NCBI GenBank assembly: GCA_965261185.1 | Contig: CBDHCN010000002.1 | Coordinates: forward strand, 2,272,813-2,336,812 | Reading direction: 5' to 3' | DNA: 64,000 nt | Source of the DNA: Candidatus Aldehydirespiratoraceae bacterium | GTDB taxonomy: Bacteria; Actinomycetota; Acidimicrobiia; Acidimicrobiales; Aldehydirespiratoraceae | Shown: positions 1 to 64,000 of the stretch, piece after piece | Layout: each line of letters opens with the position of its first letter | Position numbering within the stretch: position 1 is the stretch's first letter | Translations under genes and position numbers: made by a program | The notes under the pieces: generated by a model | What the model was told of the DNA's origin: nothing | Database searches by the model: none | What the model saw: the letters and a program-made list of their open reading frames with translations, nothing else

Positions 1-1201
1 GAATGAACATCTCCTTGACCCGTCCAGCGAGCCGGTAACAACCAGCGGAATCCACACGAACCAGATCCCCGGTCCGAAGCCAGCCATCGACTAGGGCCTC
101 TGCGGTCGCTTCGGGGTCGTTCCAGTAGCCCGACATTGTGCAAGCTGAGCGCAACCACAGTTCGCCGATCTTTCCGCGGATGACGGGTTCTCCGGCTTCG
201 TTGCGTAGGGCCGCCTCGACGCCGGGGCGGGGTCGCCCGATGGTGTTGAGCGCTTCTTCGTCGTCGGCGTCGAGGTCGGTGCCAAGTCCGATCCCGCCGC
301 TTTCAGTCGACGAGTAGCGGATTGAATAGGGCGCGTCGAATCTTTTTCGGGCATCGCGCACCAGTGCCGGTGGAGAGGCGGCGCCGCCGACAACGATGGC
401 TTGCACCGCGGAGAAATCGAGTTCGTTGATCGATGGGTGTGCCAGCATGAGCGCTATCTGAGGTGCGACGCCGGTCACTGCCGGCATGCGGTGTTCGGCG
501 ATGAGGCCTAGCACGGGTCCGGCAGACCAGCGTTCCAGCAGATGGGTGGTTCTGCCGCTGGCCAACAGCCACGGCAGTTTGGTCATGAAACCGACGTGTG
601 CGAATTGGGTGGAGCTGATGCCGTGCCCGCCACCGCCCCAGGCACCCCCGGTATCGAGTTCGACGATCTGTTCCAGTTGGCGGTTGGCGTACCAGGCACC
701 TTTCGGTAGGCCTGTGGAACCGCTGGTGAAGCACACGCACACAGCTCGGTCCAGATCTTCGGTTAGAGGCGCAACGGGGTGAGCTTCGGCGATCCTGAAC
801 TCGGCTGCCGCGGTTTCGGCGCTGGTGCCGGGAGTGAGATTTCCGCAGGTGAAGCGCTTGGCGTCGACAGTGCCCGACAGGTCGTTGCCGACGATGGCCA
901 GCTTCGGGTTGAGGACTTCAAGGCACGCGTTGATCTCCCGGGCGGTGAGCTTCGGGTTGATGCCGGAGGTGACTGCACCTAAACGGGCGAGAGCGAGGAA
1001 CAGAACCACATAGTCGATCGTGGATTCGAGCACGAGGGCCACTGCGTCTTTGTCGCCGATGTCTCGTGCTGCGAGTCCGGCAGCGGCTTCATCGGCAGCC
1101 TGATCGAGTTCCGCATAGGTGATCCCCCAACCCTGCTGCGTGCGGTAAGCCGTAGTGTCGGCGAAGTCCACAGCCACCCGACGTGCAATCCTAGTAAGCA
1201 C
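1..1201 (-). CDS. AMP-dependent acyl-CoA synthetase/ligase; C-terminal end runs off the window
   Basis: My own translation of the minus frame is stop-free from the GTG at 1199-1201 to the window edge. It contains VCFTSGSTGLPKGAW (AMP-binding P-loop, about 700-745) and GWLRTGDLV near position 60. It is absent from the ORF track, presumably because it is truncated by the window edge. Confidence 0.8.
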   Translation of the reverse strand, partial: MLTRIARRVAVDFADTTAYRTQQGWGITYAELDQAADEAAAGLAARDIGDKDAVALVLESTIDYVVLFLALARLGAVTSGINPKLTAREINACLEVLNPKLAIVGNDLSGTVDAKRFTCGNLTPGTSAETAAAEFRIAEAHPVAPLTEDLDRAVCVCFTSGSTGLPKGAWYANRQLEQIVELDTGGAWGGGGHGISSTQFAHVGFMTKLPWLLASGRTTHLLERWSAGPVLGLIAEHRMPAVTGVAPQIALMLAHPSINELDFSAVQAIVVGGAASPPALVRDARKRFDAPYSIRYSSTESGGIGLGTDLDADDEEALNTIGRPRPGVEAALRNEAGEPVIRGKIGELWLRSACTMSGYWNDPEATAEALVDGWLRTGDLVRVDSAGCYRLAGRVKEMFI

Positions 1202-1248
1202 CCCAGAAGCGTAGACCCGTCGACGACAGCACCGACAGCGGAGAGACG

Positions 1249-2316
1249 ATGCCCATCGAAATTGAATATTACGGAAACGCCACCGGCGGTGAGACCCACA
1301 CGGTGACGCTCAGTTGCGGGGCGTTGAAGGCCGTGTTCTGCGACTACGGGGCGCGACTATTGGAGCTCTGGGTGCCGGACCGCAACGGGGATCTCGCTGA
1401 TGTCGTGCTGGCCAACGGCAACATCGAGGCCCTCGAAGCTGGCAACACATATTTTGGGGCGACCTGTGGCCGTTTCGCGAACCGGATCAAAGGCGGCCGG
1501 TTCACGCTCGACGGTCAGCGCTATCAGGTTGGTTTGAACAACGGTCCGAACCATCTTCACGGCGGCCCGGTCGGATTCGACAAGCACGTTTGGCGCATCG
1601 AAGTCGACGAAACCAACAACGACGAAACCAACAACGCAGTCCGATTTTCGATGGTTTCGCCGGACGGCGACCAGGGCTATCCCGGTGAAGTCACGGCCAG
1701 CGTTGAGTACACGCTCGGGCCAGACTCGTTGGGCATCGCCATGACCGCCGAAACGACCTCGCCCACCTTGGTCAATCTGGTGAACCACGCTTATTGGAAT
1801 TTGGCGGGTCACAATACGGGCCATGTGCTCGACCAGCACGTTCAGATAGCGGCGGACTTCTATACCACGGCAGATGTCGAACTCATCGCCACAGGTGAAG
1901 TCAGTCCGGTTGCAGGCACCCCTTACGATTTCCGTGAGCTTCGTCGCGTCGGTGACGCGATCCAAGCACTCGATCAAACCGCTGGTCGTGAAGGCGCTGA
2001 ATATGGTCTTGACCGCAACTGGGTGCTGCGCGGCGAACCCGAAACGATGCGCCACGCCGCAACCGCAGTCGATTATTCCTCGGGTCGACTGCTCGACGTG
2101 TCGACGACCGCGCCGGGTGTGCATTTCTACACCGCTGGTGGTCTCAGCGATGCTGACGTGGGCAAAGGCAACGCCGAATACTGCCGGTTCGCGGGCTACT
2201 GCTTTGAGACGCAGCACTTCCCGGATTCACCGAACCAGCCGCATTTTCCATCAGCCCGGCTTGATCCAGGGGAGGTCTACGATCACCGTATGAAGATTGA
2301 GTTCTCGATCGGTTAG
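1249..2316 (+). CDS. galM: aldose 1-epimerase (galactose mutarotase)
   Basis: 355-aa ORF with GRFANRIKGGRFTLDGQRYQVGLNNGPNHLHGG and a C-terminal CFETQHFPDSPN motif, both typical of mutarotases. Confidence 0.85.
   Translation: MPIEIEYYGNATGGETHTVTLSCGALKAVFCDYGARLLELWVPDRNGDLADVVLANGNIEALEAGNTYFGATCGRFANRIKGGRFTLDGQRYQVGLNNGPNHLHGGPVGFDKHVWRIEVDETNNDETNNAVRFSMVSPDGDQGYPGEVTASVEYTLGPDSLGIAMTAETTSPTLVNLVNHAYWNLAGHNTGHVLDQHVQIAADFYTTADVELIATGEVSPVAGTPYDFRELRRVGDAIQALDQTAGREGAEYGLDRNWVLRGEPETMRHAATAVDYSSGRLLDVSTTAPGVHFYTAGGLSDADVGKGNAEYCRFAGYCFETQHFPDSPNQPHFPSARLDPGEVYDHRMKIEFSIG
1606..1635. repeat. perfect 15-bp tandem duplication (gacgaaaccaacaac x2) inside galM, encoding DETNN-DETNN
   Basis: Read directly from the sequence. 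The duplication is in-frame. Confidence 0.9.
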
Positions 2317-2354
2317 CTGCCAGGGCGCTGTGGGGGCGGTACTGTGCGAGGCCG

Positions 2355-3155
2355 ATGCCGGTGATTGATGTAAACCGTGTGCCGGTGGCTTGGCGCGAAG
2401 CGGGCCAAGGTGAGGTGCTGCTGTTCCTCCACGGGTTGGGACTGACCCGTACCAGTTGGGATTCGCAGTTGCGCGATCTGTCGGACCGGTGGCGTTGTGT
2501 CGCTTGGGACATGCCGGGTTATGGAATGTCTTCACCGGTCGAACCGTTGACCTTTGGCGCGATTGCCGATGCTGCGGCGAGTTTGCTTGATGTGCTCGAA
2601 GTGGAGCGGGCACATGTCTGTGGGTTGTCGTTCGGTGGTCAACAGGCTTTGCATTTCACGCTCGGCCATCCTGATCGGGTTGCGAGTTTGATCTTGGCCG
2701 GTACCAGCGCGGTGTTCGGCGCTGACGGCACCGATCCCGAGGCATGGCTCGAAGCCCGCCTCGCCCCCCTGGAGGCAGGGTTGACACCGGCAGATTTCGC
2801 GCAGGAGGTTCTGTGTTCGGTAGCGGGTCCGGAGTTTGGCGGCGACTCGTTGGCGGCGGCTGCCGCGTCGTTTTCGCGGATCACGTCGGCCGGTTTGCGA
2901 GCAGCTTGCGAATGCCTTTCCACCCATGATGTGAGCGGCCGTCTCGGCGAGATCACGGCGCCTACGATGGTGATCGTCGGCGAACTCGATGAGGAAACCC
3001 CGCCGGCTTACAGCAGGTTCCTGGCCGACCGTATTTCTAGTGCTGAGCTGGTGGTGATCGACGGGGTTGGCCATCTCAGTCCGTGCGAGGCTCCCGAGGC
3101 TTTCAATGCCGCTGTTCGGCGTTTTCTCGTTGACGCCGGTACTGTGCGGCCATGA
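2355..3155 (+). CDS. alpha/beta-fold hydrolase (enol-lactonase-like)
   Basis: 266 aa with an HG oxyanion region (LLFLHGLG), a nucleophile elbow GLSFGG and a C-terminal GHLS histidine motif. There is a 4-nt overlap with the next gene. Confidence 0.75.
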   Translation: MPVIDVNRVPVAWREAGQGEVLLFLHGLGLTRTSWDSQLRDLSDRWRCVAWDMPGYGMSSPVEPLTFGAIADAAASLLDVLEVERAHVCGLSFGGQQALHFTLGHPDRVASLILAGTSAVFGADGTDPEAWLEARLAPLEAGLTPADFAQEVLCSVAGPEFGGDSLAAAAASFSRITSAGLRAACECLSTHDVSGRLGEITAPTMVIVGELDEETPPAYSRFLADRISSAELVVIDGVGHLSPCEAPEAFNAAVRRFLVDAGTVRP

Positions 3156-4354
3156 TTGCAGGGCCACGAACCCGCAACACCGGCATCCATACCGCGGCGC
3201 GCGCCGAACTTGTGGAGATGATCGCCGAGTTGGGCCCTACCTTTGCGGCACGCGCAGTTGAATACGACCGCAAAGCGCTTTTTCCGACCGAGAACTGGGC
3301 TGATCTCAAAGCCGCGGGCCTGCTTGGCATTTGTATCCCAACCTCTGCGGGTGGGTTGGGGGGTGACTTTGTGGGGTATGCACTGGCTGCGGAGGAGCTG
3401 GGACGTCATTGTGCAGCTACCGCGCTGACTTTCAATATGCATGTTGCCACCACACTGTTGGTCGGGCAGATCGGCGACGACATGGACCTCACAGCCGCTG
3501 AGCGGTCGGCGCTGCAGAAACGCAGGGCGAAACTACGTCGGGGCATTGTGGAAGACGGCATGATTCACAGTCAGCCGTTTTCAGAGGGAATTTCGGTGGG
3601 TGCGACCGAAGGGTTTGCCACCCGGGCGGTTCCTGTCGATGGGGGATACCGGGTGACCGGTCGAAAGATATTTGCGTCGTTGAGTGGCGCGGCGGACATT
3701 CACAATGTTGTGTGCATGGTTGAGGGTGATTCCAGGGTGCGGCTTCTTGGAGTTCCCGCTGATGCTCCTGGGGTTACGCTTGAGGGCGACTGGGATCCGC
3801 TTGGTATGAGGGCGACCGATTCTCGAACCTTGGTCTTGACTGAGGTGTTCGTCCCCCTCGAACACGAGTGGATCCCGCCGGGAATGTTCGACCAGGCGGC
3901 GCTTCGATGGCCATACTTCTACATGACGTTGTCGTTTGCGTACCTCGGTTTGATGCGAGCGATTCTCGATGCAACTGCTGAGTATCTGATCGGTGCAGAC
4001 GGCCCGACCGAACGCCGTGACCATCCTCTGAAGCAGCAGGGCTGGGCCGCGATGAATCTGAAGTACGACGAGGTTCAGTCGTTGTGCTACCGGGTGCTGG
4101 GCGAGGTTGGTGTGGATTCTTCAGCGGATGCTGTTCGACGGGCTTGGAGTTCGGTGGTGTCGACGATGGAAGGCGCCCCAGTTCTGGCCTCAACCGCTAT
4201 CCGCATCTGTGGTGGTCGTTCGATGTTGCGGCCGTCTCGGCTGGAGCAGTACTACCGTGACTCCCGCTGTGGTGCGGCAATGCTGCCATGGAGCGTGGAG
4301 GTATGTCTGGAGCGTCTCGGTCGTAGCGGTTTGTACCCCGAGGCGGCAACGTGA
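3152..4354 (+). CDS. acyl-CoA dehydrogenase family protein
   Basis: 400 aa with ACAD-like N/M/C layout. ATGA overlap upstream and GTGA overlap downstream indicate operon coupling. Confidence 0.7.
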   Translation: MIAGPRTRNTGIHTAARAELVEMIAELGPTFAARAVEYDRKALFPTENWADLKAAGLLGICIPTSAGGLGGDFVGYALAAEELGRHCAATALTFNMHVATTLLVGQIGDDMDLTAAERSALQKRRAKLRRGIVEDGMIHSQPFSEGISVGATEGFATRAVPVDGGYRVTGRKIFASLSGAADIHNVVCMVEGDSRVRLLGVPADAPGVTLEGDWDPLGMRATDSRTLVLTEVFVPLEHEWIPPGMFDQAALRWPYFYMTLSFAYLGLMRAILDATAEYLIGADGPTERRDHPLKQQGWAAMNLKYDEVQSLCYRVLGEVGVDSSADAVRRAWSSVVSTMEGAPVLASTAIRICGGRSMLRPSRLEQYYRDSRCGAAMLPWSVEVCLERLGRSGLYPEAAT

Positions 4355-5394
4355 ACACGCAATGGCGTTGGGTTGAGCGCTACGCCCAACAGTTCAACGC
4401 TTGTGAAGTGAAACGAGGCGATGTGGCGGTGGTTTTGACCGAGACCACAAGCAACCCGGTGGTGGCCTCGACTGCCCGCCTAGCACTCGAAACACTCGGT
4501 GCAGCCGTGATCGACGTGGTGCTGACCACACCGCCCAACCCGGGTCCGGTGCCGATCCGCTCCACAGGGGCGTCACAGGCGTTGCAGAACAACCGGTCGG
4601 CTGTCGCCGCGTTGAGCGCCGCTGATTTCGTCGCCGATTGCACGGTCGAGGGTTTACTGCACGCAGCAGAGCTGGCTGAGATTCTTGCGGGTGGCGTTCG
4701 GGTGTTGATGATTTCTAATGAGCACCCAGAAAACGTTGAACGATGGCCGCACGATCCGACATTGGCTCAGCGTGTCAATACTGGCGTGGAACGTCTGAAA
4801 GCTGCCGAGGTGATGAGGGTCACGTCGGCGGTGGGCACTGATTTGACGGTGCGGCTCGCCGGGGCGTTTGTCGCGGGTTCGTTTGGTTGGTGCACCGAGG
4901 AGGGTTCGATCGCTCATTGGCCCGGCGGGCTCGTCCTGTGTTTCCCGGCAGCCCACAGTGTTGACGGCACAATCGTTTTGGCTCCCGGCGACGTGAATCT
5001 GACGTTCAAACAATATCTGCGCGATCCGATCGAATTGACCGTCCGCAACGACTACGTCACTGAGATTGAGGGTTCAGGTGTGGACGCTGAGTTGTTCCGG
5101 TCGTATTTGTCGTCGTTTGACGAACCCGAAGCGTATGCGGTCAGCCATGTCGGCTGGGGCATGAACGAGGCAGCGCGTTGGGATGCGATGGCGATGTGGG
5201 ACAAAACCGATTTCAACGGCACCGAATTGCGGGCTTTCGCCGGCAACTTCCTCTACTCGACCGGCGCCAACGAAGTGGCAGGCAGGTTCTGCCGCGGGCA
5301 TTTCGACCTGCCAATGAGATCATGCACCGTAACCTTGGACGGCGAAGCTGTGGTCGTTGACGGTGAGTTGTCACCCGAGCTTCGTAGCCGCTAG
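4351..5394 (+). CDS. M29/aminopeptidase-T-fold protein resembling 2,5-dihydroxypyridine dioxygenase NicX
   Basis: 347 aa. SHVGWG and GHFDLP segments recall the NicX-type metal-ligand regions. The assignment is from memory of the family, not from a search. Confidence 0.5.
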   Translation: MNTQWRWVERYAQQFNACEVKRGDVAVVLTETTSNPVVASTARLALETLGAAVIDVVLTTPPNPGPVPIRSTGASQALQNNRSAVAALSAADFVADCTVEGLLHAAELAEILAGGVRVLMISNEHPENVERWPHDPTLAQRVNTGVERLKAAEVMRVTSAVGTDLTVRLAGAFVAGSFGWCTEEGSIAHWPGGLVLCFPAAHSVDGTIVLAPGDVNLTFKQYLRDPIELTVRNDYVTEIEGSGVDAELFRSYLSSFDEPEAYAVSHVGWGMNEAARWDAMAMWDKTDFNGTELRAFAGNFLYSTGANEVAGRFCRGHFDLPMRSCTVTLDGEAVVVDGELSPELRSR

Positions 5395-6704
5395 TGGTAG
5401 TTCAGGTATTGGGAGATTTCCCACTCAGATACCTGGTCTGAGGGTTCTGGGCTCCCGCCTGCGGCGATGTAGCGGTCCCATTCGTTACCTTTGTTGAATA
5501 GGAAGTTGGCACACAAGTCCGCTCCGAGCGCCGCAATGAGAGCGGAATCAGCGGAGAGGTCGGCGAGCGCATCGCCGAGATTGTCAGCGCTGGATACGTC
5601 GGTGTTGATCTCCTCGAAACCGTCGGTGGTCAGCGGCTCGGGGCACGCCAGTTCCTCGGTTACTCCAAGCCGCGCCGCTTGCAGAACTGCGGCCGCGGCG
5701 AGGTGAATGTTGGCGCTTCCGTCGGCAAGGCGACTCTCGATCCTGGTGGCCGCCCCGCGAGCGTCGGGGACTCTGTTGCAGGCGAAACGATGCTCGTAAC
5801 CCCAGTTTGCCCAGTATCCGGCGAACTCTCCTGGTCGAAGGCGTCGGTAGGCGTTGACCGTTGGCGCGCAAAACGCAGTCATGGCTTTGTGGTGCATACA
5901 CAACCCGGCCAGCGAGCTTCGCGCCAAAGCTGACAACCCGTCCGAGGCGTTGACGTCGATGAAAGCGTTGTGACCGTCGGGACCGTTGAGAGAAAAATTC
6001 ACATGTACGCCCGAGCCGCTCATGTTGTTGAAGGGCTTGCCCATGAAGGTGAGGTCTTGGCCCCGCTTGAGGGCGATCTCTCGGGCCATGACACGAAACA
6101 GGAATGCATCATCGGCTGCGGCGAGGGCCTCATCGTGTTGCAGTGTCAATTCGAATTGGGACTCGTCGAACTCGGCGTTGACCGACTCAAGTTTCAGTCC
6201 GGATGCGGCGGATACCCACATGATCTCGTCGATGATTCCGGTCGGGTCTGCGGTTGCTCCGGTGCCGTAGACGTAAGACCGTGGCGCCGGTTGCAGTCGC
6301 CAACCTCCGGTGTTGTCGGGTTCGAGCACATATGCCTCAAGTTCGAACCCGATTCGGGGCGTGTACCCCAGATCCTGCCAATCAGCGATTGCCTTTTGTA
6401 AAGCGAAACGTGCTGCGAACGGGTAGGGCTCACCTTCGAACTCGAGATGTCCGACGGCGACTGAGGTGCGGTCGTCTTCCCATCCGGGTTTCAGGGTTTG
6501 GGGATCGAAGTTGCTTTGCACGTCTTTGAGCCCTTCAAGCATGTAGGACCCGGGCGCGGGACTCACGCTTCGGTCGTAGCCCAAGCCGAACACCGATGCG
6601 CAGTGACCGGTACCGCGACCTGCGATATCGGCTGGCAAGTATTTTCCACGGGCGATCCCGAGATGATCCGGCCACATCACCCTGATGCGTTCGTATTCGC
6701 CCAT
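5391..6704 (-). CDS. glutamine synthetase family protein (gamma-glutamyl-amine ligase-like)
   Basis: GS catalytic-domain motifs are present (NAEFDESQFELTLQ, SGSGVHVNFSL, NAYRRL, R.ESRLADGSAN). The likely start is the ATG at 6704, preceded by aggaga. The track ORF extends to 6857 but would run into the divergent gene. Confidence 0.8.
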   Translation of the reverse strand: MGEYERIRVMWPDHLGIARGKYLPADIAGRGTGHCASVFGLGYDRSVSPAPGSYMLEGLKDVQSNFDPQTLKPGWEDDRTSVAVGHLEFEGEPYPFAARFALQKAIADWQDLGYTPRIGFELEAYVLEPDNTGGWRLQPAPRSYVYGTGATADPTGIIDEIMWVSAASGLKLESVNAEFDESQFELTLQHDEALAAADDAFLFRVMAREIALKRGQDLTFMGKPFNNMSGSGVHVNFSLNGPDGHNAFIDVNASDGLSALARSSLAGLCMHHKAMTAFCAPTVNAYRRLRPGEFAGYWANWGYEHRFACNRVPDARGAATRIESRLADGSANIHLAAAAVLQAARLGVTEELACPEPLTTDGFEEINTDVSSADNLGDALADLSADSALIAALGADLCANFLFNKGNEWDRYIAAGGSPEPSDQVSEWEISQYLNYH

Positions 6705-6804
6705 CTGATCTCCTAACAATCGGCCTCTACAGGATAAGACGCATCGGTTCGGACCGAGACGCGAGTTCGGAGGAACGCCTAGGGCATGGGTACGCTCGCG
6801 GGTC

Positions 6805-8028
6805 ATGGATGCTTGGAACGATCCCGCGCTCGACGCTTTCGCTGACGAAGTCCGCACTTGGATTGAAGAGCACTGCGTTGGCGAGTTTGCTGCATACCGG
6901 GGCCGCGGTTGGACCGGCCAAGAGGATGTACCCGTTGAGGTTCAGTGGTCTTGGGAGAAGGAGTTGGCATCTGGTGGTTGGCTGGGGATCGACTTCCCCA
7001 CTTGGATCGGCGGACGGGGCTGTTCGCTGGCTGAGCAGGTGGTTTTTCATCGGACTTATGTTGAGGCGCGCGCGCCTGGACGTTTGCCCAACATGGGCCT
7101 GACTTTGTTGGGTCCGACGTTGATGGCGTTTGGCAGCGAGTCTCAGCAGCGCCGTTTCGTGCCCCGCATCCTCACGGCGCAGGATTACTGGTGCCAGGGA
7201 TATTCGGAGCCGGACGCGGGTTCTGATTTGGCCAATGTCAAGACCCGGGCTGAGCTTGTTGACGGGCGTTGGATCATCAACGGTCAGAAAGTCTGGACTT
7301 CGCTGGCACAGTACGCCCAATGGATTTTTATGGTGGCCCGCACTGAAGCAGGTTCGCAACGCCATGCGGGGCTGAGTTACCTGTTGGTGCCGATGGACCA
7401 GCCCAGTATTGAGATTCGTCCGATTGTGCAGATCACCGGCGGTTCGGAGTTCAACGAAACGTTCTTCTCTGACGCCCACACCGAGGAGTCTTTGGTTGTG
7501 GGCGGTGCTGGCAATGGTTGGAAAGTAGCGATGGGGACTTTGGGCTTCGAGAGAGGTGCCTCAACGTTGGGACAACAGGTCAGTTACCGCCAAGAGTTCG
7601 ATGATCTTGTTGCTCTGGCTAAAGACAATGGACGGTTGGCTGATCCGGTTGTGCGTCAGGAACTGGCCCGCAGCTTCGGCGAGTTGGAGATTCTGCGTTT
7701 CAACCAGTTGCGCATGCTCACCGCTATGACGAGCGGTGGGGTGCCGGGCCCCGAAATGTCGATCGGCAAGCTGTATTGGGCGTCGTGGCATCGTCGTATG
7801 GGCGAGTTGGCCATGCTGGTCCGTGGGGCAAGTGCCATGGTCGGGTCGCCTGAGGCGCACAACGGTCATCCGAGTTTCGGCGATTATGAGCTTCCCGATT
7901 ATGAGATCGACCGTGAGCAGCGCACCTTTCTGTACAGCCGTGCTCACACTATTTATGGCGGCTCCAATCAAATTCAACGCAACGTGATCGGTGAACGGGT
8001 TCTCGGCCTGCCCCGTGAGCCCCGCTGA
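6805..8028 (+). CDS. acyl-CoA dehydrogenase
   Basis: 407 aa with YWCQGYSEPDAGSDLA and a C-terminal YGGSNQIQRNVIGERVLGLP typical of ACADs. Confidence 0.85.
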   Translation: MDAWNDPALDAFADEVRTWIEEHCVGEFAAYRGRGWTGQEDVPVEVQWSWEKELASGGWLGIDFPTWIGGRGCSLAEQVVFHRTYVEARAPGRLPNMGLTLLGPTLMAFGSESQQRRFVPRILTAQDYWCQGYSEPDAGSDLANVKTRAELVDGRWIINGQKVWTSLAQYAQWIFMVARTEAGSQRHAGLSYLLVPMDQPSIEIRPIVQITGGSEFNETFFSDAHTEESLVVGGAGNGWKVAMGTLGFERGASTLGQQVSYRQEFDDLVALAKDNGRLADPVVRQELARSFGELEILRFNQLRMLTAMTSGGVPGPEMSIGKLYWASWHRRMGELAMLVRGASAMVGSPEAHNGHPSFGDYELPDYEIDREQRTFLYSRAHTIYGGSNQIQRNVIGERVLGLPREPR

Positions 8029-8115
8029 GCAACAAGGCAGGGGCAGTGTCAGTCGGCGTGGTTATGCTGGGGGTTGACTTGACCGACTGAAACAGACCGA
8101 GCAGAAGGAGCGGCT

Positions 8116-8946
8116 ATGGGCAGGATTCGCAACACGTTTGAACTGGCAAAACTCTCGTGGGGGGTGCTTAAGAAGGACCGCGAGTTGTTGGCGATTCCGG
8201 TTTTGTCGTTTCTCGTCTCCGCAGCGCTGTTGATTCCGCTTGTGTTTGCTGCGTTTGCTTTGGCCAGCACCGATTCTGGGACCACTGAAGAGACCACCGC
8301 GAGTCCCGCCATGGCGATCGTGGCGATCGTTGCCGCTTTGGGTCTGAGCGTGATCAGCGTCTTCTTCAACGGTGCCTTGGTCGCGGGCGCGCACGAACGG
8401 CTCACGGGTGGTGATCCGACCGTTGGTTCCGCAATACGCAAAGCGTTCAGCCGGATTCCAGGCTTGGTGCCCTGGGCGATACTTACCGCCACCGTTGGTC
8501 TGATTTTGCGTTCTCTTCGTGAGCGGGCAGGTTTTTTGGGTCGGATGGTAGTCAGCGCGGTTGGGATGGCCTGGGAAATCGCCACGTTCCTTGTTGTTCC
8601 AGCGATCATTATCGATGACAAAGGGGCTTGGGACGGCGTAAAGACCTCCGGTTCGTTGCTTAAGTCCACCTGGGGTGAAAACCTCGCGGCCCGGGTCGGG
8701 TTCGGGCTCTTAGGTTTCGTGGCAATTCTGCCAGCGATCCTCGTGGGTGCTGTCCTGGGTTCTTTGGGTGGTGCTGGCCTCATTCTCGGCATCATCATCG
8801 GGGTTGCCTGGATTGGACTTGTGGTCGTCGTGATGACAGCGCTCAATGCGGTGTTCCAGACAGCGCTTTATCTCTATGCAACATCGGGGATGGCCCCGAG
8901 CGGTTTCGAGGGTTCCAGCATCGGTCAGAGTTTCAAGCGCCGCTAA
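8116..8946 (+). CDS. polytopic integral membrane protein (possibly DUF6159-like)
   Basis: 276 aa with multiple hydrophobic segments. ggag lies upstream of the ATG. Confidence 0.6.
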   Translation: MGRIRNTFELAKLSWGVLKKDRELLAIPVLSFLVSAALLIPLVFAAFALASTDSGTTEETTASPAMAIVAIVAALGLSVISVFFNGALVAGAHERLTGGDPTVGSAIRKAFSRIPGLVPWAILTATVGLILRSLRERAGFLGRMVVSAVGMAWEIATFLVVPAIIIDDKGAWDGVKTSGSLLKSTWGENLAARVGFGLLGFVAILPAILVGAVLGSLGGAGLILGIIIGVAWIGLVVVVMTALNAVFQTALYLYATSGMAPSGFEGSSIGQSFKRR

Positions 8947-9920
8947 GTATTGCCAGAGTCGGTCTCGGGTTGGATTGAGTCGATCAGGCCCCAATCCAAC
9001 GCGGTATTGGCGTCGATTGTGTTGTCTTGAAGCAGCCAAGTGAGGGTGCGGTGCCGTCCGATCCGGGCTGGGATGCTAACGGTGCCGCCCACGCCGGGCA
9101 TCAGGCCCATGCGGGTTTCCGGCAGGCGAAACCGGGTGTTGGGATGCGCTTGGACGCGACCGCAGAAAGCCATCATCTCCACACCGGCACCGACACACGG
9201 TCCATGGACATGGGCTGTGACACGGTCGGCGACTCGGTGTAGATGTGCCGCGATGTTGGCGCTGGAACGCAGCATGTGCGCGGTCGCCGGGTCGGCGACG
9301 GTGCCGAACTCGGCGGGGTCGCCACCCGCGCAGAACGCGGGTCCCTCTCCCATCAGGCGGATTGGGCGGGTCGGTCCGTAGGCGAGCGCGGCGAAAGCAT
9401 CGATCAGTTCGTCGCGCATTCGTGCGTCGATGAGGTTGCGTAGCCGCGGCCGGTCAAGGATCACATCCACCCGGTCAGCGTGTTCACGGGTCCGTATCCG
9501 TGGGCTGTCATCGTTGCGCACCCGACGCCCTTGCGCCGCGAGCCAGGAAGCGAACTCGGACCCTGACTGCAGGGTTGCGTAAGCGAGCGATTCGACCAGC
9601 AACCCTTCGTCGACGGTTCGACTATCGCCCTCTCGGAGAATTTGTGCGGTGGTCACAGCGGCCGTAGGCGCAGCGAGGACCCCCGAGATGATCGAATGTG
9701 GATCTGTTGTGCGGATGTCCCACGCGAAGTCAGCGGAACTACCCACTCCGATAGCAACGACTGGAAGCCGAGCCAGGCGGTTGGCGATTTCGGCACCTTG
9801 ACGGTCGCCGAGTTCGACCGCTACGACCGGTATGTCAACGGCGGCACCGATCATGCGGTCGATGCCCGGTGACGCCACCGCGGCCTGGGCTTGCTCCCAC
9901 GACCATTCAGCGGCGTCCAT
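8943..9920 (-). CDS. enoyl-CoA hydratase/isomerase (crotonase) family protein with atypical domain order
   Basis: The crotonase core (GEGPAFCAGGDPAEFG ... HGPCVGAGVEMMAFC ... PETRMGLMPGVGGT) sits in the C-terminal two-thirds. The likely start is the ATG at 9920, 7 nt after the stop of the upstream ligase. The track ORF to 10196 overlaps that ligase. Confidence 0.75.
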   Translation of the reverse strand: MDAAEWSWEQAQAAVASPGIDRMIGAAVDIPVVAVELGDRQGAEIANRLARLPVVAIGVGSSADFAWDIRTTDPHSIISGVLAAPTAAVTTAQILREGDSRTVDEGLLVESLAYATLQSGSEFASWLAAQGRRVRNDDSPRIRTREHADRVDVILDRPRLRNLIDARMRDELIDAFAALAYGPTRPIRLMGEGPAFCAGGDPAEFGTVADPATAHMLRSSANIAAHLHRVADRVTAHVHGPCVGAGVEMMAFCGRVQAHPNTRFRLPETRMGLMPGVGGTVSIPARIGRHRTLTWLLQDNTIDANTALDWGLIDSIQPETDSGNT

Positions 9921-9927
9921 CAATACC

Positions 9928-11460
9928 TCAGCAGTCCGGCTCGCCGAGATACCCGTGATGCTCGCGCAACACCCTGCGCAAGAGTTTTCCGGTGTCGCTG
10001 TAGGGGAGTTCGTCGACCACCACCACATGCTCGGGAACCCGACTCGATCGCAGGCGCTCGCGCACCAGATCTTGGATCTCGCTTTCACTGACTCCATCAG
10101 TAGCTGCAGCCGCTCTGTCGGCGAGCACGACAACGGCCACCACCCTTTCACCCCATTGTTGGTCGGGCACGCCGATTGCGGCTGCGTCCTTGACACCTGG
10201 GTGGGTCAGCAGCACATCTTCGATTTCTCCTGGCGACATATTCTCTCCGCCGCGGATAATGACGTCGTCGTTGCGACCCTGGACGAAGAGGTAGCCAGCT
10301 TTGTCTATGAAGCCTCCGTCGCGGGTGGGGAACCAGCCGTCGACGAGCAGCGAACCTGCTTCGAGATATTCGCCCGACACTTGTTCACCGCGCACAAAGA
10401 TCTCACCGGGTTCGCCAGCAGCTAGTTCCGCACCAACGTCATCGCGGATTGAGAGTTCCACACCGGGGAGTGCGCGCCCGACCGAGCCGAGGCGTCGTTG
10501 CTCGGTGGGATCCTCGCTGTACTGGGCCACCCGATGGTCGTCGGGGCCCAACAGGGCGATGGTGGAACTAGTTTCAGTGAGGCCGTAGGCATTGACGAAC
10601 GAGGTGATTGGAAACAACTCCAATGCTCGGGTAATCACCGGTAGCGCCATTCTGCCTCCACCATAAGACAGGGTTCGGACCCCTAGCAGGGGTTCGCTGC
10701 CACGGGAGTCGAGGGCTTCGACGATGCGGGCCAACATGGTGGGCACGACCATGGCGTGGGTGGCACCCTCGCGTTCCACGGTGTCGATCCAATCATCAGG
10801 ATCGAACTTCGGGAGTTGCACGATTCGGCGTCCGGCATACACCGACGAGAGCATGGCGGAAACGCCCGCCACATGGTAGGGAGGCACGCTGACGATGGTT
10901 GCTTCATCAGCGGCTGCACCCATGAACTCAACCGAACCCAAGATGTAGGAGACTAGGTGCTTGTGGCGCAACACAGCGGATTTCGGAGCACCGGTTGTGC
11001 CACTCGTGAAGAGAAGCACTGCAATATCTTCAGGGTCCATCGACCAGTCGGGTGCCGCGCACGGCGCTGCTCCGTTGGCAGGATCTTCGAGAAACTGCTG
11101 ACGAGTCAGCGTTTGAAGACGTTCCACCCCCGATAGTCGGACAGACCCGGCCTCATCTGTGATTACCACCCCGGGGGCGCTGCGCTGAGCCAACGAGCAA
11201 AGGTCGTCGTCGGGCAGCCGATAGTTGAGAGGCGCATAAGGCATGCCCGCCCATGCCGCGCCGAACAGAGAAATCGGCACTGCCGGACTCGACTCGTCGC
11301 ACAACACGACCGTGTCACCGTCGGTTGCCCGGAATTGCGCTGCCGCCATCGCAGCCTGCTCATACAGCTGCCGGTAGGTGATCCCGTTTTCTAACGAGCC
11401 AACTGCGACCCGATCACCGAGTCCTTCCGCCGCCATCTCAAGCAGCATCATCAGGTTCAT
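9928..11460 (-). CDS. AMP-dependent acyl-CoA synthetase/ligase
   Basis: 510 aa with LFTSGTTGAPKSA, YGLTETSS and GWFPTRDGG motifs. Confidence 0.9.
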   Translation of the reverse strand: MNLMMLLEMAAEGLGDRVAVGSLENGITYRQLYEQAAMAAAQFRATDGDTVVLCDESSPAVPISLFGAAWAGMPYAPLNYRLPDDDLCSLAQRSAPGVVITDEAGSVRLSGVERLQTLTRQQFLEDPANGAAPCAAPDWSMDPEDIAVLLFTSGTTGAPKSAVLRHKHLVSYILGSVEFMGAAADEATIVSVPPYHVAGVSAMLSSVYAGRRIVQLPKFDPDDWIDTVEREGATHAMVVPTMLARIVEALDSRGSEPLLGVRTLSYGGGRMALPVITRALELFPITSFVNAYGLTETSSTIALLGPDDHRVAQYSEDPTEQRRLGSVGRALPGVELSIRDDVGAELAAGEPGEIFVRGEQVSGEYLEAGSLLVDGWFPTRDGGFIDKAGYLFVQGRNDDVIIRGGENMSPGEIEDVLLTHPGVKDAAAIGVPDQQWGERVVAVVVLADRAAAATDGVSESEIQDLVRERLRSSRVPEHVVVVDELPYSDTGKLLRRVLREHHGYLGEPDC

Positions 11461-11477
11461 GGTGGGGCCCGGCCGAA

Positions 11478-11783
11478 TCAGTCTGAGGCAGGCAGGGTTT
11501 TCGCCTCAGCGACGCTCAAAGCGGCCCCAGCAATGGTCATGGAGCCTGCTCCGCCTTTGGTGGCTAGCAGTTCAACGGTGCCTTCCGGGTTGCTGTAACG
11601 CTTACCGAGCAGGGTGCCTTCGGCTGCATTCGGTGCAGGCTCGCCGGTGATTTCGTTGGCTCCCGCTGCAACCATGGCGGCGCCGCCACAGGCCAACTCG
11701 GCCTCACCATCGCCTTTCACCACGATTACTTGCGTGGTGCAAACCGTGCTCTGGAAGCGGGCACCGGGCTTTAGTTCGACCAT
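11478..11783 (-). CDS. small Gly/Ala-rich hypothetical protein
   Basis: 101-aa ORF lying 17 nt downstream of nothing else and upstream of the ligase on the same strand. I recognise no family. Confidence 0.4.
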   Translation of the reverse strand: MVELKPGARFQSTVCTTQVIVVKGDGEAELACGGAAMVAAGANEITGEPAPNAAEGTLLGKRYSNPEGTVELLATKGGAGSMTIAGAALSVAEAKTLPASD

Positions 11784-11902
11784 CGTCTGTTACTCCTGGG
11801 CGTTGGTTGGTGCTCCATTGTGCCGCGAAGCCTGGCTGAGACCAAAGCAGCCCTGGTGTTTGCCGCGGTTTTGGCCAACCAGAGTGGCTATCGTCGGGCG
11901 TC

Positions 11903-13165
11903 ATGAGGCGACGGGAGTGCGATCTCGTGGCGTGGGCGTCAAGTGGTGCCATGTGGTTGACGGGCCAGCGGGACGGTCCGCCGTCGGCCGCTCCGGCTCG
12001 GGTGGCTGAAGCTCTGGTCGCGGCAGCTGGCGATCTGGCACAACAGACCGCCCGATGGGGCCGAACCGTGGTTGTCGACGGACCCTCCTTGATGGGCGAA
12101 CGTGCCGCGCTCACCGGTATGAGCCGCAACGGCGATACGTCGGTCGGAGGGTCGGCTCTTTTCGTGCAAGCAGCTGACGGCTGGATCGTGGCGAACCTCG
12201 CTCGGACCGAGGATGTGGAGTCACTTCCGGCGCTTGTGGGCCAATCGTTGAGCGCCGCTGACTGGCCTATGATTGCCGCTGGTATCGGTCAACTTCCCAG
12301 CGCTGAGATTGTAGATAAGGCAACGCTGCTCGGGATCCCGATAGCGGTTCCGTCTAGTTATCCGATACCTGCCTCATCACCTAGTCGGGAACTTCATCGT
12401 GGTGGCCCGCGCCGGGTGGTTGAGCGGCCTTTGGTTGTGGACCTCACATCTTTGTGGGCCGGTCCGTTGGTCGGCGGGCTGCTCGCCGAGGCTGGTGCTC
12501 GGGTTGTGAAAGTGGAAGGCACGGGCCGTCCCGACGGGGCTCGCAGAGGGACTCCTGAGTTCTTTGATCTGCTCAACCACGCCAAAGAATGCGTCGAAAT
12601 CGACTTCACGAACGCCGACGACCAAGCGTTTCTGCGCCGTTTGCTGGCCGCTGCCGACCTCGTTTTGGAGGGCTCTCGACCTCGGGTGATGGATCAACTG
12701 GGGGTCGATCCCTGCGCACTGGCCGATACGGGTGTTGCCTGGTTGTCGATCAGTGCATATGGCCGGACCGGGGATGCGGCGTTGCGTGTCGGATTCGGGG
12801 ACGATACGGCAGTAGCGGGAGGTCTTTGGTTGCCCGGCGACCCTCCCGGCTTTGTCGCTGACGCAGTAGCTGATCCGATCACGGGTTTGGCAGCAGCCGC
12901 TTTGGGGGGGCGGTTGTTGGCTTCAAAGCATGCGGCGGTTGTGGAGATGCCACTCGCCCGAGCCGCAGCCTGGGCTGCGACCTTTGCGACATCAGATTCT
13001 GTCGATGCGCGTCTGCACAATGATGGTGATCGGTGGCTGGTGGAAGTCGCCGACGAATGGCTACCGGTCTTGCCGCCACGACACCGAGCGTTGCCATCAC
13101 CGGCGCAACCGGTGGGTAGTCACAGCGCTTCGCTCAGAGCGGAGTTCAGAGCAACCCACACATGA
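11903..13165 (+). CDS. family III CoA-transferase (CaiB/BaiF)
   Basis: 420 aa. The LVVDLTSLWAGPLVGGLLAEAGARVVKVE motif is typical of family III CoA-transferases. Confidence 0.75.
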   Translation: MRRRECDLVAWASSGAMWLTGQRDGPPSAAPARVAEALVAAAGDLAQQTARWGRTVVVDGPSLMGERAALTGMSRNGDTSVGGSALFVQAADGWIVANLARTEDVESLPALVGQSLSAADWPMIAAGIGQLPSAEIVDKATLLGIPIAVPSSYPIPASSPSRELHRGGPRRVVERPLVVDLTSLWAGPLVGGLLAEAGARVVKVEGTGRPDGARRGTPEFFDLLNHAKECVEIDFTNADDQAFLRRLLAAADLVLEGSRPRVMDQLGVDPCALADTGVAWLSISAYGRTGDAALRVGFGDDTAVAGGLWLPGDPPGFVADAVADPITGLAAAALGGRLLASKHAAVVEMPLARAAAWAATFATSDSVDARLHNDGDRWLVEVADEWLPVLPPRHRALPSPAQPVGSHSASLRAEFRATHT

Positions 13166-13215
13166 GGTAGACCGAGAGTTCGTGTGCGTCGGGGGAGTTG
13201 CTAGGGTCACTTTCG

Positions 13216-14715
13216 ATGGGCGATAGCCACGATTGGGGTGAAACCCTTGACGATTTAGAGGCACGCCGGGCAACAGCATTCGCTATGGGAGGCACCGAAA
13301 AGTTGGGTGCCCGTGCTGCGTCGGGGCGCCTAGATGCCCGCAGTCGGGTTGCGGGGCTGCTTGACGATGGCTCGTTTACCGAGATCGGTACATTGGCAGG
13401 TGGGTCCGCTCCGGCTGATGCTCTGGTCGCTGGCGTGGGAAAAATCGATGGTCGCTCCGTGGCGGTTGGCGCTGAAGATTTCACGACTATGGGCGGTTCG
13501 ATCGGTGCGGCCGCTTCACGCAAACGCTGGCGTATCGCCGATATCGCCCGCCGTGAACGTATCCCGTTAGTGATGCTGCTCGAAGGTGCCGGCCATCGAC
13601 CACCGAGACCAGGGGACCCCGCTGGCGGTGGCCCGGGTGATCTCCAAGCTCAGGGGCGGCTCTCGGGTTACGTGCCGATGGTGTGCGCGGTGATGGGTTC
13701 ATCGGCCGGTCACGGCGCTATCACTGCGCCGTTGTGCGACTGGTCAGTTATGACCGCCGACGCCGCTATTTTTACAGCCGGTCCGCCGGTGGTGAAGGCA
13801 TCGCTGGGTGAAGACGTCACTAAAGGCGAACTGGGCGGCCCGGCCGTAGCAATAGCTAGCGGTGTGGTACACAATGTCGCGGCTGACGATGTTTCGTTGC
13901 TTGCCGATGTGCGCACGTATTTAGGGTTTTTTGGGTCGTCGGCGTGGGAACAGCCCCCATGGTGCGATACCGGTGATCTCGGGCCTAGGCGCCTAGAAGA
14001 CATGCTTGAGATTGTCCCCCGTGATGGTTCTGCAGGTTACGACATGCGGCTCGCGGTGAGCCGGCTAGTTGACGGCGGCGGGTTCTTTCAGATCCAACCC
14101 GATTTTGGTCCGTCAATCGTATGTGCGCTTGCTCGCATCGGAGGCTGCGCGGTTGGGGTGGTGGCCAACCAGCCTGCGGTCATCTCGGGTTCGATTGACG
14201 TTGACGCGGCCGATAAAGCAGCTCATTTCATCGAAGTGTGCGACAGTTTCCATCTTCCTTTGGTGTTCTTGACTGATAACCCGGGTGTATTGGCGGGAAC
14301 GGCCTCGGAGCGCGCTGGGATCCTGCGGGCGGGCGCTCGCATGTTCACCGCCCAAACCCGTGCTTCAACGGTCAAGATTCAGGTCACGATGCGCAAGGCG
14401 TACGGGTTCGGTTCGTGTGTGATGGCAATGAATTCCTTCGACAATCAGACAGTGTCGTATGCGTTTCCGGGCGCCACGATGGGGGCTATGGGTTCGGCGG
14501 GCGCTAGTGACGCGGTGGGTGCCGATGCGGTCACCCGTGAACAGCTCCGACAGGCGGAGTTGGAATCGAGTTACCGTTCAGCGTCGGGACTCGGCTTCGA
14601 CGAGTTGATCGATCCGCGAGACCTGCGCAACGCCGTCCTCGCAGGTCTTGAGTTGAGCGCTCGCCGTCGCATGGCGGCCCCTCAACCCAAAGCCCGCGTC
14701 GGAATCACCCCCTGA
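13216..14715 (+). CDS. acyl-CoA carboxylase carboxyltransferase (beta) subunit
   Basis: About 500 aa with two crotonase-like CT halves (GGSIGAAASRK..., LVFLTDNPGVLAGTASERAGILRAG). I chose the ATG at 13216. The track ORF begins at the TTG at 13198. Confidence 0.8.
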   Translation: MGDSHDWGETLDDLEARRATAFAMGGTEKLGARAASGRLDARSRVAGLLDDGSFTEIGTLAGGSAPADALVAGVGKIDGRSVAVGAEDFTTMGGSIGAAASRKRWRIADIARRERIPLVMLLEGAGHRPPRPGDPAGGGPGDLQAQGRLSGYVPMVCAVMGSSAGHGAITAPLCDWSVMTADAAIFTAGPPVVKASLGEDVTKGELGGPAVAIASGVVHNVAADDVSLLADVRTYLGFFGSSAWEQPPWCDTGDLGPRRLEDMLEIVPRDGSAGYDMRLAVSRLVDGGGFFQIQPDFGPSIVCALARIGGCAVGVVANQPAVISGSIDVDAADKAAHFIEVCDSFHLPLVFLTDNPGVLAGTASERAGILRAGARMFTAQTRASTVKIQVTMRKAYGFGSCVMAMNSFDNQTVSYAFPGATMGAMGSAGASDAVGADAVTREQLRQAELESSYRSASGLGFDELIDPRDLRNAVLAGLELSARRRMAAPQPKARVGITP

Positions 14716-14731
14716 AGCGGCAGTCTTGGAA

Positions 14732-15709
14732 CTACTCGGGCTTAACGTAGAGATCGACTTCCAGGGTCGGGTTCAGAACGTCTTCCGTTTCCAGCCCGGC
14801 GGGTTGTCGGGCGAGCGTCTCTTGCACCTGGCAGAGCATTTCGTCGTACTCGCTAGGTGGGACCAACCAGAACTCGGAGTGAACCCGTAGTCGTAAGTGC
14901 TCGATGGACTCCCGATGCATCATAGTTTTGGTCCACTTGAGATCCGCAACGTCAAGTTGCAGGTGGGTCATGTTGAGGGTGGCGAAAACGGAGGAGATTA
15001 CATAACGATCCCCCTTTTGTCGCTGTGGCAAGGATCCCCGTTCATCACACATTTCGCGGAAGTGTCGCCTGGGTGTGCTGTCGAAAGCGTTATTCCCGTG
15101 GACTACGATCACGATGCCACCGGGTCGCACGACACGCGCTAGTTCTTGGGTGACCTGTGCAGCGTTACCGAGGTGCAGAAACAGTCTGGAGATAATGGCC
15201 GCATCGAAATAGTTTTCGGGGAGGTCCATGTTTTCGGCATCGCCATAAACGAAAGATCCCCGCCACCCCGTCTGAAGCTCCGAATCTGCCTGCTCAAGCA
15301 TGGTCGACGACGTGTCAACCCCGGTCACTTCGAAACCCGAATCCATGAGTGGCATTGCGAGTCGCCCTGTTCCGCAATTGATATCAAGGACTTCCCAAGT
15401 GGAGTCCATGCTGGTCAGCGCCCCGATTCGGGTGTAACAATCCCCAAGCAGATCAGCGGGGATGTCTCTCGTGCTGTCGTGCCAGTCAGCAATTGAATCG
15501 TGGTCCGGCTCCTCTTCGGACCTCTTCATCAGGCCAACACCATTCATCTCGACGCGACGTGGTCTCAACACCCAGTAGGCCAAAGTTCTCAAGATGTCTG
15601 GCGCGACCCCGACCCGGCCAATCAGCTTCATGGTCTTGAAAAATACCTTCGCCCGCCTGCCCTCAAAGTAGCCTGAGTAGCGTGGCTTCTTTGGGGAGCG
15701 TTCGCTCAT
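14732..15709 (-). CDS. class I SAM-dependent methyltransferase
   Basis: VLDINCGTGRLAMPL (motif I) and a downstream GGIVIV motif. A sampled line is about 50% GC, lower than the flanks. The start codon is uncertain. Confidence 0.7.
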   Translation of the reverse strand: MSERSPKKPRYSGYFEGRRAKVFFKTMKLIGRVGVAPDILRTLAYWVLRPRRVEMNGVGLMKRSEEEPDHDSIADWHDSTRDIPADLLGDCYTRIGALTSMDSTWEVLDINCGTGRLAMPLMDSGFEVTGVDTSSTMLEQADSELQTGWRGSFVYGDAENMDLPENYFDAAIISRLFLHLGNAAQVTQELARVVRPGGIVIVVHGNNAFDSTPRRHFREMCDERGSLPQRQKGDRYVISSVFATLNMTHLQLDVADLKWTKTMMHRESIEHLRLRVHSEFWLVPPSEYDEMLCQVQETLARQPAGLETEDVLNPTLEVDLYVKPE

Positions 15710-15838
15710 TCGAGAGGTTCGATCTCTGCAGATTCTTGCCAGAATATTTCGAAGTAGCCGTCGTCAGATTGAAGCGTCGCACCCTCCATCGCGAAATCAT
15801 AGGAGCGCTAAGCCCGTCTTCACTAGAGGTAGCGCCAT

Positions 15839-15946
15839 ATCCGCCTCAGACGCTGGATCCATGACTACAACGGTCACCGACACAGCACCGCCCTAGGCGA
15901 CTCATCCGCGTCCTGCGCGAACAACCTCACGCGAAGCGAAAGCTAG
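15839..15946 (+). pseudogene. C-terminal remnant of an IS481/IS3-type (DDE) transposase
   Basis: My translation gives IRLRRWIHDYNGHRHSTALGDSSASCANNLTRSES*. This matches the conserved W...YN..RPH.ALGG....NNL C-terminus of these transposases. No intact upstream reading frame exists. Confidence 0.5.
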
Positions 15947-16013
15947 CGACGCGGTTGGTGCGGATGCGGTCACCCGTGAACCACTTCGACAGGCTGAGTT
16001 GGTCGCTGGATAG
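15942..16013 (+). pseudogene. orphan fragment duplicating part of the carboxyltransferase 3' region
   Basis: It translates to ASDAVGADAVTREPLRQAELVAG*, versus GASDAVGADAVTREQLRQAELESS at 14503-14570. The nucleotide copies are clearly related but diverged. Confidence 0.6.
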
Positions 16014-16041
16014 CCGCTGTGCCTTCGCCTAACGTTGCAAA

Positions 16042-16878
16042 ATGCTCAGCGTCGACGACCTGACCTCGTTTAACAACGATGGGTTCGTGATGGTTGGTGC
16101 GGTCCTCGACACAGATCAGATTGACCAACTGCGGGAGCGATTCGAGCGGGTTTTTGCTGGTGAGTTTGAAACCGGCACCGCTCCCGACGAGGTCAACTGG
16201 CAGCAAGGCAAAAGCGATCCGTCTCTGACCCGCCAAATATGCAACGCTTGGAAAGCCGACCGGCTCATCGCGGCCACGGTGCTTGACGAGCGCCTCGGCG
16301 CGGCCGTGGCCCGCCTGGCGGGCTGGCCCGGAGCGCGTATCGTGCAGGACAACGTGATTTGGAAACCGCCGGGGGCCAAATCGCTGGGCTTTCACCGCGA
16401 CAACGCCTACCTGGCCTGGTACACGCCGAGCGAGATGTGTTCGTGTTGGATAGCCCTCGACGACACCACAGCCTCGGGCGGCACCTTGGAATTGGCCCGC
16501 GGATCGCACCGTTGGCCAACAAAGGCTGATCCGCAGGGTGAGTTCCACGCTCCCGACGACTACAGGACGACCGTTGCGGCTGCTGCCGCGGCCGCAGGCG
16601 CTGAACTCGACATCGCCGCGCTGGAGTTGGCTGCTGGTGAAGCGGCGTTTCATCACGGATGGGCCTGGCACGGTTCGGGCCCGAACCAATCGGGGGCGCA
16701 CCGTCGGGCGCTGGTGCTGCACTGCGCGAGCAGCGAGGCCCGCTTCTGCCGTGCAGGATTCGGTTCGGGCAACGGCCCGGTGTATAGCCGTTATGCACGG
16801 CTCAACGATGATGAGATGGACGAAAACCACTTCCCGATCCTGTGGCACCGCGACGGCTACCGCACTCCAGGCATTTGA
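16042..16878 (+). CDS. phytanoyl-CoA dioxygenase (PhyH) family Fe(II)/2-oxoglutarate oxygenase
   Basis: 278 aa with a typical PhyH N-terminus (FNNDGFVMVGAVL) and an H.D ... H metal triad context (GFHRDN ... HHGWAWH). Confidence 0.75.
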   Translation: MLSVDDLTSFNNDGFVMVGAVLDTDQIDQLRERFERVFAGEFETGTAPDEVNWQQGKSDPSLTRQICNAWKADRLIAATVLDERLGAAVARLAGWPGARIVQDNVIWKPPGAKSLGFHRDNAYLAWYTPSEMCSCWIALDDTTASGGTLELARGSHRWPTKADPQGEFHAPDDYRTTVAAAAAAAGAELDIAALELAAGEAAFHHGWAWHGSGPNQSGAHRRALVLHCASSEARFCRAGFGSGNGPVYSRYARLNDDEMDENHFPILWHRDGYRTPGI

Positions 16879-16947
16879 ATTCGCGCGCTGAACACAGACT
16901 GCGCGGTTCTAGTTTCGTGTTTTGGTGCTGGTAGGGTCCGCGTCGGT

Positions 16948-17928
16948 ATGGAACAGATTGAACTTGTTGGTTTGGATAAACCTGTCAGCCGGTTGGTGCA
17001 CGGTTCGACAGGTTTGTTGGGTGCTGATGACACAGCGGCGTTTCCGGTGCTCGAAGCGGCTTTCGACGCGGGAATAAACGTTTTTGACACAGCTGCGGCG
17101 TATGCCTTCGGTGACTACAGCATGGATGCGATGCTCGGCCGGTGGATCCGGGACCGCGGCGGATGCGATGACATCGTTGTGATTGCCAAAGGCGCTCATC
17201 CGGCACCGCCTGACTGGCATCTCCCGCGGGTGAACCCGGCCGCTGTGGCCGACGACATTGATCTGACCCGTGATCGGATGGGCTTGGATTGTCTTGATCT
17301 TTGGTTGTTTCACCGCGACGACCCGACGGTAGACATTGGGTCGCTGGTTGAGGCTGCCACGGCGGCTGTTGATCGAGACCACATCAGTGCTTGGGGTGTG
17401 TCGAACTGGTCGGTGGCGCGGATCAAAGCCGCGATCGACTACGCGGCTGATCATGGTCTTCGCGCGCCGGTTTGCAATAGCGCCCACTACAGCCTCGCAA
17501 CCCAGCTTGACAGCCCTTGGGACGATGTGGTCACACTCACCGGTGAAGCGCAAGCGGATGACCGCGAATGGCATCGTGAAAGCGCTGTGAAGGTTGTTGC
17601 GTGGTCGGCGCTCGCGGGTGGTTTTTTGAGCGAGCGGGTCAGTCGAGAAGACTTGGAAGACCAGCCCGCGCCACATTTGGCAGACACCGCGCGATGTTAT
17701 TTCAACGAAGAGAACTGGCAACGCCGCGAGCGGGCCGCGGAGGTGGGTCGCGGTATGGATCTGAGCTTGAGCCAAACTGCACTGGCCTGGGTTTTTGCCG
17801 CTGATTTTCAACCTATGGCTATTGCGGGCAGCGTCACACCAGACGAAGTTCGTGAGAACGTCGCCGCGCAGGAAGCGCAGTTGAGCGAAGCAGACATCAG
17901 CTACATCAACGGAGGACCGGCGATTTAA
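16948..17928 (+). CDS. aldo/keto reductase
   Basis: 326 aa with GINVFDTAAAYAFG, a DLWLFHRDD-type motif and a WGVSNW motif. Confidence 0.8.
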   Translation: MEQIELVGLDKPVSRLVHGSTGLLGADDTAAFPVLEAAFDAGINVFDTAAAYAFGDYSMDAMLGRWIRDRGGCDDIVVIAKGAHPAPPDWHLPRVNPAAVADDIDLTRDRMGLDCLDLWLFHRDDPTVDIGSLVEAATAAVDRDHISAWGVSNWSVARIKAAIDYAADHGLRAPVCNSAHYSLATQLDSPWDDVVTLTGEAQADDREWHRESAVKVVAWSALAGGFLSERVSREDLEDQPAPHLADTARCYFNEENWQRRERAAEVGRGMDLSLSQTALAWVFAADFQPMAIAGSVTPDEVRENVAAQEAQLSEADISYINGGPAI

Positions 17929-17968
17929 GCCGTCATGGCCGTGACAGGCCCGCACCTCAGCATGGGCA

Positions 17969-18823
17969 CTATCGAGTCTGGCCTTCGACGCCTACTTGGT
18001 CGAGTACTTCAAGATCGTCGTTGTGGCTGTGGGTGAAACCTAGTTGGCGTTCGATTTGTACGGTTGGTTCTGACCGGAAGGCGATGACGTAGGCACGGCG
18101 GAACCCGGCGGTGCTGTTGCCCCCTGAGCCGTGCATGACCTGTTCGTTGTGCACCGTCACGTCACCGCGGCTGATCGGGACATGGACCGGCTCGTCCGTG
18201 TCCAACAGGTCTGTGCCGAGGGCGTGTGATTTGCCGCGGTCGCCGTATTGCGGGGTGTGGGGCCGTAGCGCGGGTTCTTTGTTGGTTGCCGGCACGAAAC
18301 GCATACAGCCGTTTTCTATGGTGGAGTCGTCAATAGCCAGCCAGAAGGTGGCGGTGCGGGTGTCGGGTGTTTCGGGCCAATAGGCCATGTCTTGATGCCA
18401 GGCAAAGATCGCATCTTCTTTGTAGGGCTGTTTGGCCAGGAGTTGGTCATAGTCGATTGTCATCTGGTCGCCGTGCAGTTGGCGGACCGCTGAAGCGGCG
18501 CGGCGTTCGAAAATGTTGTCGCACCATGCTGGGTAGTAGCGCCGCGGCAACATGACATTGATGATCGAGAAATCTTCAGGTTTTCGGCCGTGGTCGCCTG
18601 CCATATCGCAGTAGTCCTTACCGGGCACCTCAATCTCGCGTCGCAGGAATCGGTCGTATGTCTCTTCGAGTCCCGCTACTTCGTCCTCGGTCAAAAGGCC
18701 GCGCAGATGCACAAAGCCGAACTCCTGAAAATGCGCCCTCTCGTCGTCCGAGACCCGGTACGTGTCGCCGTCGATCCGTTCATTCAGTCGAGTTGACGGT
18801 GTCATGGTCACAGTTTCGCGCAT
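17969..18823 (-). CDS. phytanoyl-CoA dioxygenase (PhyH) family protein
   Basis: 284 aa with FQEFGFVHLRGLL, WHQDMAYW (HxD) and a C-terminal VMHGSGGN. The start could instead be the ATG at 18805. Confidence 0.75.
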   Translation of the reverse strand: MRETVTMTPSTRLNERIDGDTYRVSDDERAHFQEFGFVHLRGLLTEDEVAGLEETYDRFLRREIEVPGKDYCDMAGDHGRKPEDFSIINVMLPRRYYPAWCDNIFERRAASAVRQLHGDQMTIDYDQLLAKQPYKEDAIFAWHQDMAYWPETPDTRTATFWLAIDDSTIENGCMRFVPATNKEPALRPHTPQYGDRGKSHALGTDLLDTDEPVHVPISRGDVTVHNEQVMHGSGGNSTAGFRRAYVIAFRSEPTVQIERQLGFTHSHNDDLEVLDQVGVEGQTR

Positions 18824-18952
18824 TTTGTTGGGTCGGCACCCTTCGGTTCGGTCGAGATTGCCGATGTAGGAACAAGAAGTTGCAGTTGTGCCCTCTTTGG
18901 CGTCTGTCTTTATTGCCTCAAGCTGTCGAGACTGTGCCAGTAAGGTGCGGCC

Positions 18953-19462
18953 ATGGCCGTCAGAGCACTCCTTGCCGACGAGGTTTCGGACTACAAGGCG
19001 ATACGGTTGCGCGCTCTTTTTGTTGATCCACAGGCATTCTGTTCAACCCATGAGTACGAGTCTGCGTTCGACGAGACAACGTGGATGGGTCGTCTGACAT
19101 CGTTCGCGGGGAGACCCGGGACAGTGTTCGTCGACGAGATTGACGGTGAACTACTGGCGATGCTGGGTGTCGGATGCACCCCGGTACACGGCCAAGCGAC
19201 GATCTGGGGTATGTGGGTTGAACCAGTCGCTCGACGCCGCGGCTCGGCCCGACGTTTGCTCGGTGCCGCGTTCGATTGGTGCGATCAGCGGGGTTTGACT
19301 TCGCTCAGTCTGGAGGTGCTCCCGGCGAACAAGGCTGCGATTGCGTTGTACCGCTCGGTTGGATTCACCGAGGCACGATCCACCGATGCCGACGCTGACG
19401 AGATCATGATGTCCGCCCCGGTCATTCGAGGTGCAGAGAATCACCACACTCGAGTATTTTAA
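18953..19462 (+). CDS. GNAT family N-acetyltransferase
   Basis: 169 aa with the acetyl-CoA motif VEPVARRRGSARRLL and NKAAIALYRSVGF. The last 41 nt overlap the convergent ORF 19422..19952. Confidence 0.8.
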   Translation: MAVRALLADEVSDYKAIRLRALFVDPQAFCSTHEYESAFDETTWMGRLTSFAGRPGTVFVDEIDGELLAMLGVGCTPVHGQATIWGMWVEPVARRRGSARRLLGAAFDWCDQRGLTSLSLEVLPANKAAIALYRSVGFTEARSTDADADEIMMSAPVIRGAENHHTRVF

Positions 19463-19952
19463 GCTTGACGGGTGTTGACCCGAAGCTCAGGCTGGCGAGT
19501 CTGTCTCTCAACGAATACCTGAGCTTGTCTAGTTCTCGTCCTGCAACGAAATACGCCGTGAGGTTGAGTTTGAGTCCGTTTTCTTCAAAGTGGTCAATTA
19601 GTACTCGCAGTCCTTCGCGGAGTTGTTCTATGTCATCCGGGTTTGCGGCGCCGCTTTTTAACTCAATCGGCACAAGCTGAGCAAGACTGCTATTAACCGC
19701 TAGGACGGCGAAGTCGCACATTCTCGTGTCTTGACCCTTTTTGACAAACCGATATTCGGCTCCGGGAACATCAAGACGCAGAATGTAGAGACAGCGATGA
19801 GTGACTGTTGTCTGTATGTCGAGGCGACACAAGTTTTCCTCCAGGTCGAACAACGAGACTGCTTCTGCGCCATGTTCGAGTAGCTTCGAGTTGAGATTGC
19901 AGACTTGGCACTCTGCGCTCAAGCAGCGCAAAGTCTCGGATTCGACGGACAT
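19422..19952 (-). CDS. hypothetical protein with an N-terminal Cys cluster and a PD-(D/E)xK-like motif
   Basis: 176 aa with C10/C15/C18, and D80 (CDFAVL) followed by E97-L-K99 (VPIELKSG). It starts 6 nt after the ATPase stop. The segment is low-GC. Confidence 0.6.
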   Translation of the reverse strand: MSVESETLRCLSAECQVCNLNSKLLEHGAEAVSLFDLEENLCRLDIQTTVTHRCLYILRLDVPGAEYRFVKKGQDTRMCDFAVLAVNSSLAQLVPIELKSGAANPDDIEQLREGLRVLIDHFEENGLKLNLTAYFVAGRELDKLRYSLRDRLASLSFGSTPVKLKILECGDSLHLE

Positions 19953-19958
19953 TGGCGA

Positions 19959-21410
19959 CTATTCGTTAGAACTGTCGATCAAGTCATTCACGAGTTGAGA
20001 TGTCGTGTCGTACTGCGCCCGCATCACATCGGTGAACGTTGACTCGTCTACACCGTCTATACGGTCAGGATCCACGCGTTGCGCTACGCACGCGCCATTT
20101 TCGCGCGAAAAACGCAGGCATCGCACCCTCGATCGATCAATACTTGGCAACCCGAAGGGGTTCTCCGCGGAGTCTGACAATTCGTGGACTCGCATCATGT
20201 TGTTGAACTGAGTGACGAAGAAGTCGGAATGAGTGGTGAGCACGATGCGGCCGCCGTTGTTCACCAATTTGGCCAGGAACGACGCGACGCGCATCTGCAT
20301 CGCGGGGTGCAGATGCGCCTCTGGTTCGTCAATGGTGAGATGATCGACAAAATAGTGAGACCGCAAGACGAGAAGCAGTGGAGCTAGTTCCGACAGCATC
20401 GACGATGTTCGGGCCATAGGGAAGCGCCCCTCGGAAGTTACGGCGACGATGGAATCCACGCCTTCTGCGTTCGGATCAACCTCGATCGCCACTTGCAAGT
20501 CCTCCTCGAATTCATCTACGAGAGGATCAAAAACCGATGGCATGTCTTTCACTTCGAAGAGTAATTCAGGAATCTCAAGCACGAGTGAAAGAAAGTCAGC
20601 CGCCGTGCCTGTCAGGGTTCCAAACTTGATCGGTCGGATGCCTGCCCTGGTTGCTTGTCGTATCACCGAACCTGCTAGAACGCTATGACTTTGCATTATC
20701 CCCGTTCGATCGGCCGGCAGATGACTAGCTGAGCTCGGCCAAGACGAGAACAGCATGGAGAACGCAACTTGGTCGGTCACGCGATCTAGGCGCGGTGTAT
20801 GGGATTCGCGTCGCCAGCCGTGTGCCTTCAGATTCCTGAAAGTGGTTGTTTGCCGTATTTCTTGGGGATGCAACGCGCGTTGAAGCCAGCCAACCGGGTC
20901 CAACAGATTTACCGACGAAGTATCCGAGTCAAACCTGACTTCTACTTCCCAATCACGTAGCGAACCACTTATGCGAAGGTAGCTGTCGTCCGCATTGCCG
21001 TTTGGTGTTTTTCTCCGTAGGTCTGAGGCTTGTGCCCCGAATGCGTATTCGACGCTGTCTCGTACGTCGGACGCGTAGCGTTCCAGGATGTTTGTTGCGA
21101 GACTCTTCGCCCACTCCACCGTTTGGTCGCTCGGTGTGCGCGTGAACTCCTCGGACACCGTTGAGTCGCCGTCCGGATCATCAAGCACACGTAAAATCCA
21201 CTCTTGAACTTCAACCGGAACCTCGGTCGGTCGACCAATTCGGTCAAGTCGGGAATGTGGTTCGGGCTTGGCATCGAGAACGCGGTGCAGGACGGTCGCA
21301 AAGAAGGTTTTGCCCGTGTTGTTTTCGCCGATGAGTAGATTCAGGTCGCCTAGTTCCATCTGGGCGGATCGAAGTGGCCCGAGATTGGACAGTTCTACTG
21401 AGATGCTCAC
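19959..21410 (-). CDS. ABC/AAA_15-AAA_21-like ATPase (OLD / PtuA / AriA-type architecture)
   Basis: 483 aa with an N-terminal Walker A (LLIGENNTGKTF), a long insert, then TSSMLSEL, Walker B (LTIDEPEAHLHP) and an H-loop (LTTHSDFF). Sampled lines are 42-52% GC. Confidence 0.8.
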   Translation of the reverse strand: MSISVELSNLGPLRSAQMELGDLNLLIGENNTGKTFFATVLHRVLDAKPEPHSRLDRIGRPTEVPVEVQEWILRVLDDPDGDSTVSEEFTRTPSDQTVEWAKSLATNILERYASDVRDSVEYAFGAQASDLRRKTPNGNADDSYLRISGSLRDWEVEVRFDSDTSSVNLLDPVGWLQRALHPQEIRQTTTFRNLKAHGWRRESHTPRLDRVTDQVAFSMLFSSWPSSASHLPADRTGIMQSHSVLAGSVIRQATRAGIRPIKFGTLTGTAADFLSLVLEIPELLFEVKDMPSVFDPLVDEFEEDLQVAIEVDPNAEGVDSIVAVTSEGRFPMARTSSMLSELAPLLLVLRSHYFVDHLTIDEPEAHLHPAMQMRVASFLAKLVNNGGRIVLTTHSDFFVTQFNNMMRVHELSDSAENPFGLPSIDRSRVRCLRFSRENGACVAQRVDPDRIDGVDESTFTDVMRAQYDTTSQLVNDLIDSSNE

Positions 21411-21454
21411 AAGACCAGACTAGCGGGGCGGACTTGTAGGAGTCAGCGGCGAGG

Positions 21455-22576
21455 CTAGGACAGAGCCGACACGACGTAGTCGAGGCAGGCGGTTAGAGCT
21501 TCGATGTCGCTGGGGTCGATGGCGGGGAACAAACCGATACGGAGTTGGTTGCGGCCCAGACTGCGGTATCCGAAAGTGTCGACGATGCCGTTTGCCAACA
21601 ACACGTCGTAGATCGTGTCGGCGCTTACTGCGTCGGAGAAGTCGATGGTGGCAACGACCTTGCTGCGCTGCTGTAGGTCTTGGACGAACGGGCTGGCGAA
21701 GTCGCGGCTGGAAGCCCACGAATACATGATCTCGGCCGATTGCGCACAACGGCCGGCGGACCAGGTCAAACCACCGTTTTCGTTGAACCAGTTGACCGTG
21801 TGTGCGGTCAAGAACACGGTTGCCAAAGCGGGCGTGTTGTAGGTCTGATCTTTGCGAGAGTTGTCGATAGCCAATTTGAGATCGAGCGTTGGGGGAATCC
21901 ATCGGTCGCTCGCGGCGATGCGTTCGACACGTTCGATTGCCGCCGGTGACAACATCGCGATCCACAGACCACCGTCACCGGCCATCGCTTTTTGAGGCGC
22001 GAAATAGTAGGCGTCGGCAGCGCCACCGTCGAACATCAAACCGCCCGCCGCAGAGGTTGCGTCGACCAGCATCAGTGCGCCTTCGTCGTCGACCCGGGTC
22101 GGGTTCAGCATCACACCGGTTGATGTCTCGTTGTGGGGATAGCAGTAGGCGTCGACGTCCTCCACAGCAACCAGCGGGGGGTGGGTTCCAAAATCGGAGG
22201 TCGTCACTGAGGGGGCACGCAGATGTGGCGCGCCCCCGACACCTCGAGCGAATTTGCCGCTGAACTCACCGAAACAGAGATGGTGACTGCGCTCGTCAAT
22301 CAAACTAAACGTGGCGCAATCCCAAAAACCCGTAGCACCACCGTTGCCCACCACGACTTCATAACCGTCAGGAGCACGAAGGAGTTCCGCAATACCGTTA
22401 CGGAGTTCGGCCACCGCCAGCCTCACCGGCATGCGACGATGCGAGGTGCCCATATAGTCGGTAGCTCGAGCGCTCAGAGCCTTGAGAGCTTCGGGACGAA
22501 CCTTGGTCGGCCCGCTCCCAAATCGTCCATCAACAGGGAGCAGGTCGGCAGGAATGATGATGTCTGGAATTGTCAC
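21455..22576 (-). CDS. serC: phosphoserine aminotransferase (actinobacterial type)
   Basis: IIPADLLPVDGRFGSGPTKVRPEAL, YFAPQK and a C-terminal GRNQLRIGLFPAI match actinobacterial SerC. The GTG at 22576 gives 373 aa. The track ORF to 22648 would leave only 5 nt to the divergent gene. Confidence 0.85.
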   Translation of the reverse strand: MTIPDIIIPADLLPVDGRFGSGPTKVRPEALKALSARATDYMGTSHRRMPVRLAVAELRNGIAELLRAPDGYEVVVGNGGATGFWDCATFSLIDERSHHLCFGEFSGKFARGVGGAPHLRAPSVTTSDFGTHPPLVAVEDVDAYCYPHNETSTGVMLNPTRVDDEGALMLVDATSAAGGLMFDGGAADAYYFAPQKAMAGDGGLWIAMLSPAAIERVERIAASDRWIPPTLDLKLAIDNSRKDQTYNTPALATVFLTAHTVNWFNENGGLTWSAGRCAQSAEIMYSWASSRDFASPFVQDLQQRSKVVATIDFSDAVSADTIYDVLLANGIVDTFGYRSLGRNQLRIGLFPAIDPSDIEALTACLDYVVSALS

Positions 22577-22680
22577 GGCGCCAATCTTGACAGCAAAACG
22601 GAGGTTTCGGCGGGTATTTCGCGGATCTTCAAACAGAATTTCCCGCACGCGGCATGGGCATCTCGCTAGCCTCCCGCGGT

Positions 22681-23880
22681 ATGTCTACTGACCGCATTTC
22701 AACCCGGGTGTCCGCCATCGCACCCTCGGCGACTCTCGCCGTCTCCAACAAAGCCAAAGCACTACGAGCCGCAGGTGAACCAGTCATCGGTTTTGGCGCG
22801 GGAGAACCCGACTTCGCCACTCCCGAACACATCGTGGAAGCGGCCATAGCAGCCTGTCGCAACCCGAAAATGCACAAGTACTCGCCTGTAGGTGGCCTCC
22901 CTGAACTGAAGGAGGCCATCGCCGCGAAGACCATGCGCGACAGCGGCCTGCCATGTTCCGCTGCAGACGTATTGGTAACCAACGGCGGAAAGCACGCCGT
23001 GTACAACGCCTTTGAGGCTTTGTTGAATCCAGGTGACGAAGTGTTGTTGCCGACACCGTATTGGACCACCTATCCCGAGCCGATTGCGCTGGCTGGGGGC
23101 GTAACGGTTCCCGTGTTGACCGAAGCGGTCGATGGTTTCAGGGCCTCGCTGGAGCAACTTGAAGCCGCACGCACCGAACAAACCAAGGCATTCGTTTTTG
23201 TGTCGCCCTCGAATCCGACAGGGGCCGTGTATCCCCGCGAAGAGATTGAGGCAATCGGGCGCTGGGCTGTCGAGCACGGTCTCTGGGTCTTAACCGACGA
23301 GATCTACGAACACCTCGTATATGGCGACAACGAACACCATTCAATGCCAGTGGTTGTACCTGAGTTACGCGATAAGTGCATTGTGCTCAATGGCGTGGCC
23401 AAGACCTACGCCATGACTGGATGGCGGGTCGGTTGGATGATCGGTCGGGCCGATGTGATCAAAGCGGCGCAAAACCTGCAATCGCACTGCACCAGCAATG
23501 TTGCCAATGTCTGTCAGGCAGCGGCGCTCGCCGCGGTTTCGGGGCCGCTCGATGCCGTCGAACGGATGCGAGAAGCTTTTGATCGTCGTCGCAAAGCCAT
23601 GTACGGGTTGCTGAGTGGCATCGACGGCGTCTGGTGCCCCGAACCCCAAGGTGCCTTCTACGCCTATCCAGACTTAACGGGAGTGCTCGGGCGCAACTAT
23701 GGCGGAGTAACGCCGACGACCACAATTGAGTTGGCAGAGCTGATGCTTGAGCAGATCAAGGTGGCGATCGTGCCGGGTGAGGCTTTCGGAGTTGGCGGGG
23801 GAGCCCGGCTCTCATTCGCGCTCGGTGATGATGATCTCGGCGAGGGTGTGGGCCGCATCGTCGAATATCTCAACGGCTGA
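22681..23880 (+). CDS. aspC: class I pyridoxal-phosphate aminotransferase (aspartate aminotransferase-like)
   Basis: [10 protein letters not shown] and [16 protein letters not shown] (PLP lysine context). The likely start is [13 protein letters not shown] at 22681. The track ORF starts at 22654. Confidence 0.8.
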
Positions 23881-23884
23881 TCCG

Positions 23885-25900
23885 GTGTCTACTCAAGTCG
23901 ATCAGTCGCCTGAGCGACGCGTCACCCCCTACGGAGCTTGGTCTTCCTCGATTAGTGCTGGCGACCTGGTGGGAGGAGCTGTTCAGATTTCGGAGGTTCG
24001 GGCGGATCCTGTCGATCCTGGCTTGATCTGGTGGTCGGAAACCCGGCCAGAAGAAGGCGGGCGCACGGCGGTGATGCGTTACTCAATCCCTGCCCGAACC
24101 GCCACCGAACACACGCCGACAGATGCCAACGTGCGTACGCTGGTTCACGAATACGGCGGCGGGGCCTGGTGGCCGCACAACGGTGCGCTGTTTTATGTCG
24201 ACTTCGCCGACCAGCGCCTGCGTCTGATCAACCGTCAGGGCAGGGTCCGCTATCTGACTGATGAACCGGCGGTCTCCCGGGCCGACCGCTATGCCGATGG
24301 CAGAGTCACACCTGACGGCCGCTGGTGCGTGATCGTGCGAGAGCGCCACAACGCCGGGAGTGAGCCGGCCAACGAAGTTGTGGCCGTGGCAAACAACGGC
24401 ACCGCTGAAATCAACGTCCTGTTCTCTGATGCCGATTTTGTGATGTCGCCGCGCCTTTCACCGGCTGGCGATCTGCTGGCCTGGATTTCTTGGGATCACC
24501 CCAACATGGGCTGGGATTCGACTCGGCTGCATATCGCCCCGTTTGCTGACGGGCGACTCAACGGGGAAATCCTCACCGTGGGGCAGTTCGATGAGGCGAG
24601 CTACTGCGAACCCGACTTCGGCATCAACGGGCTGCGGGTCTGTTGCGATCACGAAGGTTGGTGGAACCTCTACGACGTGGATCTGAGCAGCGGCGCGCTT
24701 TCACGGGTCGTTGGCGGCCCGTTCGAGATCGCCACACCTCCCTGGGTGTTCGGTATGCAGCGCTGGGCCGCGTGGCCCACGAGTTCCGGCGACGAACAGG
24801 TTTTTGCTGTTGCCGGCATGCCGACTGGTGATGAACTGATTGTCGACGGCAGCACTATGTCGATGATCGATAGTTCTGTTACTTCGCTATCGGCTGGTCC
24901 CGGGGCGGTGGTGGCCGTCGGTTCGGGTTACGGCCACGAGACCGAGGTGATTCGTCTCAGCGTCGATGCGAGCGGGTTGGGCCGTGAAGTGATCCGACCT
25001 TCAAGGCCTCTTCCGTTTAAACAGGGCTATCTGGTTGAGCCCGAATGGATCACGTTCCCAAGCGGCCCCGGCGATGGGGATGGCGCTGATGGGGATGACG
25101 GCGATGGGGATGACATAGTGGCTCACGGGCTGTTTTATCCGCCGACGAATCCCGATCATGTTGGGCCCGATGGCGAGCGCCCGCCTTTGATGGTGCTGGC
25201 GCACGGTGGCCCCACAGCCCAGGCCCGCCGCGAACTTCGGCCGGGCATTCTTTATTGGACTTCGCGAGGAATCGCAGTGGTCGACGTGGACTATCGCGGT
25301 TCTACGGGTTACGGCACGGCCTTTCGGAAATCACTTGATGGGCAGTGGGGTGTCGCCGATGTGGCCGACTGTGTCGCCGCCGCTCAATACCTGGCCGGGC
25401 GAGGCGATGTCGATCCGCAACGTTTAATGATCAGGGGTGGCAGCGCGGGTGGGTTCACTGTTTTGGCCGCGTTGGCGTTTCATGATGTGTTCTCGGCGGG
25501 GGCAAGTCGTTATGGCATCGCGGATCTGGAAGCTTTAGCTACTGATACGCACAAGTTCGAGTCGCGTTACCTCGACACGCTGGTCGGCCCCTATCCCGCC
25601 GACAAGGCCGTTTACGTTGAGCGTTCGCCGATCAACCATGTGGACGGCATCGACGTGCCGCTGATCGTGTTGCAAGGCGCCGAGGATGTGATTGTGCCGC
25701 CTTCACAGTCGGAAATGATCGTCTCGGCCCTCAAATCGAAAGGCGTCAAGGTGGCGTACTTGTTGTTTCCTGGCGAGCAGCACGGTTTCCGTCAGGCCGA
25801 CAACATTGTGCGCGCCTTGGAAGCCGAACTCGAATTTTTTGGCGAAGTTCTCGATTTCAGTCCTGCTGGTATGACCGCGGAAGCAAGAAGCAATGAATAG
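23885..25900 (+). CDS. S9 family serine peptidase (prolyl oligopeptidase / acylaminoacyl-peptidase-like)
   Basis: The C-terminal hydrolase domain has GGSAGG (nucleophile), VLQGAEDVIV and EQHGF. The GTG at 23885 lies just after the aspC stop. The track ORF from 23747 overlaps aspC. Confidence 0.8.
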   Translation: MSTQVDQSPERRVTPYGAWSSSISAGDLVGGAVQISEVRADPVDPGLIWWSETRPEEGGRTAVMRYSIPARTATEHTPTDANVRTLVHEYGGGAWWPHNGALFYVDFADQRLRLINRQGRVRYLTDEPAVSRADRYADGRVTPDGRWCVIVRERHNAGSEPANEVVAVANNGTAEINVLFSDADFVMSPRLSPAGDLLAWISWDHPNMGWDSTRLHIAPFADGRLNGEILTVGQFDEASYCEPDFGINGLRVCCDHEGWWNLYDVDLSSGALSRVVGGPFEIATPPWVFGMQRWAAWPTSSGDEQVFAVAGMPTGDELIVDGSTMSMIDSSVTSLSAGPGAVVAVGSGYGHETEVIRLSVDASGLGREVIRPSRPLPFKQGYLVEPEWITFPSGPGDGDGADGDDGDGDDIVAHGLFYPPTNPDHVGPDGERPPLMVLAHGGPTAQARRELRPGILYWTSRGIAVVDVDYRGSTGYGTAFRKSLDGQWGVADVADCVAAAQYLAGRGDVDPQRLMIRGGSAGGFTVLAALAFHDVFSAGASRYGIADLEALATDTHKFESRYLDTLVGPYPADKAVYVERSPINHVDGIDVPLIVLQGAEDVIVPPSQSEMIVSALKSKGVKVAYLLFPGEQHGFRQADNIVRALEAELEFFGEVLDFSPAGMTAEARSNE

Positions 25901-25969
25901 AATCGCCCGGTTGGCCGCTAGCCCAGGCTCTCAGACGGCCTGTGACCGCAATAGTTCAAGGTGGTTTTG

Positions 25970-26908
25970 ATGAAACGAGTTTTGGTGTCGGAAACGATTG
26001 CTGAGGCGGGTTTGGATCTGCTTCGCTCGGCGGGCCACGACGTGGATGTGCAACTCGGCTTGTCGCCGGAGAAGTTGTGCGAAGCGATGGTGGGTGCGTC
26101 GGCGCTTATTGTTCGCTCGGCGACTCAGGTCGACGCGGCTGTGCTGGCGGCGGGCACTGATCTGGTTGTGGTGGGTCGTGCTGGTGTGGGTGTCGACAAC
26201 GTTGATGTGGCTGAATCCACAAAACGCGGTGTCACAGTGGTCAATGCGCCGCTGTCGAATGTCACCTCGGCCGCTGAACATTCGATGGCCTTGTTGTTGG
26301 CGCAGGCGCGCAACGTGCCCCAGGCGCATGCGGCTTTGCAAGCTGGTCGCTGGGAGCGGTCGCAGTGGCAGGGTGTGGAACTGGCCGGGAAAACTCTTGG
26401 CGTTATTGGCTTGGGCCGTATCGGTTCGCTGGTGGCGCAGCGTGCCCTGGCGTTCGGCATGAAAATCGTGGCCCACGACCCGTACATCACCCAAGAGATT
26501 GCCGACAAGGTCAACGCTGAGCTTATTGAGCTTGATGAGTTGATGGCCCGCTCCGATTTTGTGACCATGCATCTGCTCAAAACACCCGAGACGATCGGTC
26601 TCATCGGCACCGAGATGCTGGCTAAAGCTAAGCCGTCTTTACGGATCGTGAATGTTTCACGCGGTGGTGTTATCGACGAGGAGGCTCTTGCGTCCGCGGT
26701 TCGTTCCGGCACGATTGCGGGCGCGGCGATTGACGTGTTCGACGTTGAACCGGCGCTGGATTCACCGCTGTTGGGTGTGGACGGAATCGTGGTAACCCCG
26801 CATCTTGGTGCCAACACGGCTGAAGCTCAGCACGCCGCGGGGATCACCATCGCTGAGCAGGTGCGGTTGGCTCTCGCCGGCGAGCCGGTGCCGTTTGCGG
26901 TCAACTAA
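25970..26908 (+). CDS. serA: D-3-phosphoglycerate dehydrogenase-like 2-hydroxyacid dehydrogenase, short form without an ACT domain
   Basis: GKTLGVIGLGRIGSLVA (NAD fold), NVSRGGVIDE and TPHLGANT. The ATG at 25970 is preceded by aaggtgg. At 312 aa it lacks the regulatory domains. Confidence 0.7.
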   Translation: MKRVLVSETIAEAGLDLLRSAGHDVDVQLGLSPEKLCEAMVGASALIVRSATQVDAAVLAAGTDLVVVGRAGVGVDNVDVAESTKRGVTVVNAPLSNVTSAAEHSMALLLAQARNVPQAHAALQAGRWERSQWQGVELAGKTLGVIGLGRIGSLVAQRALAFGMKIVAHDPYITQEIADKVNAELIELDELMARSDFVTMHLLKTPETIGLIGTEMLAKAKPSLRIVNVSRGGVIDEEALASAVRSGTIAGAAIDVFDVEPALDSPLLGVDGIVVTPHLGANTAEAQHAAGITIAEQVRLALAGEPVPFAVN

Positions 26909-26954
26909 ACCTGTTCAAGCAACAGCAAATGTGCATGACTAACAACTTGTTGTG

Positions 26955-27317
26955 TTAGCGGCGGGCTTTGCGGTAGCCGTCTGCTTCCGCATCGCTTTCG
27001 TTGGCGTAACAGCGGTCAGGGACCGTCCGTTCATAGGAACTTCCGCCTGGTACGTGAAAAATCTTCGAAGAAGACTTGGCTTTGATCGGATAACCGGACG
27101 GGCAGACCCCGTCTACTGGTTCAACCCCTGCAGGCGTGAATTGAACCGGGCCGTCCCTGGGGGCTGGAGCCGGGGTGTCGGTGAGTGGCTGCCATGTGGC
27201 GCTGCCGGTCACTTCCGGTGCGCGGCGACGCCGCAGAGCGCGCAGAATACCAACCGCGAAACCAACAACAGCGCCGATTCTGAACAGTCGGGCCATGCGA
27301 CCTAGTGCGGCGGGCAT
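26955..27317 (-). CDS. small membrane-anchored protein with a C-terminal IKA..SKI(F/Y)H.PG...Y motif ('sunset'-like domain)
   Basis: 120 aa with one N-terminal hydrophobic helix. The C-terminal YPIKAKSSSKIFHVPGGSSYERT...CYANESDAEADGYRKA resembles a recurrent small bacterial domain. Confidence 0.5.
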   Translation of the reverse strand: MPAALGRMARLFRIGAVVGFAVGILRALRRRRAPEVTGSATWQPLTDTPAPAPRDGPVQFTPAGVEPVDGVCPSGYPIKAKSSSKIFHVPGGSSYERTVPDRCYANESDAEADGYRKARR

Positions 27318-27362
27318 GACTTAGAGGGTAGCGGATCGGCTGGAGCATTCTCAGCAGGGTCC

Positions 27363-27953
27363 TCAGCTTGTGGGTATCCAAGCTGGGCGTTTCGTTTCGT
27401 ACGCCGCTATTTCTTCGAGGTGGCGCATCGTCAATCCGATGTCGTCAAGCCCTTCCAAGAACCGTTGTTGGATGCCTGAAGCGAGGGGGAACGACGTTTC
27501 AAGCCCGATTGCCGGCACTTCAACGCTCAGGCGTTCAACATCAATGGTGATCTCCAAAGTCGGGTCATCAAGCACCGCTTGCATCAACGCGGCGTTGAAC
27601 TCGGTGCCGACTGTGACAGGCACCAAACCGTTTTTGGTGCAGTTGTTGCGGAAAATGTCGGCGAACCGTGGTGAGATGACTGCTTCGAAACCGTATTGCT
27701 GGATAGCCCAAACAGCATGTTCACGTGATGATCCGGTGCCGAAGTTGAGGCCGGCGACAAGAATGTTGGCTGTCGCGTACTGCTCTTGGTTGAGCACAAA
27801 ATCGCGGTCGTCGCGCCATTCCGAGAACAAGCCTTTTTCGAAACCGGTGCGTTCCACGCGTTTGAGCCAGTCGCTGGGGATGATCTGGTCGGTGTCAACG
27901 TCGGCCCGGTCTAGTGGTAGCGCGGTACCGGTGACGATGCGTACTGCTTTCAT
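27363..27953 (-). CDS. leuD: 3-isopropylmalate dehydratase small subunit
   Basis: 196 aa with NFGTGSSREHAVWA. It lies directly downstream of leuC. Confidence 0.9.
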   Translation of the reverse strand: MKAVRIVTGTALPLDRADVDTDQIIPSDWLKRVERTGFEKGLFSEWRDDRDFVLNQEQYATANILVAGLNFGTGSSREHAVWAIQQYGFEAVISPRFADIFRNNCTKNGLVPVTVGTEFNAALMQAVLDDPTLEITIDVERLSVEVPAIGLETSFPLASGIQQRFLEGLDDIGLTMRHLEEIAAYETKRPAWIPTS

Positions 27954-27991
27954 ATTCGATCAAATTCCTTCTGGGAGTCGGGTGGCACCGG

Positions 27992-29401
27992 TTACTTGAG
28001 GTCGGCTGGGGTGGCGAACGTTCCGGCGATTGCGGTAGCGGCGGCGACTGCGGGGGACACCAGATGGGTGCGTCCGCCGCGGCCCTGGCGTCCTTCGAAG
28101 TTGCGGTTGGAGGTGCTGGCAGCCCGTTCCCCTGGTTGGAGCTTGTCGGGATTCATCGCTAAACACATCGAGCAACCTGGTTCACGCCAGTCGAAACCCG
28201 CAGCCCGAAAGACCTCGTCCAGTCCTTCGTTTTCGGCTTGTTCTTTGACTTGACCGGAACCAGGCACAACCAGTGTGCGCACACCGGAGGCAACTTTACG
28301 TCCCGCTGCGACGTTGGCGGCGTCTCGCAGGTCTTCGATCCGGCTGTTGGTGCATGAACCGATGAAGACCGTGTCGACCGGCACTTCGCGCATCGCAGTT
28401 CCGCCTTTCAACCCCATGTATTGCAGTGCTCGGGCTGCGGAGTCGCGGGTGGCGGGGTCGTCGAACGAGTCCGGCGAGGGGATGGCACCATGTAGTGGCA
28501 TGACCTGGGCGGGGTTGGTGCCCCAGGACACATGCGCAGCGATTTCGTTTCCGTCAAGCGTCACATATTCGTCGAAGGCGGCGTCGGGGTCGCTCGGAAG
28601 TTGGCGCCAATCATCCAGCGCGGCTTCCCATGCTGTACCAATGGGTGTTTTTTCGCGTCCTTCGAGATAGCTGAAGGTGGTGTCGTCGGGTGCGATCAAC
28701 CCAGCTTTGGCTCCGCCCTCGATCGACATATTGCATACCGTCATGCGGCCTTCCATCGTGAGTGCGCTGATCACTTCGCCCTGATATTCGATGATTTTGC
28801 CGATCCCTCCGCCGGTGCCGATGCGGCCGATTATCGCCAGGATCACGTCTTTGGCCGTCACCCCATCGGCTAGTTGACCGTCGACGGTGATCGCCATCGT
28901 TCCGGGCCGGGCCTGCAACAGTGTTTGAGTTGCCAGAACGTGTTCAACTTCGCTGGTTCCGATTCCGAAGGCGATCGCACCGAACGCACCGTGGGTGGCC
29001 GTGTGAGAGTCGCCACAAACGATTGTCATACCGGGCTGCGTGAGTCCCTGTTCAGGGCCGATCACATGCACGATTCCTTGTTTGGCGTGCCCCATCGGAT
29101 AGTTGATCACACCAAACTCGCTGGTATTGCGGCGCAGAGTCTCGACCTGGACCCGGCTGATCTCATCAGCTATCGGCTTGTCGATATCCGCGGTGGGCAC
29201 GTTGTGATCTTCGGTGGCGACGGTCAGGTCGGGTCGCCTGACTTTGCGGCCGCTGATACGCAGACCATCGAAAGCTTGCGGCGACGTGACTTCATGTATC
29301 AGATGCAAGTCGATATATAGCAGGTCGGGTTCACCATCGGTCCCCGCGCTGACAATATGGCGATCCCAGATTTTTTCGCTCAGTGTTTTGGGTTCGCTCA
29401 T
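27992..29401 (-). CDS. leuC: 3-isopropylmalate dehydratase large subunit
   Basis: 469 aa with aconitase-family motifs: [18 protein letters not shown] and [10 protein letters not shown]. Confidence 0.92.
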
Positions 29402-29534
29402 ACCTGACTCTCTTCTTGTTGAACTGCTCGGGTGCCTTGTCTCAGGATACGGTGCGCAGGACCCGGCTGAGTCGTCGAGGATCCCAATGGTCTATTCGGG
29501 TGCCCACCACGTGTCGAGGCGGGGCAGAGCCGAG

Positions 29535-31220
29535 TCAATCTTCAACGGCGGTGAACTCGCGTTGACCGCTGAGCGCGTCTTTCACTACTTTTCCTGCGGC
29601 GTTGCGGGGCAGCGGTTCGCTACGAACATCCCAAAATGTGGGGACTTTGTATGGTGCCAACGATTTGGCAACCCAGGTCTGCAAGTCCTGTGCAGTCAAG
29701 TCAGTGCCGGTCGTTGGCACGACCGACGCGGCCACGATCTGGCCTGTCAACTTGTCATCGAGCCCGTATACGGCGACCTCTGACACTGCGGGATGGTCTT
29801 CGATGCGGTATTCGACTTCGTTCGGGTACACGTTTTCGCCGTTGTGAAGGATCATGTCGCGGGCTCGGCTGTCGATGGTCAAAATCCCGTCTTCGAGCCG
29901 TCCGATGTCACCGGTGTCAAGCCAGAAATCGTTGTCGATAGTTTCGGCGGTGGCTTTGTCGTCGTTCCAGTAGCCGAGCATCGTGTAGGCGCTTTTCGCC
30001 ATGATGCGCCCGTTTTCGCCGTCAGGTAACACCGTGCCGTCGTCGTCTCGGATTTCGACTTGCATGGTTGGTAGGACCCAGCCGGCAGCTTCGGGTCGAG
30101 CTTTCATATCGGCGCCCCCGTGGGAGGCGACCACACCAACGGTTTCGCTTGAGCCGTAGCCGATACCGACGTTGCTTGCCGTGGTCGGCAGGGTGTCGCG
30201 AACCCGTTGGGCGAGGTCGGGGCTGACGGGTGCACCACCAAAACCGACGTTGGTCAAACTGGATGTGTCGGTCAGTCCTTCGGCTGCTTCGTCGAGCACT
30301 CGTGGCCCCATCGACCCGATCAAACTCCACACGGTGGCGCGTTCTTTTTCGACTAGTCGAAGGCCCGCTGCCGGGTCGAAACGACCAGTGCGGAAGATCA
30401 GCGTCCCGCCTGCGACCATGTTGATGAGAGTCGAACCTGACAGCCCCGACACGTGAAACAGCGGCGAGGTCATCATCACCCGCGGTGGGACGCTCGACCG
30501 GTCGGGTGCTGGTTGTCCGCCTGCTTCGGCCTCGGCTGCGGCTTGCATCATCCTGACCGCGCCGTTCAGCATCTGGATCTCGACAAAACCGACGAGGCCC
30601 CGATGGCTGGCGGTCGCCCCTTTGGAACGGCCGGTTGTGCCGCTGGTGAAAAAGATCGACACCGGGTCATCTTCGGTTAGTTCAACTGTTGGGAACTGGT
30701 GCGCGCCGACATCGCGTTGCAGCCGCCGGCGCTCGGCGTCCATGTCGACGAGCGGCGCCGAAACTGAGTCTGGTACTCGGGCGAGCCGCTTGTCGTCACC
30801 GAGTATCAGTTTCGGTGTTGTCAACTCGGTTGCGTGAACGATCTCATCTGGGGTCCACCAGCCGTTGTAAAGCGCGACGATTGCCCCGGAACTCACGAGC
30901 GCGAAATAGGCGATCACCCAATCTGGAGAGTTGGCGGCCAAAATACCGACACGGTCTCCTTTGCTTATGCCGTGATCCGCGCTCAAAGCTGCGGATTCGG
31001 CAGCTACCAGGTCGACGAACTGGTCATGGGTGATGCGCCTGTCGTCGAGCACCAAAAACTCGCGGTCGCCGTGCGCCCTACATCCTTCAACAAAATCCCG
31101 CAGCGTTTTTCGGCGGTTGACAAGAACGGGCACGTCGTGACCCCGCACGTTTTCAACCTGCACAGGAAAATAGCCGTCGGGGCCCGTTAGCCCTTGAAGC
31201 ACCTCATCTCGAAGCGACAT
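29535..31220 (-). CDS. AMP-dependent acyl-CoA synthetase/ligase
   Basis: 561 aa with FFTSGTTGRSKGA, YGSSET and LDTGDIG motifs. Confidence 0.85.
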   Translation of the reverse strand: MSLRDEVLQGLTGPDGYFPVQVENVRGHDVPVLVNRRKTLRDFVEGCRAHGDREFLVLDDRRITHDQFVDLVAAESAALSADHGISKGDRVGILAANSPDWVIAYFALVSSGAIVALYNGWWTPDEIVHATELTTPKLILGDDKRLARVPDSVSAPLVDMDAERRRLQRDVGAHQFPTVELTEDDPVSIFFTSGTTGRSKGATASHRGLVGFVEIQMLNGAVRMMQAAAEAEAGGQPAPDRSSVPPRVMMTSPLFHVSGLSGSTLINMVAGGTLIFRTGRFDPAAGLRLVEKERATVWSLIGSMGPRVLDEAAEGLTDTSSLTNVGFGGAPVSPDLAQRVRDTLPTTASNVGIGYGSSETVGVVASHGGADMKARPEAAGWVLPTMQVEIRDDDGTVLPDGENGRIMAKSAYTMLGYWNDDKATAETIDNDFWLDTGDIGRLEDGILTIDSRARDMILHNGENVYPNEVEYRIEDHPAVSEVAVYGLDDKLTGQIVAASVVPTTGTDLTAQDLQTWVAKSLAPYKVPTFWDVRSEPLPRNAAGKVVKDALSGQREFTAVED

Positions 31221-31262
31221 GGTTCGGACCGTAGCGGAAGCCGAGTCACCGGCGATAACCGG

Positions 31263-31733
31263 TCAGGTGATCTCGACTACGGAGACCTTCAGCGACATGC
31301 CGGTGGGTGCTTCATATTCGACAACATCGCCGATAGTGGACCCGAGGAGCGCTGCACCCATGGGTGAAGCTGGCGACACCACCATCAGATCTTCGGGTTT
31401 TTCCTCGATCGACCCGACCAGATATTTTTCGGGCACGCTGTCGCCTTCGAACACGATCGACACGATCGAACCAGCACCGACCGTGCTGCCGTTGTTGTTG
31501 GCTTCGACGATCACCGCGTTCTCAATGACATGGGCGAGGTGCATGATCCGCCCTTCCATTTTCCCTTTGTCTTCTTTGGCTGCGTGATAATCGCCGTTTT
31601 CTGATAGATCGCCGAGCGCGCGAGCTGCCTCAATCTTTTGGGAGAGTTCAATACGCCCGCGGGTGGTCAAGTCGTCATGTTCGGCTTTGAGGCGATCAAA
31701 TGCCGTCTGTGAAAGCTGCTGTACGTTCGCCAT
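31263..31733 (-). CDS. greA: transcription elongation factor GreA
   Basis: 156 aa with GDLSENGDYHAAKE (the conserved acidic tip of the coiled coil) and a C-terminal globular domain. Confidence 0.9.
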   Translation of the reverse strand: MANVQQLSQTAFDRLKAEHDDLTTRGRIELSQKIEAARALGDLSENGDYHAAKEDKGKMEGRIMHLAHVIENAVIVEANNNGSTVGAGSIVSIVFEGDSVPEKYLVGSIEEKPEDLMVVSPASPMGAALLGSTIGDVVEYEAPTGMSLKVSVVEIT

Positions 31734-31855
31734 CCCAAGAAATCTAGCGCGATACCAGTGGGCCGCGGCCGCTCAACCGTCTCAAGCTCAGCACAGCATC
31801 GGTCGGTCGGCGAGACTACACATGTGTCTGGTGGTTATCGTGCCGCTGTTGGAGG

Positions 31856-33175
31856 GTGATGGTGTCGGATCCGACGATTCTTGATGTGGGTGTGGTGGGG
31901 GCAGGGCCGGCGGGTCTCATCTTGGCTCGTCGGCTCAGTGAAACTTCGGCGAGCTTCGCGATATTTGAGCGCAATACGGATGTGGGTGGCATTTGGGATA
32001 TTGACGCTGTGGGTTCACCGATTTATGAGTCGGCCCATTTCATCTCGTCGCGAACCCTGTCGGGTTTCGCGGGTTACCCGATGCCCGACGACTTCCCGGA
32101 CTACCCCGACCATCGCCAGCTACTCGACTACATACGTTCGTTTGCTGACGAGTTTGATCTTCGCCGTAACATTCGTTTCGGTGTAGCGGTCGACAAAGCT
32201 GTTCTCACTGCCGACGGACTCTGGGAACTGCAGTTCGACAACGGTGATATGCGTCTTTGCCGTTATTTGGTCTGCGCTAATGGTGTGACCTGGGTGCCTA
32301 ATTTGGTGGGTTGGCCCGGTGAGTTCAATGGGGTGATTCGCCATGCTGTCAGTTACCGCTCACCGAAAGAGTTCGAGGGGAAACGGGTTTTGGTGGTGGG
32401 GGCCGGCAACTCTGGCGCGGATATTGCTTGTGACGCTTCGTTTAGCGCTGATCAGGCGTTTTTGAGTGTGCGCCGTGGCTATCACTTCATCCCCAAGCAC
32501 ATCATCGGCATGCCTTCCGACGTGTTCGCGTCGCAAGGCCCGTCGTTGCCGCACTGGTTGGAGGTCCGGGTTTTTGGGGTGATGTTGCGGATGATCAACG
32601 GCGATCTGCGCCGTTTTGGTTTGCCGAAACCCGACCACCGGATTTTTGAGTCTCATCCTTTGATGAACACCCAGGTACTTCATTATTTGGGCCACGGCGA
32701 CTGCATCGCCAAACCTGACGTCGAGCGTTTCGACGGCGACCATGTGGTCTTTGTCGACGGTAGCCGCGAACAGATCGATTTGGTGATCACAGCAACCGGC
32801 TATCAGCACGAGATCCCGTTTCTCAACCCGGGCGTGCTGTCGTTCAAAGGTGGCCGCCCCGACCTCTACTTGGGGATTTTTTCGCGAAGCCATCTGAACC
32901 TTGCCGCTCTGGGTTTTATCGAGTTCGCTTCGGCCGCCTATGACAATTTCGACAAGATGGCCGAACTCATCGTCGCCGACGCCACCGCTGCCGCGGGATC
33001 GGCTACCGCGCAGGCATTCCGGCATCTGAAAGCCACCGACCGTCCCGACTTGAAAGCTGGTCACCGCTACGTTGACTCTGACCGGCACTCCAACTATGTC
33101 GAAGTGAGTACATATTTGAAGCTCCTCGACAACGTGAAGACAAAAGTCGGCCTCACTGAAAGCAACCAGCGATGA
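31856..33175 (+). CDS. flavin-containing monooxygenase (class B FAD/NADPH-dependent)
   Basis: VGVVGAGPAGL (FAD GxGxxG), VLVVGAGNSGADIA (NADPH GxGxxG) and a late ATGY motif. Confidence 0.75.
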   Translation: MMVSDPTILDVGVVGAGPAGLILARRLSETSASFAIFERNTDVGGIWDIDAVGSPIYESAHFISSRTLSGFAGYPMPDDFPDYPDHRQLLDYIRSFADEFDLRRNIRFGVAVDKAVLTADGLWELQFDNGDMRLCRYLVCANGVTWVPNLVGWPGEFNGVIRHAVSYRSPKEFEGKRVLVVGAGNSGADIACDASFSADQAFLSVRRGYHFIPKHIIGMPSDVFASQGPSLPHWLEVRVFGVMLRMINGDLRRFGLPKPDHRIFESHPLMNTQVLHYLGHGDCIAKPDVERFDGDHVVFVDGSREQIDLVITATGYQHEIPFLNPGVLSFKGGRPDLYLGIFSRSHLNLAALGFIEFASAAYDNFDKMAELIVADATAAAGSATAQAFRHLKATDRPDLKAGHRYVDSDRHSNYVEVSTYLKLLDNVKTKVGLTESNQR

Positions 33176-33984
33176 CCCGCAGCAGCGCTCTCATCACCGG
33201 TACCGCTTCGGGTATCGGAGCCGAAGTGGCCCGCCGTTTTGCCGAGCGGGGCTTTCACATAATCGCCGTGGACCGTACGCCCGAACTAGCCGAGCGCACC
33301 GCTACCGATATCGGTGCGGCGGTGACCGCTGTGGGTTGTGACCTTTCTGATCAGCAACAAACCGGCGTTCTGTGCGAGCGGATTGCTGGCGAATGGCGTG
33401 ACGATCTTGACGTTCTGGTGTGCAACGCCGGCGTGCTGATCCCCGCTGACATAGCCGATCTGAGCGCTGACGACATTGATCTTCACCTTGATGTCTTGTT
33501 GCGCAACCCGATGCAGTTGATTCGTGCCGCGTTGGGTGTGTTCCTAGACCGGAACCGTGGTCACATCATGGCCACCGTCTCCATGGGAGGAATCTGCCCG
33601 CTGCCGGCATCTGCTCCGTACTCTGCGGCCAAGGCAGGTTTGCGGGCGTTTCTCGCTGCTCTCAACTCAGAGGTTTCTCACACCAACGTGGCGATCAGCG
33701 GGATTTATCCCACCGCGGTCAACACTCCGATGCTGCAGCACGAGGCCCGCTCGGGCGGCAGCGCACTCAATTTTTTGAGTGCCGTCAAGACGGTCGATGA
33801 TGTGGCCGACGCCTACGAACGGGCCCTCGCCAAACCCAAGCTTGAGATATACGTCCCCTATCACGAAAGCCTTTCCGCACGCGCCGCGTTGTGGACCCCG
33901 TCGCTAATCCCACGACTCATCCCCTTTTTCAACCGCATCGGAGAACGCGGCCGAAAGAAGTACCTCGCCCAACTCGACCCCTAG
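33172..33984 (+). CDS. SDR family oxidoreductase
   Basis: TGTASGIG cofactor motif, NAG and YSAAK catalytic motif. There is a 4-nt overlap with the FMO gene. Confidence 0.8.
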   Translation: MTRSSALITGTASGIGAEVARRFAERGFHIIAVDRTPELAERTATDIGAAVTAVGCDLSDQQQTGVLCERIAGEWRDDLDVLVCNAGVLIPADIADLSADDIDLHLDVLLRNPMQLIRAALGVFLDRNRGHIMATVSMGGICPLPASAPYSAAKAGLRAFLAALNSEVSHTNVAISGIYPTAVNTPMLQHEARSGGSALNFLSAVKTVDDVADAYERALAKPKLEIYVPYHESLSARAALWTPSLIPRLIPFFNRIGERGRKKYLAQLDP

Positions 33985-34072
33985 CCCCTCAAATTGCAGA
34001 TGACGACGGGGAATGCAGGGGGTACACTCGGGGGATGGGATCACACGGCCCGTTGATCGTAGTTATTTCGTA

Positions 34073-34129
34073 GCGCACGCCCGTTGTGGCGTGCGCCCGA
34101 CCGTCCACTTCGGTGGGCGGTTTTCTTTT
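34073..34129 (+). terminator. two adjacent GC hairpins followed by a T-tract (intrinsic-terminator-like), 33 nt upstream of leuB
   Basis: The first hairpin is gcgcacgcc-cgttgt-ggcgtgcgc (34073-34096). The second is ccgtccac-ttcg-gtgggcgg (34101-34120), followed by ttttctttt. Confidence 0.5.
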
Positions 34130-34161
34130 GCCCCCAACAACCAGCGAATGAGAAGAAGAAC

Positions 34162-35172
34162 ATGACCCATCGAGTGGGAATAGTGGGCGGCGACGGTATC
34201 GGCCCGGAAGTCATAGCCGAAGGCTTGAAGGTCATAGCCGCGGCAGGGGTCGAAATTGACGCGGTCAACTACGACCTCGGCGGCAGCCGCTACCTGAAAG
34301 ACGGCGTTGTGCTGACCGATGAGATAGTTGACGAGTGGCGCGCCCTTGACGCCGTCTATGTCGGGGCGGTTGGAACCCCTGATGTACCGCCCGGAGTTAT
34401 TGAGCGAGGACTTCTGCTCAAAATGCGCTTCGACCTTGACCTCTACATCAACTACAGGCCTTTCAGTTGCGGACCCGACAGCGCCAACACCAGTCCGATG
34501 TCGGGGGGTGAGGACACAGAGTTCGACTTTGTCGTCATCCGCGAGAACACTGAGGGCACTTACGCTGGTGAAGGTGGGTTTCTGCGCAAGAACACCCCCC
34601 ACGAGATTGCCACTCAGGGGTCGGTCAACACCCGTGTCGGTGTTGAACGGTGCGTTCGTTATGCGTTCGAGTTGGCGTTGCAGCGGCGCAAACACCTGAC
34701 GCTGGTTCACAAAACCAACGTGTTGACGTTCTCGGGTGACCTTTGGGAACGGACTTTCAACGAGGTGGCCGACGAGTACCCGGGAGTGGAAACGGCCTAC
34801 AACCATGTCGATGCGGCCTGCATCTACTTTGTGGATGATCCGCAGCGCTACGACGTCATCGTCACCGACAATCTTTTCGGCGACATCTTGACAGACCTCG
34901 GCGGGGCTGTGAGCGGCGGGATTGGTTTCGCGGCGTCGGCCAACTTGCATCCTGGGCGGGTTTCCATGTTTGAACCGGTCCACGGATCTGCTCCCGACAT
35001 TGTGGGCACCGGCAAAGCCAACCCCACAGCTGCAATATTGTCTGGCGCGTTGATGCTTGACCATCTCGGCGAGGACCAGGCTGCTGAGAGGATCCGCAAG
35101 GCCTGCAATAATCCTGATTCTCTCAGCGGATCAACCACAGAAATAGGCGACGTCATCGCCGCTCGCTTGTAG
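34162..35172 (+). CDS. leuB: 3-isopropylmalate dehydrogenase
   Basis: MTHRVGIVGGDGIGPEV, a LVHKTNVL-type motif, NLFGDILTDLGG and GSAPDI. The ATG at 34162 is chosen by homology logic. Confidence 0.9.
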   Translation: MTHRVGIVGGDGIGPEVIAEGLKVIAAAGVEIDAVNYDLGGSRYLKDGVVLTDEIVDEWRALDAVYVGAVGTPDVPPGVIERGLLLKMRFDLDLYINYRPFSCGPDSANTSPMSGGEDTEFDFVVIRENTEGTYAGEGGFLRKNTPHEIATQGSVNTRVGVERCVRYAFELALQRRKHLTLVHKTNVLTFSGDLWERTFNEVADEYPGVETAYNHVDAACIYFVDDPQRYDVIVTDNLFGDILTDLGGAVSGGIGFAASANLHPGRVSMFEPVHGSAPDIVGTGKANPTAAILSGALMLDHLGEDQAAERIRKACNNPDSLSGSTTEIGDVIAARL

Positions 35173-35180
35173 GAGGCACA

Positions 35181-36098
35181 ATGCCCATCACTCCCACCCC
35201 CCACATCTGGATGAACGGCGAGATGGTGCCGTGGGAACAAGCGCAGATCCATGTGCTCTCCCACACGCTGCATTATGGAACTGGCGTATTCGAAGGTATT
35301 CGTGCCTATGAGACTGCTGATGGGCCAGCCATTTTTCGGCTCACCGAGCACATTGAGCGTCTTTTCAACTCGGCCCGAATCCTCAACATGCCGATGCCGT
35401 ACTCGATTCCTGAAATCGTTCAGGCATGCAAAGATGTCGTAGCCGACACTGGGCTGAGCAGCTGTTATCTACGCCCAATTGCTTATTTTGGTTATGGCGA
35501 GATGGGTTTGTCGATTGAACATTGCAAGACCGACATCGCCATCGCCGCCTGGCCCTGGGGTGCATACCTCGGTGATGATGCCGCAACCAAGGGTGTGCGC
35601 ATGAAGATCTCGTCGTGGAAGCGCCACGACCACAACATCATGCCGCCCGCTTCCAAAACCACCGGCAACTACGCCAACTCAACCTTGGCCAAAATGGAAG
35701 CCCTGGCCGCGGGTTACGACGAGGCGATCATGCTCAACAATGCTGGTTTGGTCTCCGAATGCAGCGGCGAGAACATTTTCGTGGGTCTCGGTGATGTGGT
35801 CTACACCCCGCCAACTTCGGCGGGCGCATTGAAAGGAATCACCCAGGACACCGTTGCCGCACTGGCAACAGACATGGGAATCAACATCGCTGTCGGTGAA
35901 ATGTCCCGCAACGACCTCTACGTAGCGGATGAGATATTTGTTGTCGGTACCGCCGCAGAAGTCAGCGCAGTGAACTCAGTTGATGATCGTGCCATCCCCT
36001 GCCCGGGTCCCGCCACCAAAGCCATCGCGGAGGCGTATGCCGAGGTTGTGAGGGGCAAAAACCCGAAGTACCGATCATGGAACGAGCTGGCGTCATGA
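35181..36098 (+). CDS. ilvE: branched-chain amino acid aminotransferase (class IV)
   Basis: 305 aa with HYGTGVFEGIRAY, a lysine context (ASKTTGNYANS) and ECSGENIF. Confidence 0.88.
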   Translation: MPITPTPHIWMNGEMVPWEQAQIHVLSHTLHYGTGVFEGIRAYETADGPAIFRLTEHIERLFNSARILNMPMPYSIPEIVQACKDVVADTGLSSCYLRPIAYFGYGEMGLSIEHCKTDIAIAAWPWGAYLGDDAATKGVRMKISSWKRHDHNIMPPASKTTGNYANSTLAKMEALAAGYDEAIMLNNAGLVSECSGENIFVGLGDVVYTPPTSAGALKGITQDTVAALATDMGINIAVGEMSRNDLYVADEIFVVGTAAEVSAVNSVDDRAIPCPGPATKAIAEAYAEVVRGKNPKYRSWNELAS

Positions 36099-37747
36099 CC
36101 GAACCCGAGGCATCGATCGAACGCGCGGGGGTTCGAGACCAGGCTTGGCCAGAACAAGTCGAGATTTACGACACCACGCTGCGTGACGGCTCGCAGCTAG
36201 AAGGAATATCGCTCACTGTTGACGACAAACTGCGGATCGCGGAACAACTTGACCTGCTCGGCGTCGCTTATATCGAGGGCGGTTACCCGGGTGCTAACCC
36301 TAAAGACGACGAGTTCTTCGAGCGCGCCAAAACCGAACTGCATTTGACTACCAGCAAGTTTGTGGCTTTCGGCTCGACCAGACGCCCACGTGGAAAGGTT
36401 GATTCTGACAACTCGCTGGCCAATCTGGTGGCCGCCGGGACCGAGGTCGTGTGCATCGTCGGCAAGTGTTGGGACTATCACGTCACCGAGGCGCTTGGTA
36501 CGACGCTTGATGAGGGCGTGGCGATGGTCGCCGATTCCGTGGCCTTCTTGGTAGCTGCTGGTAAACGGGTGTTTTTCGATGCTGAACACTTCTTTGACGG
36601 CTACAAACGAAACCCTGAGTTCAGCCTTCGAGTGCTCGAACAGGCTGCTATTGCGGGGGTTGAAGCGGTGGTGTTGTGTGACACCAACGGTGGTTCGTTG
36701 CCTCCCGAAATCGAACGAGCCGTGGCTGATGTGATCGCTCACGTGGACTGCGGTGTCGGTATCCACCTTCACAACGACACCGGCTGCGGCGTAGCCAATG
36801 CTCTAGCGGCCGTGCGGGTCGGAGCCACCCAGGTTCAAGGCACGATCAACGGTTACGGCGAGCGGGTTGGTAACTGTGATTTGGTCCCGATCATGGCCAA
36901 CCTCGAATTGAAGATGGGTATTGAGTGTCTTCCCGAAGGTCGTATTGCTCGGTTGACCTCGGTGTCACACCACATCGCTGAGCTGGTCAATTTCACTCCC
37001 GACGCGCAGCAGCCTTATGTGGGTTCCTCGGCGTTCGCGCACAAAGCCGGCCTTCACACCAGCGCTTTGAATCGGCGACCTGATGCCTACGAACACGTTG
37101 AACCGGAGTCGGTGGGCAACGGTACGCGCATTGTGGTCTCAGAAATGGCCGGGCGCTCGACTCTGGCAATGAAAGCAAAGAACCTGGGTCTTGAGATCGA
37201 CGGGAAGGTTCTCGGTGATGTCGTCGTGACCCTCAAGGAGCTTGAGCATCTGGGCTATCACTTCGAAGTCGCAGATGCTTCCCTTGAGTTGTTGATGCGC
37301 GGCGCGGCCGGTTGGGAACAACCCTATTTCAACCTAGAGTCGTTTTCGGTCGACATGGCCCATCGTTCCGGCACCGGTGCCCGCTTGTGGAACGACGTAA
37401 CGGTCGATGTGGAGACTGAGGCCACCGTCAAGATCTGGGTTGACGGTAAACGCCGAATCGCGGTGGGGGAGGGCAACGGTCCTGTCAACGCACTCGACGC
37501 GGCCGTGCGCTCGGCTCTGAACGGTCGCTATCCGGAGATCGATCGAGTGTCGCTCACTGACTTCAAGGTTCGGGTGCTCAACACTGAGCAGGGAACCGGC
37601 GCGGTGACGCGTGTGCTGTTAGACAGCACTAACGGCGAGCGCTCATGGTCAACTATCGGCGTTTCTGAGAACATCATTGAGGCGTCGTGGCAGGCGCTCA
37701 TCGATTCCCTCGTCTACGGCTTACTCATAGCCGACGAGCAGCCCTGA
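36095..37747 (+). CDS. cimA: citramalate synthase / LeuA-family (type 2) synthase
   Basis: VEIYDTTLRDGSQLEGISLTV, HLHNDTGCGVANAL and a C-terminal LeuA-dimer-like domain. ATGA overlap with ilvE. Distinguishing CimA from LeuA needs phylogeny. Confidence 0.75.
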   Translation: MTEPEASIERAGVRDQAWPEQVEIYDTTLRDGSQLEGISLTVDDKLRIAEQLDLLGVAYIEGGYPGANPKDDEFFERAKTELHLTTSKFVAFGSTRRPRGKVDSDNSLANLVAAGTEVVCIVGKCWDYHVTEALGTTLDEGVAMVADSVAFLVAAGKRVFFDAEHFFDGYKRNPEFSLRVLEQAAIAGVEAVVLCDTNGGSLPPEIERAVADVIAHVDCGVGIHLHNDTGCGVANALAAVRVGATQVQGTINGYGERVGNCDLVPIMANLELKMGIECLPEGRIARLTSVSHHIAELVNFTPDAQQPYVGSSAFAHKAGLHTSALNRRPDAYEHVEPESVGNGTRIVVSEMAGRSTLAMKAKNLGLEIDGKVLGDVVVTLKELEHLGYHFEVADASLELLMRGAAGWEQPYFNLESFSVDMAHRSGTGARLWNDVTVDVETEATVKIWVDGKRRIAVGEGNGPVNALDAAVRSALNGRYPEIDRVSLTDFKVRVLNTEQGTGAVTRVLLDSTNGERSWSTIGVSENIIEASWQALIDSLVYGLLIADEQP

Positions 37748-37754
37748 TTCCCCG

Positions 37755-37801
37755 AAATCTGCGCGATTAGCTACATCCTGTGTGGTTTAACGCGCAGATT
37801 T
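37755..37801. repeat. 47-bp palindromic element, copy 1 (aaatctgcgcg...cgcgcagattt)
   Basis: Perfect 11-bp terminal inverted repeat, 8 nt after the cimA stop. Related copies occur at 62439 and 63482. Confidence 0.85.
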
Positions 37802-37838
37802 GGTGTGTGGCCCCAACCGCTCCGGCGCCCGGCGTTGC

Positions 37839-40073
37839 TCAGTAAAAAACACCGGCGGCTTCGAGGCGGTTGAGTTCGTCGTCATCGATGCCAAGCACTT
37901 CACGGAGCACTTCGTGGGTGTGATGCCCGAGTGGAGGAGCAGACTGGGCGGTGCGCAGCACGGTGCGTGACATGCGGGTGGGATTGGCAGGCTGTTGCTC
38001 AGGCCCGTGCACCTCGTGTACCAGATCGACCATCAGTCCGCGTTCGTCGAGGTGTGGGTCTGCCAAGTGATCCAGCGGACCCATCACCGGCATCGCCGAC
38101 ACCCCGACAGCTTGGAGCAACTCGGCGGTCTCTGCAACAGAACGCAGCGAAGTCCACTGGCTCAGCCGCTCGTCAATGGCGTCGTGGGCGACGAATCGAG
38201 CTTCAACGTTGCCCAGGGTCTCATCGGCGGTCCAACCGGCGACGAGCTCAAGTGCCCGCCAAGCATCGTCGCTCTGCACCGTGATGGCGACCCAACTGTC
38301 GTCCTCTGAACCGGGATAGACACCTTGTGGGGCCATGTGGGGGTCGCGATTGGCAAGGTTCGTGGGGTTCACGCCAGTCTCGATTGCCTCCAGATAGAGC
38401 TCGCCGAGCAGGTACGCGGCGGCTTCGGTTTGGGCCATCTCCACGAAGGAACCCTCACCGGTCTGATAGCGGTGGTCGAGCGCAGACAAGACACCCACCG
38501 TCAACATCTTCGAGGCGATGTGGTCGGGATGATTGAGCGAGGTACCGCACGGATAAGGACCGTCCGGGTGACTCCATAACATATGAACACCCGCGAAACT
38601 TGAATTCAGCGGGCCGAAAGCCTTCATTTCCCCCATGGGACCCCCACGCCCGTAACCCTGCGAGGCCACATAGACCACGCTCGGATTGACCGCCGCGATG
38701 TCTGGATAATCGAGACCGAGTCTGGCCATCACCCCACCGCGGTTGTTCTCGGCGACCACATCGGCTGTGGCGCAGAGTTCTTTGGCCAGTCGCCGCCCGT
38801 CGGCTGTGGTGAGATCCAAAGCGATACCGCGACGACCTCTGCACTCCATGTTGAAACAAAAAGACCTGTCGAGGTCGGCAAGGCCGGCCGCGCGGAGCAC
38901 ATCAGGCTTCTTGCGGGACTCGATCTTGATGACATCAGCCCCGAGTTCTGAGAGCATCCAGCAAAGTTCGGGTACCACCGCGGCGATGCCGAACTCGATG
39001 ACACGCAACCCTTCGAGCAGCAAGCCGTGGTGCTTCGGTGAGTCGCGGAGAGGGGAAGCTGGTGCGGCTGCGGTTCTGGACGAGGGGGTGTCGGTTGGTG
39101 GAGGCTGGAACCTCCAGAGGCGGCCGGCCACTCCATCGACAAAAAAGCCTCGCTCGGTGGTCTGGGGATGGTTCACAAACTCCAGCGGATGCTGGATAGA
39201 ACCCAGCGGTAGGCCCAGCCGCAGCGACTCATCGAACAGTTCAGACCGATCGAGTTCGGCGAAGGACCGCGTGGCAACGTCGCGGATGACATCGGAGTTC
39301 TGCATGCGGTGAATCCGGTCGTTCCACTCGTCTCCAGCGACCTCGGTAGGCACACCACACAATTCAACGAACGCCTGCCAATCCGACTCGCTGCCAAACA
39401 CCATGCGTACATGGCCGTCGCGGCAGGGCACGACCAGATAAAACCCCTCAGCGTTGCGCCTCCCTTCAACCGGGAGGAAAGGGTTTACCGACAGGTACCC
39501 GGGGATAGCCACGCCCCACGGATACGTCCCGCCCAGTCCTGCTTCCTGCGAGCTCGTTTCGATCTGCTGTCCCAGTCCAGTCCGCCGCCGGTCCATCAGA
39601 GCCGCCACCGCGGCCATAGCGCCGTGGACCGAAGCACAGTCGTGGGCCAGGTATCCGGGAAGGGCGGTGGGGAATTGCGACCGATGACCTGTGGCGTGAA
39701 GTGCGCCGCTGGCGGCTTGGGCGGGGAGCGATTCCAGATACCAGTGCGAGCGCGGACCGCTCAGACCAAGATCGGTGAGGCTGACGATCACAAGATGGGG
39801 GTATTGGGCTCCGAGCGCGGGGCGGTCAATGTCAGCGCGGGGTCCACCGTTCTCGATGAACACGTCAACGAGCGGCAACAACTCCGAGAGTCCCTGGCCA
39901 GCTTCGGCGCTGACCTTGCCGTGGTTGCGGTAGCGGTCGGTGGCAGAGTCGTCGTCATGGTCGTTCAAGCGAGTGACATCCGCGCCGAGATCAGCCAGGA
40001 TCCGTCCGCATAGTGCTCCCCGCCGGTCGGTTGCATCAAGCATTTTGAACTCGGCGAGGGGGTGGTTGATCAC
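37839..40073 (-). CDS. tandem-domain family III CoA-transferase (two CaiB/BaiF modules in one polypeptide)
   Basis: The N-terminal module has DATDRRGALCGRILADLGADVTRL and the second has LRVIEFGIAAVVPELCWMLSELGADVIKIES. The start is uncertain: GTG at 40073 or ATG at 40043. The track ORF runs to 40283. Confidence 0.7.
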   Translation of the reverse strand: MINHPLAEFKMLDATDRRGALCGRILADLGADVTRLNDHDDDSATDRYRNHGKVSAEAGQGLSELLPLVDVFIENGGPRADIDRPALGAQYPHLVIVSLTDLGLSGPRSHWYLESLPAQAASGALHATGHRSQFPTALPGYLAHDCASVHGAMAAVAALMDRRRTGLGQQIETSSQEAGLGGTYPWGVAIPGYLSVNPFLPVEGRRNAEGFYLVVPCRDGHVRMVFGSESDWQAFVELCGVPTEVAGDEWNDRIHRMQNSDVIRDVATRSFAELDRSELFDESLRLGLPLGSIQHPLEFVNHPQTTERGFFVDGVAGRLWRFQPPPTDTPSSRTAAAPASPLRDSPKHHGLLLEGLRVIEFGIAAVVPELCWMLSELGADVIKIESRKKPDVLRAAGLADLDRSFCFNMECRGRRGIALDLTTADGRRLAKELCATADVVAENNRGGVMARLGLDYPDIAAVNPSVVYVASQGYGRGGPMGEMKAFGPLNSSFAGVHMLWSHPDGPYPCGTSLNHPDHIASKMLTVGVLSALDHRYQTGEGSFVEMAQTEAAAYLLGELYLEAIETGVNPTNLANRDPHMAPQGVYPGSEDDSWVAITVQSDDAWRALELVAGWTADETLGNVEARFVAHDAIDERLSQWTSLRSVAETAELLQAVGVSAMPVMGPLDHLADPHLDERGLMVDLVHEVHGPEQQPANPTRMSRTVLRTAQSAPPLGHHTHEVLREVLGIDDDELNRLEAAGVFY

Positions 40074-40305
40074 CGTTGGAGTCTCGCGTAGAGCGCTTGA
40101 AGGCACAACGTCATGAGCATTCTCGCTACGCTTACCGGCGATGTCTGTGCCGCGGCATTTCCCCAGCAAGATCGATGAACCCAAGGCGTATGTTTCTGCG
40201 CCGCGTCGTTCGGGGAGTTGGTTGGCGAATCGGCCGGGTGAGGTGGTTGGCGCTGCGCAGCCTTCGGGACCAGCGGTGGGCAACCAAGGTCCCGATCAGG
40301 GCTAT

Positions 40306-40662
40306 GTGCATAAGCTCGTAAAACGTTTCGAGGGTGATCTTGTGCTCACCGCGGGCGAGCACGCAGCCGATGTGTTGGAGGGTGCATGTGCGGTTGCGCT
40401 GCGCCGTGCTTCGTTGTATGGGCGCGCGCCCGTGTCTGATGATCTTCGTGTCGCGCTGATCGTGTTCGGCTATCTCGGTGACGCTGCCGACGAGCTTGTG
40501 GAATTTCGTAGACCGCTGTTCGAAGAGTTGCATCATGTGTCGTTCCATTACTTCACCGCACGCGAGATCGCCGATCTTGTTCCAGAGGCAACATTGCGTA
40601 TGGATCCTGCTGCGGTGGCGGCTGCGTGTGCCGATGACTGGAGATCTCCGCTAGGGCTTTAG
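40306..40662 (+). CDS. hypothetical protein
   Basis: This is the C-terminal part of track ORF 40141..40662. The N-terminal part looks like Arg/Pro-rich noise antisense to the CoA-transferase 5' region, so I chose the in-frame GTG at 40306. No family recognised. Confidence 0.3.
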   Translation: MHKLVKRFEGDLVLTAGEHAADVLEGACAVALRRASLYGRAPVSDDLRVALIVFGYLGDAADELVEFRRPLFEELHHVSFHYFTAREIADLVPEATLRMDPAAVAAACADDWRSPLGL

Positions 40663-40745
40663 GAACGCAAACTCGCTGATGAACGGCGAGAAGAGCTTCT
40701 GGGGATGTCATCGCGCGTAGTCGGGCGACGATTAGCCTGAGGCTC

Positions 40746-42146
40746 ATGCAAGCTCCGCGGGTTCGTTTTGCGCCGGCACCGACCGGTTACCTTCATGTGG
40801 GGAGCGCCCGTTCGGCCCTTTTCAACTGGCTGTTTGCTCGTCGCTACGGCGGACAGTTCGTGTTGCGGGTCGAAGACACCGACGAGTCGAAGAAATCTCA
40901 GGAGTTTGTCGATGCCATCGTGGAGCCGTTGCGCTGGCTCGGACTCGATTGGGATGAGGGGCCGTACTTCCAGTCTCAACGCAAGCACGCGCATGAGGCT
41001 GCCATTGAGCAGCTCATTGATGATGGCAAGGCGTACTTCTGCGATCTGAGCGCTGCCGATTCGCAGCGTTTGTCTGCCGAGGCAGGTTTACGGGAGGGCT
41101 ATCACGGCTGGTCCCGTGATCGCAATGTGGCCGACGGTGATGGGGTAGTGGTCCGCTTTCGTGTGCCCGATATGGGTTCAACCGTTATCGAAGATTTGAT
41201 ACGTGGTCGGGTTGAGGTCGCCCATGACACAATCGACGACTTCGTGATCCGGCGAGGCGACGGCTCACCTGTGTTCTTTATCGCCAACGCGGTCGATGAT
41301 CACGACATGGGTATCACCCATGTCATAAGGGGCGAGGATCTTCTCAACACCACCCCCAAAGTCAAGCTGCTATGGGAAGCGCTCGGCTATGGTCCAACAC
41401 CGAGTTATGCCCACCTTCCGCTGCTCGTCAACGAGCAACGCAAGAAGCTGTCGAAGCGTCGTGACAGCGTTGCGCTATCCGAGTTCGCAGCTGACGGTTA
41501 TCTCGCCGAGGCGCTGCTGAACGCATTGGCTTTGCTGGGTTGGGGTCCACCCGACGAGATTGAGATTCGGCCGATTGAGGAGATCGTTTCACTGTTTTCG
41601 CTTGAAGCTGTCAACAAGGGGTCCGCCTTTTTCGATCTGGTCAAGCTCAAGCACATCAACAACGCATACATCAAAGCGCTGACGCCGGCTGAGTTTGTGG
41701 AAGCCGCAGCGCCTTGGCTTCCCGATCACTATGACCTTGGGGTTGTTGAGGCGCTCGCGCCGGAGGTTCAGCAGCGCATTTTGACGCTGTCGGAAGCGGC
41801 GGCTTGGCTCGATTGGCTTTTTGTGGATGAAATCAGCGAATACAACGAGAAGGCTTGGGCCAAGGCCATGATCAAGGGCCGAGCGGCAGAGCGGGTTCTC
41901 GCCGAACTCGCCGGCGTGCTTGAAACCGATCCGTTCAACGATCCTGCACGCTTGGAGGCCTCCGTGTTCGAGGTCGGCAACCGGCTCAGCGAGGAACTCG
42001 ATGCGCGGGTGATGTCGCAGGCCCCATTACGTATTGCTCTCACCGGCAGCGGAGCCGGCATCCCGCTGTGGGAAGCGATGACGCACCTCGGCAAGGAGAA
42101 GACACTGTCCCGTATCGCCGCGGCCCGAAGCCGCCTAGCGGGCTGA
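40746..42146 (+). CDS. gltX: glutamate--tRNA ligase
   Basis: RFAPAPTGYLHVGSARSALFNW (HIGH region) and KLSKR (KMSKS region). 466 aa. Confidence 0.92.
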   Translation: MQAPRVRFAPAPTGYLHVGSARSALFNWLFARRYGGQFVLRVEDTDESKKSQEFVDAIVEPLRWLGLDWDEGPYFQSQRKHAHEAAIEQLIDDGKAYFCDLSAADSQRLSAEAGLREGYHGWSRDRNVADGDGVVVRFRVPDMGSTVIEDLIRGRVEVAHDTIDDFVIRRGDGSPVFFIANAVDDHDMGITHVIRGEDLLNTTPKVKLLWEALGYGPTPSYAHLPLLVNEQRKKLSKRRDSVALSEFAADGYLAEALLNALALLGWGPPDEIEIRPIEEIVSLFSLEAVNKGSAFFDLVKLKHINNAYIKALTPAEFVEAAAPWLPDHYDLGVVEALAPEVQQRILTLSEAAAWLDWLFVDEISEYNEKAWAKAMIKGRAAERVLAELAGVLETDPFNDPARLEASVFEVGNRLSEELDARVMSQAPLRIALTGSGAGIPLWEAMTHLGKEKTLSRIAAARSRLAG

Positions 42147-42148
42147 CG

Positions 42149-42778
42149 ATGCGCAGCGGACGGCTTGGTTGGCTGTCCGGGCGGCGCGTCATCTGGACGC
42201 TCCTGATAATCGGGACTCTGGTCGTCGGTTACGTGGGGATCAACTTCATTCAGGTGCGAATGAATCTTGATGTCGACAATCGGGGTCCGGGCGATGCCAT
42301 CGTGGTGCTGGGTGCAGCGCAATACGACGGCAGGCCCTCCCCGGTGTTGGCGAGACGACTGGAGCATGCTTTGGAACTCTGGCACGAAGGCGCCGCGCCG
42401 CTCATTGTCACCACAGGGTCGAAACAACAAGGCGATCGGTTCACTGAGGGCTTCACCGGATTTGAGTATCTTCTGGAGGCGGGTGTCCCCGAGTCCGCTC
42501 TGCTGCTGGTGACCGATGGTGCGTCCACCTGGGAGCAGATGGCAGCCACAGCCAGGGTGCTCAATGACCGCGGCCTGTCGTCGGCGGTTGTGGTGTCTGA
42601 TCCGTATCACACGCTGCGCCTTGCCCAGATTTCCGTTGAGGCTGGTCTGACCGCATATATTTCACCAACCGACGGCGACCCTTCGATGAGGCAGTTGGCT
42701 CGTGAAACGATGGCTGTGTCGCTTGGGCGAATCCTTGGTTATCGACGCGTCGACAACTGGTTCGGTAATGCCAACTGA
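42149..42778 (+). CDS. YdcF/DUF218 family protein with an N-terminal membrane anchor
   Basis: VVLGAAQYDGRPSPVLARRLEHALELWHEGAAPLIVTTG and VVSDPYHTLR. The ATG at 42149 lies just after the gltX stop. Confidence 0.7.
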   Translation: MRSGRLGWLSGRRVIWTLLIIGTLVVGYVGINFIQVRMNLDVDNRGPGDAIVVLGAAQYDGRPSPVLARRLEHALELWHEGAAPLIVTTGSKQQGDRFTEGFTGFEYLLEAGVPESALLLVTDGASTWEQMAATARVLNDRGLSSAVVVSDPYHTLRLAQISVEAGLTAYISPTDGDPSMRQLARETMAVSLGRILGYRRVDNWFGNAN

Positions 42779-42859
42779 ACGGTGCCGGCCCCGAGGTGGT
42801 CGACGTTGAGGAAATTTCGTGCGAGACAGCGGCGGAAACCGGTACGATGCGGTCGCCCT

Positions 42860-42931
42860 TCGGGGATGGTGTAATTGGTAACACATCTGGTTCTGGTCCA
42901 GACATTGGGGGTTCAAGTCCTCCTCCCCGAG
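42860..42931 (+). tRNA. tRNA-Gln (anticodon CTG)
   Basis: Hand-folded cloverleaf. Acceptor tcgggga/tccccga, D arm gtgt/acac, anticodon stem tctgg/ccaga with loop ttCTGgt, T arm ggggg-ttcaagt-cctcc. Confidence 0.85.
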
Positions 42932-43009
42932 CTTTTGGTTTCTGTCGCGCCGAGGATCTTGGCGCGCGGTTACACTCATGCGGTCGCAGATCGCCTCAGC
43001 GATGAACCT

Positions 43010-43082
43010 GCCCCGTTCGTCTAGCGGCCTAGGACGCCACCCTCTCAAGGTGGTAGCACGGGTTCAAATCCCGTACGGGGTA
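43010..43082 (+). tRNA. tRNA-Glu (anticodon CTC), with CCA encoded at 43083-43085
   Basis: Hand-folded cloverleaf. Acceptor gccccgt/acggggt, anticodon stem ccacc/ggtgg with loop ctCTCaa, T arm acggg-ttcaaat-cccgt. Confidence 0.85.
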
Positions 43083-43931
43083 CCACGACCAGCCCAGAAA
43101 ATACCCTTTGAACTCGTTCGACATTCGCGGCATAGATTCGTGTTTGGCGACCGACGCACCCGAACCATGCGCTTCACACGTTCGGGTTCGATTACTTCGA
43201 TGAGGTGTGGATCACTGGCAGAGCGTTCCATGGGAGCCGACATTGTGTTGCGCCTGTTCAAGACAGGTGACGCTCAACAGCACAAGATCGTGCGCCGTGC
43301 TGAGGTGCTTGCGGCTGATCACTAGCGTTGCGCTGCTGTCGCACCATCCAACTAGTTGGTCCTGCGCGTATTTGTGGGTTTTGGGGTTGCTGGTTTCGGT
43401 TGGTGGGTCATGTTATCAGGAGTCCTCGGGCTGCGAAGTTGGTGGGGTTGGTGAACCCGTGGGCGGTTCGTCGTAGGACTTGAATGGATCCTCGGTGTTG
43501 CGCCAGTGACCCAGTGTCGAACCCGCGAGCTGGTAACCGATGAAGGCGATGAGTTCGTCGTCCCAGTCTGCCGCCCGTTCGGCGGGGACTCGAGTAGAAG
43601 GCGCTCGGTCTGCTTAAGCCAGCCCACGCTGTCACTGAGCCCATCCCCGAGTCCAGCGGCCGCGAGATTCGAGAGGCGCTCGACGCCTACCGCCTGCTGG
43701 TCTTCCCAGCCAACATGGTGTCGACGTCGATGCTCATTTGCTGCTAGCCGAACTCTGGGGCACGCCGTCACCCAGCCACTGGGAGGCTCACCATGGCCGC
43801 ATGAACCCAATCACCCACGTCTACACCAACGCCAGTCCCGCCCTCGTGGCCAACACACTTACGGATGTGGGACCGTTGGTGCTGCACGCTAGATCATGAA
43901 ATGATGTAGCAGTAATTCAGATGGAGACACC

Positions 43932-44147
43932 ATGCGAATATCTGAGAGAGGCCAGATCACGATTCCCAAGGTATTGCGGGAACAATTCGGCCTGAATCAC
44001 AACGTTGAGGTGGAGCTCACTCCCACCGAGGGAGGACTCCTCATTCACAAGCGGACCGCTGCGCAGCATCCCGTCGAGAGGGTGTATGCCATCCTCGACA
44101 GCAGCGGGAGCACCGACGACTACATCGAGGAGATCCGAGGACGGTGA
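43932..44147 (+). CDS. vapB: AbrB/MazE/SpoVT-fold antitoxin (VapB-like)
   Basis: 71 aa. MRISERGQITIPKVLREQFGL is a classical SpoVT/AbrB swapped-hairpin motif. GTGA overlap with the following PIN fragment. Confidence 0.8.
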   Translation: MRISERGQITIPKVLREQFGLNHNVEVELTPTEGGLLIHKRTAAQHPVERVYAILDSSGSTDDYIEEIRGR

Positions 44148-44224
44148 TCACCGCCGTCGACACCAACGTCCTGGTGGACACCAGCGTGAGCCGTCGCCTC
44201 AATGATCCATCCGTTTGTCGATAG
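44144..44224 (+). pseudogene. vapC: N-terminal fragment of a PIN-domain VapC toxin
   Basis: It translates to VITAVDTNVLVDTSVSRRLNDPSVCR*. It contains the first PIN acidic motif (DTNVLVD) and is truncated after 26 codons. Confidence 0.7.
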
Positions 44225-44280
44225 CCATAGATACGGGAAAGTCACGGCTAACTTAGCACTTTTCGGCTATATTCGACGTC

Positions 44281-45429
44281 GTGTTGTACGAACGGCTGAC
44301 TCAGCTTCCTGAGCGGAGCTTCTTTCTGCTCGGTCTGCGAGGGACGGGCAAGAGCACGTGGATTCGCTCTGCGCTGCCGTCGGCGGTGCGCTTCGACCTG
44401 CTCGACGAGTCTCTCTTCACCGATCTGCTGGCTGACCCTGCGTTGTTCGGTCGCATGGTCTCAGCGGTCGAGACGGGCGATTGGGTCGTCGTCGACGAGG
44501 TTCAGCGAATTCCGAGCCTGCTCAACGAGGTTCATCGCCAGATCGCCGATCGGGAGCTTCGCTTCGCCCTTCTGGGCTCGAGTGCACGCAAGCTCAAGTC
44601 TTCCGGCATCAACCTTCTTGCGGGTCGAGCCTTGCGCATGGCGATGCATCCGCTCACTGCCGCGGAGCTGGGCAGCGACTTCGACCTCGACGAGGCACTG
44701 CGTCACGGAACTATCCCGCTGGTGTGGGCAGCCCGCAATCGCGGCGAAGTGCTTGCGAGTTATGCCCAGCTGTATCTGCGAGAAGAAATCCGCGCCGAGG
44801 CAGCCGTTCGCAACCTGGCCGGATTCGTGAGATTCCTCCCGGTCGCTGCGCTGATGCACGCCCAGCAACTGAACACCGCAGCCATCGCACGAGATGCCGG
44901 TGTCGCACGTTCGACCGTCGAGGGCTACCTCGAGATTCTCGAGGACACCCTGCTCGCCGTACCGCTTCCCGCTCTCGAGGCCAAGCTGAGGGTCCGCGAG
45001 CGACGACGGCCGAAGCTGTACTGGGCGGACCCGGGCTTGGTGCGAGCCGTCAAACGCCAGTTCGGCCCGGTCGCCGCGGAGGAGCGCGGCGCTTTGTTTG
45101 AGGGCTGGGTGCTCGGCCAGCTGCGCGCCCACAACGAGCGCCGGAGGCTCTTTGACGAGATTGCGTACTGGGCTGCGACCGAGTCGAGCATCGAGGTCGA
45201 CTTCGTCTTGCGCCGCGAAGACCGCTACGCGGCAATCGAGGTCAAAGCAGCCGAGCGATACAACACCTCATTCGTCAAGGGGCTGCGAGCCGTGGTTGAT
45301 CTGCCGGGCTTGACCCGACGCATCGTGATCTATCGAGGACGTCGAACCTTCCGCACCGAGGACGGCATAGACGTCTGGCCGATTGAGACCTTCCACGCGG
45401 CGCTGCGCGACGAGGAACTGTGGAGCTGA
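44281..45429 (+). CDS. AAA+ ATPase with a DUF4143-type C-terminal domain (COG1373-like)
   Basis: 382 aa with Walker A (GLRGTGKST), Walker B (WVVVDEVQ), and a C-terminal IEVDFVL...AAIEVKA motif that looks PD-(D/E)xK-like. Confidence 0.75.
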   Translation: MLYERLTQLPERSFFLLGLRGTGKSTWIRSALPSAVRFDLLDESLFTDLLADPALFGRMVSAVETGDWVVVDEVQRIPSLLNEVHRQIADRELRFALLGSSARKLKSSGINLLAGRALRMAMHPLTAAELGSDFDLDEALRHGTIPLVWAARNRGEVLASYAQLYLREEIRAEAAVRNLAGFVRFLPVAALMHAQQLNTAAIARDAGVARSTVEGYLEILEDTLLAVPLPALEAKLRVRERRRPKLYWADPGLVRAVKRQFGPVAAEERGALFEGWVLGQLRAHNERRRLFDEIAYWAATESSIEVDFVLRREDRYAAIEVKAAERYNTSFVKGLRAVVDLPGLTRRIVIYRGRRTFRTEDGIDVWPIETFHAALRDEELWS

Positions 45430-45433
45430 ACCG

Positions 45434-45694
45434 CACCAACCCGGCGAGCAGTCCCGCCCCGTGAGACCTCAGTCGGTGTTGAACAGCCTGAACTTGATCG
45501 TGTCGCCGATCACCACTGACATCGCCTACGAGGCGGGTCTGCGCTGGCAGCGGTACCGCCGAGCGGGTGGACCGCGTGAACGGATCATCACCGACTTCCT
45601 GATCGGCGCTCATGCACTCAGCACGGCGGACGCCTTCCTCACACGCGACCGCGGCTTCTACGCCACCTACTTCCCCGAACTTGCCGTAGCTTGA
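45434..45694 (+). pseudogene. vapC: C-terminal fragment of the same PIN-domain VapC toxin
   Basis: LIVSPITTDIAYEAGLRWQRYRRAGGPRERIITDFLIGAHALSTADAFLTRDRGFYATYFPEL contains the distal PIN acidic motifs (DFLIGAHA, LTRD). There is no plausible start of its own. Confidence 0.65.
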
Positions 45695-45808
45695 TAGCGG
45701 ACGTCTCAAGTTCGTTTCAAACGGACTGACACAAGGCGGCACAGATAGATTCAATCCGCACGGGGCACTACCCTCACACGAAACACCGTGTTCTGTGGGG
45801 AGATTGAA

Positions 45809-46723
45809 ATGAGCAGCGAGAAATGGACAATCGAAGACATCAGTGATCAATCGGGCAGGGTTGCGGTTGTGACCGGAGCCAACGCTGGGCTTGGCCTTGA
45901 AACGGCACGTGAACTGGCCGGTCGGGGAGCGTCGGTAGTGCTTGCTGTCCGAAATCTCAACAAAGGCGAGCAGGCCGCCGAGTCCATCAGGTCTGACTAC
46001 CCGGACGCCCACCTTGAATTGCAGCAACTAGATCTGGCGTCGCTCCACTCCATCAGTAACGCTGCCTCAGAAATCAGTGACCGGTTTGAACACATCGACC
46101 TGCTGATTAACAACGCCGGGGTGATGTACACGCCGAAGCAGAAGACCGCGGACGGGTTCGAGATGCAGTTCGGTACCAATCACTTGGGCCACTTCGCTCT
46201 GACCGGACAGTTGCTCAACCGACTATTGGAGGTGGACCGATCACGGATTGTGACGGTCAGTAGCCTTGGGCACCGATTCCTTTCACGGATTGACTTCGAC
46301 GATCTCCAAGCCGAGCGACGTTACCGCCGCGTGCCAGCCTACGGGCGCTCAAAGTTGGCGAACCTGATGTTCGCCTACGAGCTTCAACGCAGACTCGTTG
46401 CCGCCGGAGCCAAGACCGTAGCGTTGGCAGCCCATCCGGGAGGGTCCAGCACCGAACTCGCCCGTCACATCCCCGGGAGTCGAATCGTTGATCGTCTGTC
46501 TGCACCGCTAGCGCAGAGCGCGGCCATGGGTGCGCTTCCAACCCTGAGAGCGGCCACGGACCCGACTGCCGGAGGCGGGCAATATTTCGGCCCCGACGGT
46601 TTCATGGAGACTCGCGGTCACCCGGTGCTGGTCAAATCCAGTGATCGTTCCCACGACACTGAGGCACAACAGCGACTCTGGGCCGCATCCGAAGAACTCA
46701 CCGCAATCCGTTACTCACTCTGA
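45809..46723 (+). CDS. SDR family oxidoreductase
   Basis: VVTGANAGLGLETA, NNAG and YGRSK motifs. I chose the ATG at 45809 (MSSEKW). The track start is 45788. Confidence 0.8.
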   Translation: MSSEKWTIEDISDQSGRVAVVTGANAGLGLETARELAGRGASVVLAVRNLNKGEQAAESIRSDYPDAHLELQQLDLASLHSISNAASEISDRFEHIDLLINNAGVMYTPKQKTADGFEMQFGTNHLGHFALTGQLLNRLLEVDRSRIVTVSSLGHRFLSRIDFDDLQAERRYRRVPAYGRSKLANLMFAYELQRRLVAAGAKTVALAAHPGGSSTELARHIPGSRIVDRLSAPLAQSAAMGALPTLRAATDPTAGGGQYFGPDGFMETRGHPVLVKSSDRSHDTEAQQRLWAASEELTAIRYSL

Positions 46724-46752
46724 CAGACCGCCCTACAGACAAACCGCCTCGC

Positions 46753-47547
46753 TCAGGCAATGTGCTGACCGGCTGTTACCTGGATTTCTTGACCGGTGAT
46801 GTTGCGTGACCGGGGCGAAGCCAAGAACAGCACAGCCTGCGCGATGTCATCAGGGCCCACATGTCGGCGCAGAGCCGCCTGACGCGCAAAACCGTCGCTG
46901 ATTTCCTCGGGTGTTCGGTTCTGGGCTTCTGCCATACGCTGAAACATCGCTGTTAGTGGTTCACCAGTGGTCAACCCGGGGGTCACGATGTTGACTCGAA
47001 CGCCTACCGGCCCGACTTCTTTGGCCATGGTCTTGGACATGGACTCCATTGCACCCTTGGTCGACGTATAGCGCGAGAGGTCTTCCATCAACGTGGTTGC
47101 GCTGAGCGCGGAGATGTTGATGATCGACCCACCGCCGGTCAAGGCCATATGCGTCGCTGCACTGCGGCAGATCTCCATGGTGCCGATGACGTTGATCTGC
47201 ACAGCCCGTAGGTAGTCGTCCCAGTCAAGGTCGGCGACAGAAACGCTGCCGCCCCCGTAGGTGGCGATGTTGACCACCACATCAATCCTGCCGAACTCGC
47301 TGACTGTGGCCTCAACCGCGGCACGGCACTGCGAAGTATCGGCAATGTCGGTGACAACCGTGAGCGTTTGTCGGTTGGTCGCCTCGGCAACCTCGGCGGC
47401 GAGTCCTTCGAGCGGTTCGGCGCGTCGAGCGGCGAGGGCCACGTCAGCCCCCTCAGTTGCCAGTGCCAACGCACAGCAACGGCCGATACCTTGCCCGGCT
47501 CCGACGATGAGCGCCGCCGCATTCTCCAGTGTCAGGTCGGTCAGCAA
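46753..47547 (-). CDS. SDR family oxidoreductase
   Basis: 264 aa with GAGQGIG, an SxnYxxxK context (YTSTKGA) and a C-terminal ITGQEIQVTAG. Confidence 0.8.
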   Translation of the reverse strand: MLTDLTLENAAALIVGAGQGIGRCCALALATEGADVALAARRAEPLEGLAAEVAEATNRQTLTVVTDIADTSQCRAAVEATVSEFGRIDVVVNIATYGGGSVSVADLDWDDYLRAVQINVIGTMEICRSAATHMALTGGGSIINISALSATTLMEDLSRYTSTKGAMESMSKTMAKEVGPVGVRVNIVTPGLTTGEPLTAMFQRMAEAQNRTPEEISDGFARQAALRRHVGPDDIAQAVLFLASPRSRNITGQEIQVTAGQHIA

Positions 47548-47554
47548 TGCAGCT

Positions 47555-47923
47555 TCACCAGTCGAGATCGGTTTGATGCATACTCCAAGACTCGGCGATC
47601 AGCCCCGCAGCGATCCGATATTGGGCGAGCCAGGTGATCTTCACCTTGGAGCCGATGGCTACGTTGACACCCTCCAGGGCGAGATGCACAAAAACGTAGT
47701 CGTCAACCGCAGCGATTTGGGCGAAATCGAGTTTGGTCGGACGGATCGTCTCGACTGAGGAACTGACGTGGTGAGCATAGCGCTGAGGCGTCGTGCGCTC
47801 GGTTCCGTCACGGGTGTGGCGGACAAAGGGATCAGCCAATACCTCCCCGAGTCGATCCAAGGATTGGTCGATCCAGATGTGGTTCCACAAAGTCTCGATC
47901 AACACTTCATTTTCGCGGCTCAT
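47555..47923 (-). CDS. SnoaL-like / NTF2-fold protein (ester-cyclase-like)
   Basis: 122 aa from the ATG at 47923, preceded by ggagga. It shows the characteristic N-terminal pattern (ETLWNHIWIDQSLDRLGEVLADPFVRH). Confidence 0.6.
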   Translation of the reverse strand: MSRENEVLIETLWNHIWIDQSLDRLGEVLADPFVRHTRDGTERTTPQRYAHHVSSSVETIRPTKLDFAQIAAVDDYVFVHLALEGVNVAIGSKVKITWLAQYRIAAGLIAESWSMHQTDLDW

Positions 47924-47951
47924 CGGTTCCTCCAATCCGAGCGTAGAACAA

Positions 47952-49202
47952 TCACAGCGAAGGGGTTTCTGTCGGGGCGATACGGTTTCGCCAGAGCACG
48001 CCGAAGCCCATTGAGATGAGCACCAGCACACCCATCAGCGACATGATCGGGCGGATGCCATAGATGTCGGCCAGTTTGCCGAAGGGGAGCGAGGCGAGCC
48101 CGAAACCGGTGAAGCTCAACATGATCAGGCTCTGGACCCGTCCGTGGTATTCGACATCGGCGATGGTGAGCGCCAAAGAATTGTTGAGCGCCTGGAACGC
48201 CGCGGAACCTCCGCCCACGAACACAATCACGACGACCGCAGCCCAGTATTGCGGAACCACCGCGAAGAGGATCAACGAGATACCGAAGACGATGGCGGCT
48301 TGGATCTGCAGCGACGGTAACCGTGATTGTTTGACACTGGCCAAGGAGATGCTGGCAATGACTGCGCCGATAGCTGCCGAGGTCGTGAGCAGGCCCAATG
48401 CCCACGCGTCAAGTTCGTAGACGTCTTCCACCAACCCAGGGAGAAAGGTGATGTGGGGGAAGCCGAACATCACGATCAGTAACGAGACAACCAGTAATCT
48501 TGCCAACTCCGGACGTTTGCGAACATAAGCGAAACCGTCGGCCAGGTCGCCGAAGGCTGAACGGCGGGATCTGTACTTGGGCGCACCGGCAGGGAGTTTC
48601 ACGGTGGCGACGACTGACAAGGCAGAGAGCGTGGCGCCCACGTAATAAACACCACCGACCCCGATCACCGCGATGCCGATCAATATTCCGCCGACCGCCG
48701 GCCCCAAGACTCGGGTCATCTGAACACTGGCGTTGCTCAACAAGATGGCGTTGGTGAGCGAGTCACGTTCGACGAGGTCTGCGGTCATCGCCAGTCGCGA
48801 TGGCCCCAACAACGACATACCTAGACCTTGGACTCCACCTGCGGCGACAAGCATCCAGTATTGGATGGTTCCCGTTGAGATGGCGACCGCTATCAAGAAC
48901 GCCGCGGCGGTCATCGCCGACTGCGCGAACATCAAGATGGAGCGCTTACCTATTCGATCGGCGAGCACACCCGACGCGGGGATTGCCACCAAGCTGGTGA
49001 CTCCGAAAGCAAACACCACCCCACCCAGCGCGGTGTTGCTTCCGGTGAGGTCATAGGCGAGCCAACCCCGGGCGATCTGTTGGGTCTGTGAGGCGAGGAA
49101 AATGAACATCCCTCCCCACCACAACATGCGGTATTCGGGAATCTGCAGCGATGCGAACCGTGCTGTCTTCGCTTCGGTATCGGGTACCCCGGTTTCAGAC
49201 AT
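47952..49202 (-). CDS. MFS transporter
   Basis: About 12 hydrophobic segments and an MFS loop motif (GVLADRIGKR). I chose the ATG at 49202. The track ORF runs to 49244. Confidence 0.8.
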   Translation of the reverse strand: MSETGVPDTEAKTARFASLQIPEYRMLWWGGMFIFLASQTQQIARGWLAYDLTGSNTALGGVVFAFGVTSLVAIPASGVLADRIGKRSILMFAQSAMTAAAFLIAVAISTGTIQYWMLVAAGGVQGLGMSLLGPSRLAMTADLVERDSLTNAILLSNASVQMTRVLGPAVGGILIGIAVIGVGGVYYVGATLSALSVVATVKLPAGAPKYRSRRSAFGDLADGFAYVRKRPELARLLVVSLLIVMFGFPHITFLPGLVEDVYELDAWALGLLTTSAAIGAVIASISLASVKQSRLPSLQIQAAIVFGISLILFAVVPQYWAAVVVIVFVGGGSAAFQALNNSLALTIADVEYHGRVQSLIMLSFTGFGLASLPFGKLADIYGIRPIMSLMGVLVLISMGFGVLWRNRIAPTETPSL

Positions 49203-49329
49203 TGAGGCGACGGTATCGCTTCGGCGGACCGCTCTACACATCACGGGTTTTGCTCATCACTGGCACCACCTGGCTGTGATGTCATCATGCGTATATGTTT
49301 CGCCTGTTCGGCAGAGTCGATTGTGAGCT

Positions 49330-50253
49330 GTGATGACCGATGCCGTTGAACACGGATCCAGTCAGGTCGCCAAAGCGGTTGAGCTTGGTTCATACCCAAC
49401 AATTGTCTTGACCACGTTCGCCGGGTTTTGGGCTCTGACGGCTAGCGGAGTGCATGTGACACCCGCGTCTTACGGAGCGGGCGTGCTGGCCGCTGCTTTG
49501 GTGACGGTTCATGAGATCAAGTGGCCCCACCGCCAACAGTGGCATCCGCAGGGGCGTGAGATCCGTGCTGATATGGCGTTCATGGTGGTGGTTCAGATGA
49601 CGTTGCCTTACCTGTTGTCGATCGGCGTAACAATCGGCATTGCCGACCGGTTGAAGGCCGAGGGCTTCACCGTCGATGGTCTTTGGCCGCACCAACTGCC
49701 GGTCGTCGTGCAATCGATATTGATGTTGTTGCTGGCCGATCTAGCTCGCTACTGGTTACACCGAGCGTTCCATCGCTTTGGGTTCATGTGGCGTTACCAC
49801 GCCGTGCATCATTCGCCGCACCGGCTTTACTGGCTCAACGTTGCTCGATTCCATCCGTTTGAGAAAGCTGTTCAGTTCTCGTTCGATGCGCTGCCATTTG
49901 TCTTGGTGGGCGTCTCGAGAGAGGTGCTCGCCGCGTACTTCGTGTTCTATGCGGTCAATGGCTTCTTTCAACACTCCAACTGCGCCGTGCGCCTGGGTTT
50001 TCTCAACTACGTCATCAGCGGACCGGAACTGCACCGTTGGCACCATTCGGAGTTCCCTGAGGAATCCAACACCAATTTCGGCAACAACTTGATTGTCTGG
50101 GACTGGATTTTCGGGACACGCTTTCTACCGGCGGAGCGCCAAGTCGGCAATCTTGGATTGATCAACAGGAAATATCCGAGCGGATTCTGGCAGCAAATGG
50201 GCACACCGTTCGTTGCTGGTTTGGACTCAGAAACTGGGGTTGGCTCGAGGTGA
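49330..50253 (+). CDS. fatty acid hydroxylase / sterol desaturase superfamily membrane di-iron enzyme
   Basis: Three histidine boxes (HRAFH, HAVHH, HRWHH) plus N-terminal transmembrane helices. Confidence 0.75.
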   Translation: MMTDAVEHGSSQVAKAVELGSYPTIVLTTFAGFWALTASGVHVTPASYGAGVLAAALVTVHEIKWPHRQQWHPQGREIRADMAFMVVVQMTLPYLLSIGVTIGIADRLKAEGFTVDGLWPHQLPVVVQSILMLLLADLARYWLHRAFHRFGFMWRYHAVHHSPHRLYWLNVARFHPFEKAVQFSFDALPFVLVGVSREVLAAYFVFYAVNGFFQHSNCAVRLGFLNYVISGPELHRWHHSEFPEESNTNFGNNLIVWDWIFGTRFLPAERQVGNLGLINRKYPSGFWQQMGTPFVAGLDSETGVGSR

Positions 50254-51953
50254 GGAGCAGGGTCGGCTACCTAGGGTTGAGGACTGCTTTGACGCTTACG
50301 CAACGACCGCGTTTGCGGGCGTTGTTGCAGTCTGCGAAGGAACCTGACGAGACGCAACTGAGGGTGCTCAGAGGAATCCTGGCTAGCAATGCCTCGACTA
50401 CTTTCGGGGCGAAACACGGATTTTCGGACATCAACAGCATTGCCGAATATCGCAAAGCCGTACCGGTCCAGGACTATGAGGACCTGCGTGAGTTCGTAGA
50501 GCGCCAGGAACTGACCGGCGAGCCGTGCCTTACCGCAGAGCGACCAGTGTTTTATAATCGTACGAGCGGCACTGTCACCGCTGCCAAGAACATCCCGGTC
50601 ACAGAGGCAGGCCTTGAACGACTTCGGGATCGTCAACGCTTGGGAACCTACGTCTGGTCGGTTGGCGCGCCAATACTGTCGGGCAAGGTTTTCGCGGTTG
50701 GCGGGGCGGCGGTGGAGGGCCATTTGCAAGGTGGAACTCCGTACGGATCCGCGTCTGGGAAGCTGCATGAGAACCAGCCGCGGCTATTGCAAGGCCGCTA
50801 TGTGTTGCCTTCGGCGCTGAACGCTGTGGCCGATTATCAAGCCCGCTATCTGGCGATGGCGATCCTGGGTGTGTCGGAACCGGCGGTCACCTGCATCGCC
50901 ACGGCAAACCCTTCGACGCTCACACAGCTGTTGTCGCTGATCAACCAGCATGCTGAGCTAGTGCTGGAGGCGGTGGCTACGGGACGCTTGCCCGACGAGG
51001 TAGCCGCCAGCGTCGGCGAGGCGGTATGCCTTCTAAACCTGCGGCCTCGGCGCCCGCGCTCCCTGAGGCTGCAGAAGCGTTTGGATGCTAACGGGCTGCT
51101 CACCTATGCCGACTTCTGGCCCAACCTGGCAGGTGTCGTCACCTGGACCGGTGGGAGTTGTGGGGTTGCGTTGGGCAGCCTGAAGCCGACATTGCCCGAG
51201 CGTTGCCTTGTGATCGAGGTTGGCTGGGTGGCTAGCGAGTTGCAAGGAACCATCAATGTCGATGCCCGCAACAACACCTGTCTGCCGTTACTGGAGGACA
51301 CCTTCTTCGAGTTCGTCGAAAGGGATGTTTCTGCTGCCCAACGCAACGAGATCGGATTTCGAGACACCGAGATGTTGACACTTGGCGAACTAGAGACCGG
51401 GCGTGACTACAACGTGGTGGTGACCACCTCCGACGGACTCTATCGCTACGACATGAGCGACATTGTTCGTGTGACCGGTTGGTTGAACGCCACGCCGACG
51501 CTCGAGTTTGTCCAAAAAGCCAGTGGCATCACCAGCATTACCGGAGAGAAACTATATGAGACGCAGGTGTTGGGCGCGGTACCACCCGCGCTCGCTGAGC
51601 ACCAGCTTCCCTCAAGTTTTTTTGTCATGCTGGCGGACGTAGAAACCGCGCGATACACCTTGTACGTCGAACCTGCTCGGACCTCCGATAATGCCGACGA
51701 TGCTGCCGCAGTCGCGTCCCTTGCGCGCGACATTGACAAGCGTCTGCGCTCCGGCAATATCGAATACGACGCCAAGCGAGCCAGCGGAAGGCTTGAATCG
51801 CTGCGAATACTGCGATTGCGCCCCGGCACAGGTGCTGCCTACCGACTCCAACAAGTGGCTGCCGGTCAGCGCGACATGCAGTTCAAGTACCTGCATGTGC
51901 AATACAGCCACGACTGTCCTTTCAATTTTGACGCCTACGTCGAACACCCATGA
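50250..51953 (+). CDS. GH3 family (acyl-acid amido synthetase-like) adenylating enzyme
   Basis: 567 aa. N-terminal FGAKHGFSDINSIAEYRKAVPVQDYEDL and NRTSGTVTAAKNIPVT resemble bacterial GH3 auxin-responsive promoter family proteins. GTGA overlap upstream. Confidence 0.65.
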   Translation: MRSRVGYLGLRTALTLTQRPRLRALLQSAKEPDETQLRVLRGILASNASTTFGAKHGFSDINSIAEYRKAVPVQDYEDLREFVERQELTGEPCLTAERPVFYNRTSGTVTAAKNIPVTEAGLERLRDRQRLGTYVWSVGAPILSGKVFAVGGAAVEGHLQGGTPYGSASGKLHENQPRLLQGRYVLPSALNAVADYQARYLAMAILGVSEPAVTCIATANPSTLTQLLSLINQHAELVLEAVATGRLPDEVAASVGEAVCLLNLRPRRPRSLRLQKRLDANGLLTYADFWPNLAGVVTWTGGSCGVALGSLKPTLPERCLVIEVGWVASELQGTINVDARNNTCLPLLEDTFFEFVERDVSAAQRNEIGFRDTEMLTLGELETGRDYNVVVTTSDGLYRYDMSDIVRVTGWLNATPTLEFVQKASGITSITGEKLYETQVLGAVPPALAEHQLPSSFFVMLADVETARYTLYVEPARTSDNADDAAAVASLARDIDKRLRSGNIEYDAKRASGRLESLRILRLRPGTGAAYRLQQVAAGQRDMQFKYLHVQYSHDCPFNFDAYVEHP

Positions 51954-53143
51954 TGTCCTCGCCCGAATCCCTCGTACCTATCAAAAGGTTGTCGGTGATG
52001 TCGTTCCCGGTGCCGTTCAAGACGGTGGTCCGTCATGCATCGGCCAGTCATCGGCGGGCTCAGAACTTGATAGTGCAGGTGGTTGGAGCCGACGGCCAGA
52101 TCGGCTGGGGAGAGGGTTGTCCCCGTCAATATGTGACCGGTGAGACAATCGACAGCGCCTTGGAGTTCATAGATCAACGCGCAGATGCCTTGTTGACAGA
52201 GATCACCGGTGCAGGGCCTCTGCGGGCTTGGATCAAAGCTCACCGTGAAGAGATTGACCGCAACCCGGCGGCCTTCTGCGCGCTCGAGACAGCTGTGTTG
52301 GACCTGCTCGGCAAGACACAGAAGCGGTCACTTGAGGACATTCTCGAAGTTGCGAAGCCCGTCGGAGAGTTCCGATACACCGCGGTACTGTCCGATCTTC
52401 CCTGGCCGGTGTATCGCTGGCAATGCGGGCGGTACCGCCGTGCCGGTTTCGAAGACTTCAAGGTCAAATTGTCCGGTGATTTGCGCCGCGACCAGCGCAA
52501 GCTGAGGGTCCTCGCAAACCCGATAGCTCGGTCCTCAGCCGCGGCGTCTGGGGTGCGGATTCGGGTAGATGCCAACAACCTTTGGGAGTCGGCCGATGAG
52601 TGCATTGAGCACATAGGGGCGTTAGACGTTGACCTTTTTTCGGTAGAAGAACCGCTTCGGCCGGGAGACTTCAACGGCATGCTCGGTGTGGCGGAACAGT
52701 GCTCAACGCGGATCGTGCTCGACGAGAGCCTTTTGCGAGCTGAGCACCTAGACGCCTTGAGCGGCGATCCCGCCATCTGGATCGCCAACGTTCGCGTATC
52801 GAAGATGGGCGGCATCATCCGCGCGCTGGAGGTGACCCAGAAAGCAGCGGCTTCGGGTGTCGGCGTGATCGTCGGTTGCCAGGTCGGAGAGACAAGTATC
52901 CTCTCGCGCGCTGCGCTCACGGTGATGCAGTCGATCAAGCCCCGGTTGTTGGGCGCTGAAGGAGCCTTCGGCACGCTTCTTTTGCGACGGGATCTCACGT
53001 CGCGCAGCATCATGTTTGGACCGTCCGGTGTCCTTGCAGTTGAAGGAGTGCTTGCCTCCGACAGTGGTAACCCTGGTGGCTTCGGGTTGGAGATTTCCGA
53101 GCGAGCGAAGCGCCAACTGGTCTCGCTAAGGAGCTATCCGTGA
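51950..53143 (+). CDS. enolase-superfamily enzyme, MLE subgroup (racemase/epimerase/cycloisomerase-like)
   Basis: KxK motif (FKVKLSG), metal ligands in RVDANNLW / VEEPL / VLDESL, and a second catalytic Lys in RVSKMGG. ATGA overlap upstream. Confidence 0.7.
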   Translation: MMSSPESLVPIKRLSVMSFPVPFKTVVRHASASHRRAQNLIVQVVGADGQIGWGEGCPRQYVTGETIDSALEFIDQRADALLTEITGAGPLRAWIKAHREEIDRNPAAFCALETAVLDLLGKTQKRSLEDILEVAKPVGEFRYTAVLSDLPWPVYRWQCGRYRRAGFEDFKVKLSGDLRRDQRKLRVLANPIARSSAAASGVRIRVDANNLWESADECIEHIGALDVDLFSVEEPLRPGDFNGMLGVAEQCSTRIVLDESLLRAEHLDALSGDPAIWIANVRVSKMGGIIRALEVTQKAAASGVGVIVGCQVGETSILSRAALTVMQSIKPRLLGAEGAFGTLLLRRDLTSRSIMFGPSGVLAVEGVLASDSGNPGGFGLEISERAKRQLVSLRSYP

Positions 53144-53628
53144 CCGCCCGCAGCGGTTCGGGCTTCGACCGATCGCCATGGATTACTCCTCGTGGAGCTG
53201 GGCGGAGCGGTGGGAACCGCCGTTTGGCATGGGTTGTAGCGTTGCTGACCATCGCTTTCGCGCTGAGAGTGACCGGGCAGGTCGTCCAGCGCTGGGCACC
53301 GGTGTCGTTTTTGCCTGCTTTTGATGACTGGCAGGGAAGTGGTCTTCCCTATCCCGTGTTGCTGGCATTTCAGATCGCGATTGTTGTGCTTGCAGTGGCC
53401 GTGACTCTCCGCATGTCCAGGGGTAGCCGCCTGATCGGCAAGCGTTGGATAGTGCCAGTGTTGTTGGCTGGCATTGTGTACTTCACGGTGATGTTCGCCC
53501 GGTTGATACTTGGCTTCACCGCGTTGTCCGGCATCACCTGGTTCAACCGGCCGATCCCTTCGGCGTTCCACCTGGTACTCGCGACCCAGCTAATGCTCGT
53601 CGCTGCCTACCAGTACCACAGGGACTAA
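53140..53628 (+). CDS. small integral membrane protein
   Basis: 162 aa with about 4 hydrophobic helices. GTGA overlap with the upstream gene. Confidence 0.55.
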   Translation: MTARSGSGFDRSPWITPRGAGRSGGNRRLAWVVALLTIAFALRVTGQVVQRWAPVSFLPAFDDWQGSGLPYPVLLAFQIAIVVLAVAVTLRMSRGSRLIGKRWIVPVLLAGIVYFTVMFARLILGFTALSGITWFNRPIPSAFHLVLATQLMLVAAYQYHRD

Positions 53629-53851
53629 CCTCTGGTCCCCCTGTTCCCCATTGTTGTCGGCGCCGGTGCCGAGGATAACGTTTCTGCGTGTAGGAGCGGT
53701 TGTAAAAACCAGACCTCAACCATCGACGAGTCCGCCTACGAAACGGTTCCCCTGTCCACCTCGCCTTGACCCAGAAACGTGCCTGATGGCGGTGACAGGG
53801 GACCTGATTTTGGTCCATGTGTTGTGGGTTTGATTCCCCGAAAATGGGAGG

Positions 53852-54139
53852 ATGATCACGATGAAGAGGAAACGTCATACACCGGAGCAGGCTGTGCGGA
53901 CGCTGAGTGAGGGCGAGAAGCGTCTGAACGCGGGTGAGGAACTGGGTTCGGTGTTGAAGCAGTTGGAGATTGCTGAGTCGAGGTGGAACCGGTGGCGCAG
54001 TAGCTATGGCGGGATGATGGCCGCTGAGGTGAAGGAGCTCAAGGAGCTGCGTGTGGAGAACGCCAGGTTGAAGAAGTTGTTGGCTGAGGCTGAGTTGGAC
54101 AAGGCGATGCTCAAGGACCTTGCTGGGGGAAACTGGTGA
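53852..54139 (+). CDS. IS3-family transposase OrfA (HTH / leucine-zipper part)
   Basis: 95 aa. KRHTPEQAVRTL...LEIAESRWNRWRSSYGG...ELKELRVENARLKKLLAEAELDKAMLKD is typical of IS3 OrfA. Confidence 0.8.
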   Translation: MITMKRKRHTPEQAVRTLSEGEKRLNAGEELGSVLKQLEIAESRWNRWRSSYGGMMAAEVKELKELRVENARLKKLLAEAELDKAMLKDLAGGNW

Positions 54140-54969
54140 CCCCATACCGTCGCCGGGTCGCGGTGGTGCGGCTCAAGGTGCGGTTCGGGGTGTCGCAACG
54201 CCGGGCGTGCGCTGTGGTGGGTCAGCATCCCTCGACTCAGCGGCGTTCTCGGCCAGCGCGAGTGGACGCCGATGGCGTCTATGGGCAGTGGCTGTGTGAC
54301 TTCGCGCAGCGTCACCCTCGTTGGGGGTGGCGCAAGGCCCATGATGTCGCTGCTCGGGAAGGCTTGGTCACCAATCCCAAGCGCACGCTGCGTTTGGGCG
54401 TGCTCATTGCCTTCAGCGGCCTCCGCAACGGCGGCACAAACGCCGGCGTCTCGGTAACCGCACCGCGGTCAAGCTGCGCGCCGAGCACCCGAACCATGTG
54501 TGGGCGCTGGACTTCCAGTTCGACGAGACCGCCGCACAGCGGCGTTTGAAGCTGCTCAACGTGATCGACGAGTTCACCCGCGAAGCCCCGGCGATACATG
54601 TCGATCACAGCATCAACGCCGACAAAGTCGTCGACACCGTCGAGGCCATCGCCGCAGTCACCGGCGCGCCACAGCATCTGCAAATGGACAACGGCCCCGA
54701 ACTCGTCGCTACCGTCCTGCGAGACTGGTGCCGCCACTCAGGCACCCACACCGCCTACATCGAACCCGGCGCGCCCTGGCAGAACGGCCACATCGAATCG
54801 TTCAACGGCCAGCTACGAGACGAATGCCTCAACATCGAAGACTTCGTCAACCTCCTCGAAGCCCGAGTCGTCATCGAGGACTGGCGACACAACGACAATC
54901 ACTACCGGCCACACCGATCACTCCACGGAAATACCCCCGCCGTATCGTGGTCATCCTCCCATTCTCGGG
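54136..54969 (+). pseudogene. IS3-family transposase OrfB (DDE), frameshifted and 3'-interrupted
   Basis: Two track ORFs (54136..54549 and 54498..54989) are joined only by a frame change near 54395. My alternative-frame translation gives RPPQRRHKRRRLGNRTAVKLRAEHPNHVWALDFQ. The DDE core (QMDNGPE...NGHIESFNG) is present. The 3' end is cut by the IS481 insertion. Confidence 0.75.
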
Positions 54970-56254
54970 TGTTGTGGTTCAGGACATAGGAAAGGCATGT
55001 GTCAAGACATAGGAAAGGGTTTGGTCGGCTGATGTTGGGGCATGTCGAAACGTCGATCGGTTATCTTGTCGGTGGTGTTGGAGGGTCGGACCCAGGCCCA
55101 AACGGCCAGGCTCTATGGGGTGTCTGAGAGTTGGGTCTTTAAGCTTGTGGCCCGCTGGCGTGCTGAGGGCGACGCTGCGTTCCAAGCCCAGTCGCGGCGT
55201 CCTGGTAGCTCACCAACCAAGGTCTGTGACGAGACCGTCGAGATGGTGGTGAACCTACGCTCAGAGCTGTCCTCCCGAGGTCTCGACGCCGGCCCCCACA
55301 CCATTGCCTGGCACCTCCAGCAGCGCCACCAGATCACTGTTTCGCCCTCGACGATACGGCGCCGTTTCGTCGATCTGGGTCTCGTGGAGCCCAACGCGAA
55401 GAAACGCCCGAAGTCGTCCTACGTACGGTTCGCTGCCGATCTGCCTAATGAGATGTGGCAGTCAGACTTCACCCACTGGCGCCTCGCCACAGGTGCCGAC
55501 ACCGAGATCATCACCTGGCTCGACGACCATTCACGCTACGCACTGTCAGTCACCGTGCATTGGCGCATAACCGGACCGATCGTTGTCGACACCTTCAACC
55601 AAACCTGTGCTGAGCACGGGGTTGCTACGTCCACCCTCACCGACAACGCCATGGTCTACACCACCCGCTTCTCCGGCGGGAAAGGCGGCAGAAACGCCTT
55701 CGAAGCCCGCCTCGCGGCCCTAGACATCGAACAGAAGAACTCTGCGCCCAACCACCCCACCACCTGCGGAAAAGTCGAACGTTTCCAACAAACCCTCAAA
55801 AAATACCTCACCGCCCAACCCCGCGCCCACAGCCTCGACCAGCTCCAAGGCCTCCTCGACGAATTCACCCGTCACTACAACCACAACCGGCCCCACCGCA
55901 GCCTCGGCCGCACAACCCCAGCCGCTGCCTACCAGCGTCTCCCCAAAGCAACCCCCGAACACAACAGCGCCGACATCCACTTCAGAGTCCGCCACGACCG
56001 CATCGACAAAACAGGCTCCGTCACACTCCGCCACAACAGCCGACTCCACCACATCGGCATCGGCAGAGCCCACAAACACACCCCCGTAACCCTGCTCGTC
56101 GCCGACCTCGACATCAGAGTCATCGCAACCCAAACAGGTGAACTCCTCCGACACCTAACCCTTGACCCAACCCGCGACTACCAACCCCAACACCAACCCT
56201 GAAAACCCCCGCCCCGCGTGGGTTCACACCTTTCCTATGTCTTGACACATCACA
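54970..56254 (+). mobile_element. IS481-family insertion sequence (about 1285 bp), apparently intact
   Basis: TGT...ACA termini with imperfect inverted repeats containing gtcaagacataggaaagg. It is flanked by a 15-bp direct repeat, cctcccattctcggg, at 54955-54969 and 56255-56269. Confidence 0.8.
55042..56202 (+). CDS. IS481-family DDE transposase
   Basis: 386 aa with an N-terminal HTH (QAQTARLYGVSESWVFKLVARWR), then WQSDFTHW, LTDNAMVY and YNHNRPHRSLG. Confidence 0.88.
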   Translation: MSKRRSVILSVVLEGRTQAQTARLYGVSESWVFKLVARWRAEGDAAFQAQSRRPGSSPTKVCDETVEMVVNLRSELSSRGLDAGPHTIAWHLQQRHQITVSPSTIRRRFVDLGLVEPNAKKRPKSSYVRFAADLPNEMWQSDFTHWRLATGADTEIITWLDDHSRYALSVTVHWRITGPIVVDTFNQTCAEHGVATSTLTDNAMVYTTRFSGGKGGRNAFEARLAALDIEQKNSAPNHPTTCGKVERFQQTLKKYLTAQPRAHSLDQLQGLLDEFTRHYNHNRPHRSLGRTTPAAAYQRLPKATPEHNSADIHFRVRHDRIDKTGSVTLRHNSRLHHIGIGRAHKHTPVTLLVADLDIRVIATQTGELLRHLTLDPTRDYQPQHQP

Positions 56255-56435
56255 CCTCCCATTCTCGGGGAATCAAACCCACAACAGATGGACCCAAATC
56301 AGGGTCCCCTGTCAGACCCGCCAATACTTGGTGAGCAATTCTACGAACACGAACCTCCGGCGCGACCGTGGTATCGTTGGTGGACCTAACGTCCCTGTGG
56401 TCCGCTTGCCTGGCCCATGAGAGAGGGAACCGCGC

Positions 56436-57023
56436 GTGAAGGAAGACGTACTTGAGCAGATCGTTGATGACTATCTGCAGCACCTTGGTTACTTCACACA
56501 GCACAACATCAGGTTCCGCCCCCGACATGATCACCCGGACTACGACTCGCAGCAGGACTCAGTCCGCTCCGATGTGGATGTCGTCGGGATCAATCCACAG
56601 AAGCGGGGGTTGGATCGCGTGATGGTGGTGAGTTGTAAGTCTTGGCAGTCAAGGTTCGACGCGACCAGTCGACTCGCGCAGATGAAGGGCGAGAAGAAGA
56701 ACCCGAAACGGGAGACTTGGCGTCATCACCGTGAGTTGTGGGTCCCGAAATGGAGCGAGGCTTTCAGAGCCGCGATCAAGGACTGCACCGGTAGGGGAGC
56801 GTTCAGTTACCGCATTGCCGTGACTCGACTCAGAGGCGACACCGCAGATTGGGGTCGCGATCCGACCATCGCGGAGAACTTGCCGGGTTGTTCAATCGGA
56901 TTTCTCACGCTCGAAGAGATGTGGCGCGATTTGGTCGCTGGTCTTGGCACTGCACCCGCTAGTAGCGAGATCGGTCGTTTGGCGCAACTCTTGAAAGCCG
57001 CTGGTCTGGCGGGAAATGAGTAG
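56436..57023 (+). CDS. hypothetical protein, possibly restriction-endonuclease-like fold
   Basis: 195 aa. The N-terminal E..IVDDYL...GYF...SDVDVVGI...VMVVSCKSW pattern is reminiscent of PD-(D/E)xK cores but is not canonical. Confidence 0.45.
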   Translation: MKEDVLEQIVDDYLQHLGYFTQHNIRFRPRHDHPDYDSQQDSVRSDVDVVGINPQKRGLDRVMVVSCKSWQSRFDATSRLAQMKGEKKNPKRETWRHHRELWVPKWSEAFRAAIKDCTGRGAFSYRIAVTRLRGDTADWGRDPTIAENLPGCSIGFLTLEEMWRDLVAGLGTAPASSEIGRLAQLLKAAGLAGNE

Positions 57024-57027
57024 TGAC

Positions 57028-57642
57028 ATGCGCATTATTGTCTTTGGAGCGACCGGAAAAACTGGTATGCACACTTGGCGCAAGGTGCTGCAGCAAGGGC
57101 ATCAGGTAACAGCTTTTGGCCGTTCGGTGGACCGGCTCTCCGAAGCTGAGCCCGAATTGCACACCTTCAAGGGTGACGTCTTGGATTTGAGTGAGGTCAC
57201 TGAAGCCGTAGCTGGCCACGACGCGGTCATCGTTTGTATCGGAAGTACCAACCTGAAAGACACAACGACGCTGTCTTCAGGCACCAAGAACATCGTTGAA
57301 GCCATGCTTCAACACGAGATCGAACGCCTCGTCGTCATCTCCGCGGCTGGGGTCGGCGAGAGTTGGAAGCAGATTTCGCTGATGGCTCGCGTCCTGTTCA
57401 GAACCTTGCTCCGCAACGTCTTCGCCGACCATCAGGCGCAAGAAGCGATCGTTCGCCAGAGTGCGTTGGATTGGACCATCGTTCGCGCGGCTGTGCTCAA
57501 CGATCGTCCCGCAACCGGATACGCGGCAAGCAACAGCAGTCCAGCGAAGCGGATCAGCCGTGAGGACCTTGCAGACTTCCTTGTCGACCAAGTGAGCGAC
57601 TCCGCATACAGTCGCCAAGCGATCTCTGTGGCAAGTTCCTGA
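57028..57642 (+). CDS. NAD(P)H-binding atypical SDR (NmrA/BVR-B-like) oxidoreductase
   Basis: MRIIVFGATGKTG Rossmann motif. About 204 aa. An alternative ATG lies at 57016. Confidence 0.7.
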   Translation: MRIIVFGATGKTGMHTWRKVLQQGHQVTAFGRSVDRLSEAEPELHTFKGDVLDLSEVTEAVAGHDAVIVCIGSTNLKDTTTLSSGTKNIVEAMLQHEIERLVVISAAGVGESWKQISLMARVLFRTLLRNVFADHQAQEAIVRQSALDWTIVRAAVLNDRPATGYAASNSSPAKRISREDLADFLVDQVSDSAYSRQAISVASS

Positions 57643-57710
57643 CCTGGATCCTGCCCATACGACCAACAACGGTTTGGCGTTCGGGGTCTGTGGTGGGGCA
57701 CCATCGGGGG

Positions 57711-58814
57711 ATGGAATTTGCGATGTTTTATGAGATCCCGGTCGCTCGGCCTTGGACGCCGGGCAAGGAACATCAGGTGTACAAGGACGTAGTCGAGCAG
57801 GTGAAACTCGGGGACCGGCTTGGATTCCATTCGGTGTGGACTGTCGAACACCACTTCCTCGAAGAGTTCTCGCATTGCTCCAACCCGGAAGTGTTATACG
57901 GCCACCTGGCAGCGGTCACAAACAACATCCGACTCGGCTACGGCGTGAGACTCATGCCGCAGCCTTACAACCACCCGGTTCGCACGGCCGAATCAGTCGC
58001 AGTGCTCGACCTGCTCTCCGACGGGCGAGTGGAGTTCGGCACCGGTCGCTCGGCAACCCGCGCCGAACTCGAAGGATTTGGGATTCACCCCAATGACACC
58101 CGGTCGATGTGGCAGGAAGCTCTGACGATGACACTCGGCGCCATGACCAACGACGAGTTCAGTTTCGAAGGCAAGTACTGGCAGATGCCGATGCGACGGG
58201 TGCTTCCCAAACCGCTCCAAGACCCGCACCCGCCGGTTTGGGCGGCGACTAGTTCCGACGGCGGACATCGGCTCATTGGCGAACTCGGCCTCGGACTCCT
58301 TTCTTTCTCGGTAGGCACCCCACCTGAAGAACTCGGTCGTCGGATCGGCATCTATCGCCAAGGAATCGAGTCCTGCACCGAACCGATCGGCAAGTTCGTC
58401 AACAACCGTGCAGCGAGCTTCACAATGGTCAACGTTGCCGAGACCAACGAACAGGCGGTCGACCAAGCAGGACGCTCCTTTGAGTGGTACCCCAAACACG
58501 GTGCTCATCTGATCGGTTCGGTGGCTCAATGGCTGCGCCAAATGGAAGAGGAGCTCGGCACCTATGACTATCTCGGTCCGACCGCGGATCGTGTCGAGGA
58601 CGGCTCAGTCGGTCACCTGACCATGGACTATCTGCTCGACACCAATGCCTGTGTGTGCGGGGATCCTGATCGGGCGATTGAGATGTTCCGAGCTTATGAG
58701 GCCACCGGTTGTGACGTGGTGTTCTGCCTGTTCAACCCCTACGACGTAGCCCATGAAGATGTCATGCAGACCATCGAGTTGATGGGCGAACACGTCATCC
58801 CCGCTTTCAAGTAA
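57711..58814 (+). CDS. LLM-class (luciferase-like) flavin-dependent oxidoreductase
   Basis: MEFAMFYEIP...LGFHSVWTVEHHF...RLGYGV...VEFGTGRS is typical of the LLM family. Confidence 0.8.
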   Translation: MEFAMFYEIPVARPWTPGKEHQVYKDVVEQVKLGDRLGFHSVWTVEHHFLEEFSHCSNPEVLYGHLAAVTNNIRLGYGVRLMPQPYNHPVRTAESVAVLDLLSDGRVEFGTGRSATRAELEGFGIHPNDTRSMWQEALTMTLGAMTNDEFSFEGKYWQMPMRRVLPKPLQDPHPPVWAATSSDGGHRLIGELGLGLLSFSVGTPPEELGRRIGIYRQGIESCTEPIGKFVNNRAASFTMVNVAETNEQAVDQAGRSFEWYPKHGAHLIGSVAQWLRQMEEELGTYDYLGPTADRVEDGSVGHLTMDYLLDTNACVCGDPDRAIEMFRAYEATGCDVVFCLFNPYDVAHEDVMQTIELMGEHVIPAFK

Positions 58815-58845
58815 CCCCGGCGTTTGGCCCCCCGGGTCTTGGCGC

Positions 58846-60054
58846 TCAGAGGTCGTAGGTGCTGCGGTAATCAGCGAACCGTTCGTTGAGTGCGTCGCGA
58901 TTCAGGCCGAAGTCCTCGAACGTGTAGCTGTGTCTGCCGTGTTTGTGTTGCCGGTGCTCGTTGGCATGGGCGGCCAGCGATGTCTCCACGGCGTCGTTGA
59001 CGGGCTCGCCGAGGTCACGGTAGATGCCTCGCACTGCTGCGACCGGGTCGCTCACGAGTTGCCGGTAGTCCACATCAATGAACCGGTGATCACCCAGCGC
59101 GGCTCGGGCCGTGGTTGTGCGTTCGATCATCTCGGTCAAAAGCCGGGTCCACAGCGTCCCTTCGAAACAAGACCAGTCGGCATCGCTGAACGTGCCGCTG
59201 AGCGAGGCAGTGATACTGGCGGTTGAGGCGATGCATGTTGCGGGATCGCGGTGCGTCCAGATGAAACGGGCATCTGGGTAGATCTCGGCGATCGTTGTGA
59301 CGGCGAATGCATGATGAGGTGTCTTCAGTTGCCAACGACCCGGCACTCCCGATTGGAGTAGTTGCAGCACTCGTTGGTGATAGCGATACGTGGCGGAAGG
59401 GATTTACCCACACAACACGGTGAGCGACACGGGTTGCAGCACTCGTTGGTGATAGCGATACGTGGCGGTGTGGTATCGCGTCAAGATCCAATCGGCGTAC
59501 GACTCGATGTTGAACATGGCGTTGTACTGCAGGCTCACGAAGTCGTAGGCCATGAGGGTTACGCATTCGATCGGCATGTCAGCAGGGTCGTGGTGCATCG
59601 CCTTGCAATCAGGGTTGAGCAGGTGCAACATGTTGTCCGCGTCGGCTTCGATGGCTGCGAGCAAACGTAGGTCGTCGTTGTAGGTGGCACTTTGGGGTGG
59701 CGGAACCGGGTTGCTCGCCTCCCAGGCGAGCAGGCTGCGATTGGTTGGATCCACCGACAAGAGTTGACTCAGCGCGGTGGTTCCCGAACGAGAGACCCCG
59801 ACAATGAACAGCGGTGCAGTGATCACCTGATCGGCCAGTTCCGGGTGCTGATTCCAGTAGTCGGTGATCCTGAGCCGGTTGATCAAAGCTCCAGTCACCA
59901 GTGCCTCCGCCGCGGGTCCACCGATGGCGTTGAGTTGCGCTTCGTTGTTCAGCGCTTCGACGAGCACCTAAAGTCCGTCTCGAAATGAGGGCTTGCCAAA
60001 GTCGTCGAGGCCTGTTGTGGCCGCGGCCGTATCGAGCAGTTGTTCCGCATGCAT
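58846..60054 (-). pseudogene. sulfotransferase-family gene disrupted by an in-frame TAG and a 72-bp stop-containing insertion
   Basis: Three collinear pieces in one frame. MHAEQLLDTAAATTGLDDFGKPSFRDGL is followed by a TAG at 59968-59970. Next comes VLVEAL...FIVGVSRSGTTAL (PAPS P-loop)...YRYHQRVLQ, then the 72-bp insert with a TAA. The last piece is YRYHQRVLQLLQSGVPGRWQLKTPHH...THRDP. Confidence 0.75.
59361..59468. repeat. 36-bp perfect direct repeat (59361-59396 and 59433-59468) flanking 36 unique bp
   Basis: gttgcagcactcgttggtgatagcgatacgtggcgg is read twice, with a 72-bp period. Confidence 0.9.
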
Positions 60055-60095
60055 CGCAGCATCATGCCCGACCGTTGGATCAACTGTGGAATTGC

Positions 60096-60130
60096 TTGGT
60101 CGGGACGACTGGATTTGAACCAGCGACCCC
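60096..60130 (-). repeat. 35-bp duplicate of the tRNA-Pro 3' end (att-like direct repeat)
   Basis: ttggtcgggacgactggatttgaaccagcgacccc is identical to 62317-62351. Confidence 0.9.
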
Positions 60131-60136
60131 TGCTGC

Positions 60137-61028
60137 TCACAGGGGACGCAGGCGTGACCTGAGTGCTGCCTCAAAATGTTCTCGACTGACGATTTCGGCG
60201 GCTTGGAGACGCTTGTTGGAGTCCTCAAGCGTGAGCACTTCCCAGTGGTCACGTACCAGCCGGAGACCTTCGTGGATCGTGCGCTCTAAACGGGTGACCA
60301 GCCAGATGATGTCACCTTCGTTGACATCGTGGCTAGGTTGTGTGCTAGTGCCGCCGATGGCATTGAAGAATGGGCGGTCGACTCCCACAGCCAGCTTGGC
60401 ACCCCATCTGCGGATCGTCGGGGCCTTGGATCTCAAGTTGGGGCATCAGCCGTTTGGCACTAGATGATCGCCAGTCGGGGCGCCGAATCGCTGAAGGAAA
60501 GGGAGGGGGCTCGTTGAAGTCGTTCAGTAAGGCTTCGAACTCGCTGTTCATTCCAGTTCCAGAGAAATAGACGGCCTGGATCTCCAACCCGTGCCAACTG
60601 AGACGCTCACCCTGCACGTGGGCGACGATCATGTCAATTTTGCCCGCAGGCTTGTTTGTTTCTGTGCTCCTCATGAACGGGACTTCCCTCGCCACTTGAC
60701 TCTCGTGAACCGGAAAGCCTGAGACTTCAGCGAGCCACCGGTTCACAAGGCCCTCTTCTTCGAAACGATATGGACAAGTAATGACCGGCTCACCGACCGG
60801 ATCACCGAGGCGGTGCTTTGCGTTTTCTGCATACCGTTGGATGGAGCAGACACCTCCCTTCTTTGAGCATGGCGGCTGGTTCGCCTGGAATGGGCATTGG
60901 GGACGTCTATCGTCTGCCTCACCTAAAGCATGCTTGGCGTAGATTGTTCGTTGTGGTGCTTTCAGTGACGTGAAGGACTGCCCGTACCACTCTGCAATTC
61001 CGTAACGTGTCTTGATTTTGTCAGACAT
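60137..61028 (-). pseudogene. NotI-family type II restriction endonuclease, frameshifted
   Basis: The N-terminal GIAEWYG...CPF...CSKKGGVCS (Cys cluster), CPYRF and LEIQAVYFSGT recall the NotI family. The reading frame changes by 1 nt near 60430: ...SAKRLMPQLEI continues as SKAPTIRRWGAKLAVGVDRPFF in track ORF 60137..60436. Confidence 0.65.
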
Positions 61029-61043
61029 TTCTTTGACATAGGA

Positions 61044-61928
61044 TCAATTGAAGACATCTTGGCGTGTGATTAGGAGTTCGGAAATCCGAGCGTGGTGAGC
61101 GTTCTTCATTACAACTTCTACGGCGTGAAATCCGTATTCGGCAATCAGTTCTGCGATCTCAGAGGAACGGTCGTAGGTCATTAAGAAGTCCATCGAGGTC
61201 GCAGCCAGGATCTTGAAGAGATGACGGTGGTCGATTTGGTGGTGGGCGTAGAGGCGATTACCAGCACGCTTACCGCCAGCTGTGTATGGCGGGTCAATGA
61301 AGGCGACGGTGCCGGGGACGTCGGCAACGACCTCCAAGAGTTCCAGTCCGTCGGTTTCGCAGAAGGTGATCTGCGGCGCATGGGCTTCGATGTTCTGCAG
61401 TCGCTTGATGATGGTGTCGGGGTACCACCGAGAGGAGAGTCCCTTGTTGTTCTCTCCCGACTTTGTCAAGGCAGCTCCTGGGGCCAAGATACCGCCTCGT
61501 CGAGTGCGATTGAGCACCAGAGTTCGGAATCCGTGCTCCAGCAAGTCCCGGTTAGGTCCGTAAGCCAGGGCGGAGACAGTTTCGCGTGTGGGTTGAAACT
61601 CCGAGACGAGATGACATAAGTCGGAGTTGTGGCGCAGCGCAGCGTGCCAGAAGGCGGCCACATCGTGATCGAGTTCAGCCATGATGCTTCGTTCAACCAG
61701 GGCTTCGCAGACCGCAGTGAGAGCTACCGTCCCGCCACCACTGAAAGGCTCAATGAGAACCTTGGGCCTTGGTTGGATGGGTGCAAGCCAAGCTCGAATG
61801 TGTGGAATCAACCAAGTCTTGCCGCCTGGGTAGCGCAGCGGCGAGCGCTGAGGCACCGAAGCCACATTGGCCGCGGGGATGGGCGACACAGGAAAACCTG
61901 GGCCGCAGTCGGGCGAAAGGGATCCCAT
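61044..61928 (-). CDS. D12-class (Dam-like) N6-adenine DNA methyltransferase
   Basis: LRYPGGKTWLIPHI, EPFSGGG (SAM motif) and FIDPPY catalytic motif. I chose the ATG at 61928 (294 aa). The track ORF extends to 62273. Confidence 0.8.
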   Translation of the reverse strand: MGSLSPDCGPGFPVSPIPAANVASVPQRSPLRYPGGKTWLIPHIRAWLAPIQPRPKVLIEPFSGGGTVALTAVCEALVERSIMAELDHDVAAFWHAALRHNSDLCHLVSEFQPTRETVSALAYGPNRDLLEHGFRTLVLNRTRRGGILAPGAALTKSGENNKGLSSRWYPDTIIKRLQNIEAHAPQITFCETDGLELLEVVADVPGTVAFIDPPYTAGGKRAGNRLYAHHQIDHRHLFKILAATSMDFLMTYDRSSEIAELIAEYGFHAVEVVMKNAHHARISELLITRQDVFN

Positions 61929-62320
61929 TGTCGAAAGTCGATGGGTCACTGCGGAACCCTCAGTCTGCGAAGAGTCGTCTCTATTCCCTGTATCGCTGAC
62001 CAGCATGCCACGGTCGCGATCCCTAGCGGTGGAACCACGGTCAGGGTGGCCAGCATTTGCGTGAAGTGTTGGGGTCCACGCAGGGATCTGCATCTGTTCA
62101 ACTCTCGGTTTCTGCTGCATAATTTGAACGTATACATAGGGTGTGACAGCTCTGATGGAGTCTCCAGGCGTTACCAACTGTTGCCTCGGCAACAAAATGG
62201 GCCGCACTGCTCGACGCGGTTCCCTCACGTCAGCGACCTCAGCCGCCGATGGGCAACCACACAGACCGACCACCGGTGAACCGAGTATTCGTAAGCATGC
62301 CCTGTCGTCCAGGGGTTTGG

Positions 62321-62394
62321 TCGGGACGACTGGATTTGAACCAGCGACCCCCTGCTCCCAAAGCAGGTGCGCTACCGAGCTGCGCCACGTCCCG
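62321..62394 (-). tRNA. tRNA-Pro (anticodon TGG), with CCA encoded at 62318-62320
   Basis: Hand-folded cloverleaf. Acceptor cgggacg/cgtcccg, anticodon stem cctgc/gcagg with loop ttTGGga, T arm gctgg-ttcaaat-ccagt. Confidence 0.85.
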
Positions 62395-62438
62395 TGCTGT
62401 GCAATCTACCCCCTAGCGCCCGGCTTCGCTCCCAATTG

Positions 62439-62485
62439 AAATCTGCGCGATAAACCACACACCTTGTAGTTAAACGCGCAGATTT
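62439..62485. repeat. 47-bp palindromic element, copy 2
   Basis: aaatctgcgcgataaaccacacaccttgtagttaaacgcgcagattt. It differs from copy 3 at 2 positions. Confidence 0.9.
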
Positions 62486-62557
62486 GGAATTGATTTCGGG
62501 TTAAGACGGAGGGGGTCGGGCAAACAGACGGGCATACTTCGGCGACTTCCTCCCTGA

Positions 62558-63496
62558 TTGGCAGACCGATGGACCGGCATGCACAACGAGGAAGTAACCA
62601 AGATCATCCGGCGTCAGCACGGAGTTGTCTCGCGCAAGCAAGCCTTGCAGTCAGGACTCTCTGCCCGACAACTTGAGTATCAATGCACAACGAAGCGGTG
62701 GCTTCGTATCGGTCCGGGCGTTTACCGACATGGTGCGGTTGCGGCAACCTGGAAGAGTCAACTGCTCGCCGCCTGCCTGATTTCCAATGGCGTCGCTAGC
62801 CATCGTTCGGCCGCTGCCCTTCACGGGATCGACGGATTCCGCGAGACGGTTCGAGAGATCACGGTTCCCGAGGGACGCTGGAAACCTATCGATGCGGTGA
62901 GAGTTCACCAGACCCGGCAATGGTATGCCGCCCAGTACATCGTCCGCGATCACATCCCGTGTACCGACCTGGGTCGAACGATCATTGACGTTGCTGCGGT
63001 TGCGAACCCACGGCGAGTTCAAGAGATGGTCGACGCCGTTTTGCGCGCGAGTCGGTTCGATCTGTCAGATCTGTATGCAATCGTCGTGCGCCATGCGAGC
63101 AAGGGTCGAAACGGATGCGGTGTGCTGCGCGAGGTGCTCGACAGCAGAATGCCGGACTCGGGGGTTCCCTTGAGCAAGTGGAGTCGTCTCGTCAGCAGGC
63201 TCCTTGTAGACGCAGGCCTGCCCGAGCCGGTGTACGAGTACCGGATCTTGGATCGCTCCGGGGCACTTATTGCCCAAGTGGACCTAGCCTTTCCAGAAGC
63301 GAAGGTCGCGATTGAACTCGACAGCATCGCATGGCACTTCAACCGAGCTTCGTTTCATCACGACCGGGCGAGATGGAACGCGATCACGCGTGAGCGCTGG
63401 ACGCCTCTGGTGTTCACGTGGTCGATGTACGTAGACACACCCGAGGATCTAATCGCTGCCGTCCAGAGCCTGCTCACACCGAAATCTGCGCGATAA
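62558..63496 (+). CDS. DUF559 (Vsr-like endonuclease fold) protein with an AbiEi-like N-terminal wHTH
   Basis: N-terminal RRQHGVVSRKQALQSGLSARQLEYQCTTKRWLRIGPGVYRH and C-terminal VAIELDSIAWHF...RARWNAITRERWTPLVFTW. The last 5 codons and the stop lie inside palindrome copy 3. The start is uncertain: 62558 or the ATG at 62579. Confidence 0.75.
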   Translation: MADRWTGMHNEEVTKIIRRQHGVVSRKQALQSGLSARQLEYQCTTKRWLRIGPGVYRHGAVAATWKSQLLAACLISNGVASHRSAAALHGIDGFRETVREITVPEGRWKPIDAVRVHQTRQWYAAQYIVRDHIPCTDLGRTIIDVAAVANPRRVQEMVDAVLRASRFDLSDLYAIVVRHASKGRNGCGVLREVLDSRMPDSGVPLSKWSRLVSRLLVDAGLPEPVYEYRILDRSGALIAQVDLAFPEAKVAIELDSIAWHFNRASFHHDRARWNAITRERWTPLVFTWSMYVDTPEDLIAAVQSLLTPKSAR

Positions 63497-63528
63497 ACCA
63501 CACTCCTTGTGGTTAAACGCGCAGATTT
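63482..63528. repeat. 47-bp palindromic element, copy 3
   Basis: aaatctgcgcgataaaccacactccttgtggttaaacgcgcagattt. The arms pair over about 20 bp. Confidence 0.9.
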
Positions 63529-63581
63529 GGAAGTGAAGTTGGGTTAGGGGCGAAGGGTCTTGCGTTGTGAGTGGATGCGGG

Positions 63582-63986
63582 TTAGGTTTCGTCTCGATCA
63601 AGGCGGAGGGAGGCGGAATTCATGCAGTAGCGGTGTCCGTGCGGGCCGGGGCCGTCGCCGAAACGGTGGCCGAGGTGGGCATCACAGTTGGCACATACTG
63701 CTTCTTCGCGGACCATCCCGTGACTGGTATCAGTCTGGATTCGAACAACCTCTTGTCCGGCGGTCTCGAAGAAGGAGGGCCAACCGGTGCCCGAGTCGAA
63801 TTTGGTGTCGCTCATGAATAGGACAGCATCACAGACGATGCAGCGGTAAGTGCCGTCGTAGTGGCAATCCCAGTATTCGCCCGTAAAGGGGCGCTCGGTG
63901 CCTGCTTGTTGAGTCACCGTGTACTGCTCTGGGGTCAAGCGGCTACGGAGTTCAGCTGCGCTGTGGGTGATATCGGTCATGATCAA
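63582..63986 (-). CDS. msrB: peptide-methionine (R)-S-oxide reductase
   Basis: 134 aa with CxxC pairs (CIVC, CANC), GTGWPSF and RYCMNS (catalytic Cys). aggagg lies upstream of the ATG. Confidence 0.9.
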
Positions 63987-64000
63987 CGACCTCCTTGTCT

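Follow-up and report, generated by a model that had tools for sequence, protein, structure and literature searches.

A gene pair for an OLD-type ABC ATPase and a predicted PD-(D/E)xK nuclease in Acidimicrobiia, probably a distant relative of the PD-T4-4 and WonAB defence systems

Results

Two tightly spaced genes at one end of a lineage-specific segment

The window analysed here is the whole stretch of 64,000 nucleotides from a Candidatus Aldehydirespiratoraceae bacterium (Acidimicrobiia). On its minus strand, downstream of serC, lie two ORFs that an earlier note, made from the sequence alone, had proposed as a defence module, and the extent, orientation and spacing given there proved correct. 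The first, gene A (19959..21410, minus strand), encodes an OLD-type ABC ATPase of 483 residues, a putative sensor or regulator, and the second, gene B (19422..19952, minus strand), encodes a cysteine-rich protein of 176 residues, a predicted PD-(D/E)xK nuclease and putative effector. A spacer of 6 nt (19953..19958, minus strand) separates the stop codon of the ATPase from the ATG of the nuclease, which implies an operon or translational coupling. The GTG start of gene A is supported by homology from residue 1 at all loci and lies 44 nt from the serC stop codon (spacer 21411..21454, minus strand). No promoter or terminator was recognisable in these 44 nt, where a site scan gave no excess over shuffled sequence, so read-through from serC is possible.

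The pair differs from its surroundings in composition: GC content is 54.8% in the ATPase gene and 50.7% in the small gene, while the whole window has 59.6% and the flanks have 58-62%. GC3 is 0.60 and 0.55 against 0.62-0.70. The low GC reported earlier is thus right in direction but was overstated in size (42-52% against about 63%). Comparison with relatives likewise supported an insertion downstream of serC, but the inserted unit is not the pair: it is a lineage-specific segment of 6.7 kb (14716..21454) whose neighbours on either side, the carboxyltransferase gene and serC, are convergent, and which encodes a SAM methyltransferase, a PhyH protein, an aldo-keto reductase, a second PhyH protein and a GNAT protein alongside the nuclease and the ATPase, the last two at one end. 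In L037, L040 and L041, the gene directly after serC is the orthologue of the carboxyltransferase gene (13198..14715 in the window), and these three loci hold no homologue of the ATPase, the small protein, the GNAT protein, PhyH or the aldo-keto reductase. In five of five close relatives the pair occupies the site that it has in the window, a pattern that a host function would fit too. In the window the pair adjoins metabolic genes and not a defence island. We found no integrase, tRNA or flanking repeat that marks the pair itself, and no mobility genes alongside it within the window.

Gene A encodes an OLD/SMC-like ABC ATPase with a split head

The product of gene A is an OLD/SMC-like ABC ATPase whose head is split by inserts. 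It matches Pfam AAA_15 at E = 2.8e-21 (77 bits, cut-off 32.1) and AAA_21 at E = 5.9e-13, and its AF2 model (pLDDT 80.9) retrieves PtuA (1.9e-10) and then Rad50, SMC and RecN heads in Foldseek, with a probability of 1.00. Its assignment to the class of the OLD, Septu and PARIS ATPases therefore stands. The complete motif set was found where it had been described and is conserved among 40 homologues. The Walker A motif or P-loop, GENNTGKT (residues 28-35; 21306..21329, minus strand), has invariant G28, N30, N31, G33, K34 and T35. The ABC signature-like TSSMLSEL (residues 335-342; 20385..20408, minus strand) has an invariant S336, with S337, M338, S340, E341 and L342 at least 90% conserved. The Walker B and D-loop stretch, LTIDEPEAHLHP (residues 358-369; 20304..20339, minus strand), takes the form DEPExHLHP, with D361, E362, P363, E364, H366, L367, H368 and P369 invariant, and aligns at profile level with PtuA, OLD and GajA chains. 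The H-loop, LTTHSDFF (residues 391-398; 20217..20240, minus strand), has invariant T392, T393, H394 and S395. Variability is concentrated in the inserts. Beyond the head, AF2 places a C-terminal extension (residues 413-483; 19962..20174, minus strand) of two strands and a long helix (E429-437, E440-445 and H456-481), in which F434, C441 and F459 are invariant and which aligns with the extension of PD-T4-4_A.

Gene B is predicted to encode a minimal PD-(D/E)xK nuclease with conserved cysteines

We found no Pfam, PHROG or NCBIfam family for gene B. Its AF2 model (pLDDT 83.7, pTM 0.83) runs alpha-beta-beta-beta-alpha-beta; D80 opens the second core strand, and E97 and K99 lie on the one after it. 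These residues belong to a catalytic core, TRMCDF...IELKSG (residues 76-101; 19650..19727, minus strand), in which C79-D80 is encoded at 19713..19718 and E97-L-K99, within VPIELKSG, at 19656..19664 (both minus strand). Across 51 diverse relatives, D80 and E97 are present in all, K99 and C79 in 50 each, and Q110 in 49. A profile of the family matches EndoMS/NucS (E = 2.8e-4), ELK falling on ELK over the catalytic strand. Foldseek gave no match at E <= 0.001; the best was HamA (E = 0.019, probability 0.87, TM 0.35), and HamA, R.BspD6I, McrC, FokI and Cdn1 were the matches of highest probability. Motif and topology agree in predicting that the product is a minimal PD-(D/E)xK nuclease, and the earlier proposal of such a partner is borne out by the conservation of D80, E97 and K99, by the modelled fold and by the EndoMS/NucS match.

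The cysteines reported at positions 10, 15 and 18 are likewise present, as C10-x4-C15-x2-C18 near the N terminus (19899..19925, minus strand). Among the 27-29 relatives with a residue at the respective column, C10 is kept in 24, C15 in 27 and C18 in 23, while C54 is kept in 31 of 51; all four are gapped in a short subfamily, and together they are a possible four-cysteine metal site. A second conserved set consists of C42 (47 of 51 relatives), C79 and C169 (46 of 51). The conservation of all seven cysteines suggests metal binding. The class considered for comparison was that of Fe-S or Zn-binding nucleases, such as the Cas4/AddB type with its 'iron staple', in which four cysteines are placed so as to bind a cluster or ion. 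C79 directly adjoins the catalytic aspartate.

The two genes are strictly linked and evolve faster than their flanks

For gene B, 40 homologous clusters were found, and 90 representatives among 1.84 billion. The earlier note had raised the question of whether homologues of both genes are neighbours elsewhere, and indeed the small gene directly follows the ATPase gene at about 21 distinct, independent loci whose other neighbours vary, with aligned gaps of 10-79 nt across all loci. The identities of A and B across loci correlate at r = 0.99, that is, the two co-diverge. The two genes are strictly linked and would form a functional unit. The pair shows 78-90% amino-acid identity where its flanks show 96-100%, and a dN/dS of 0.31-0.45 against 0.04-0.18 for the flanks; it evolves faster than its neighbours, yet under purifying, if relaxed, selection. 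Since both ORFs are kept in about 21 loci and show this dN/dS, they are real genes and not chance ORFs.

The carriers found so far are mostly Acidimicrobiia MAGs, many of them named as sponge symbionts, and include at least one Gemmatimonadota MAG. Two divergent copies of the pair occur within single genomes (L012 with L016, and L010 with L013), some homologous loci adjoin IS elements, HicAB or large helicases, and at three other loci (L013/L029, L019 and L028) the small gene is truncated. We found no relatives of the pair on viral contigs.

The pair resembles PD-T4-4, WonAB and the candidate system PDC-M47

Among PADLOC models, gene A matches PD-T4-4_A best (2.3e-28), followed by PDC-M47A (9.5e-24) and AriA (1.6e-22), with further matches to HEC-02A (4.1e-15), PtuA (9.3e-10, weak), GajA and Old. 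The earlier note knew of no named system to match the pair, a view that has to be given up: PD-T4-4, WonAB and the candidate PDC-M47 have the same architecture. We consider the locus to be probably an operon of this class whose two genes act against phages or mobile elements, an ABC ATPase serving as sensor and a PD-(D/E)xK protein as effector. Defence is the best reading of the pair, which would form a deeply diverged branch, a distant relative of PD-T4-4 and WonAB rather than an entirely new type of system. Its evolution is defence-like in its speed relative to the flanks, the variability of the ATPase inserts, the absence from syntenic relatives, the paired divergent copies in single genomes and the IS, HicAB or helicase neighbours of some loci. 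A named system is hit, however, by remote homology and not by automatic detection, because gene B has no PD-T4-4_B match and reaches PDC-M47B only at E = 0.016.

PARIS, Septu, Gabija/OLD and HEC-02 use ATPases of the same clade as gene A, OLD-like ABC proteins with long inserts, and PtuA provides its closest solved structures. These systems and the window pair have a common logic of ATPase sensor and nuclease effector, but the effectors differ: DUF4435/TOPRIM in PARIS, HNH in Septu, a fused TOPRIM in Gabija and OLD, and NERD in HEC-02, whereas the window effector is a small stand-alone PD-(D/E)xK protein without a Pfam match. Each of the four was considered and rejected. Gene B has no AriB or TOPRIM match (PADLOC, Pfam) despite the AriA match of gene A, no HNH or PtuB match (PADLOC, Pfam) and no NERD match (Pfam, PADLOC), while gene A ends in a short beta-beta-alpha extension with no TOPRIM match and has no helicase neighbour.

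WonAB, from the WASA-1 prophage of Vibrio cholerae and newer than PADLOC v2, is a PD-T4-4-related two-gene operon of an OLD-type ABC ATPase and a variant PD-(D/E)xK nuclease (Adams et al., 2025; PMC12137116), and we compared its architecture and motifs with the window pair by the published description. The system depends on both of its genes, on the ATPase motifs (K34, E300 and H333) and on the nuclease lysine (PMC12137116), for which the window equivalents are K34, E362 and H394 in the ATPase and K99 in the nuclease. Infection is aborted through a halt of translation that leaves genomic DNA intact, and the predicted docking site of WonB is on the C-terminal extensions of WonA in their dimerised form (PMC12137116); within the class, an abortive, translation-blocking mechanism has been shown for WonAB only. 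Unlike the window pair, WonAB is prophage-borne and found mainly in Gram-negative hosts, and no cysteine cluster is mentioned in the paper that describes it (PMC12137116), whereas gene B has seven conserved cysteines.

The WonAB work also bears on an alternative in which the pair is a selfish, toxin-antitoxin-like addiction module whose toxin, the nuclease, would be controlled by the ATPase and whose main effect would be to stabilise the accessory segment of 6.7 kb. In its favour, the operon consists of two tightly coupled genes, one of them for a potentially toxic nuclease, and lies where a lineage-specific segment ends; Pfam labels AAA_21 'putative AbiEii toxin, Type IV TA system', and the HicAB and IS neighbours of some homologues point the same way. 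However, a simple toxin-antitoxin model failed when put to the test for WonAB, since WonB proved toxic only together with active WonA (PMC12137116), and the pair is unaccompanied by mobility genes in the window. We therefore regard this explanation as unlikely. Addiction and abortive-infection roles are not mutually exclusive in these families.

PD-T4-4 of E. coli ECOR58, recorded as 'ATPase, nuclease', protects E. coli (Vassallo et al., 2022; PMC9519451). Later papers describe it as a PD-(D/E)XK nuclease with a P-loop/ABC ATPase, and it was inactive on all DNA assayed in vitro. Genuine pairs taken from plasmids for comparison have the same layout as the window pair, with the ATPase gene first, the small nuclease gene immediately downstream on the same strand and tight spacing, and their products measure 483 and 209 or 462 and 198 residues against 483 and 176 in the window. 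PD-T4-4_A shares with gene A the motifs DEPExxLHP and TTHSD and a homologous C-terminal extension. When the two were aligned by hhalign, the C-terminal 185 columns only were matched (99.4% probability, E = 7.6e-22), and the N-terminal two-thirds of gene A, inserts included, were not alignable. Genuine members match the PD-T4-4_A model over its full length with 300-870 bits. Gene A reaches 97.6 bits on this model, from two partial stretches, and its AriA score is nearly as high. The nuclease cores align by hhalign at E = 4.3e-5 and 69% probability over 53 core columns only, where KMCDF and ELKS of the gene B family correspond to KSCDL and DLKS of PD-T4-4_B and a Q is held in common, giving the pattern (K/R)xCD...(E/D)xKS...Q. 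The PD-T4-4_B model has no match at E <= 1 in window gene B and 19 close relatives, and matches 3 of 51 distant relatives, reaching 1.7e-3. Of the cysteines, PD-T4-4_B keeps only the one before the catalytic aspartate and lacks the CX4CX2C, C42, C54 and C169 of gene B. The hosts differ as well, the window family coming from Acidimicrobiia and Gemmatimonadota MAGs and PD-T4-4 from Enterobacteriaceae plasmids or ICEs. Taken together, the alignments support homology to PD-T4-4 for the ATPases and, weakly, for the nuclease cores.

The model closest to gene B is PDC-M47B, although the match of the window protein is weak (12.9 bits). PDC-M47 is a multi-gene 'phage defence candidate' of PADLOC v2, predicted by 'guilt-by-embedding' (Payne et al., 2024, preprint), with profile lengths of 461 and 186, in line with the sizes of the window genes. 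PDC-M47B also matches 9 of 20 close relatives of gene B (best 7.8e-4) and distant relatives down to 1.7e-7, and genuine PD-T4-4_B proteins cross-match it too.

These comparisons bear on the idea that the pair is a wholly new defence system, unrelated to described ones, that shares with them only the common ABC ATPase module. A small protein that falls in no Pfam, PHROG or NCBIfam family, escapes the PD-T4-4_B model and barely reaches PDC-M47B would fit this idea, as would ATPase inserts that cannot be aligned with PD-T4-4_A and a cysteine set absent from PD-T4-4_B. Yet the C-terminal half of the ATPase aligns with genuine PD-T4-4_A together with its extension, the nuclease core motifs align with PD-T4-4_B down to the unusual Cys-Asp, intermediate relatives of gene B match PDC-M47B at 1.7e-7, and gene order, similar sizes and tight spacing are shared with PD-T4-4. 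The idea is already weakened, and we think it quite unlikely.

Actinomycetota carry out mismatch repair by NucS in place of MutS/MutL. A Rad50/RecN-like ATPase and a NucS/EndoMS-like nuclease could be a host pair for DNA repair or genome maintenance, domesticated in these Actinomycetota; EndoMS and NucS (PDB 5gke and 2vld) are the only solved-structure matches of the gene B profile, the ATPase model resembles Rad50, SMC and RecN heads, and housekeeping genes surround the pair, which begins 44 nt after serC in the same orientation, at a site kept in five related genomes. The NucS match, however, spans about 70 residues only, made up of the generic catalytic strand with ELK, the Q-containing helix behind it and one further strand. 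Gene B is missing the N-terminal domain by which NucS binds DNA and dimerises, while NucS has none of the cysteine set of gene B and needs no ABC ATPase beside it for mismatch repair. Moreover, the pair is sporadic in distribution, absent from syntenic relatives and much faster in evolution than its flanks, occurs in truncated copies at some loci and in two divergent copies in single genomes, and has defence ATPases as its best family matches. A repair role is thus very unlikely. Finally, a decaying remnant without current function, to which the truncated small genes and a GC below that of the host genome might point, is highly improbable given that both window ORFs are intact, their dN/dS is well below 1 and no catalytic or nucleotide-binding residue has been lost.

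Discussion

For the preferred reading, a diverged defence operon of the PD-T4-4 and WonAB class, we propose the following mechanism. From the complete and conserved ABC motif set we expect the ATPase to dimerise head to head in an ATP-dependent way, and its hypervariable inserts would offer a surface that senses an infection cue. By analogy with WonAB, we infer that the conserved C-terminal extension is the surface on which the small nuclease docks. ATP binding or hydrolysis would then license or stabilise the nuclease, which would cut an essential nucleic acid by means of D80, E97 and K99 and so arrest the infected cell. Least certain is the target, which may be RNA, for example tRNA or rRNA, and not bulk DNA; we propose this by analogy with WonAB, where translation stops while DNA stays intact, and with PD-T4-4, which is inactive on DNA in vitro. 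The seven cysteines probably coordinate metal at one or two centres, either Zn or Fe-S, by which the nuclease would be stabilised or gated.

The pair reveals no new principle of immunity. It would extend the class of ABC-ATPase and PD-(D/E)xK defence systems, until now represented by PD-T4-4 of E. coli and WonAB of Vibrio, to Acidimicrobiia and at least one Gemmatimonadota MAG, and since this branch is too diverged for the B-component models of PADLOC, censuses of defence systems in these uncultured groups probably undercount.

A joint reading of the cysteines goes further: the seven would form one or two Fe-S or Zn centres, and the nuclease would be gated by metal or redox state together with the ATPase. 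We hold this full scheme to be speculative and unlikely; if true, the family would stand apart among PD-T4-4/WonAB-type defence effectors as a subclass that bears metal clusters and escapes current detection tools. An inter-subunit metal site with gene B might be completed by C441, which is invariant in the ATPase's C-terminal extension. The conserved cysteine set and the Cys-Asp catalytic motif common to these nucleases offer concrete handles for biochemistry on the class.

An ABC ATPase gene and a small nuclease gene lie in one operon

The pair downstream of serC consists of an ATPase gene (19959..21410, minus strand, 483 aa, GTG start) and a small gene (19422..19952, minus strand, 176 aa, ATG start), with coordinates and lengths exactly as an earlier note had described them. 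Six nucleotides separate the ATPase stop codon from the ATG of the small gene, serC, in the same orientation, ends 44 nt before the ATPase GTG, and the 3' end of the small gene overlaps a convergent GNAT gene by 41 nt. A promoter and terminator scan at the locus returned sites no more frequently than in shuffled sequence, and an Rfam search of 14500..22800 found no RNA. The module had also been called low in GC; the direction of this claim held (54.8% for the ATPase gene and 50.7% for the small gene versus 59.6% for the window), but its size was overstated, the flanks having 58-62% GC in 300-nt windows.

The larger protein belongs to the OLD-like ABC ATPases; it has long inserts, and its C-terminus is extended by 70 residues that form two strands and a long helix. 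It matches AAA_15 (E = 2.8e-21) and AAA_21 in Pfam, and its AlphaFold model (pLDDT 80.9, pTM 0.82) matches PtuA of Septu and retron I-A, followed by the heads of Rad50, SMC and RecN, all with probability 1.00. A single-sequence search of the PDB gave no match; with the family profile, PtuA, OLD and GajA chains are matched from Walker B to the H-loop. Every motif that the earlier note had quoted is present at the residues it named, and G28, N30, N31, G33, K34, T35, S336, D361-E364, H366-P369 and T392-S395 are invariant in 40 homologues. Since the motifs are conserved across homologues, they are not accidental. Variability is concentrated in the inserts, with an entropy of 2.0-3.2 bits at residues 47-120, 181-220 and 281-320 versus 0.5-1.3 bits in the nucleotide-binding core, while the C-terminal extension holds an invariant cysteine, C441.

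Nothing usable was found for the small protein in Pfam, NCBIfam or PHROGs. A word-seeded search placed 40 clusters in its family, and a profile run exhaustively against 1.84 billion representatives recovered 90 relatives, 60 of them with E <= 1e-10. Across 51 diverse relatives D80 and E97 are invariant, and K99 (50/51), C79 (50/51) and Q110 (49/51) are nearly so. The AlphaFold model (pLDDT 83.7, pTM 0.83) has the order alpha-beta-beta-beta-alpha-beta, with D80 opening one strand and E97-x-K99 lying on the strand after it. The family profile matches EndoMS/NucS (5gke_A, E = 2.8e-4), the family ELK lying over the NucS ELK and the following Q-containing helix aligning too. Foldseek of the model against the PDB and BFVD gave nothing with E <= 0.001; the matches of highest probability are the PD-(D/E)xK enzymes HamA, R.BspD6I, McrC, FokI and Cdn1, and these sub-threshold matches were counted as weak support only. 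A single-sequence PDB search yielded just three non-significant matches, to flavivirus NS5 polymerases (E ~0.02) and NsNEPS2 (0.26), and all were taken as noise. We accept the small protein as a PD-(D/E)xK nuclease.

Seven cysteines of the small protein are conserved. C42, C79 and C169 occur in 46-50 of the 51 relatives, and C10-x4-C15-x2-C18 together with C54 marks a long subfamily (170-195 aa), these positions being gapped in the short one. Because conserved cysteines are so dense in a small cytoplasmic protein, the pattern suggests a putative Zn or Fe-S site.

The pair is probably a diverged relative of PD-T4-4

The earlier note had found no named relative for the pair, and this is contradicted by comparison with known systems. 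The best PADLOC matches of the ATPase are PD-T4-4_A (2.3e-28), PDC-M47A (9.5e-24) and AriA (1.6e-22). The window small protein has a single and weak PADLOC match, PDC-M47B (E = 0.016), a model that is also matched by 9/20 of its close relatives; among distant relatives the best values are 1.7e-7 for PDC-M47B and 1.7e-3 for PD-T4-4_B. A genuine PD-T4-4 pair (L024, NZ_CP056167.1) matches the A model at 1.3e-262 and the B model at 3.1e-108, and further genuine pairs are found on enterobacterial plasmids at L026 (NZ_CP051743.1) and L025 (NZ_OW849157.1). Since genuine PD-T4-4_B proteins also match PDC-M47B, the two B families are related. In profile-profile alignment with genuine PD-T4-4, the ATPase families match PD-T4-4_A with 99.4% probability (E = 7.6e-22) across 185 C-terminal columns that take in the extension, and the small-protein family matches PD-T4-4_B with 69% probability (E = 4.3e-5) across 53 columns of the core. 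In the latter alignment KSCDL lies under KMCDF and D(L/Q)KS under ELKSG, with a common Q in the next helix. Thus, a distinctive cysteine before the catalytic Asp is common to both families, and it is the only one of the conserved cysteines that genuine PD-T4-4_B retains.

There are also differences. The N-terminal two-thirds of the window ATPase, including the inserts, does not align with PD-T4-4_A, and the window small protein fails the PD-T4-4_B models. Since the small protein is beyond the reach of the B-component models, PADLOC would probably miss the pair.

The genuine PD-T4-4 pairs are carried by small Col-type and IncX4 plasmids, where the genes are annotated merely as 'AAA family ATPase' and 'hypothetical protein'. 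L025 has a truncated ATPase, and its pair lies between inverted copies of a block that includes a recombinase.

The literature agrees with placing the pair beside PD-T4-4 and WonAB. PD-T4-4 is listed under 'ATPase, nuclease' and confers protection on E. coli (PMC9519451); the ATPase component is of the ABC type (10.1101/2024.01.29.577857). The system is classed as a PD-(D/E)XK nuclease with a P-loop NTPase, assembles into higher-order complexes and showed no activity on any DNA substrate tested (10.1101/2025.07.10.664194). WonAB, an OLD-type ABC ATPase with a PD-(D/E)xK variant, requires both genes and active sites and aborts infection, translation stopping while genomic DNA stays intact (PMC12137116). 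The same study groups WonAB, PD-T4-4 and an operon present in 0.96% of genomes in a larger family of ABC-ATPase sensors with nucleases, and it cites Krishnan et al., 2020, for an 'OLD-ABC ATPase + novel REase' class. PDC-M47 comes from a set of 145 'guilt-by-embedding' candidates, all untested (Payne et al., 2024), and a literature search for 'PDC-M47' by name returned no paper. We conclude that the pair is best read as a diverged, cysteine-rich form of a known ABC-ATPase and nuclease defence type. It extends the taxonomic reach of this class and offers a possibly metal-binding effector, while revealing no new principle.

The two genes are inherited together

In every locus with either gene (~21 distinct places), the ATPase gene directly precedes the small gene in the same orientation, the aligned gaps measuring 10-79 nt. 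The two genes form one unit. Identity to the window ATPase and small protein falls in step, from 85%/78-90% down to 34%/31% (r = 0.99; 22 pairs, including a few redundant ones). The carriers are mostly Acidimicrobiia MAGs, many of them bearing the names of sponge-symbiont lineages (Aldehydirespiratoraceae, Poriferisodalis and Spongiisociaceae), and the neighbours vary by locus, including housekeeping genes, IS110, ISL3, HicAB, large helicases and other AAA_15 genes. Two diverged copies are present in each of two genomes (L012 and L016 in NZ_OZ240249.1; L010 and L013 in isolate 42010ebb), with small proteins that are, for example, 50% and 33% identical to that of the window, and three loci, L013 among them, have a truncated small gene. 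One carrier is a Gemmatimonadota MAG (L020 1-13449, CBDEVM010000002.1) with a 46% identical ATPase in IS-rich surroundings that contain two ISL3 transposases, IS3-like fragments and a second AAA_15/AAA_21 gene; this copy suggests transfer between phyla. A viral-contig scan with close alignment found no relatives, and a phage genome search gave only three weak Vibrio-phage ATPase matches.

The GNAT gene was considered as a third component, since it is convergent to the module both in the window and in L028 and its divergence keeps pace with that of the module, and was rejected, its homologues occurring in the five close relatives only.

The serC junction is a variable spot

The pair occupies the same site in the close relatives L001, L002 and L005-L007. 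Compared with L005-L007, serC, aspC and the aldo-keto reductase (AKR) are 96-100% identical at the protein level versus ~85% for the ATPase and 78-90% for the small protein. The dN/dS is 0.31-0.35 for the ATPase gene (dS 0.21-0.23) and 0.36-0.45 for the small gene (dS 0.15-0.30), versus 0.04-0.18 for flanking genes (dS 0.03-0.27). By these rates the pair is functional, under selection that is relaxed or partly diversifying, possibly with some allelic exchange.

A degenerate pattern for the 3' end of serC matched nothing in a metagenome scan; a scan with the serC protein succeeded and retrieved distant relatives (serC 68-91% identical). These retain the S9-peptidase, aspC, serC arrangement, and the ATPase, small, GNAT, PhyH and AKR genes are all absent from them. 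In L037, L040 and L041 an orthologue of the window carboxyltransferase gene (13198..14715) directly follows serC in convergent orientation. Since serC adjoins this gene in relatives, the 6.7-kb window segment 14716..21454, absent from syntenic relatives, is lineage-specific; the pair sits at its serC end, and its remaining genes are metabolic. Depending on the relative, serC is followed by the carboxyltransferase gene or by orthologues of window genes at ~12.9 kb; L031, L032, L038 and L039 have yet other arrangements, with a homologue of a window gene at ~8.0-8.9 kb in L031. The order after serC thus differs in almost every relative, making the junction a variable spot and a recurrent rearrangement point. 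No integrase, tRNA, or flanking or terminal repeat was found as an insertion mark of the pair.

L005 (10497-10842) lacks the PhyH gene (window 17969..18823) and most of GNAT, of which only residues 113-168 are left, so the segment beside the module varies even inside the clade. A 61-nt direct repeat (14503-14563 and 15942-16002; 89% identity, ~65 nt in gapped alignment) duplicates part of the 3' end of the carboxyltransferase gene and brackets a lower-GC methyltransferase gene (14732..15709, minus strand). It looks like the scar of a separate insertion within the 6.7-kb segment.

A proposed mode of action

The evidence establishes an intact, conserved ABC ATPase and PD-(D/E)xK nuclease in a coupled operon whose genes are inherited and diverge together. 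Homology with WonAB and PD-T4-4 suggests an ATPase dimer that would sense an infection cue through the variable inserts, and the nuclease would bind the C-terminal extension of the ATPase. ATP turnover would license or stabilise the nuclease, and cleavage, possibly of RNA, would arrest the infected cell. The pair may, less probably, also act as an addiction module, a role compatible with such abortive defence. We disfavour a role in repair: the NucS-like core of the small protein, the Rad50-like head of the ATPase and the housekeeping neighbours would fit one, but the pair is sporadically distributed, evolves fast, has duplicated and decayed copies and is absent from syntenic relatives. The dN/dS of both genes and the conservation of their motifs exclude a dead remnant without function.

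Other defence-like genes in the window

About 40 kb from the pair, tRNA-Pro (62318..62394) stands between a DNA-methyltransferase-like gene (61044..62273, minus strand; PD-Lambda-5_B 3e-47, MTase_II 1.5e-34) and an AbiEi-like gene (62558..63496, plus strand; 7.8e-26), and 61044..63496 may be a second defence or mobile patch. One of the 57 window ORFs matches the PADLOC single-gene candidate PDC-S01 strongly (3.6e-52).

Follow-up and report, generated by a model that had tools for sequence, protein, structure and literature searches.

The four genes at positions 49330 to 53628 of the window (the whole stretch of 64,000 nucleotides that was analysed) probably form one autonomous module for the synthesis and tailoring of a lipoamino acid, an N-acyl amino acid associated with the membrane; we put the probability of this reading at roughly 55%. 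The route is uncharacterised. The cassette consists of the following genes:

49330..50253, + strand: hydroxylase gene, 307 aa, first of the four cassette ORFs
50250..51953, + strand: GH3 gene (P0002), 567 aa, second cassette ORF
51950..53143, + strand: MLE-type enolase-superfamily gene (P0003), 397 aa, third cassette ORF
53140..53628, + strand: gene for a protein with four transmembrane helices (4-TM protein), 162 aa, fourth cassette ORF

The original prediction described four ORFs that overlap by 4 nt at each junction, and the same coordinates were recovered in both the ORF list and the sequence, with GTGA at 50250, ATGA at 51950 and GTGA at 53140. The 4-TM gene, which starts with GTG, has a strong SD sequence (AAGGAG, 53128-53133) set 6 nt ahead of that codon. 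The hydroxylase gene may start with the ATG at 49333 instead of the GTG at 49330. A simple scan for sigma-70 promoters and terminators gave zero signal above shuffles.

This four-gene arrangement is conserved far beyond chance. For neighbour counts we used a set of 80 metagenome loci, where the hydroxylase gene immediately preceded GH3 in 64 of 66 loci and the MLE gene immediately followed it in 61 of 62. The same neighbours are kept in all 11 genome loci and in nearly all of the metagenome loci, and some of the genes are naturally fused, which bears out the expectation that the four would be co-conserved. Fifteen loci carry a hydroxylase::GH3 fusion, and in seven (locus L010 and six metagenome loci) the 4-TM protein is fused to the N-terminus of the hydroxylase. 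These fusions would place GH3 at the membrane beside the hydroxylase. The 4-TM gene precedes the hydroxylase gene in 36 loci, and in seven it follows the MLE gene, as it does here. No additional flanking family recurred in more than 8 of 95 loci and the module therefore seems to be self-contained. A GH3-MLE pair at 30-40% identity also occurs in another actinobacterial family, in a different gene order and with no hydroxylase. Because the pair persists in this form, the MLE step appears to be tied to the product or substrate of GH3 and not to hydroxylation.

From its sequence, P0002 is predicted to be a complete, three-domain GH3 acyl-acid amido synthetase, which would catalyze ATP-dependent adenylation and then amide formation. 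It is the only GH3 in this genome. The earlier GH3 assignment held in a profile search, where the N, M and C domains of Pfam scored 160, 72 and 44 bits, each above its cut-off. To our knowledge, OlsH (2025) is the sole bacterial GH3 to have been characterised. The nucleotide-binding motifs I (T105-SGTVTAAK113), II (GWVASE, 325-330) and III (G396-LYRYDMSD404) of P0002 are invariant in our alignment of homologues (A1) and agree with published motif definitions (PMC12493201). OlsH uses a free fatty acid, ATP and Mg2+ to make N-acyl-ornithine (PMC12493201). Like our cassette, the OlsH-OlsG-OlsI system of Singulisphaera acidiphila has a bacterial GH3 in a compact operon with lipid-tailoring enzymes, and the likeness would extend to the ATP-dependent coupling of a free fatty acid to an amino acid through an amide bond, with no need for CoA or ACP (PMC12493201). 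By contrast, the cassette has no OlsI α/β-hydrolase and no OlsG methyltransferase, whereas its OlsE-like hydroxylase, 4-TM partner and enolase-superfamily enzyme have no equivalents in the OlsH operon. P0002 scored 78.8 bits with the NCBIfam OlsH model against a cut-off of 620, and the match is confined to the N-terminal half.

The product of 49330..50253 is predicted to be an OlsE-like member of the FA_hydroxylase family, a membrane hydroxylase with di-iron His boxes. It matched Pfam PF04116 (FA_hydroxylase) at 105 bits and its N-terminus contains four TM helices. Homologues show no variation in any of its His boxes (HRAFH, HAVHH, QHSN and HRWHH), in line with the original call of a His-box di-iron enzyme. 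Its sole NCBIfam match at E <= 0.01 is to the OlsE model (NF052566; 171.7 bits, 2e-50, approximately full length), with the cut-off of 475 not reached. There are two FA_hydroxylase genes in the genome and only the cassette copy matches this model. Enzymes of this family have lipids embedded in membranes as their substrates. OlsE of Rhizobium tropici and Agrobacterium belongs to the same FA_hydroxylase superfamily, likewise has di-iron His boxes and sits in the membrane; it adds a hydroxyl group at C4 of the head group of ornithine lipids (PMC12971839). OlsE acts on lipids from OlsBA; the cassette hydroxylase differs in being coupled to GH3 and to the 4-TM protein, with fusions in other lineages.

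The fourth gene had been predicted to encode a membrane protein. The four TM helices agree with this, but the generic label falls short since the fusions identify the product as a partner of the hydroxylase. It is a small 4-TM protein of an undescribed family. Pfam and PDB sequence searches gave no match, and a fold search with the AF2 model (pLDDT 89, pTM 0.78, four TM helices) gave no significant match. Homologues in our alignment (A2) are 29-53% identical and have invariant polar residues at R43, Q47, Q50, Q78, Y114, R121 and H144. The lipid nature that we propose for the substrate of the module rests on the membrane location of this protein and the hydroxylase, and on the fusions.

An alternative that we consider improbable is that the acid joined to the amino acid is not a lipid but, for example, an aromatic or hormone-like one of the kind used by plant GH3s, and that the conjugate serves signalling, detoxification or secondary metabolism, with the hydroxylase modifying that hydrophobic molecule. 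P0002 matches plant IAA- and JA-amido synthetase structures at 2.7e-24 to 6.7e-11 and its motif III is nearer to the plant motif than the OlsH motif is. Plant GH3s (OsGH3.8, 7DK8; AtGH3.15; JAR1) share its three domains and motifs I-III, and the match to OsGH3.8 covers approximately the whole query length, the other plant matches being shorter. The 'Poriferi-' names of some MAGs, if they mean sponge hosts, also fit this idea, as does the marine origin of other MAGs. However, plant GH3s are soluble, act on hormones and have neither operon partners nor a fused membrane hydroxylase. A GH3 fused to a polytopic membrane enzyme fits a membrane-resident substrate, FA_hydroxylase-family enzymes work on membrane-embedded lipids, and the only NCBIfam match of the hydroxylase is to a lipid head-group hydroxylase. 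In addition, aromatic-acid pathway genes do not recur in the flanks.

At the other extreme, the cassette could be an orthologous OlsH/OlsE pathway leading to a hydroxylated ornithine lipid, the 3-OH of which is acylated by a housekeeping acyltransferase encoded at some other place in the genome. OlsE and OlsH are the best NCBIfam matches, no OlsB-like N-acyltransferase was found in the genome, and E. coli extracts had some O-acyltransferase activity with OlsH products (PMC12493201). Even so, we regard this as very improbable. Neither score comes near its equivalog cut-off (171.7 vs 475; 78.8 vs 620), no OlsI-like hydrolase is linked to the cassette, whether in this window or at the other loci of the hydroxylase type that were examined, and the OlsH operon has no enolase-superfamily gene, which is near-obligatory here (61/62). 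Acidimicrobiales is also absent from the orders listed with OlsH homologues (PMC12971839). No O-acyltransferase, whether OlsI- or OlsA-like, is linked to the cassette, so a two-tailed product of the ornithine-lipid type is unsupported. The low model scores also count against the lipoamino-acid reading itself.

A lipoamino acid nonetheless appears to be the best reading of the product because the hydroxylase is OlsE-like and the one characterised bacterial GH3 makes N-acyl-ornithine. The absence of an OlsB-like N-acyltransferase from this genome also speaks for it. The idea of an N-acyl amino acid or lipoamino acid was already part of the original prediction; it now has a precedent in OlsH (PMC12493201) and in the hydroxylase, but the racemase role that went with it is weakened. 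We infer the substrates, step order and product as follows. Based on family chemistry and OlsH, GH3 would adenylate a carboxylic acid in its free form, in the most likely case a fatty acid, and then use it to acylate an amino acid at the α-amino group. The OlsE-like hydroxylase and its 4-TM partner would then hydroxylate the conjugate within the membrane, on the head group as with OlsE or on the chain. The last and least certain step would be carried out by the MLE-type enzyme.

P0003 is an enolase-superfamily protein whose fold is that of the dipeptide-epimerase/NSAR group within the MLE subgroup. It matched MR_MLE_C (85 bits) and MR_MLE_N (23.5 bits) in Pfam, and 2p88 (6e-52), 3jva (8e-52) and 1jpm (2e-46) in a PDB profile search. 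The enzymes compared were the dipeptide epimerases 3JVA, 1JPM/1TKK and 3RIT, the N-succinyl-Arg/Lys racemase 2P88, and the NSAR/OSBS enzymes 1SJA and 2ZC8. With Foldseek, the AF2 model (pLDDT 89.4, pTM 0.90) gave TM-scores of 0.73-0.84 against dipeptide epimerases and N-acyl-amino-acid racemases. Shared with these enzymes are the β2 KxK motif (K171-x-K173), the metal ligands D207, E233 and D258, and a second-shell cation at +3; E314 is also conserved. All of the enzymes nearest in fold have substrates with a free α-carboxylate, either N-acylated amino acids or dipeptides, and the N-acylated amino acids used by MLE-subgroup racemases and epimerases are the type of product that GH3 makes. P0003 differs from these racemases in its genetic tie to GH3 and in having Arg282 where β6 canonically ends in a catalytic Lys, with Lys285 at +3. 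This pattern was found in 88/88 GH3-linked homologues. R282 aligned with the catalytic Lys in all five PDB alignments compared, and strand 277-282 of the model terminates at it. The D-L-D motif after β8 of 3RIT, which we take to bind the dipeptide ammonium group, is G-A-E in P0003, inside a conserved EGAFGT block. Every MLE-subgroup racemase known to us uses the terminal Lys of β6 as one of its two bases. The invariant Arg282 therefore appears to argue against a textbook two-Lys racemase, and because the substitution occurs in 88/88 homologues, racemase activity is not to be assumed. Of the racemase/epimerase role that had been considered, the fold stands and the activity does not follow.

Pathways that acylate and then racemise an amino acid, such as the N-succinyl-amino-acid racemase pathways and DgcN/DgcA (N-acetyl-D-Glu racemase), likewise couple N-acylation to an enolase-superfamily enzyme acting at Cα. 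They use GNAT acyltransferases with succinyl- or acetyl-CoA in catabolic or salvage routes, whereas in the cassette an ATP-dependent GH3 would acylate and the setting is a membrane hydroxylase. The best NCBIfam match of P0003 is DgcA, where its score of 80 bits compares with a cut-off of 400.

In our proposed route, the MLE-type enzyme would hold the free α-carboxylate of the conjugate via Mg2+ and Lys173 would take the α-proton. The conjugate would then be epimerised to the D-form, with Arg282 or Lys285 serving the opposite face, or else undergo β-elimination with a single base. We think it rather unlikely that the same module contains a lyase or dehydratase with OSBS-like chemistry, in which Lys173 takes the proton, a β-leaving group is lost and Arg282 merely stabilises the enolate, the product being an N-acyl dehydroamino acid (enamide) or its breakdown product. 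The Arg in 88/88 homologues and weak NCBIfam matches to OSBS and cis-3-hydroxy-L-proline dehydratase models are consistent with this. However, the closest sequences and folds are epimerases and racemases, and there are enzymes, such as galactarate dehydratase II and pectate lyases, in which Arg can take the acid/base role. Also, a GH3-MLE pair occurs with no hydroxylase and the leaving group would therefore need to come from the amino acid itself. OSBS provides a precedent for the lyase since its β6 Lys makes a cation-π contact and has no acid/base role, the β2 Lys acting alone, but P0003 keeps K285, and a second-shell cation at +3 is linked to two-base 1,1-proton transfer (10.1101/2022.03.03.481873).

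The cassette is accessory in this genome. It sits at a variable spot with an MFS gene on one side and a lost monooxygenase gene on the other:

49245..49329, no strand: left cassette boundary, an 85-bp spacer separating the hydroxylase gene from the divergent MFS gene
53629..53703, no strand: right end of the segment common to the relatives L001 and L002 (blastn and tblastn)
53704..53764, + strand: 3' remnant of a flavin monooxygenase (BVMO-like) gene, 61 bp, last 20 codons

When the window was compared with the same-genus genome G271 by blastn, similarity stopped at 49244. Promoter-like sites in the spacer were not above chance. In L001 and L002, which carry the cassette, similarity reaches 53700 and an intact monooxygenase gene comes next. 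The gene is also intact in G271 and is deleted here. The remnant is 93% identical to G271:C1:2259686-2259746 (blastn), and 20/20 residues match the G271 protein in tblastn. This remnant marks the resident locus that holds the inserted cassette.

Within Acidimicrobiia the module is rare and its distribution patchy: no GH3 relative was found in the same-genus genome or in 400 sampled members of the class. Named records among the cassette relatives include Alpha- and Gammaproteobacteria MAGs, and the module is not actinobacterial in character. Several related MAGs bear 'Poriferi-' names, perhaps a sign of sponge hosts, and others are of marine origin. Together, the four genes are a self-contained, horizontally acquired cassette that is found across hundreds of uncultured bacteria.

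Four overlapping ORFs had been described between 49330 and 53628 in the original prediction. Our ORF calls reproduced their coordinates exactly, and the junctions GTGA, ATGA and GTGA are present in the sequence. The four genes, here called the cassette, are as follows.

Cassette genes (ORF calls, window positions)
49330–50253, + strand: P0001, OlsE-like hydroxylase, 307 aa
50250–51953, + strand: P0002, GH3 enzyme, 567 aa
51950–53143, + strand: P0003, MLE-type enolase-superfamily enzyme, 397 aa
53140–53628, + strand: P0004, protein with four transmembrane helices (4-TM), 162 aa

A strong AAGGAG Shine-Dalgarno sequence lies 6 nt before the start of P0004, and an ATG at 49333 may be an alternative start for P0001. 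The Pfam search assigned FA_hydroxylase to P0001, the GH3 N, M and C domains to P0002 and both MR_MLE_C and MR_MLE_N to P0003; it found no Pfam family for P0004. Scanning 49100–53900 gave one promoter-like site, which is on the wrong strand (shuffle mean 1.3), and seven terminator-like sites (shuffle mean 4.7).

The assignment of P0002 to GH3, on which the original prediction depended, held up in the profile search. The N, central and C domains scored 160.4, 71.8 and 44.1 bits, all above the Pfam cut-off of 23.6, and plant GH3 structures were matched with E values down to 2.7e-24, the match to OsGH3.8 being nearly full-length. The nucleotide-binding motifs of GH3 enzymes are SSGTSxGxxK, YGSSE and GLYRYRLGD in AtGH3.11 numbering (PMC12493201). 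In P0002 these correspond to TSGTVTAAK (105–113), GWVASE (325–330), which aligns to YASSE of OsGH3.8, and GLYRYDMSD (396–404). In the GH3 alignment T105, G107, T108 and K113 of motif I, G325, A328, S329 and E330 of motif II, and G396, L397, Y398, R399, Y400, D401, M402 and D404 of motif III are invariant, with S106 nearly so. YGSASG (165–170) was considered as motif II and rejected because the aligned motif is GWVASE. P0002 is the only GH3 gene in this genome (4.28 Mb in 2 contigs, 95.7% complete), whose nearest genome records belong to the order Acidimicrobiales, family Candidatus Aldehydirespiratoraceae.

The sole characterised bacterial GH3 enzyme is OlsH, for which adenylation of a free carboxylic acid and ligation have been demonstrated with fatty acids and ornithine (PMC12493201). 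When intact E. coli was used, OlsH formed no product. P0002 scored below the OlsH equivalog cut-off (78.8 vs 620 bits; NCBIfam NF052613), and the match was limited to residues 20–229. An OlsI-type α/β-hydrolase O-acyltransferase is absent from the window cassette and from beside the cassette in three Pfam-annotated neighbourhoods. There are thousands of bacterial GH3 homologues beyond OlsH, with unknown functions according to the same authors (PMC12493201), and this is also said of those outside planctomycetes (PMC12493201; PMC12971839). The Acidimicrobiales are not among the orders that a 2026 review names as having OlsH homologues (PMC12971839). Full-text literature searches returned no report on the combination of a GH3 enzyme, an enolase-superfamily enzyme and a hydroxylase; the nearest were the OlsH paper and this review (PMC12493201; PMC12971839).

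By both sequence profile and fold, P0003 lies nearest to dipeptide epimerases, N-succinyl-Arg/Lys racemase and N-acyl-amino-acid racemases (best figures 6e-52 to 2p88 and TM 0.73–0.84 to epimerase/racemase folds). K171, K173, D207, E233 and D258 are invariant among 89–90 homologues, so the KxK and D/E/D elements of the MLE subgroup are present; E314 is also invariant among homologues. In the AF2 model (pLDDT 89.4, pTM 0.90) the strands 169–173, 203–207 and 231–233 end at K173, D207 and E233, and D258 comes straight after strand 254–257. In dipeptide epimerases a D-x-D after β8 binds the N-terminal ammonium group of the dipeptide. L-D-L-D-G of 3rit aligns to L-G-A-E-G of P0003, which thus lacks the D-x-D of dipeptide epimerases. 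G-A-E here belongs to the conserved EGAFGT block, of which E337, G338 and G341 are invariant in an alignment of 44 sequences.

The end of β6 departs from the canonical active site. MLE-subgroup enzymes have the pattern N-[IV]-K-x-x-[KR]-x-G-G at this point, where the first Lys is the catalytic acid/base (K263 in AmyNSAR, K268 in BsDE) and a second-shell cation follows at +3 (R266 in AmyNSAR, K271 in BsDE) (10.1101/2022.03.03.481873). P0003 reads N-V-R282-V-S-K285-M-G-G, and the canonical catalytic Lys is absent. The segment aligns without gaps to N-I-K-L-M-K-x-G-G of 2p88, 3jva, 1jpm and 3r0k and to N-L-K-L-S-K-S-A-G of 3q45; 1jpm is the BsDE chain, whose lysines are K268 and K271 in the preprint's numbering. 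Strand β6 of the model (277–282) ends at R282, and Arg occupies this site in all 88 GH3-linked homologues that cover it. We considered whether K285 of RVSKMGG could be the catalytic β6 Lys; the K263/R266 and K268/K271 register, the alignments and the model rule this out. K285 is the +3 second-shell cation and is invariant, as expected for the second shell of a two-base racemase. Judged by sequence, P0003 is therefore no textbook two-lysine racemase.

P0001 scored 105.3 bits against PF04116 (cut-off 31), and its His boxes HRAFH, HAVHH and HRWHH, which follow the HxxxH, HxxHH, HxxHH pattern of the FA_hydroxylase di-iron superfamily, are invariant in 11 homologues. Its sole NCBIfam match was OlsE (NF052566), the ornithine-lipid head-group hydroxylase (E = 2e-50, model positions 10–284 of 293), at 171.7 bits, short of the equivalog cut-off of 475. 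The second FA_hydroxylase-family gene of the genome (contig 2, 993670–994062; 75 bits to PF04116), taken as a specificity control, gave no match to the OlsE model. The resemblance of P0001 to OlsE thus appears specific, though it is below the cut-off.

The 4-TM protein belongs to a real and diverse family (29–53% identity in its alignment), in which R43, Q47, Q50, Q78, Y114, R121 and H144 are invariant polar residues inside predicted helices. The AF2 model of P0004 (pLDDT 89) is a four-helix membrane fold, and a Foldseek search with it against the PDB found no significant structural neighbour (best E 0.28). Profile searches of the family gave no matches in the PDB and nothing consistent in Pfam at E ≤ 1, where any one Pfam family was matched by at most 3 of 16 members.

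The cassette proved to be conserved well outside this genome. Among related loci from species-representative genomes, its genes were kept in 11 of 11 as far as the contigs reach, with all four intact in eight; one of the 11 is an alphaproteobacterial MAG with a GH3 identity of 45%. Metagenome contigs were also scanned with the GH3 alignment, which yielded 319 related stretches, and the best 80 (32–86% identity) were kept. In these best 80 of 319, the hydroxylase gene is directly upstream of GH3 in 64 of the 66 loci with enough room, and the MLE-type gene is directly downstream in 61 of 62. The position of the 4-TM gene varies within the same best 80 of 319: 36 loci have it upstream of the hydroxylase, 7 have it after the MLE gene, which is the order in the window, 4 have it elsewhere nearby, and in 9 it was undetected. 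These genome and metagenome counts remove the possibility, foreseen in the original prediction, that the genes are not co-conserved. In two relatives that are 82–86% identical (L004 2737–2916 and L018 8915–9094), similarity in the 4-TM gene is lost after ~48 codons and the ORF closes at 59 aa; in both, the fourth gene seems to have been disrupted or replaced.

Natural fusions join several of these genes. A hydroxylase::GH3 fusion occurs in 15 loci, for example as an 867-aa ORF in metagenome locus L087 (5050–7653), and a 4TM::hydroxylase fusion occurs in six metagenome loci and the genome locus L010. Placed N-terminal to the hydroxylase, the 4-TM protein contributes an even number of helices, so that topology would be kept; these fusions mark it as a putative hydroxylase subunit or partner. 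At another locus (L079 569–2749) a 726-aa ORF carries the 4-TM homologue at its N-terminal end; the hydroxylase::GH3 fusion of that locus follows ~2 kb downstream.

For 95 loci we also clustered every other ORF up to 4 kb away from the cassette, leaving the clusters themselves unannotated. This search for an additional conserved partner, such as an O-acyltransferase or a transporter, found no flanking ORF family in more than 8 of the 95 loci, and the sets of loci behind the recurring clusters overlap. Together, the co-conservation, the fusions and the lack of a recurring flank family indicate a self-contained module of three to four genes. CoA_transf_3 genes occur just upstream of the cassette in two loci (L012 and L013). 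Since this family is not recurrent in the flank clustering, their proximity to cassettes is probably a coincidence. In the window an 814-aa ORF at 37839–40283 on the – strand looks, from its translation, like a tandem family-III CoA-transferase of the CaiB/BaiF type.

A second arrangement helps to separate the core of the module from its accessories. In a sample of 400 Actinomycetota genomes, GH3 relatives at 29–37% identity were found in 13 other genomes, nine of them from one family. All eight loci of that family with sufficient flank have an MLE-type gene immediately upstream of GH3, and it bears the same R..K signature as P0003. One locus was looked at in detail for gene order (related loci, L113–L120).

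Hydroxylase-less module variant
L122 5677–10543, – strand: α/β-hydrolase (Hydrolase_4), MLE, GH3 and Zn-dependent dehydrogenase, in this order and tightly spaced

A search without a positive control found no P0001-like hydroxylase anywhere in five such genomes. The GH3–MLE pairing without a hydroxylase points to GH3–MLE as the conserved core, with a third partner that would vary between the hydroxylase plus 4-TM protein and an α/β-hydrolase. The MLE step would then be independent of hydroxylation and use the product or substrate of GH3.

In the genome under study the cassette is an accessory trait, missing at the same locus in a same-genus relative (G271). There the flanks are joined without it: after the MFS gene come a ~500-aa flavin monooxygenase gene and the counterparts of window position 56994 onward, in this order. 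In two relatives that are 96–97% identical (L001 and L002), the cassette follows MFS and is itself followed by an intact monooxygenase. The following features adjoin the cassette in the window.

Features downstream of the cassette (window positions)
53704–53764: monooxygenase remnant, 61 bp, the last 20 codons of a flavin/Baeyer-Villiger-type gene that is intact in G271, L001 and L002
53765–56993: block of ~3.2 kb with IS3-type orfA/orfB, a 386-aa IS481-type transposase gene and most of a 195-aa orphan gene (56436–57023)

The remainder of the monooxygenase gene was lost in a ~1.48-kb deletion that abuts the end of the cassette segment. G271, in which positions 2259746 and 2259747 adjoin, lacks the block, and the IS3- and IS481-type transposase ORFs of the block agree with a separate earlier claim of nested insertion sequences. 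We considered the divergent upstream MFS gene (47952–49244) as part of the module and rejected it because it is present at the same locus in G271, which has no cassette; its association with the cassette is limited to near-identical relatives. The MFS gene is thus resident and lies outside the module. No GH3 relative was found in 400 other sampled Acidimicrobiia genomes, among them two congeners and one member of the same family. The cassette showed no compositional signal of transfer; its GC of 0.589 and GC3 of 0.68–0.71 are the same as in neighbouring genes. The parsimonious reading of the gene orders is that the cassette entered the MFS/monooxygenase intergenic region by horizontal transfer, with a clean loss in G271 as a possible alternative.

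We propose the following chain of reactions as the best supported. The GH3 enzyme would adenylate a free carboxylic acid and join it to an amino acid. To our knowledge, every MLE-subgroup enzyme needs a free α-carboxylate to bind Mg2+ and acidify the α-proton; the GH3 product would retain one, usable by the MLE-type enzyme. The conjugate would then partition into the membrane and be oxidised by the OlsE-like hydroxylase and its 4-TM partner, and the hydroxylase::GH3 fusions support a direct hand-over between these enzymes. From the membrane enzymes and the fusions we infer that the acyl group is a lipid. Because no O-acyltransferase is linked to the cassette, the product is more likely a single-chain ('lyso'-type) lipoamino acid than an acyloxyacyl compound of the ornithine-lipid type. 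For the MLE step we narrowly and tentatively favour epimerisation, in which Arg282 or Lys285 would serve the opposite face. One-base β-elimination seems only a little less likely, and we would put some other reaction at about the same level as elimination.

A more far-reaching reading, to which we give a probability of roughly 0.35, is that GH3 and the Arg-variant MLE enzyme form an unrecognised two-enzyme core, accompanied by the OlsE-like hydroxylase and 4-TM protein or by an α/β-hydrolase. This core would make a new bacterial class of lipoamino acids remodelled at the α-carbon after acylation (D-configured or α,β-dehydro N-acyl amino acids). Arg would replace the canonical β6 Lys, and the membrane di-iron hydroxylase would have the 4-TM protein as a new obligate subunit.

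The module is real, tightly organised and widely distributed, a variant of the GH3-dependent N-acyl-amino-acid/aminolipid theme with a non-canonical enolase-superfamily active site. With 319 related stretches in one metagenome scan, the cassette represents a large, compact and coherent bacterial GH3 sub-family, whose partners set out a pathway that can be tested, with amide formation, Cα chemistry and membrane hydroxylation. Working this pathway out would provide functions for four protein families together, among them the unannotated 4-TM family and the enolase-superfamily branch with the non-canonical active site. It could possibly also provide ATP-only (CoA-free) biocatalysts for N-acyl amino acid surfactants, and the phosphorus-free amphiphiles of marine and probably sponge-associated bacteria would gain a new class.
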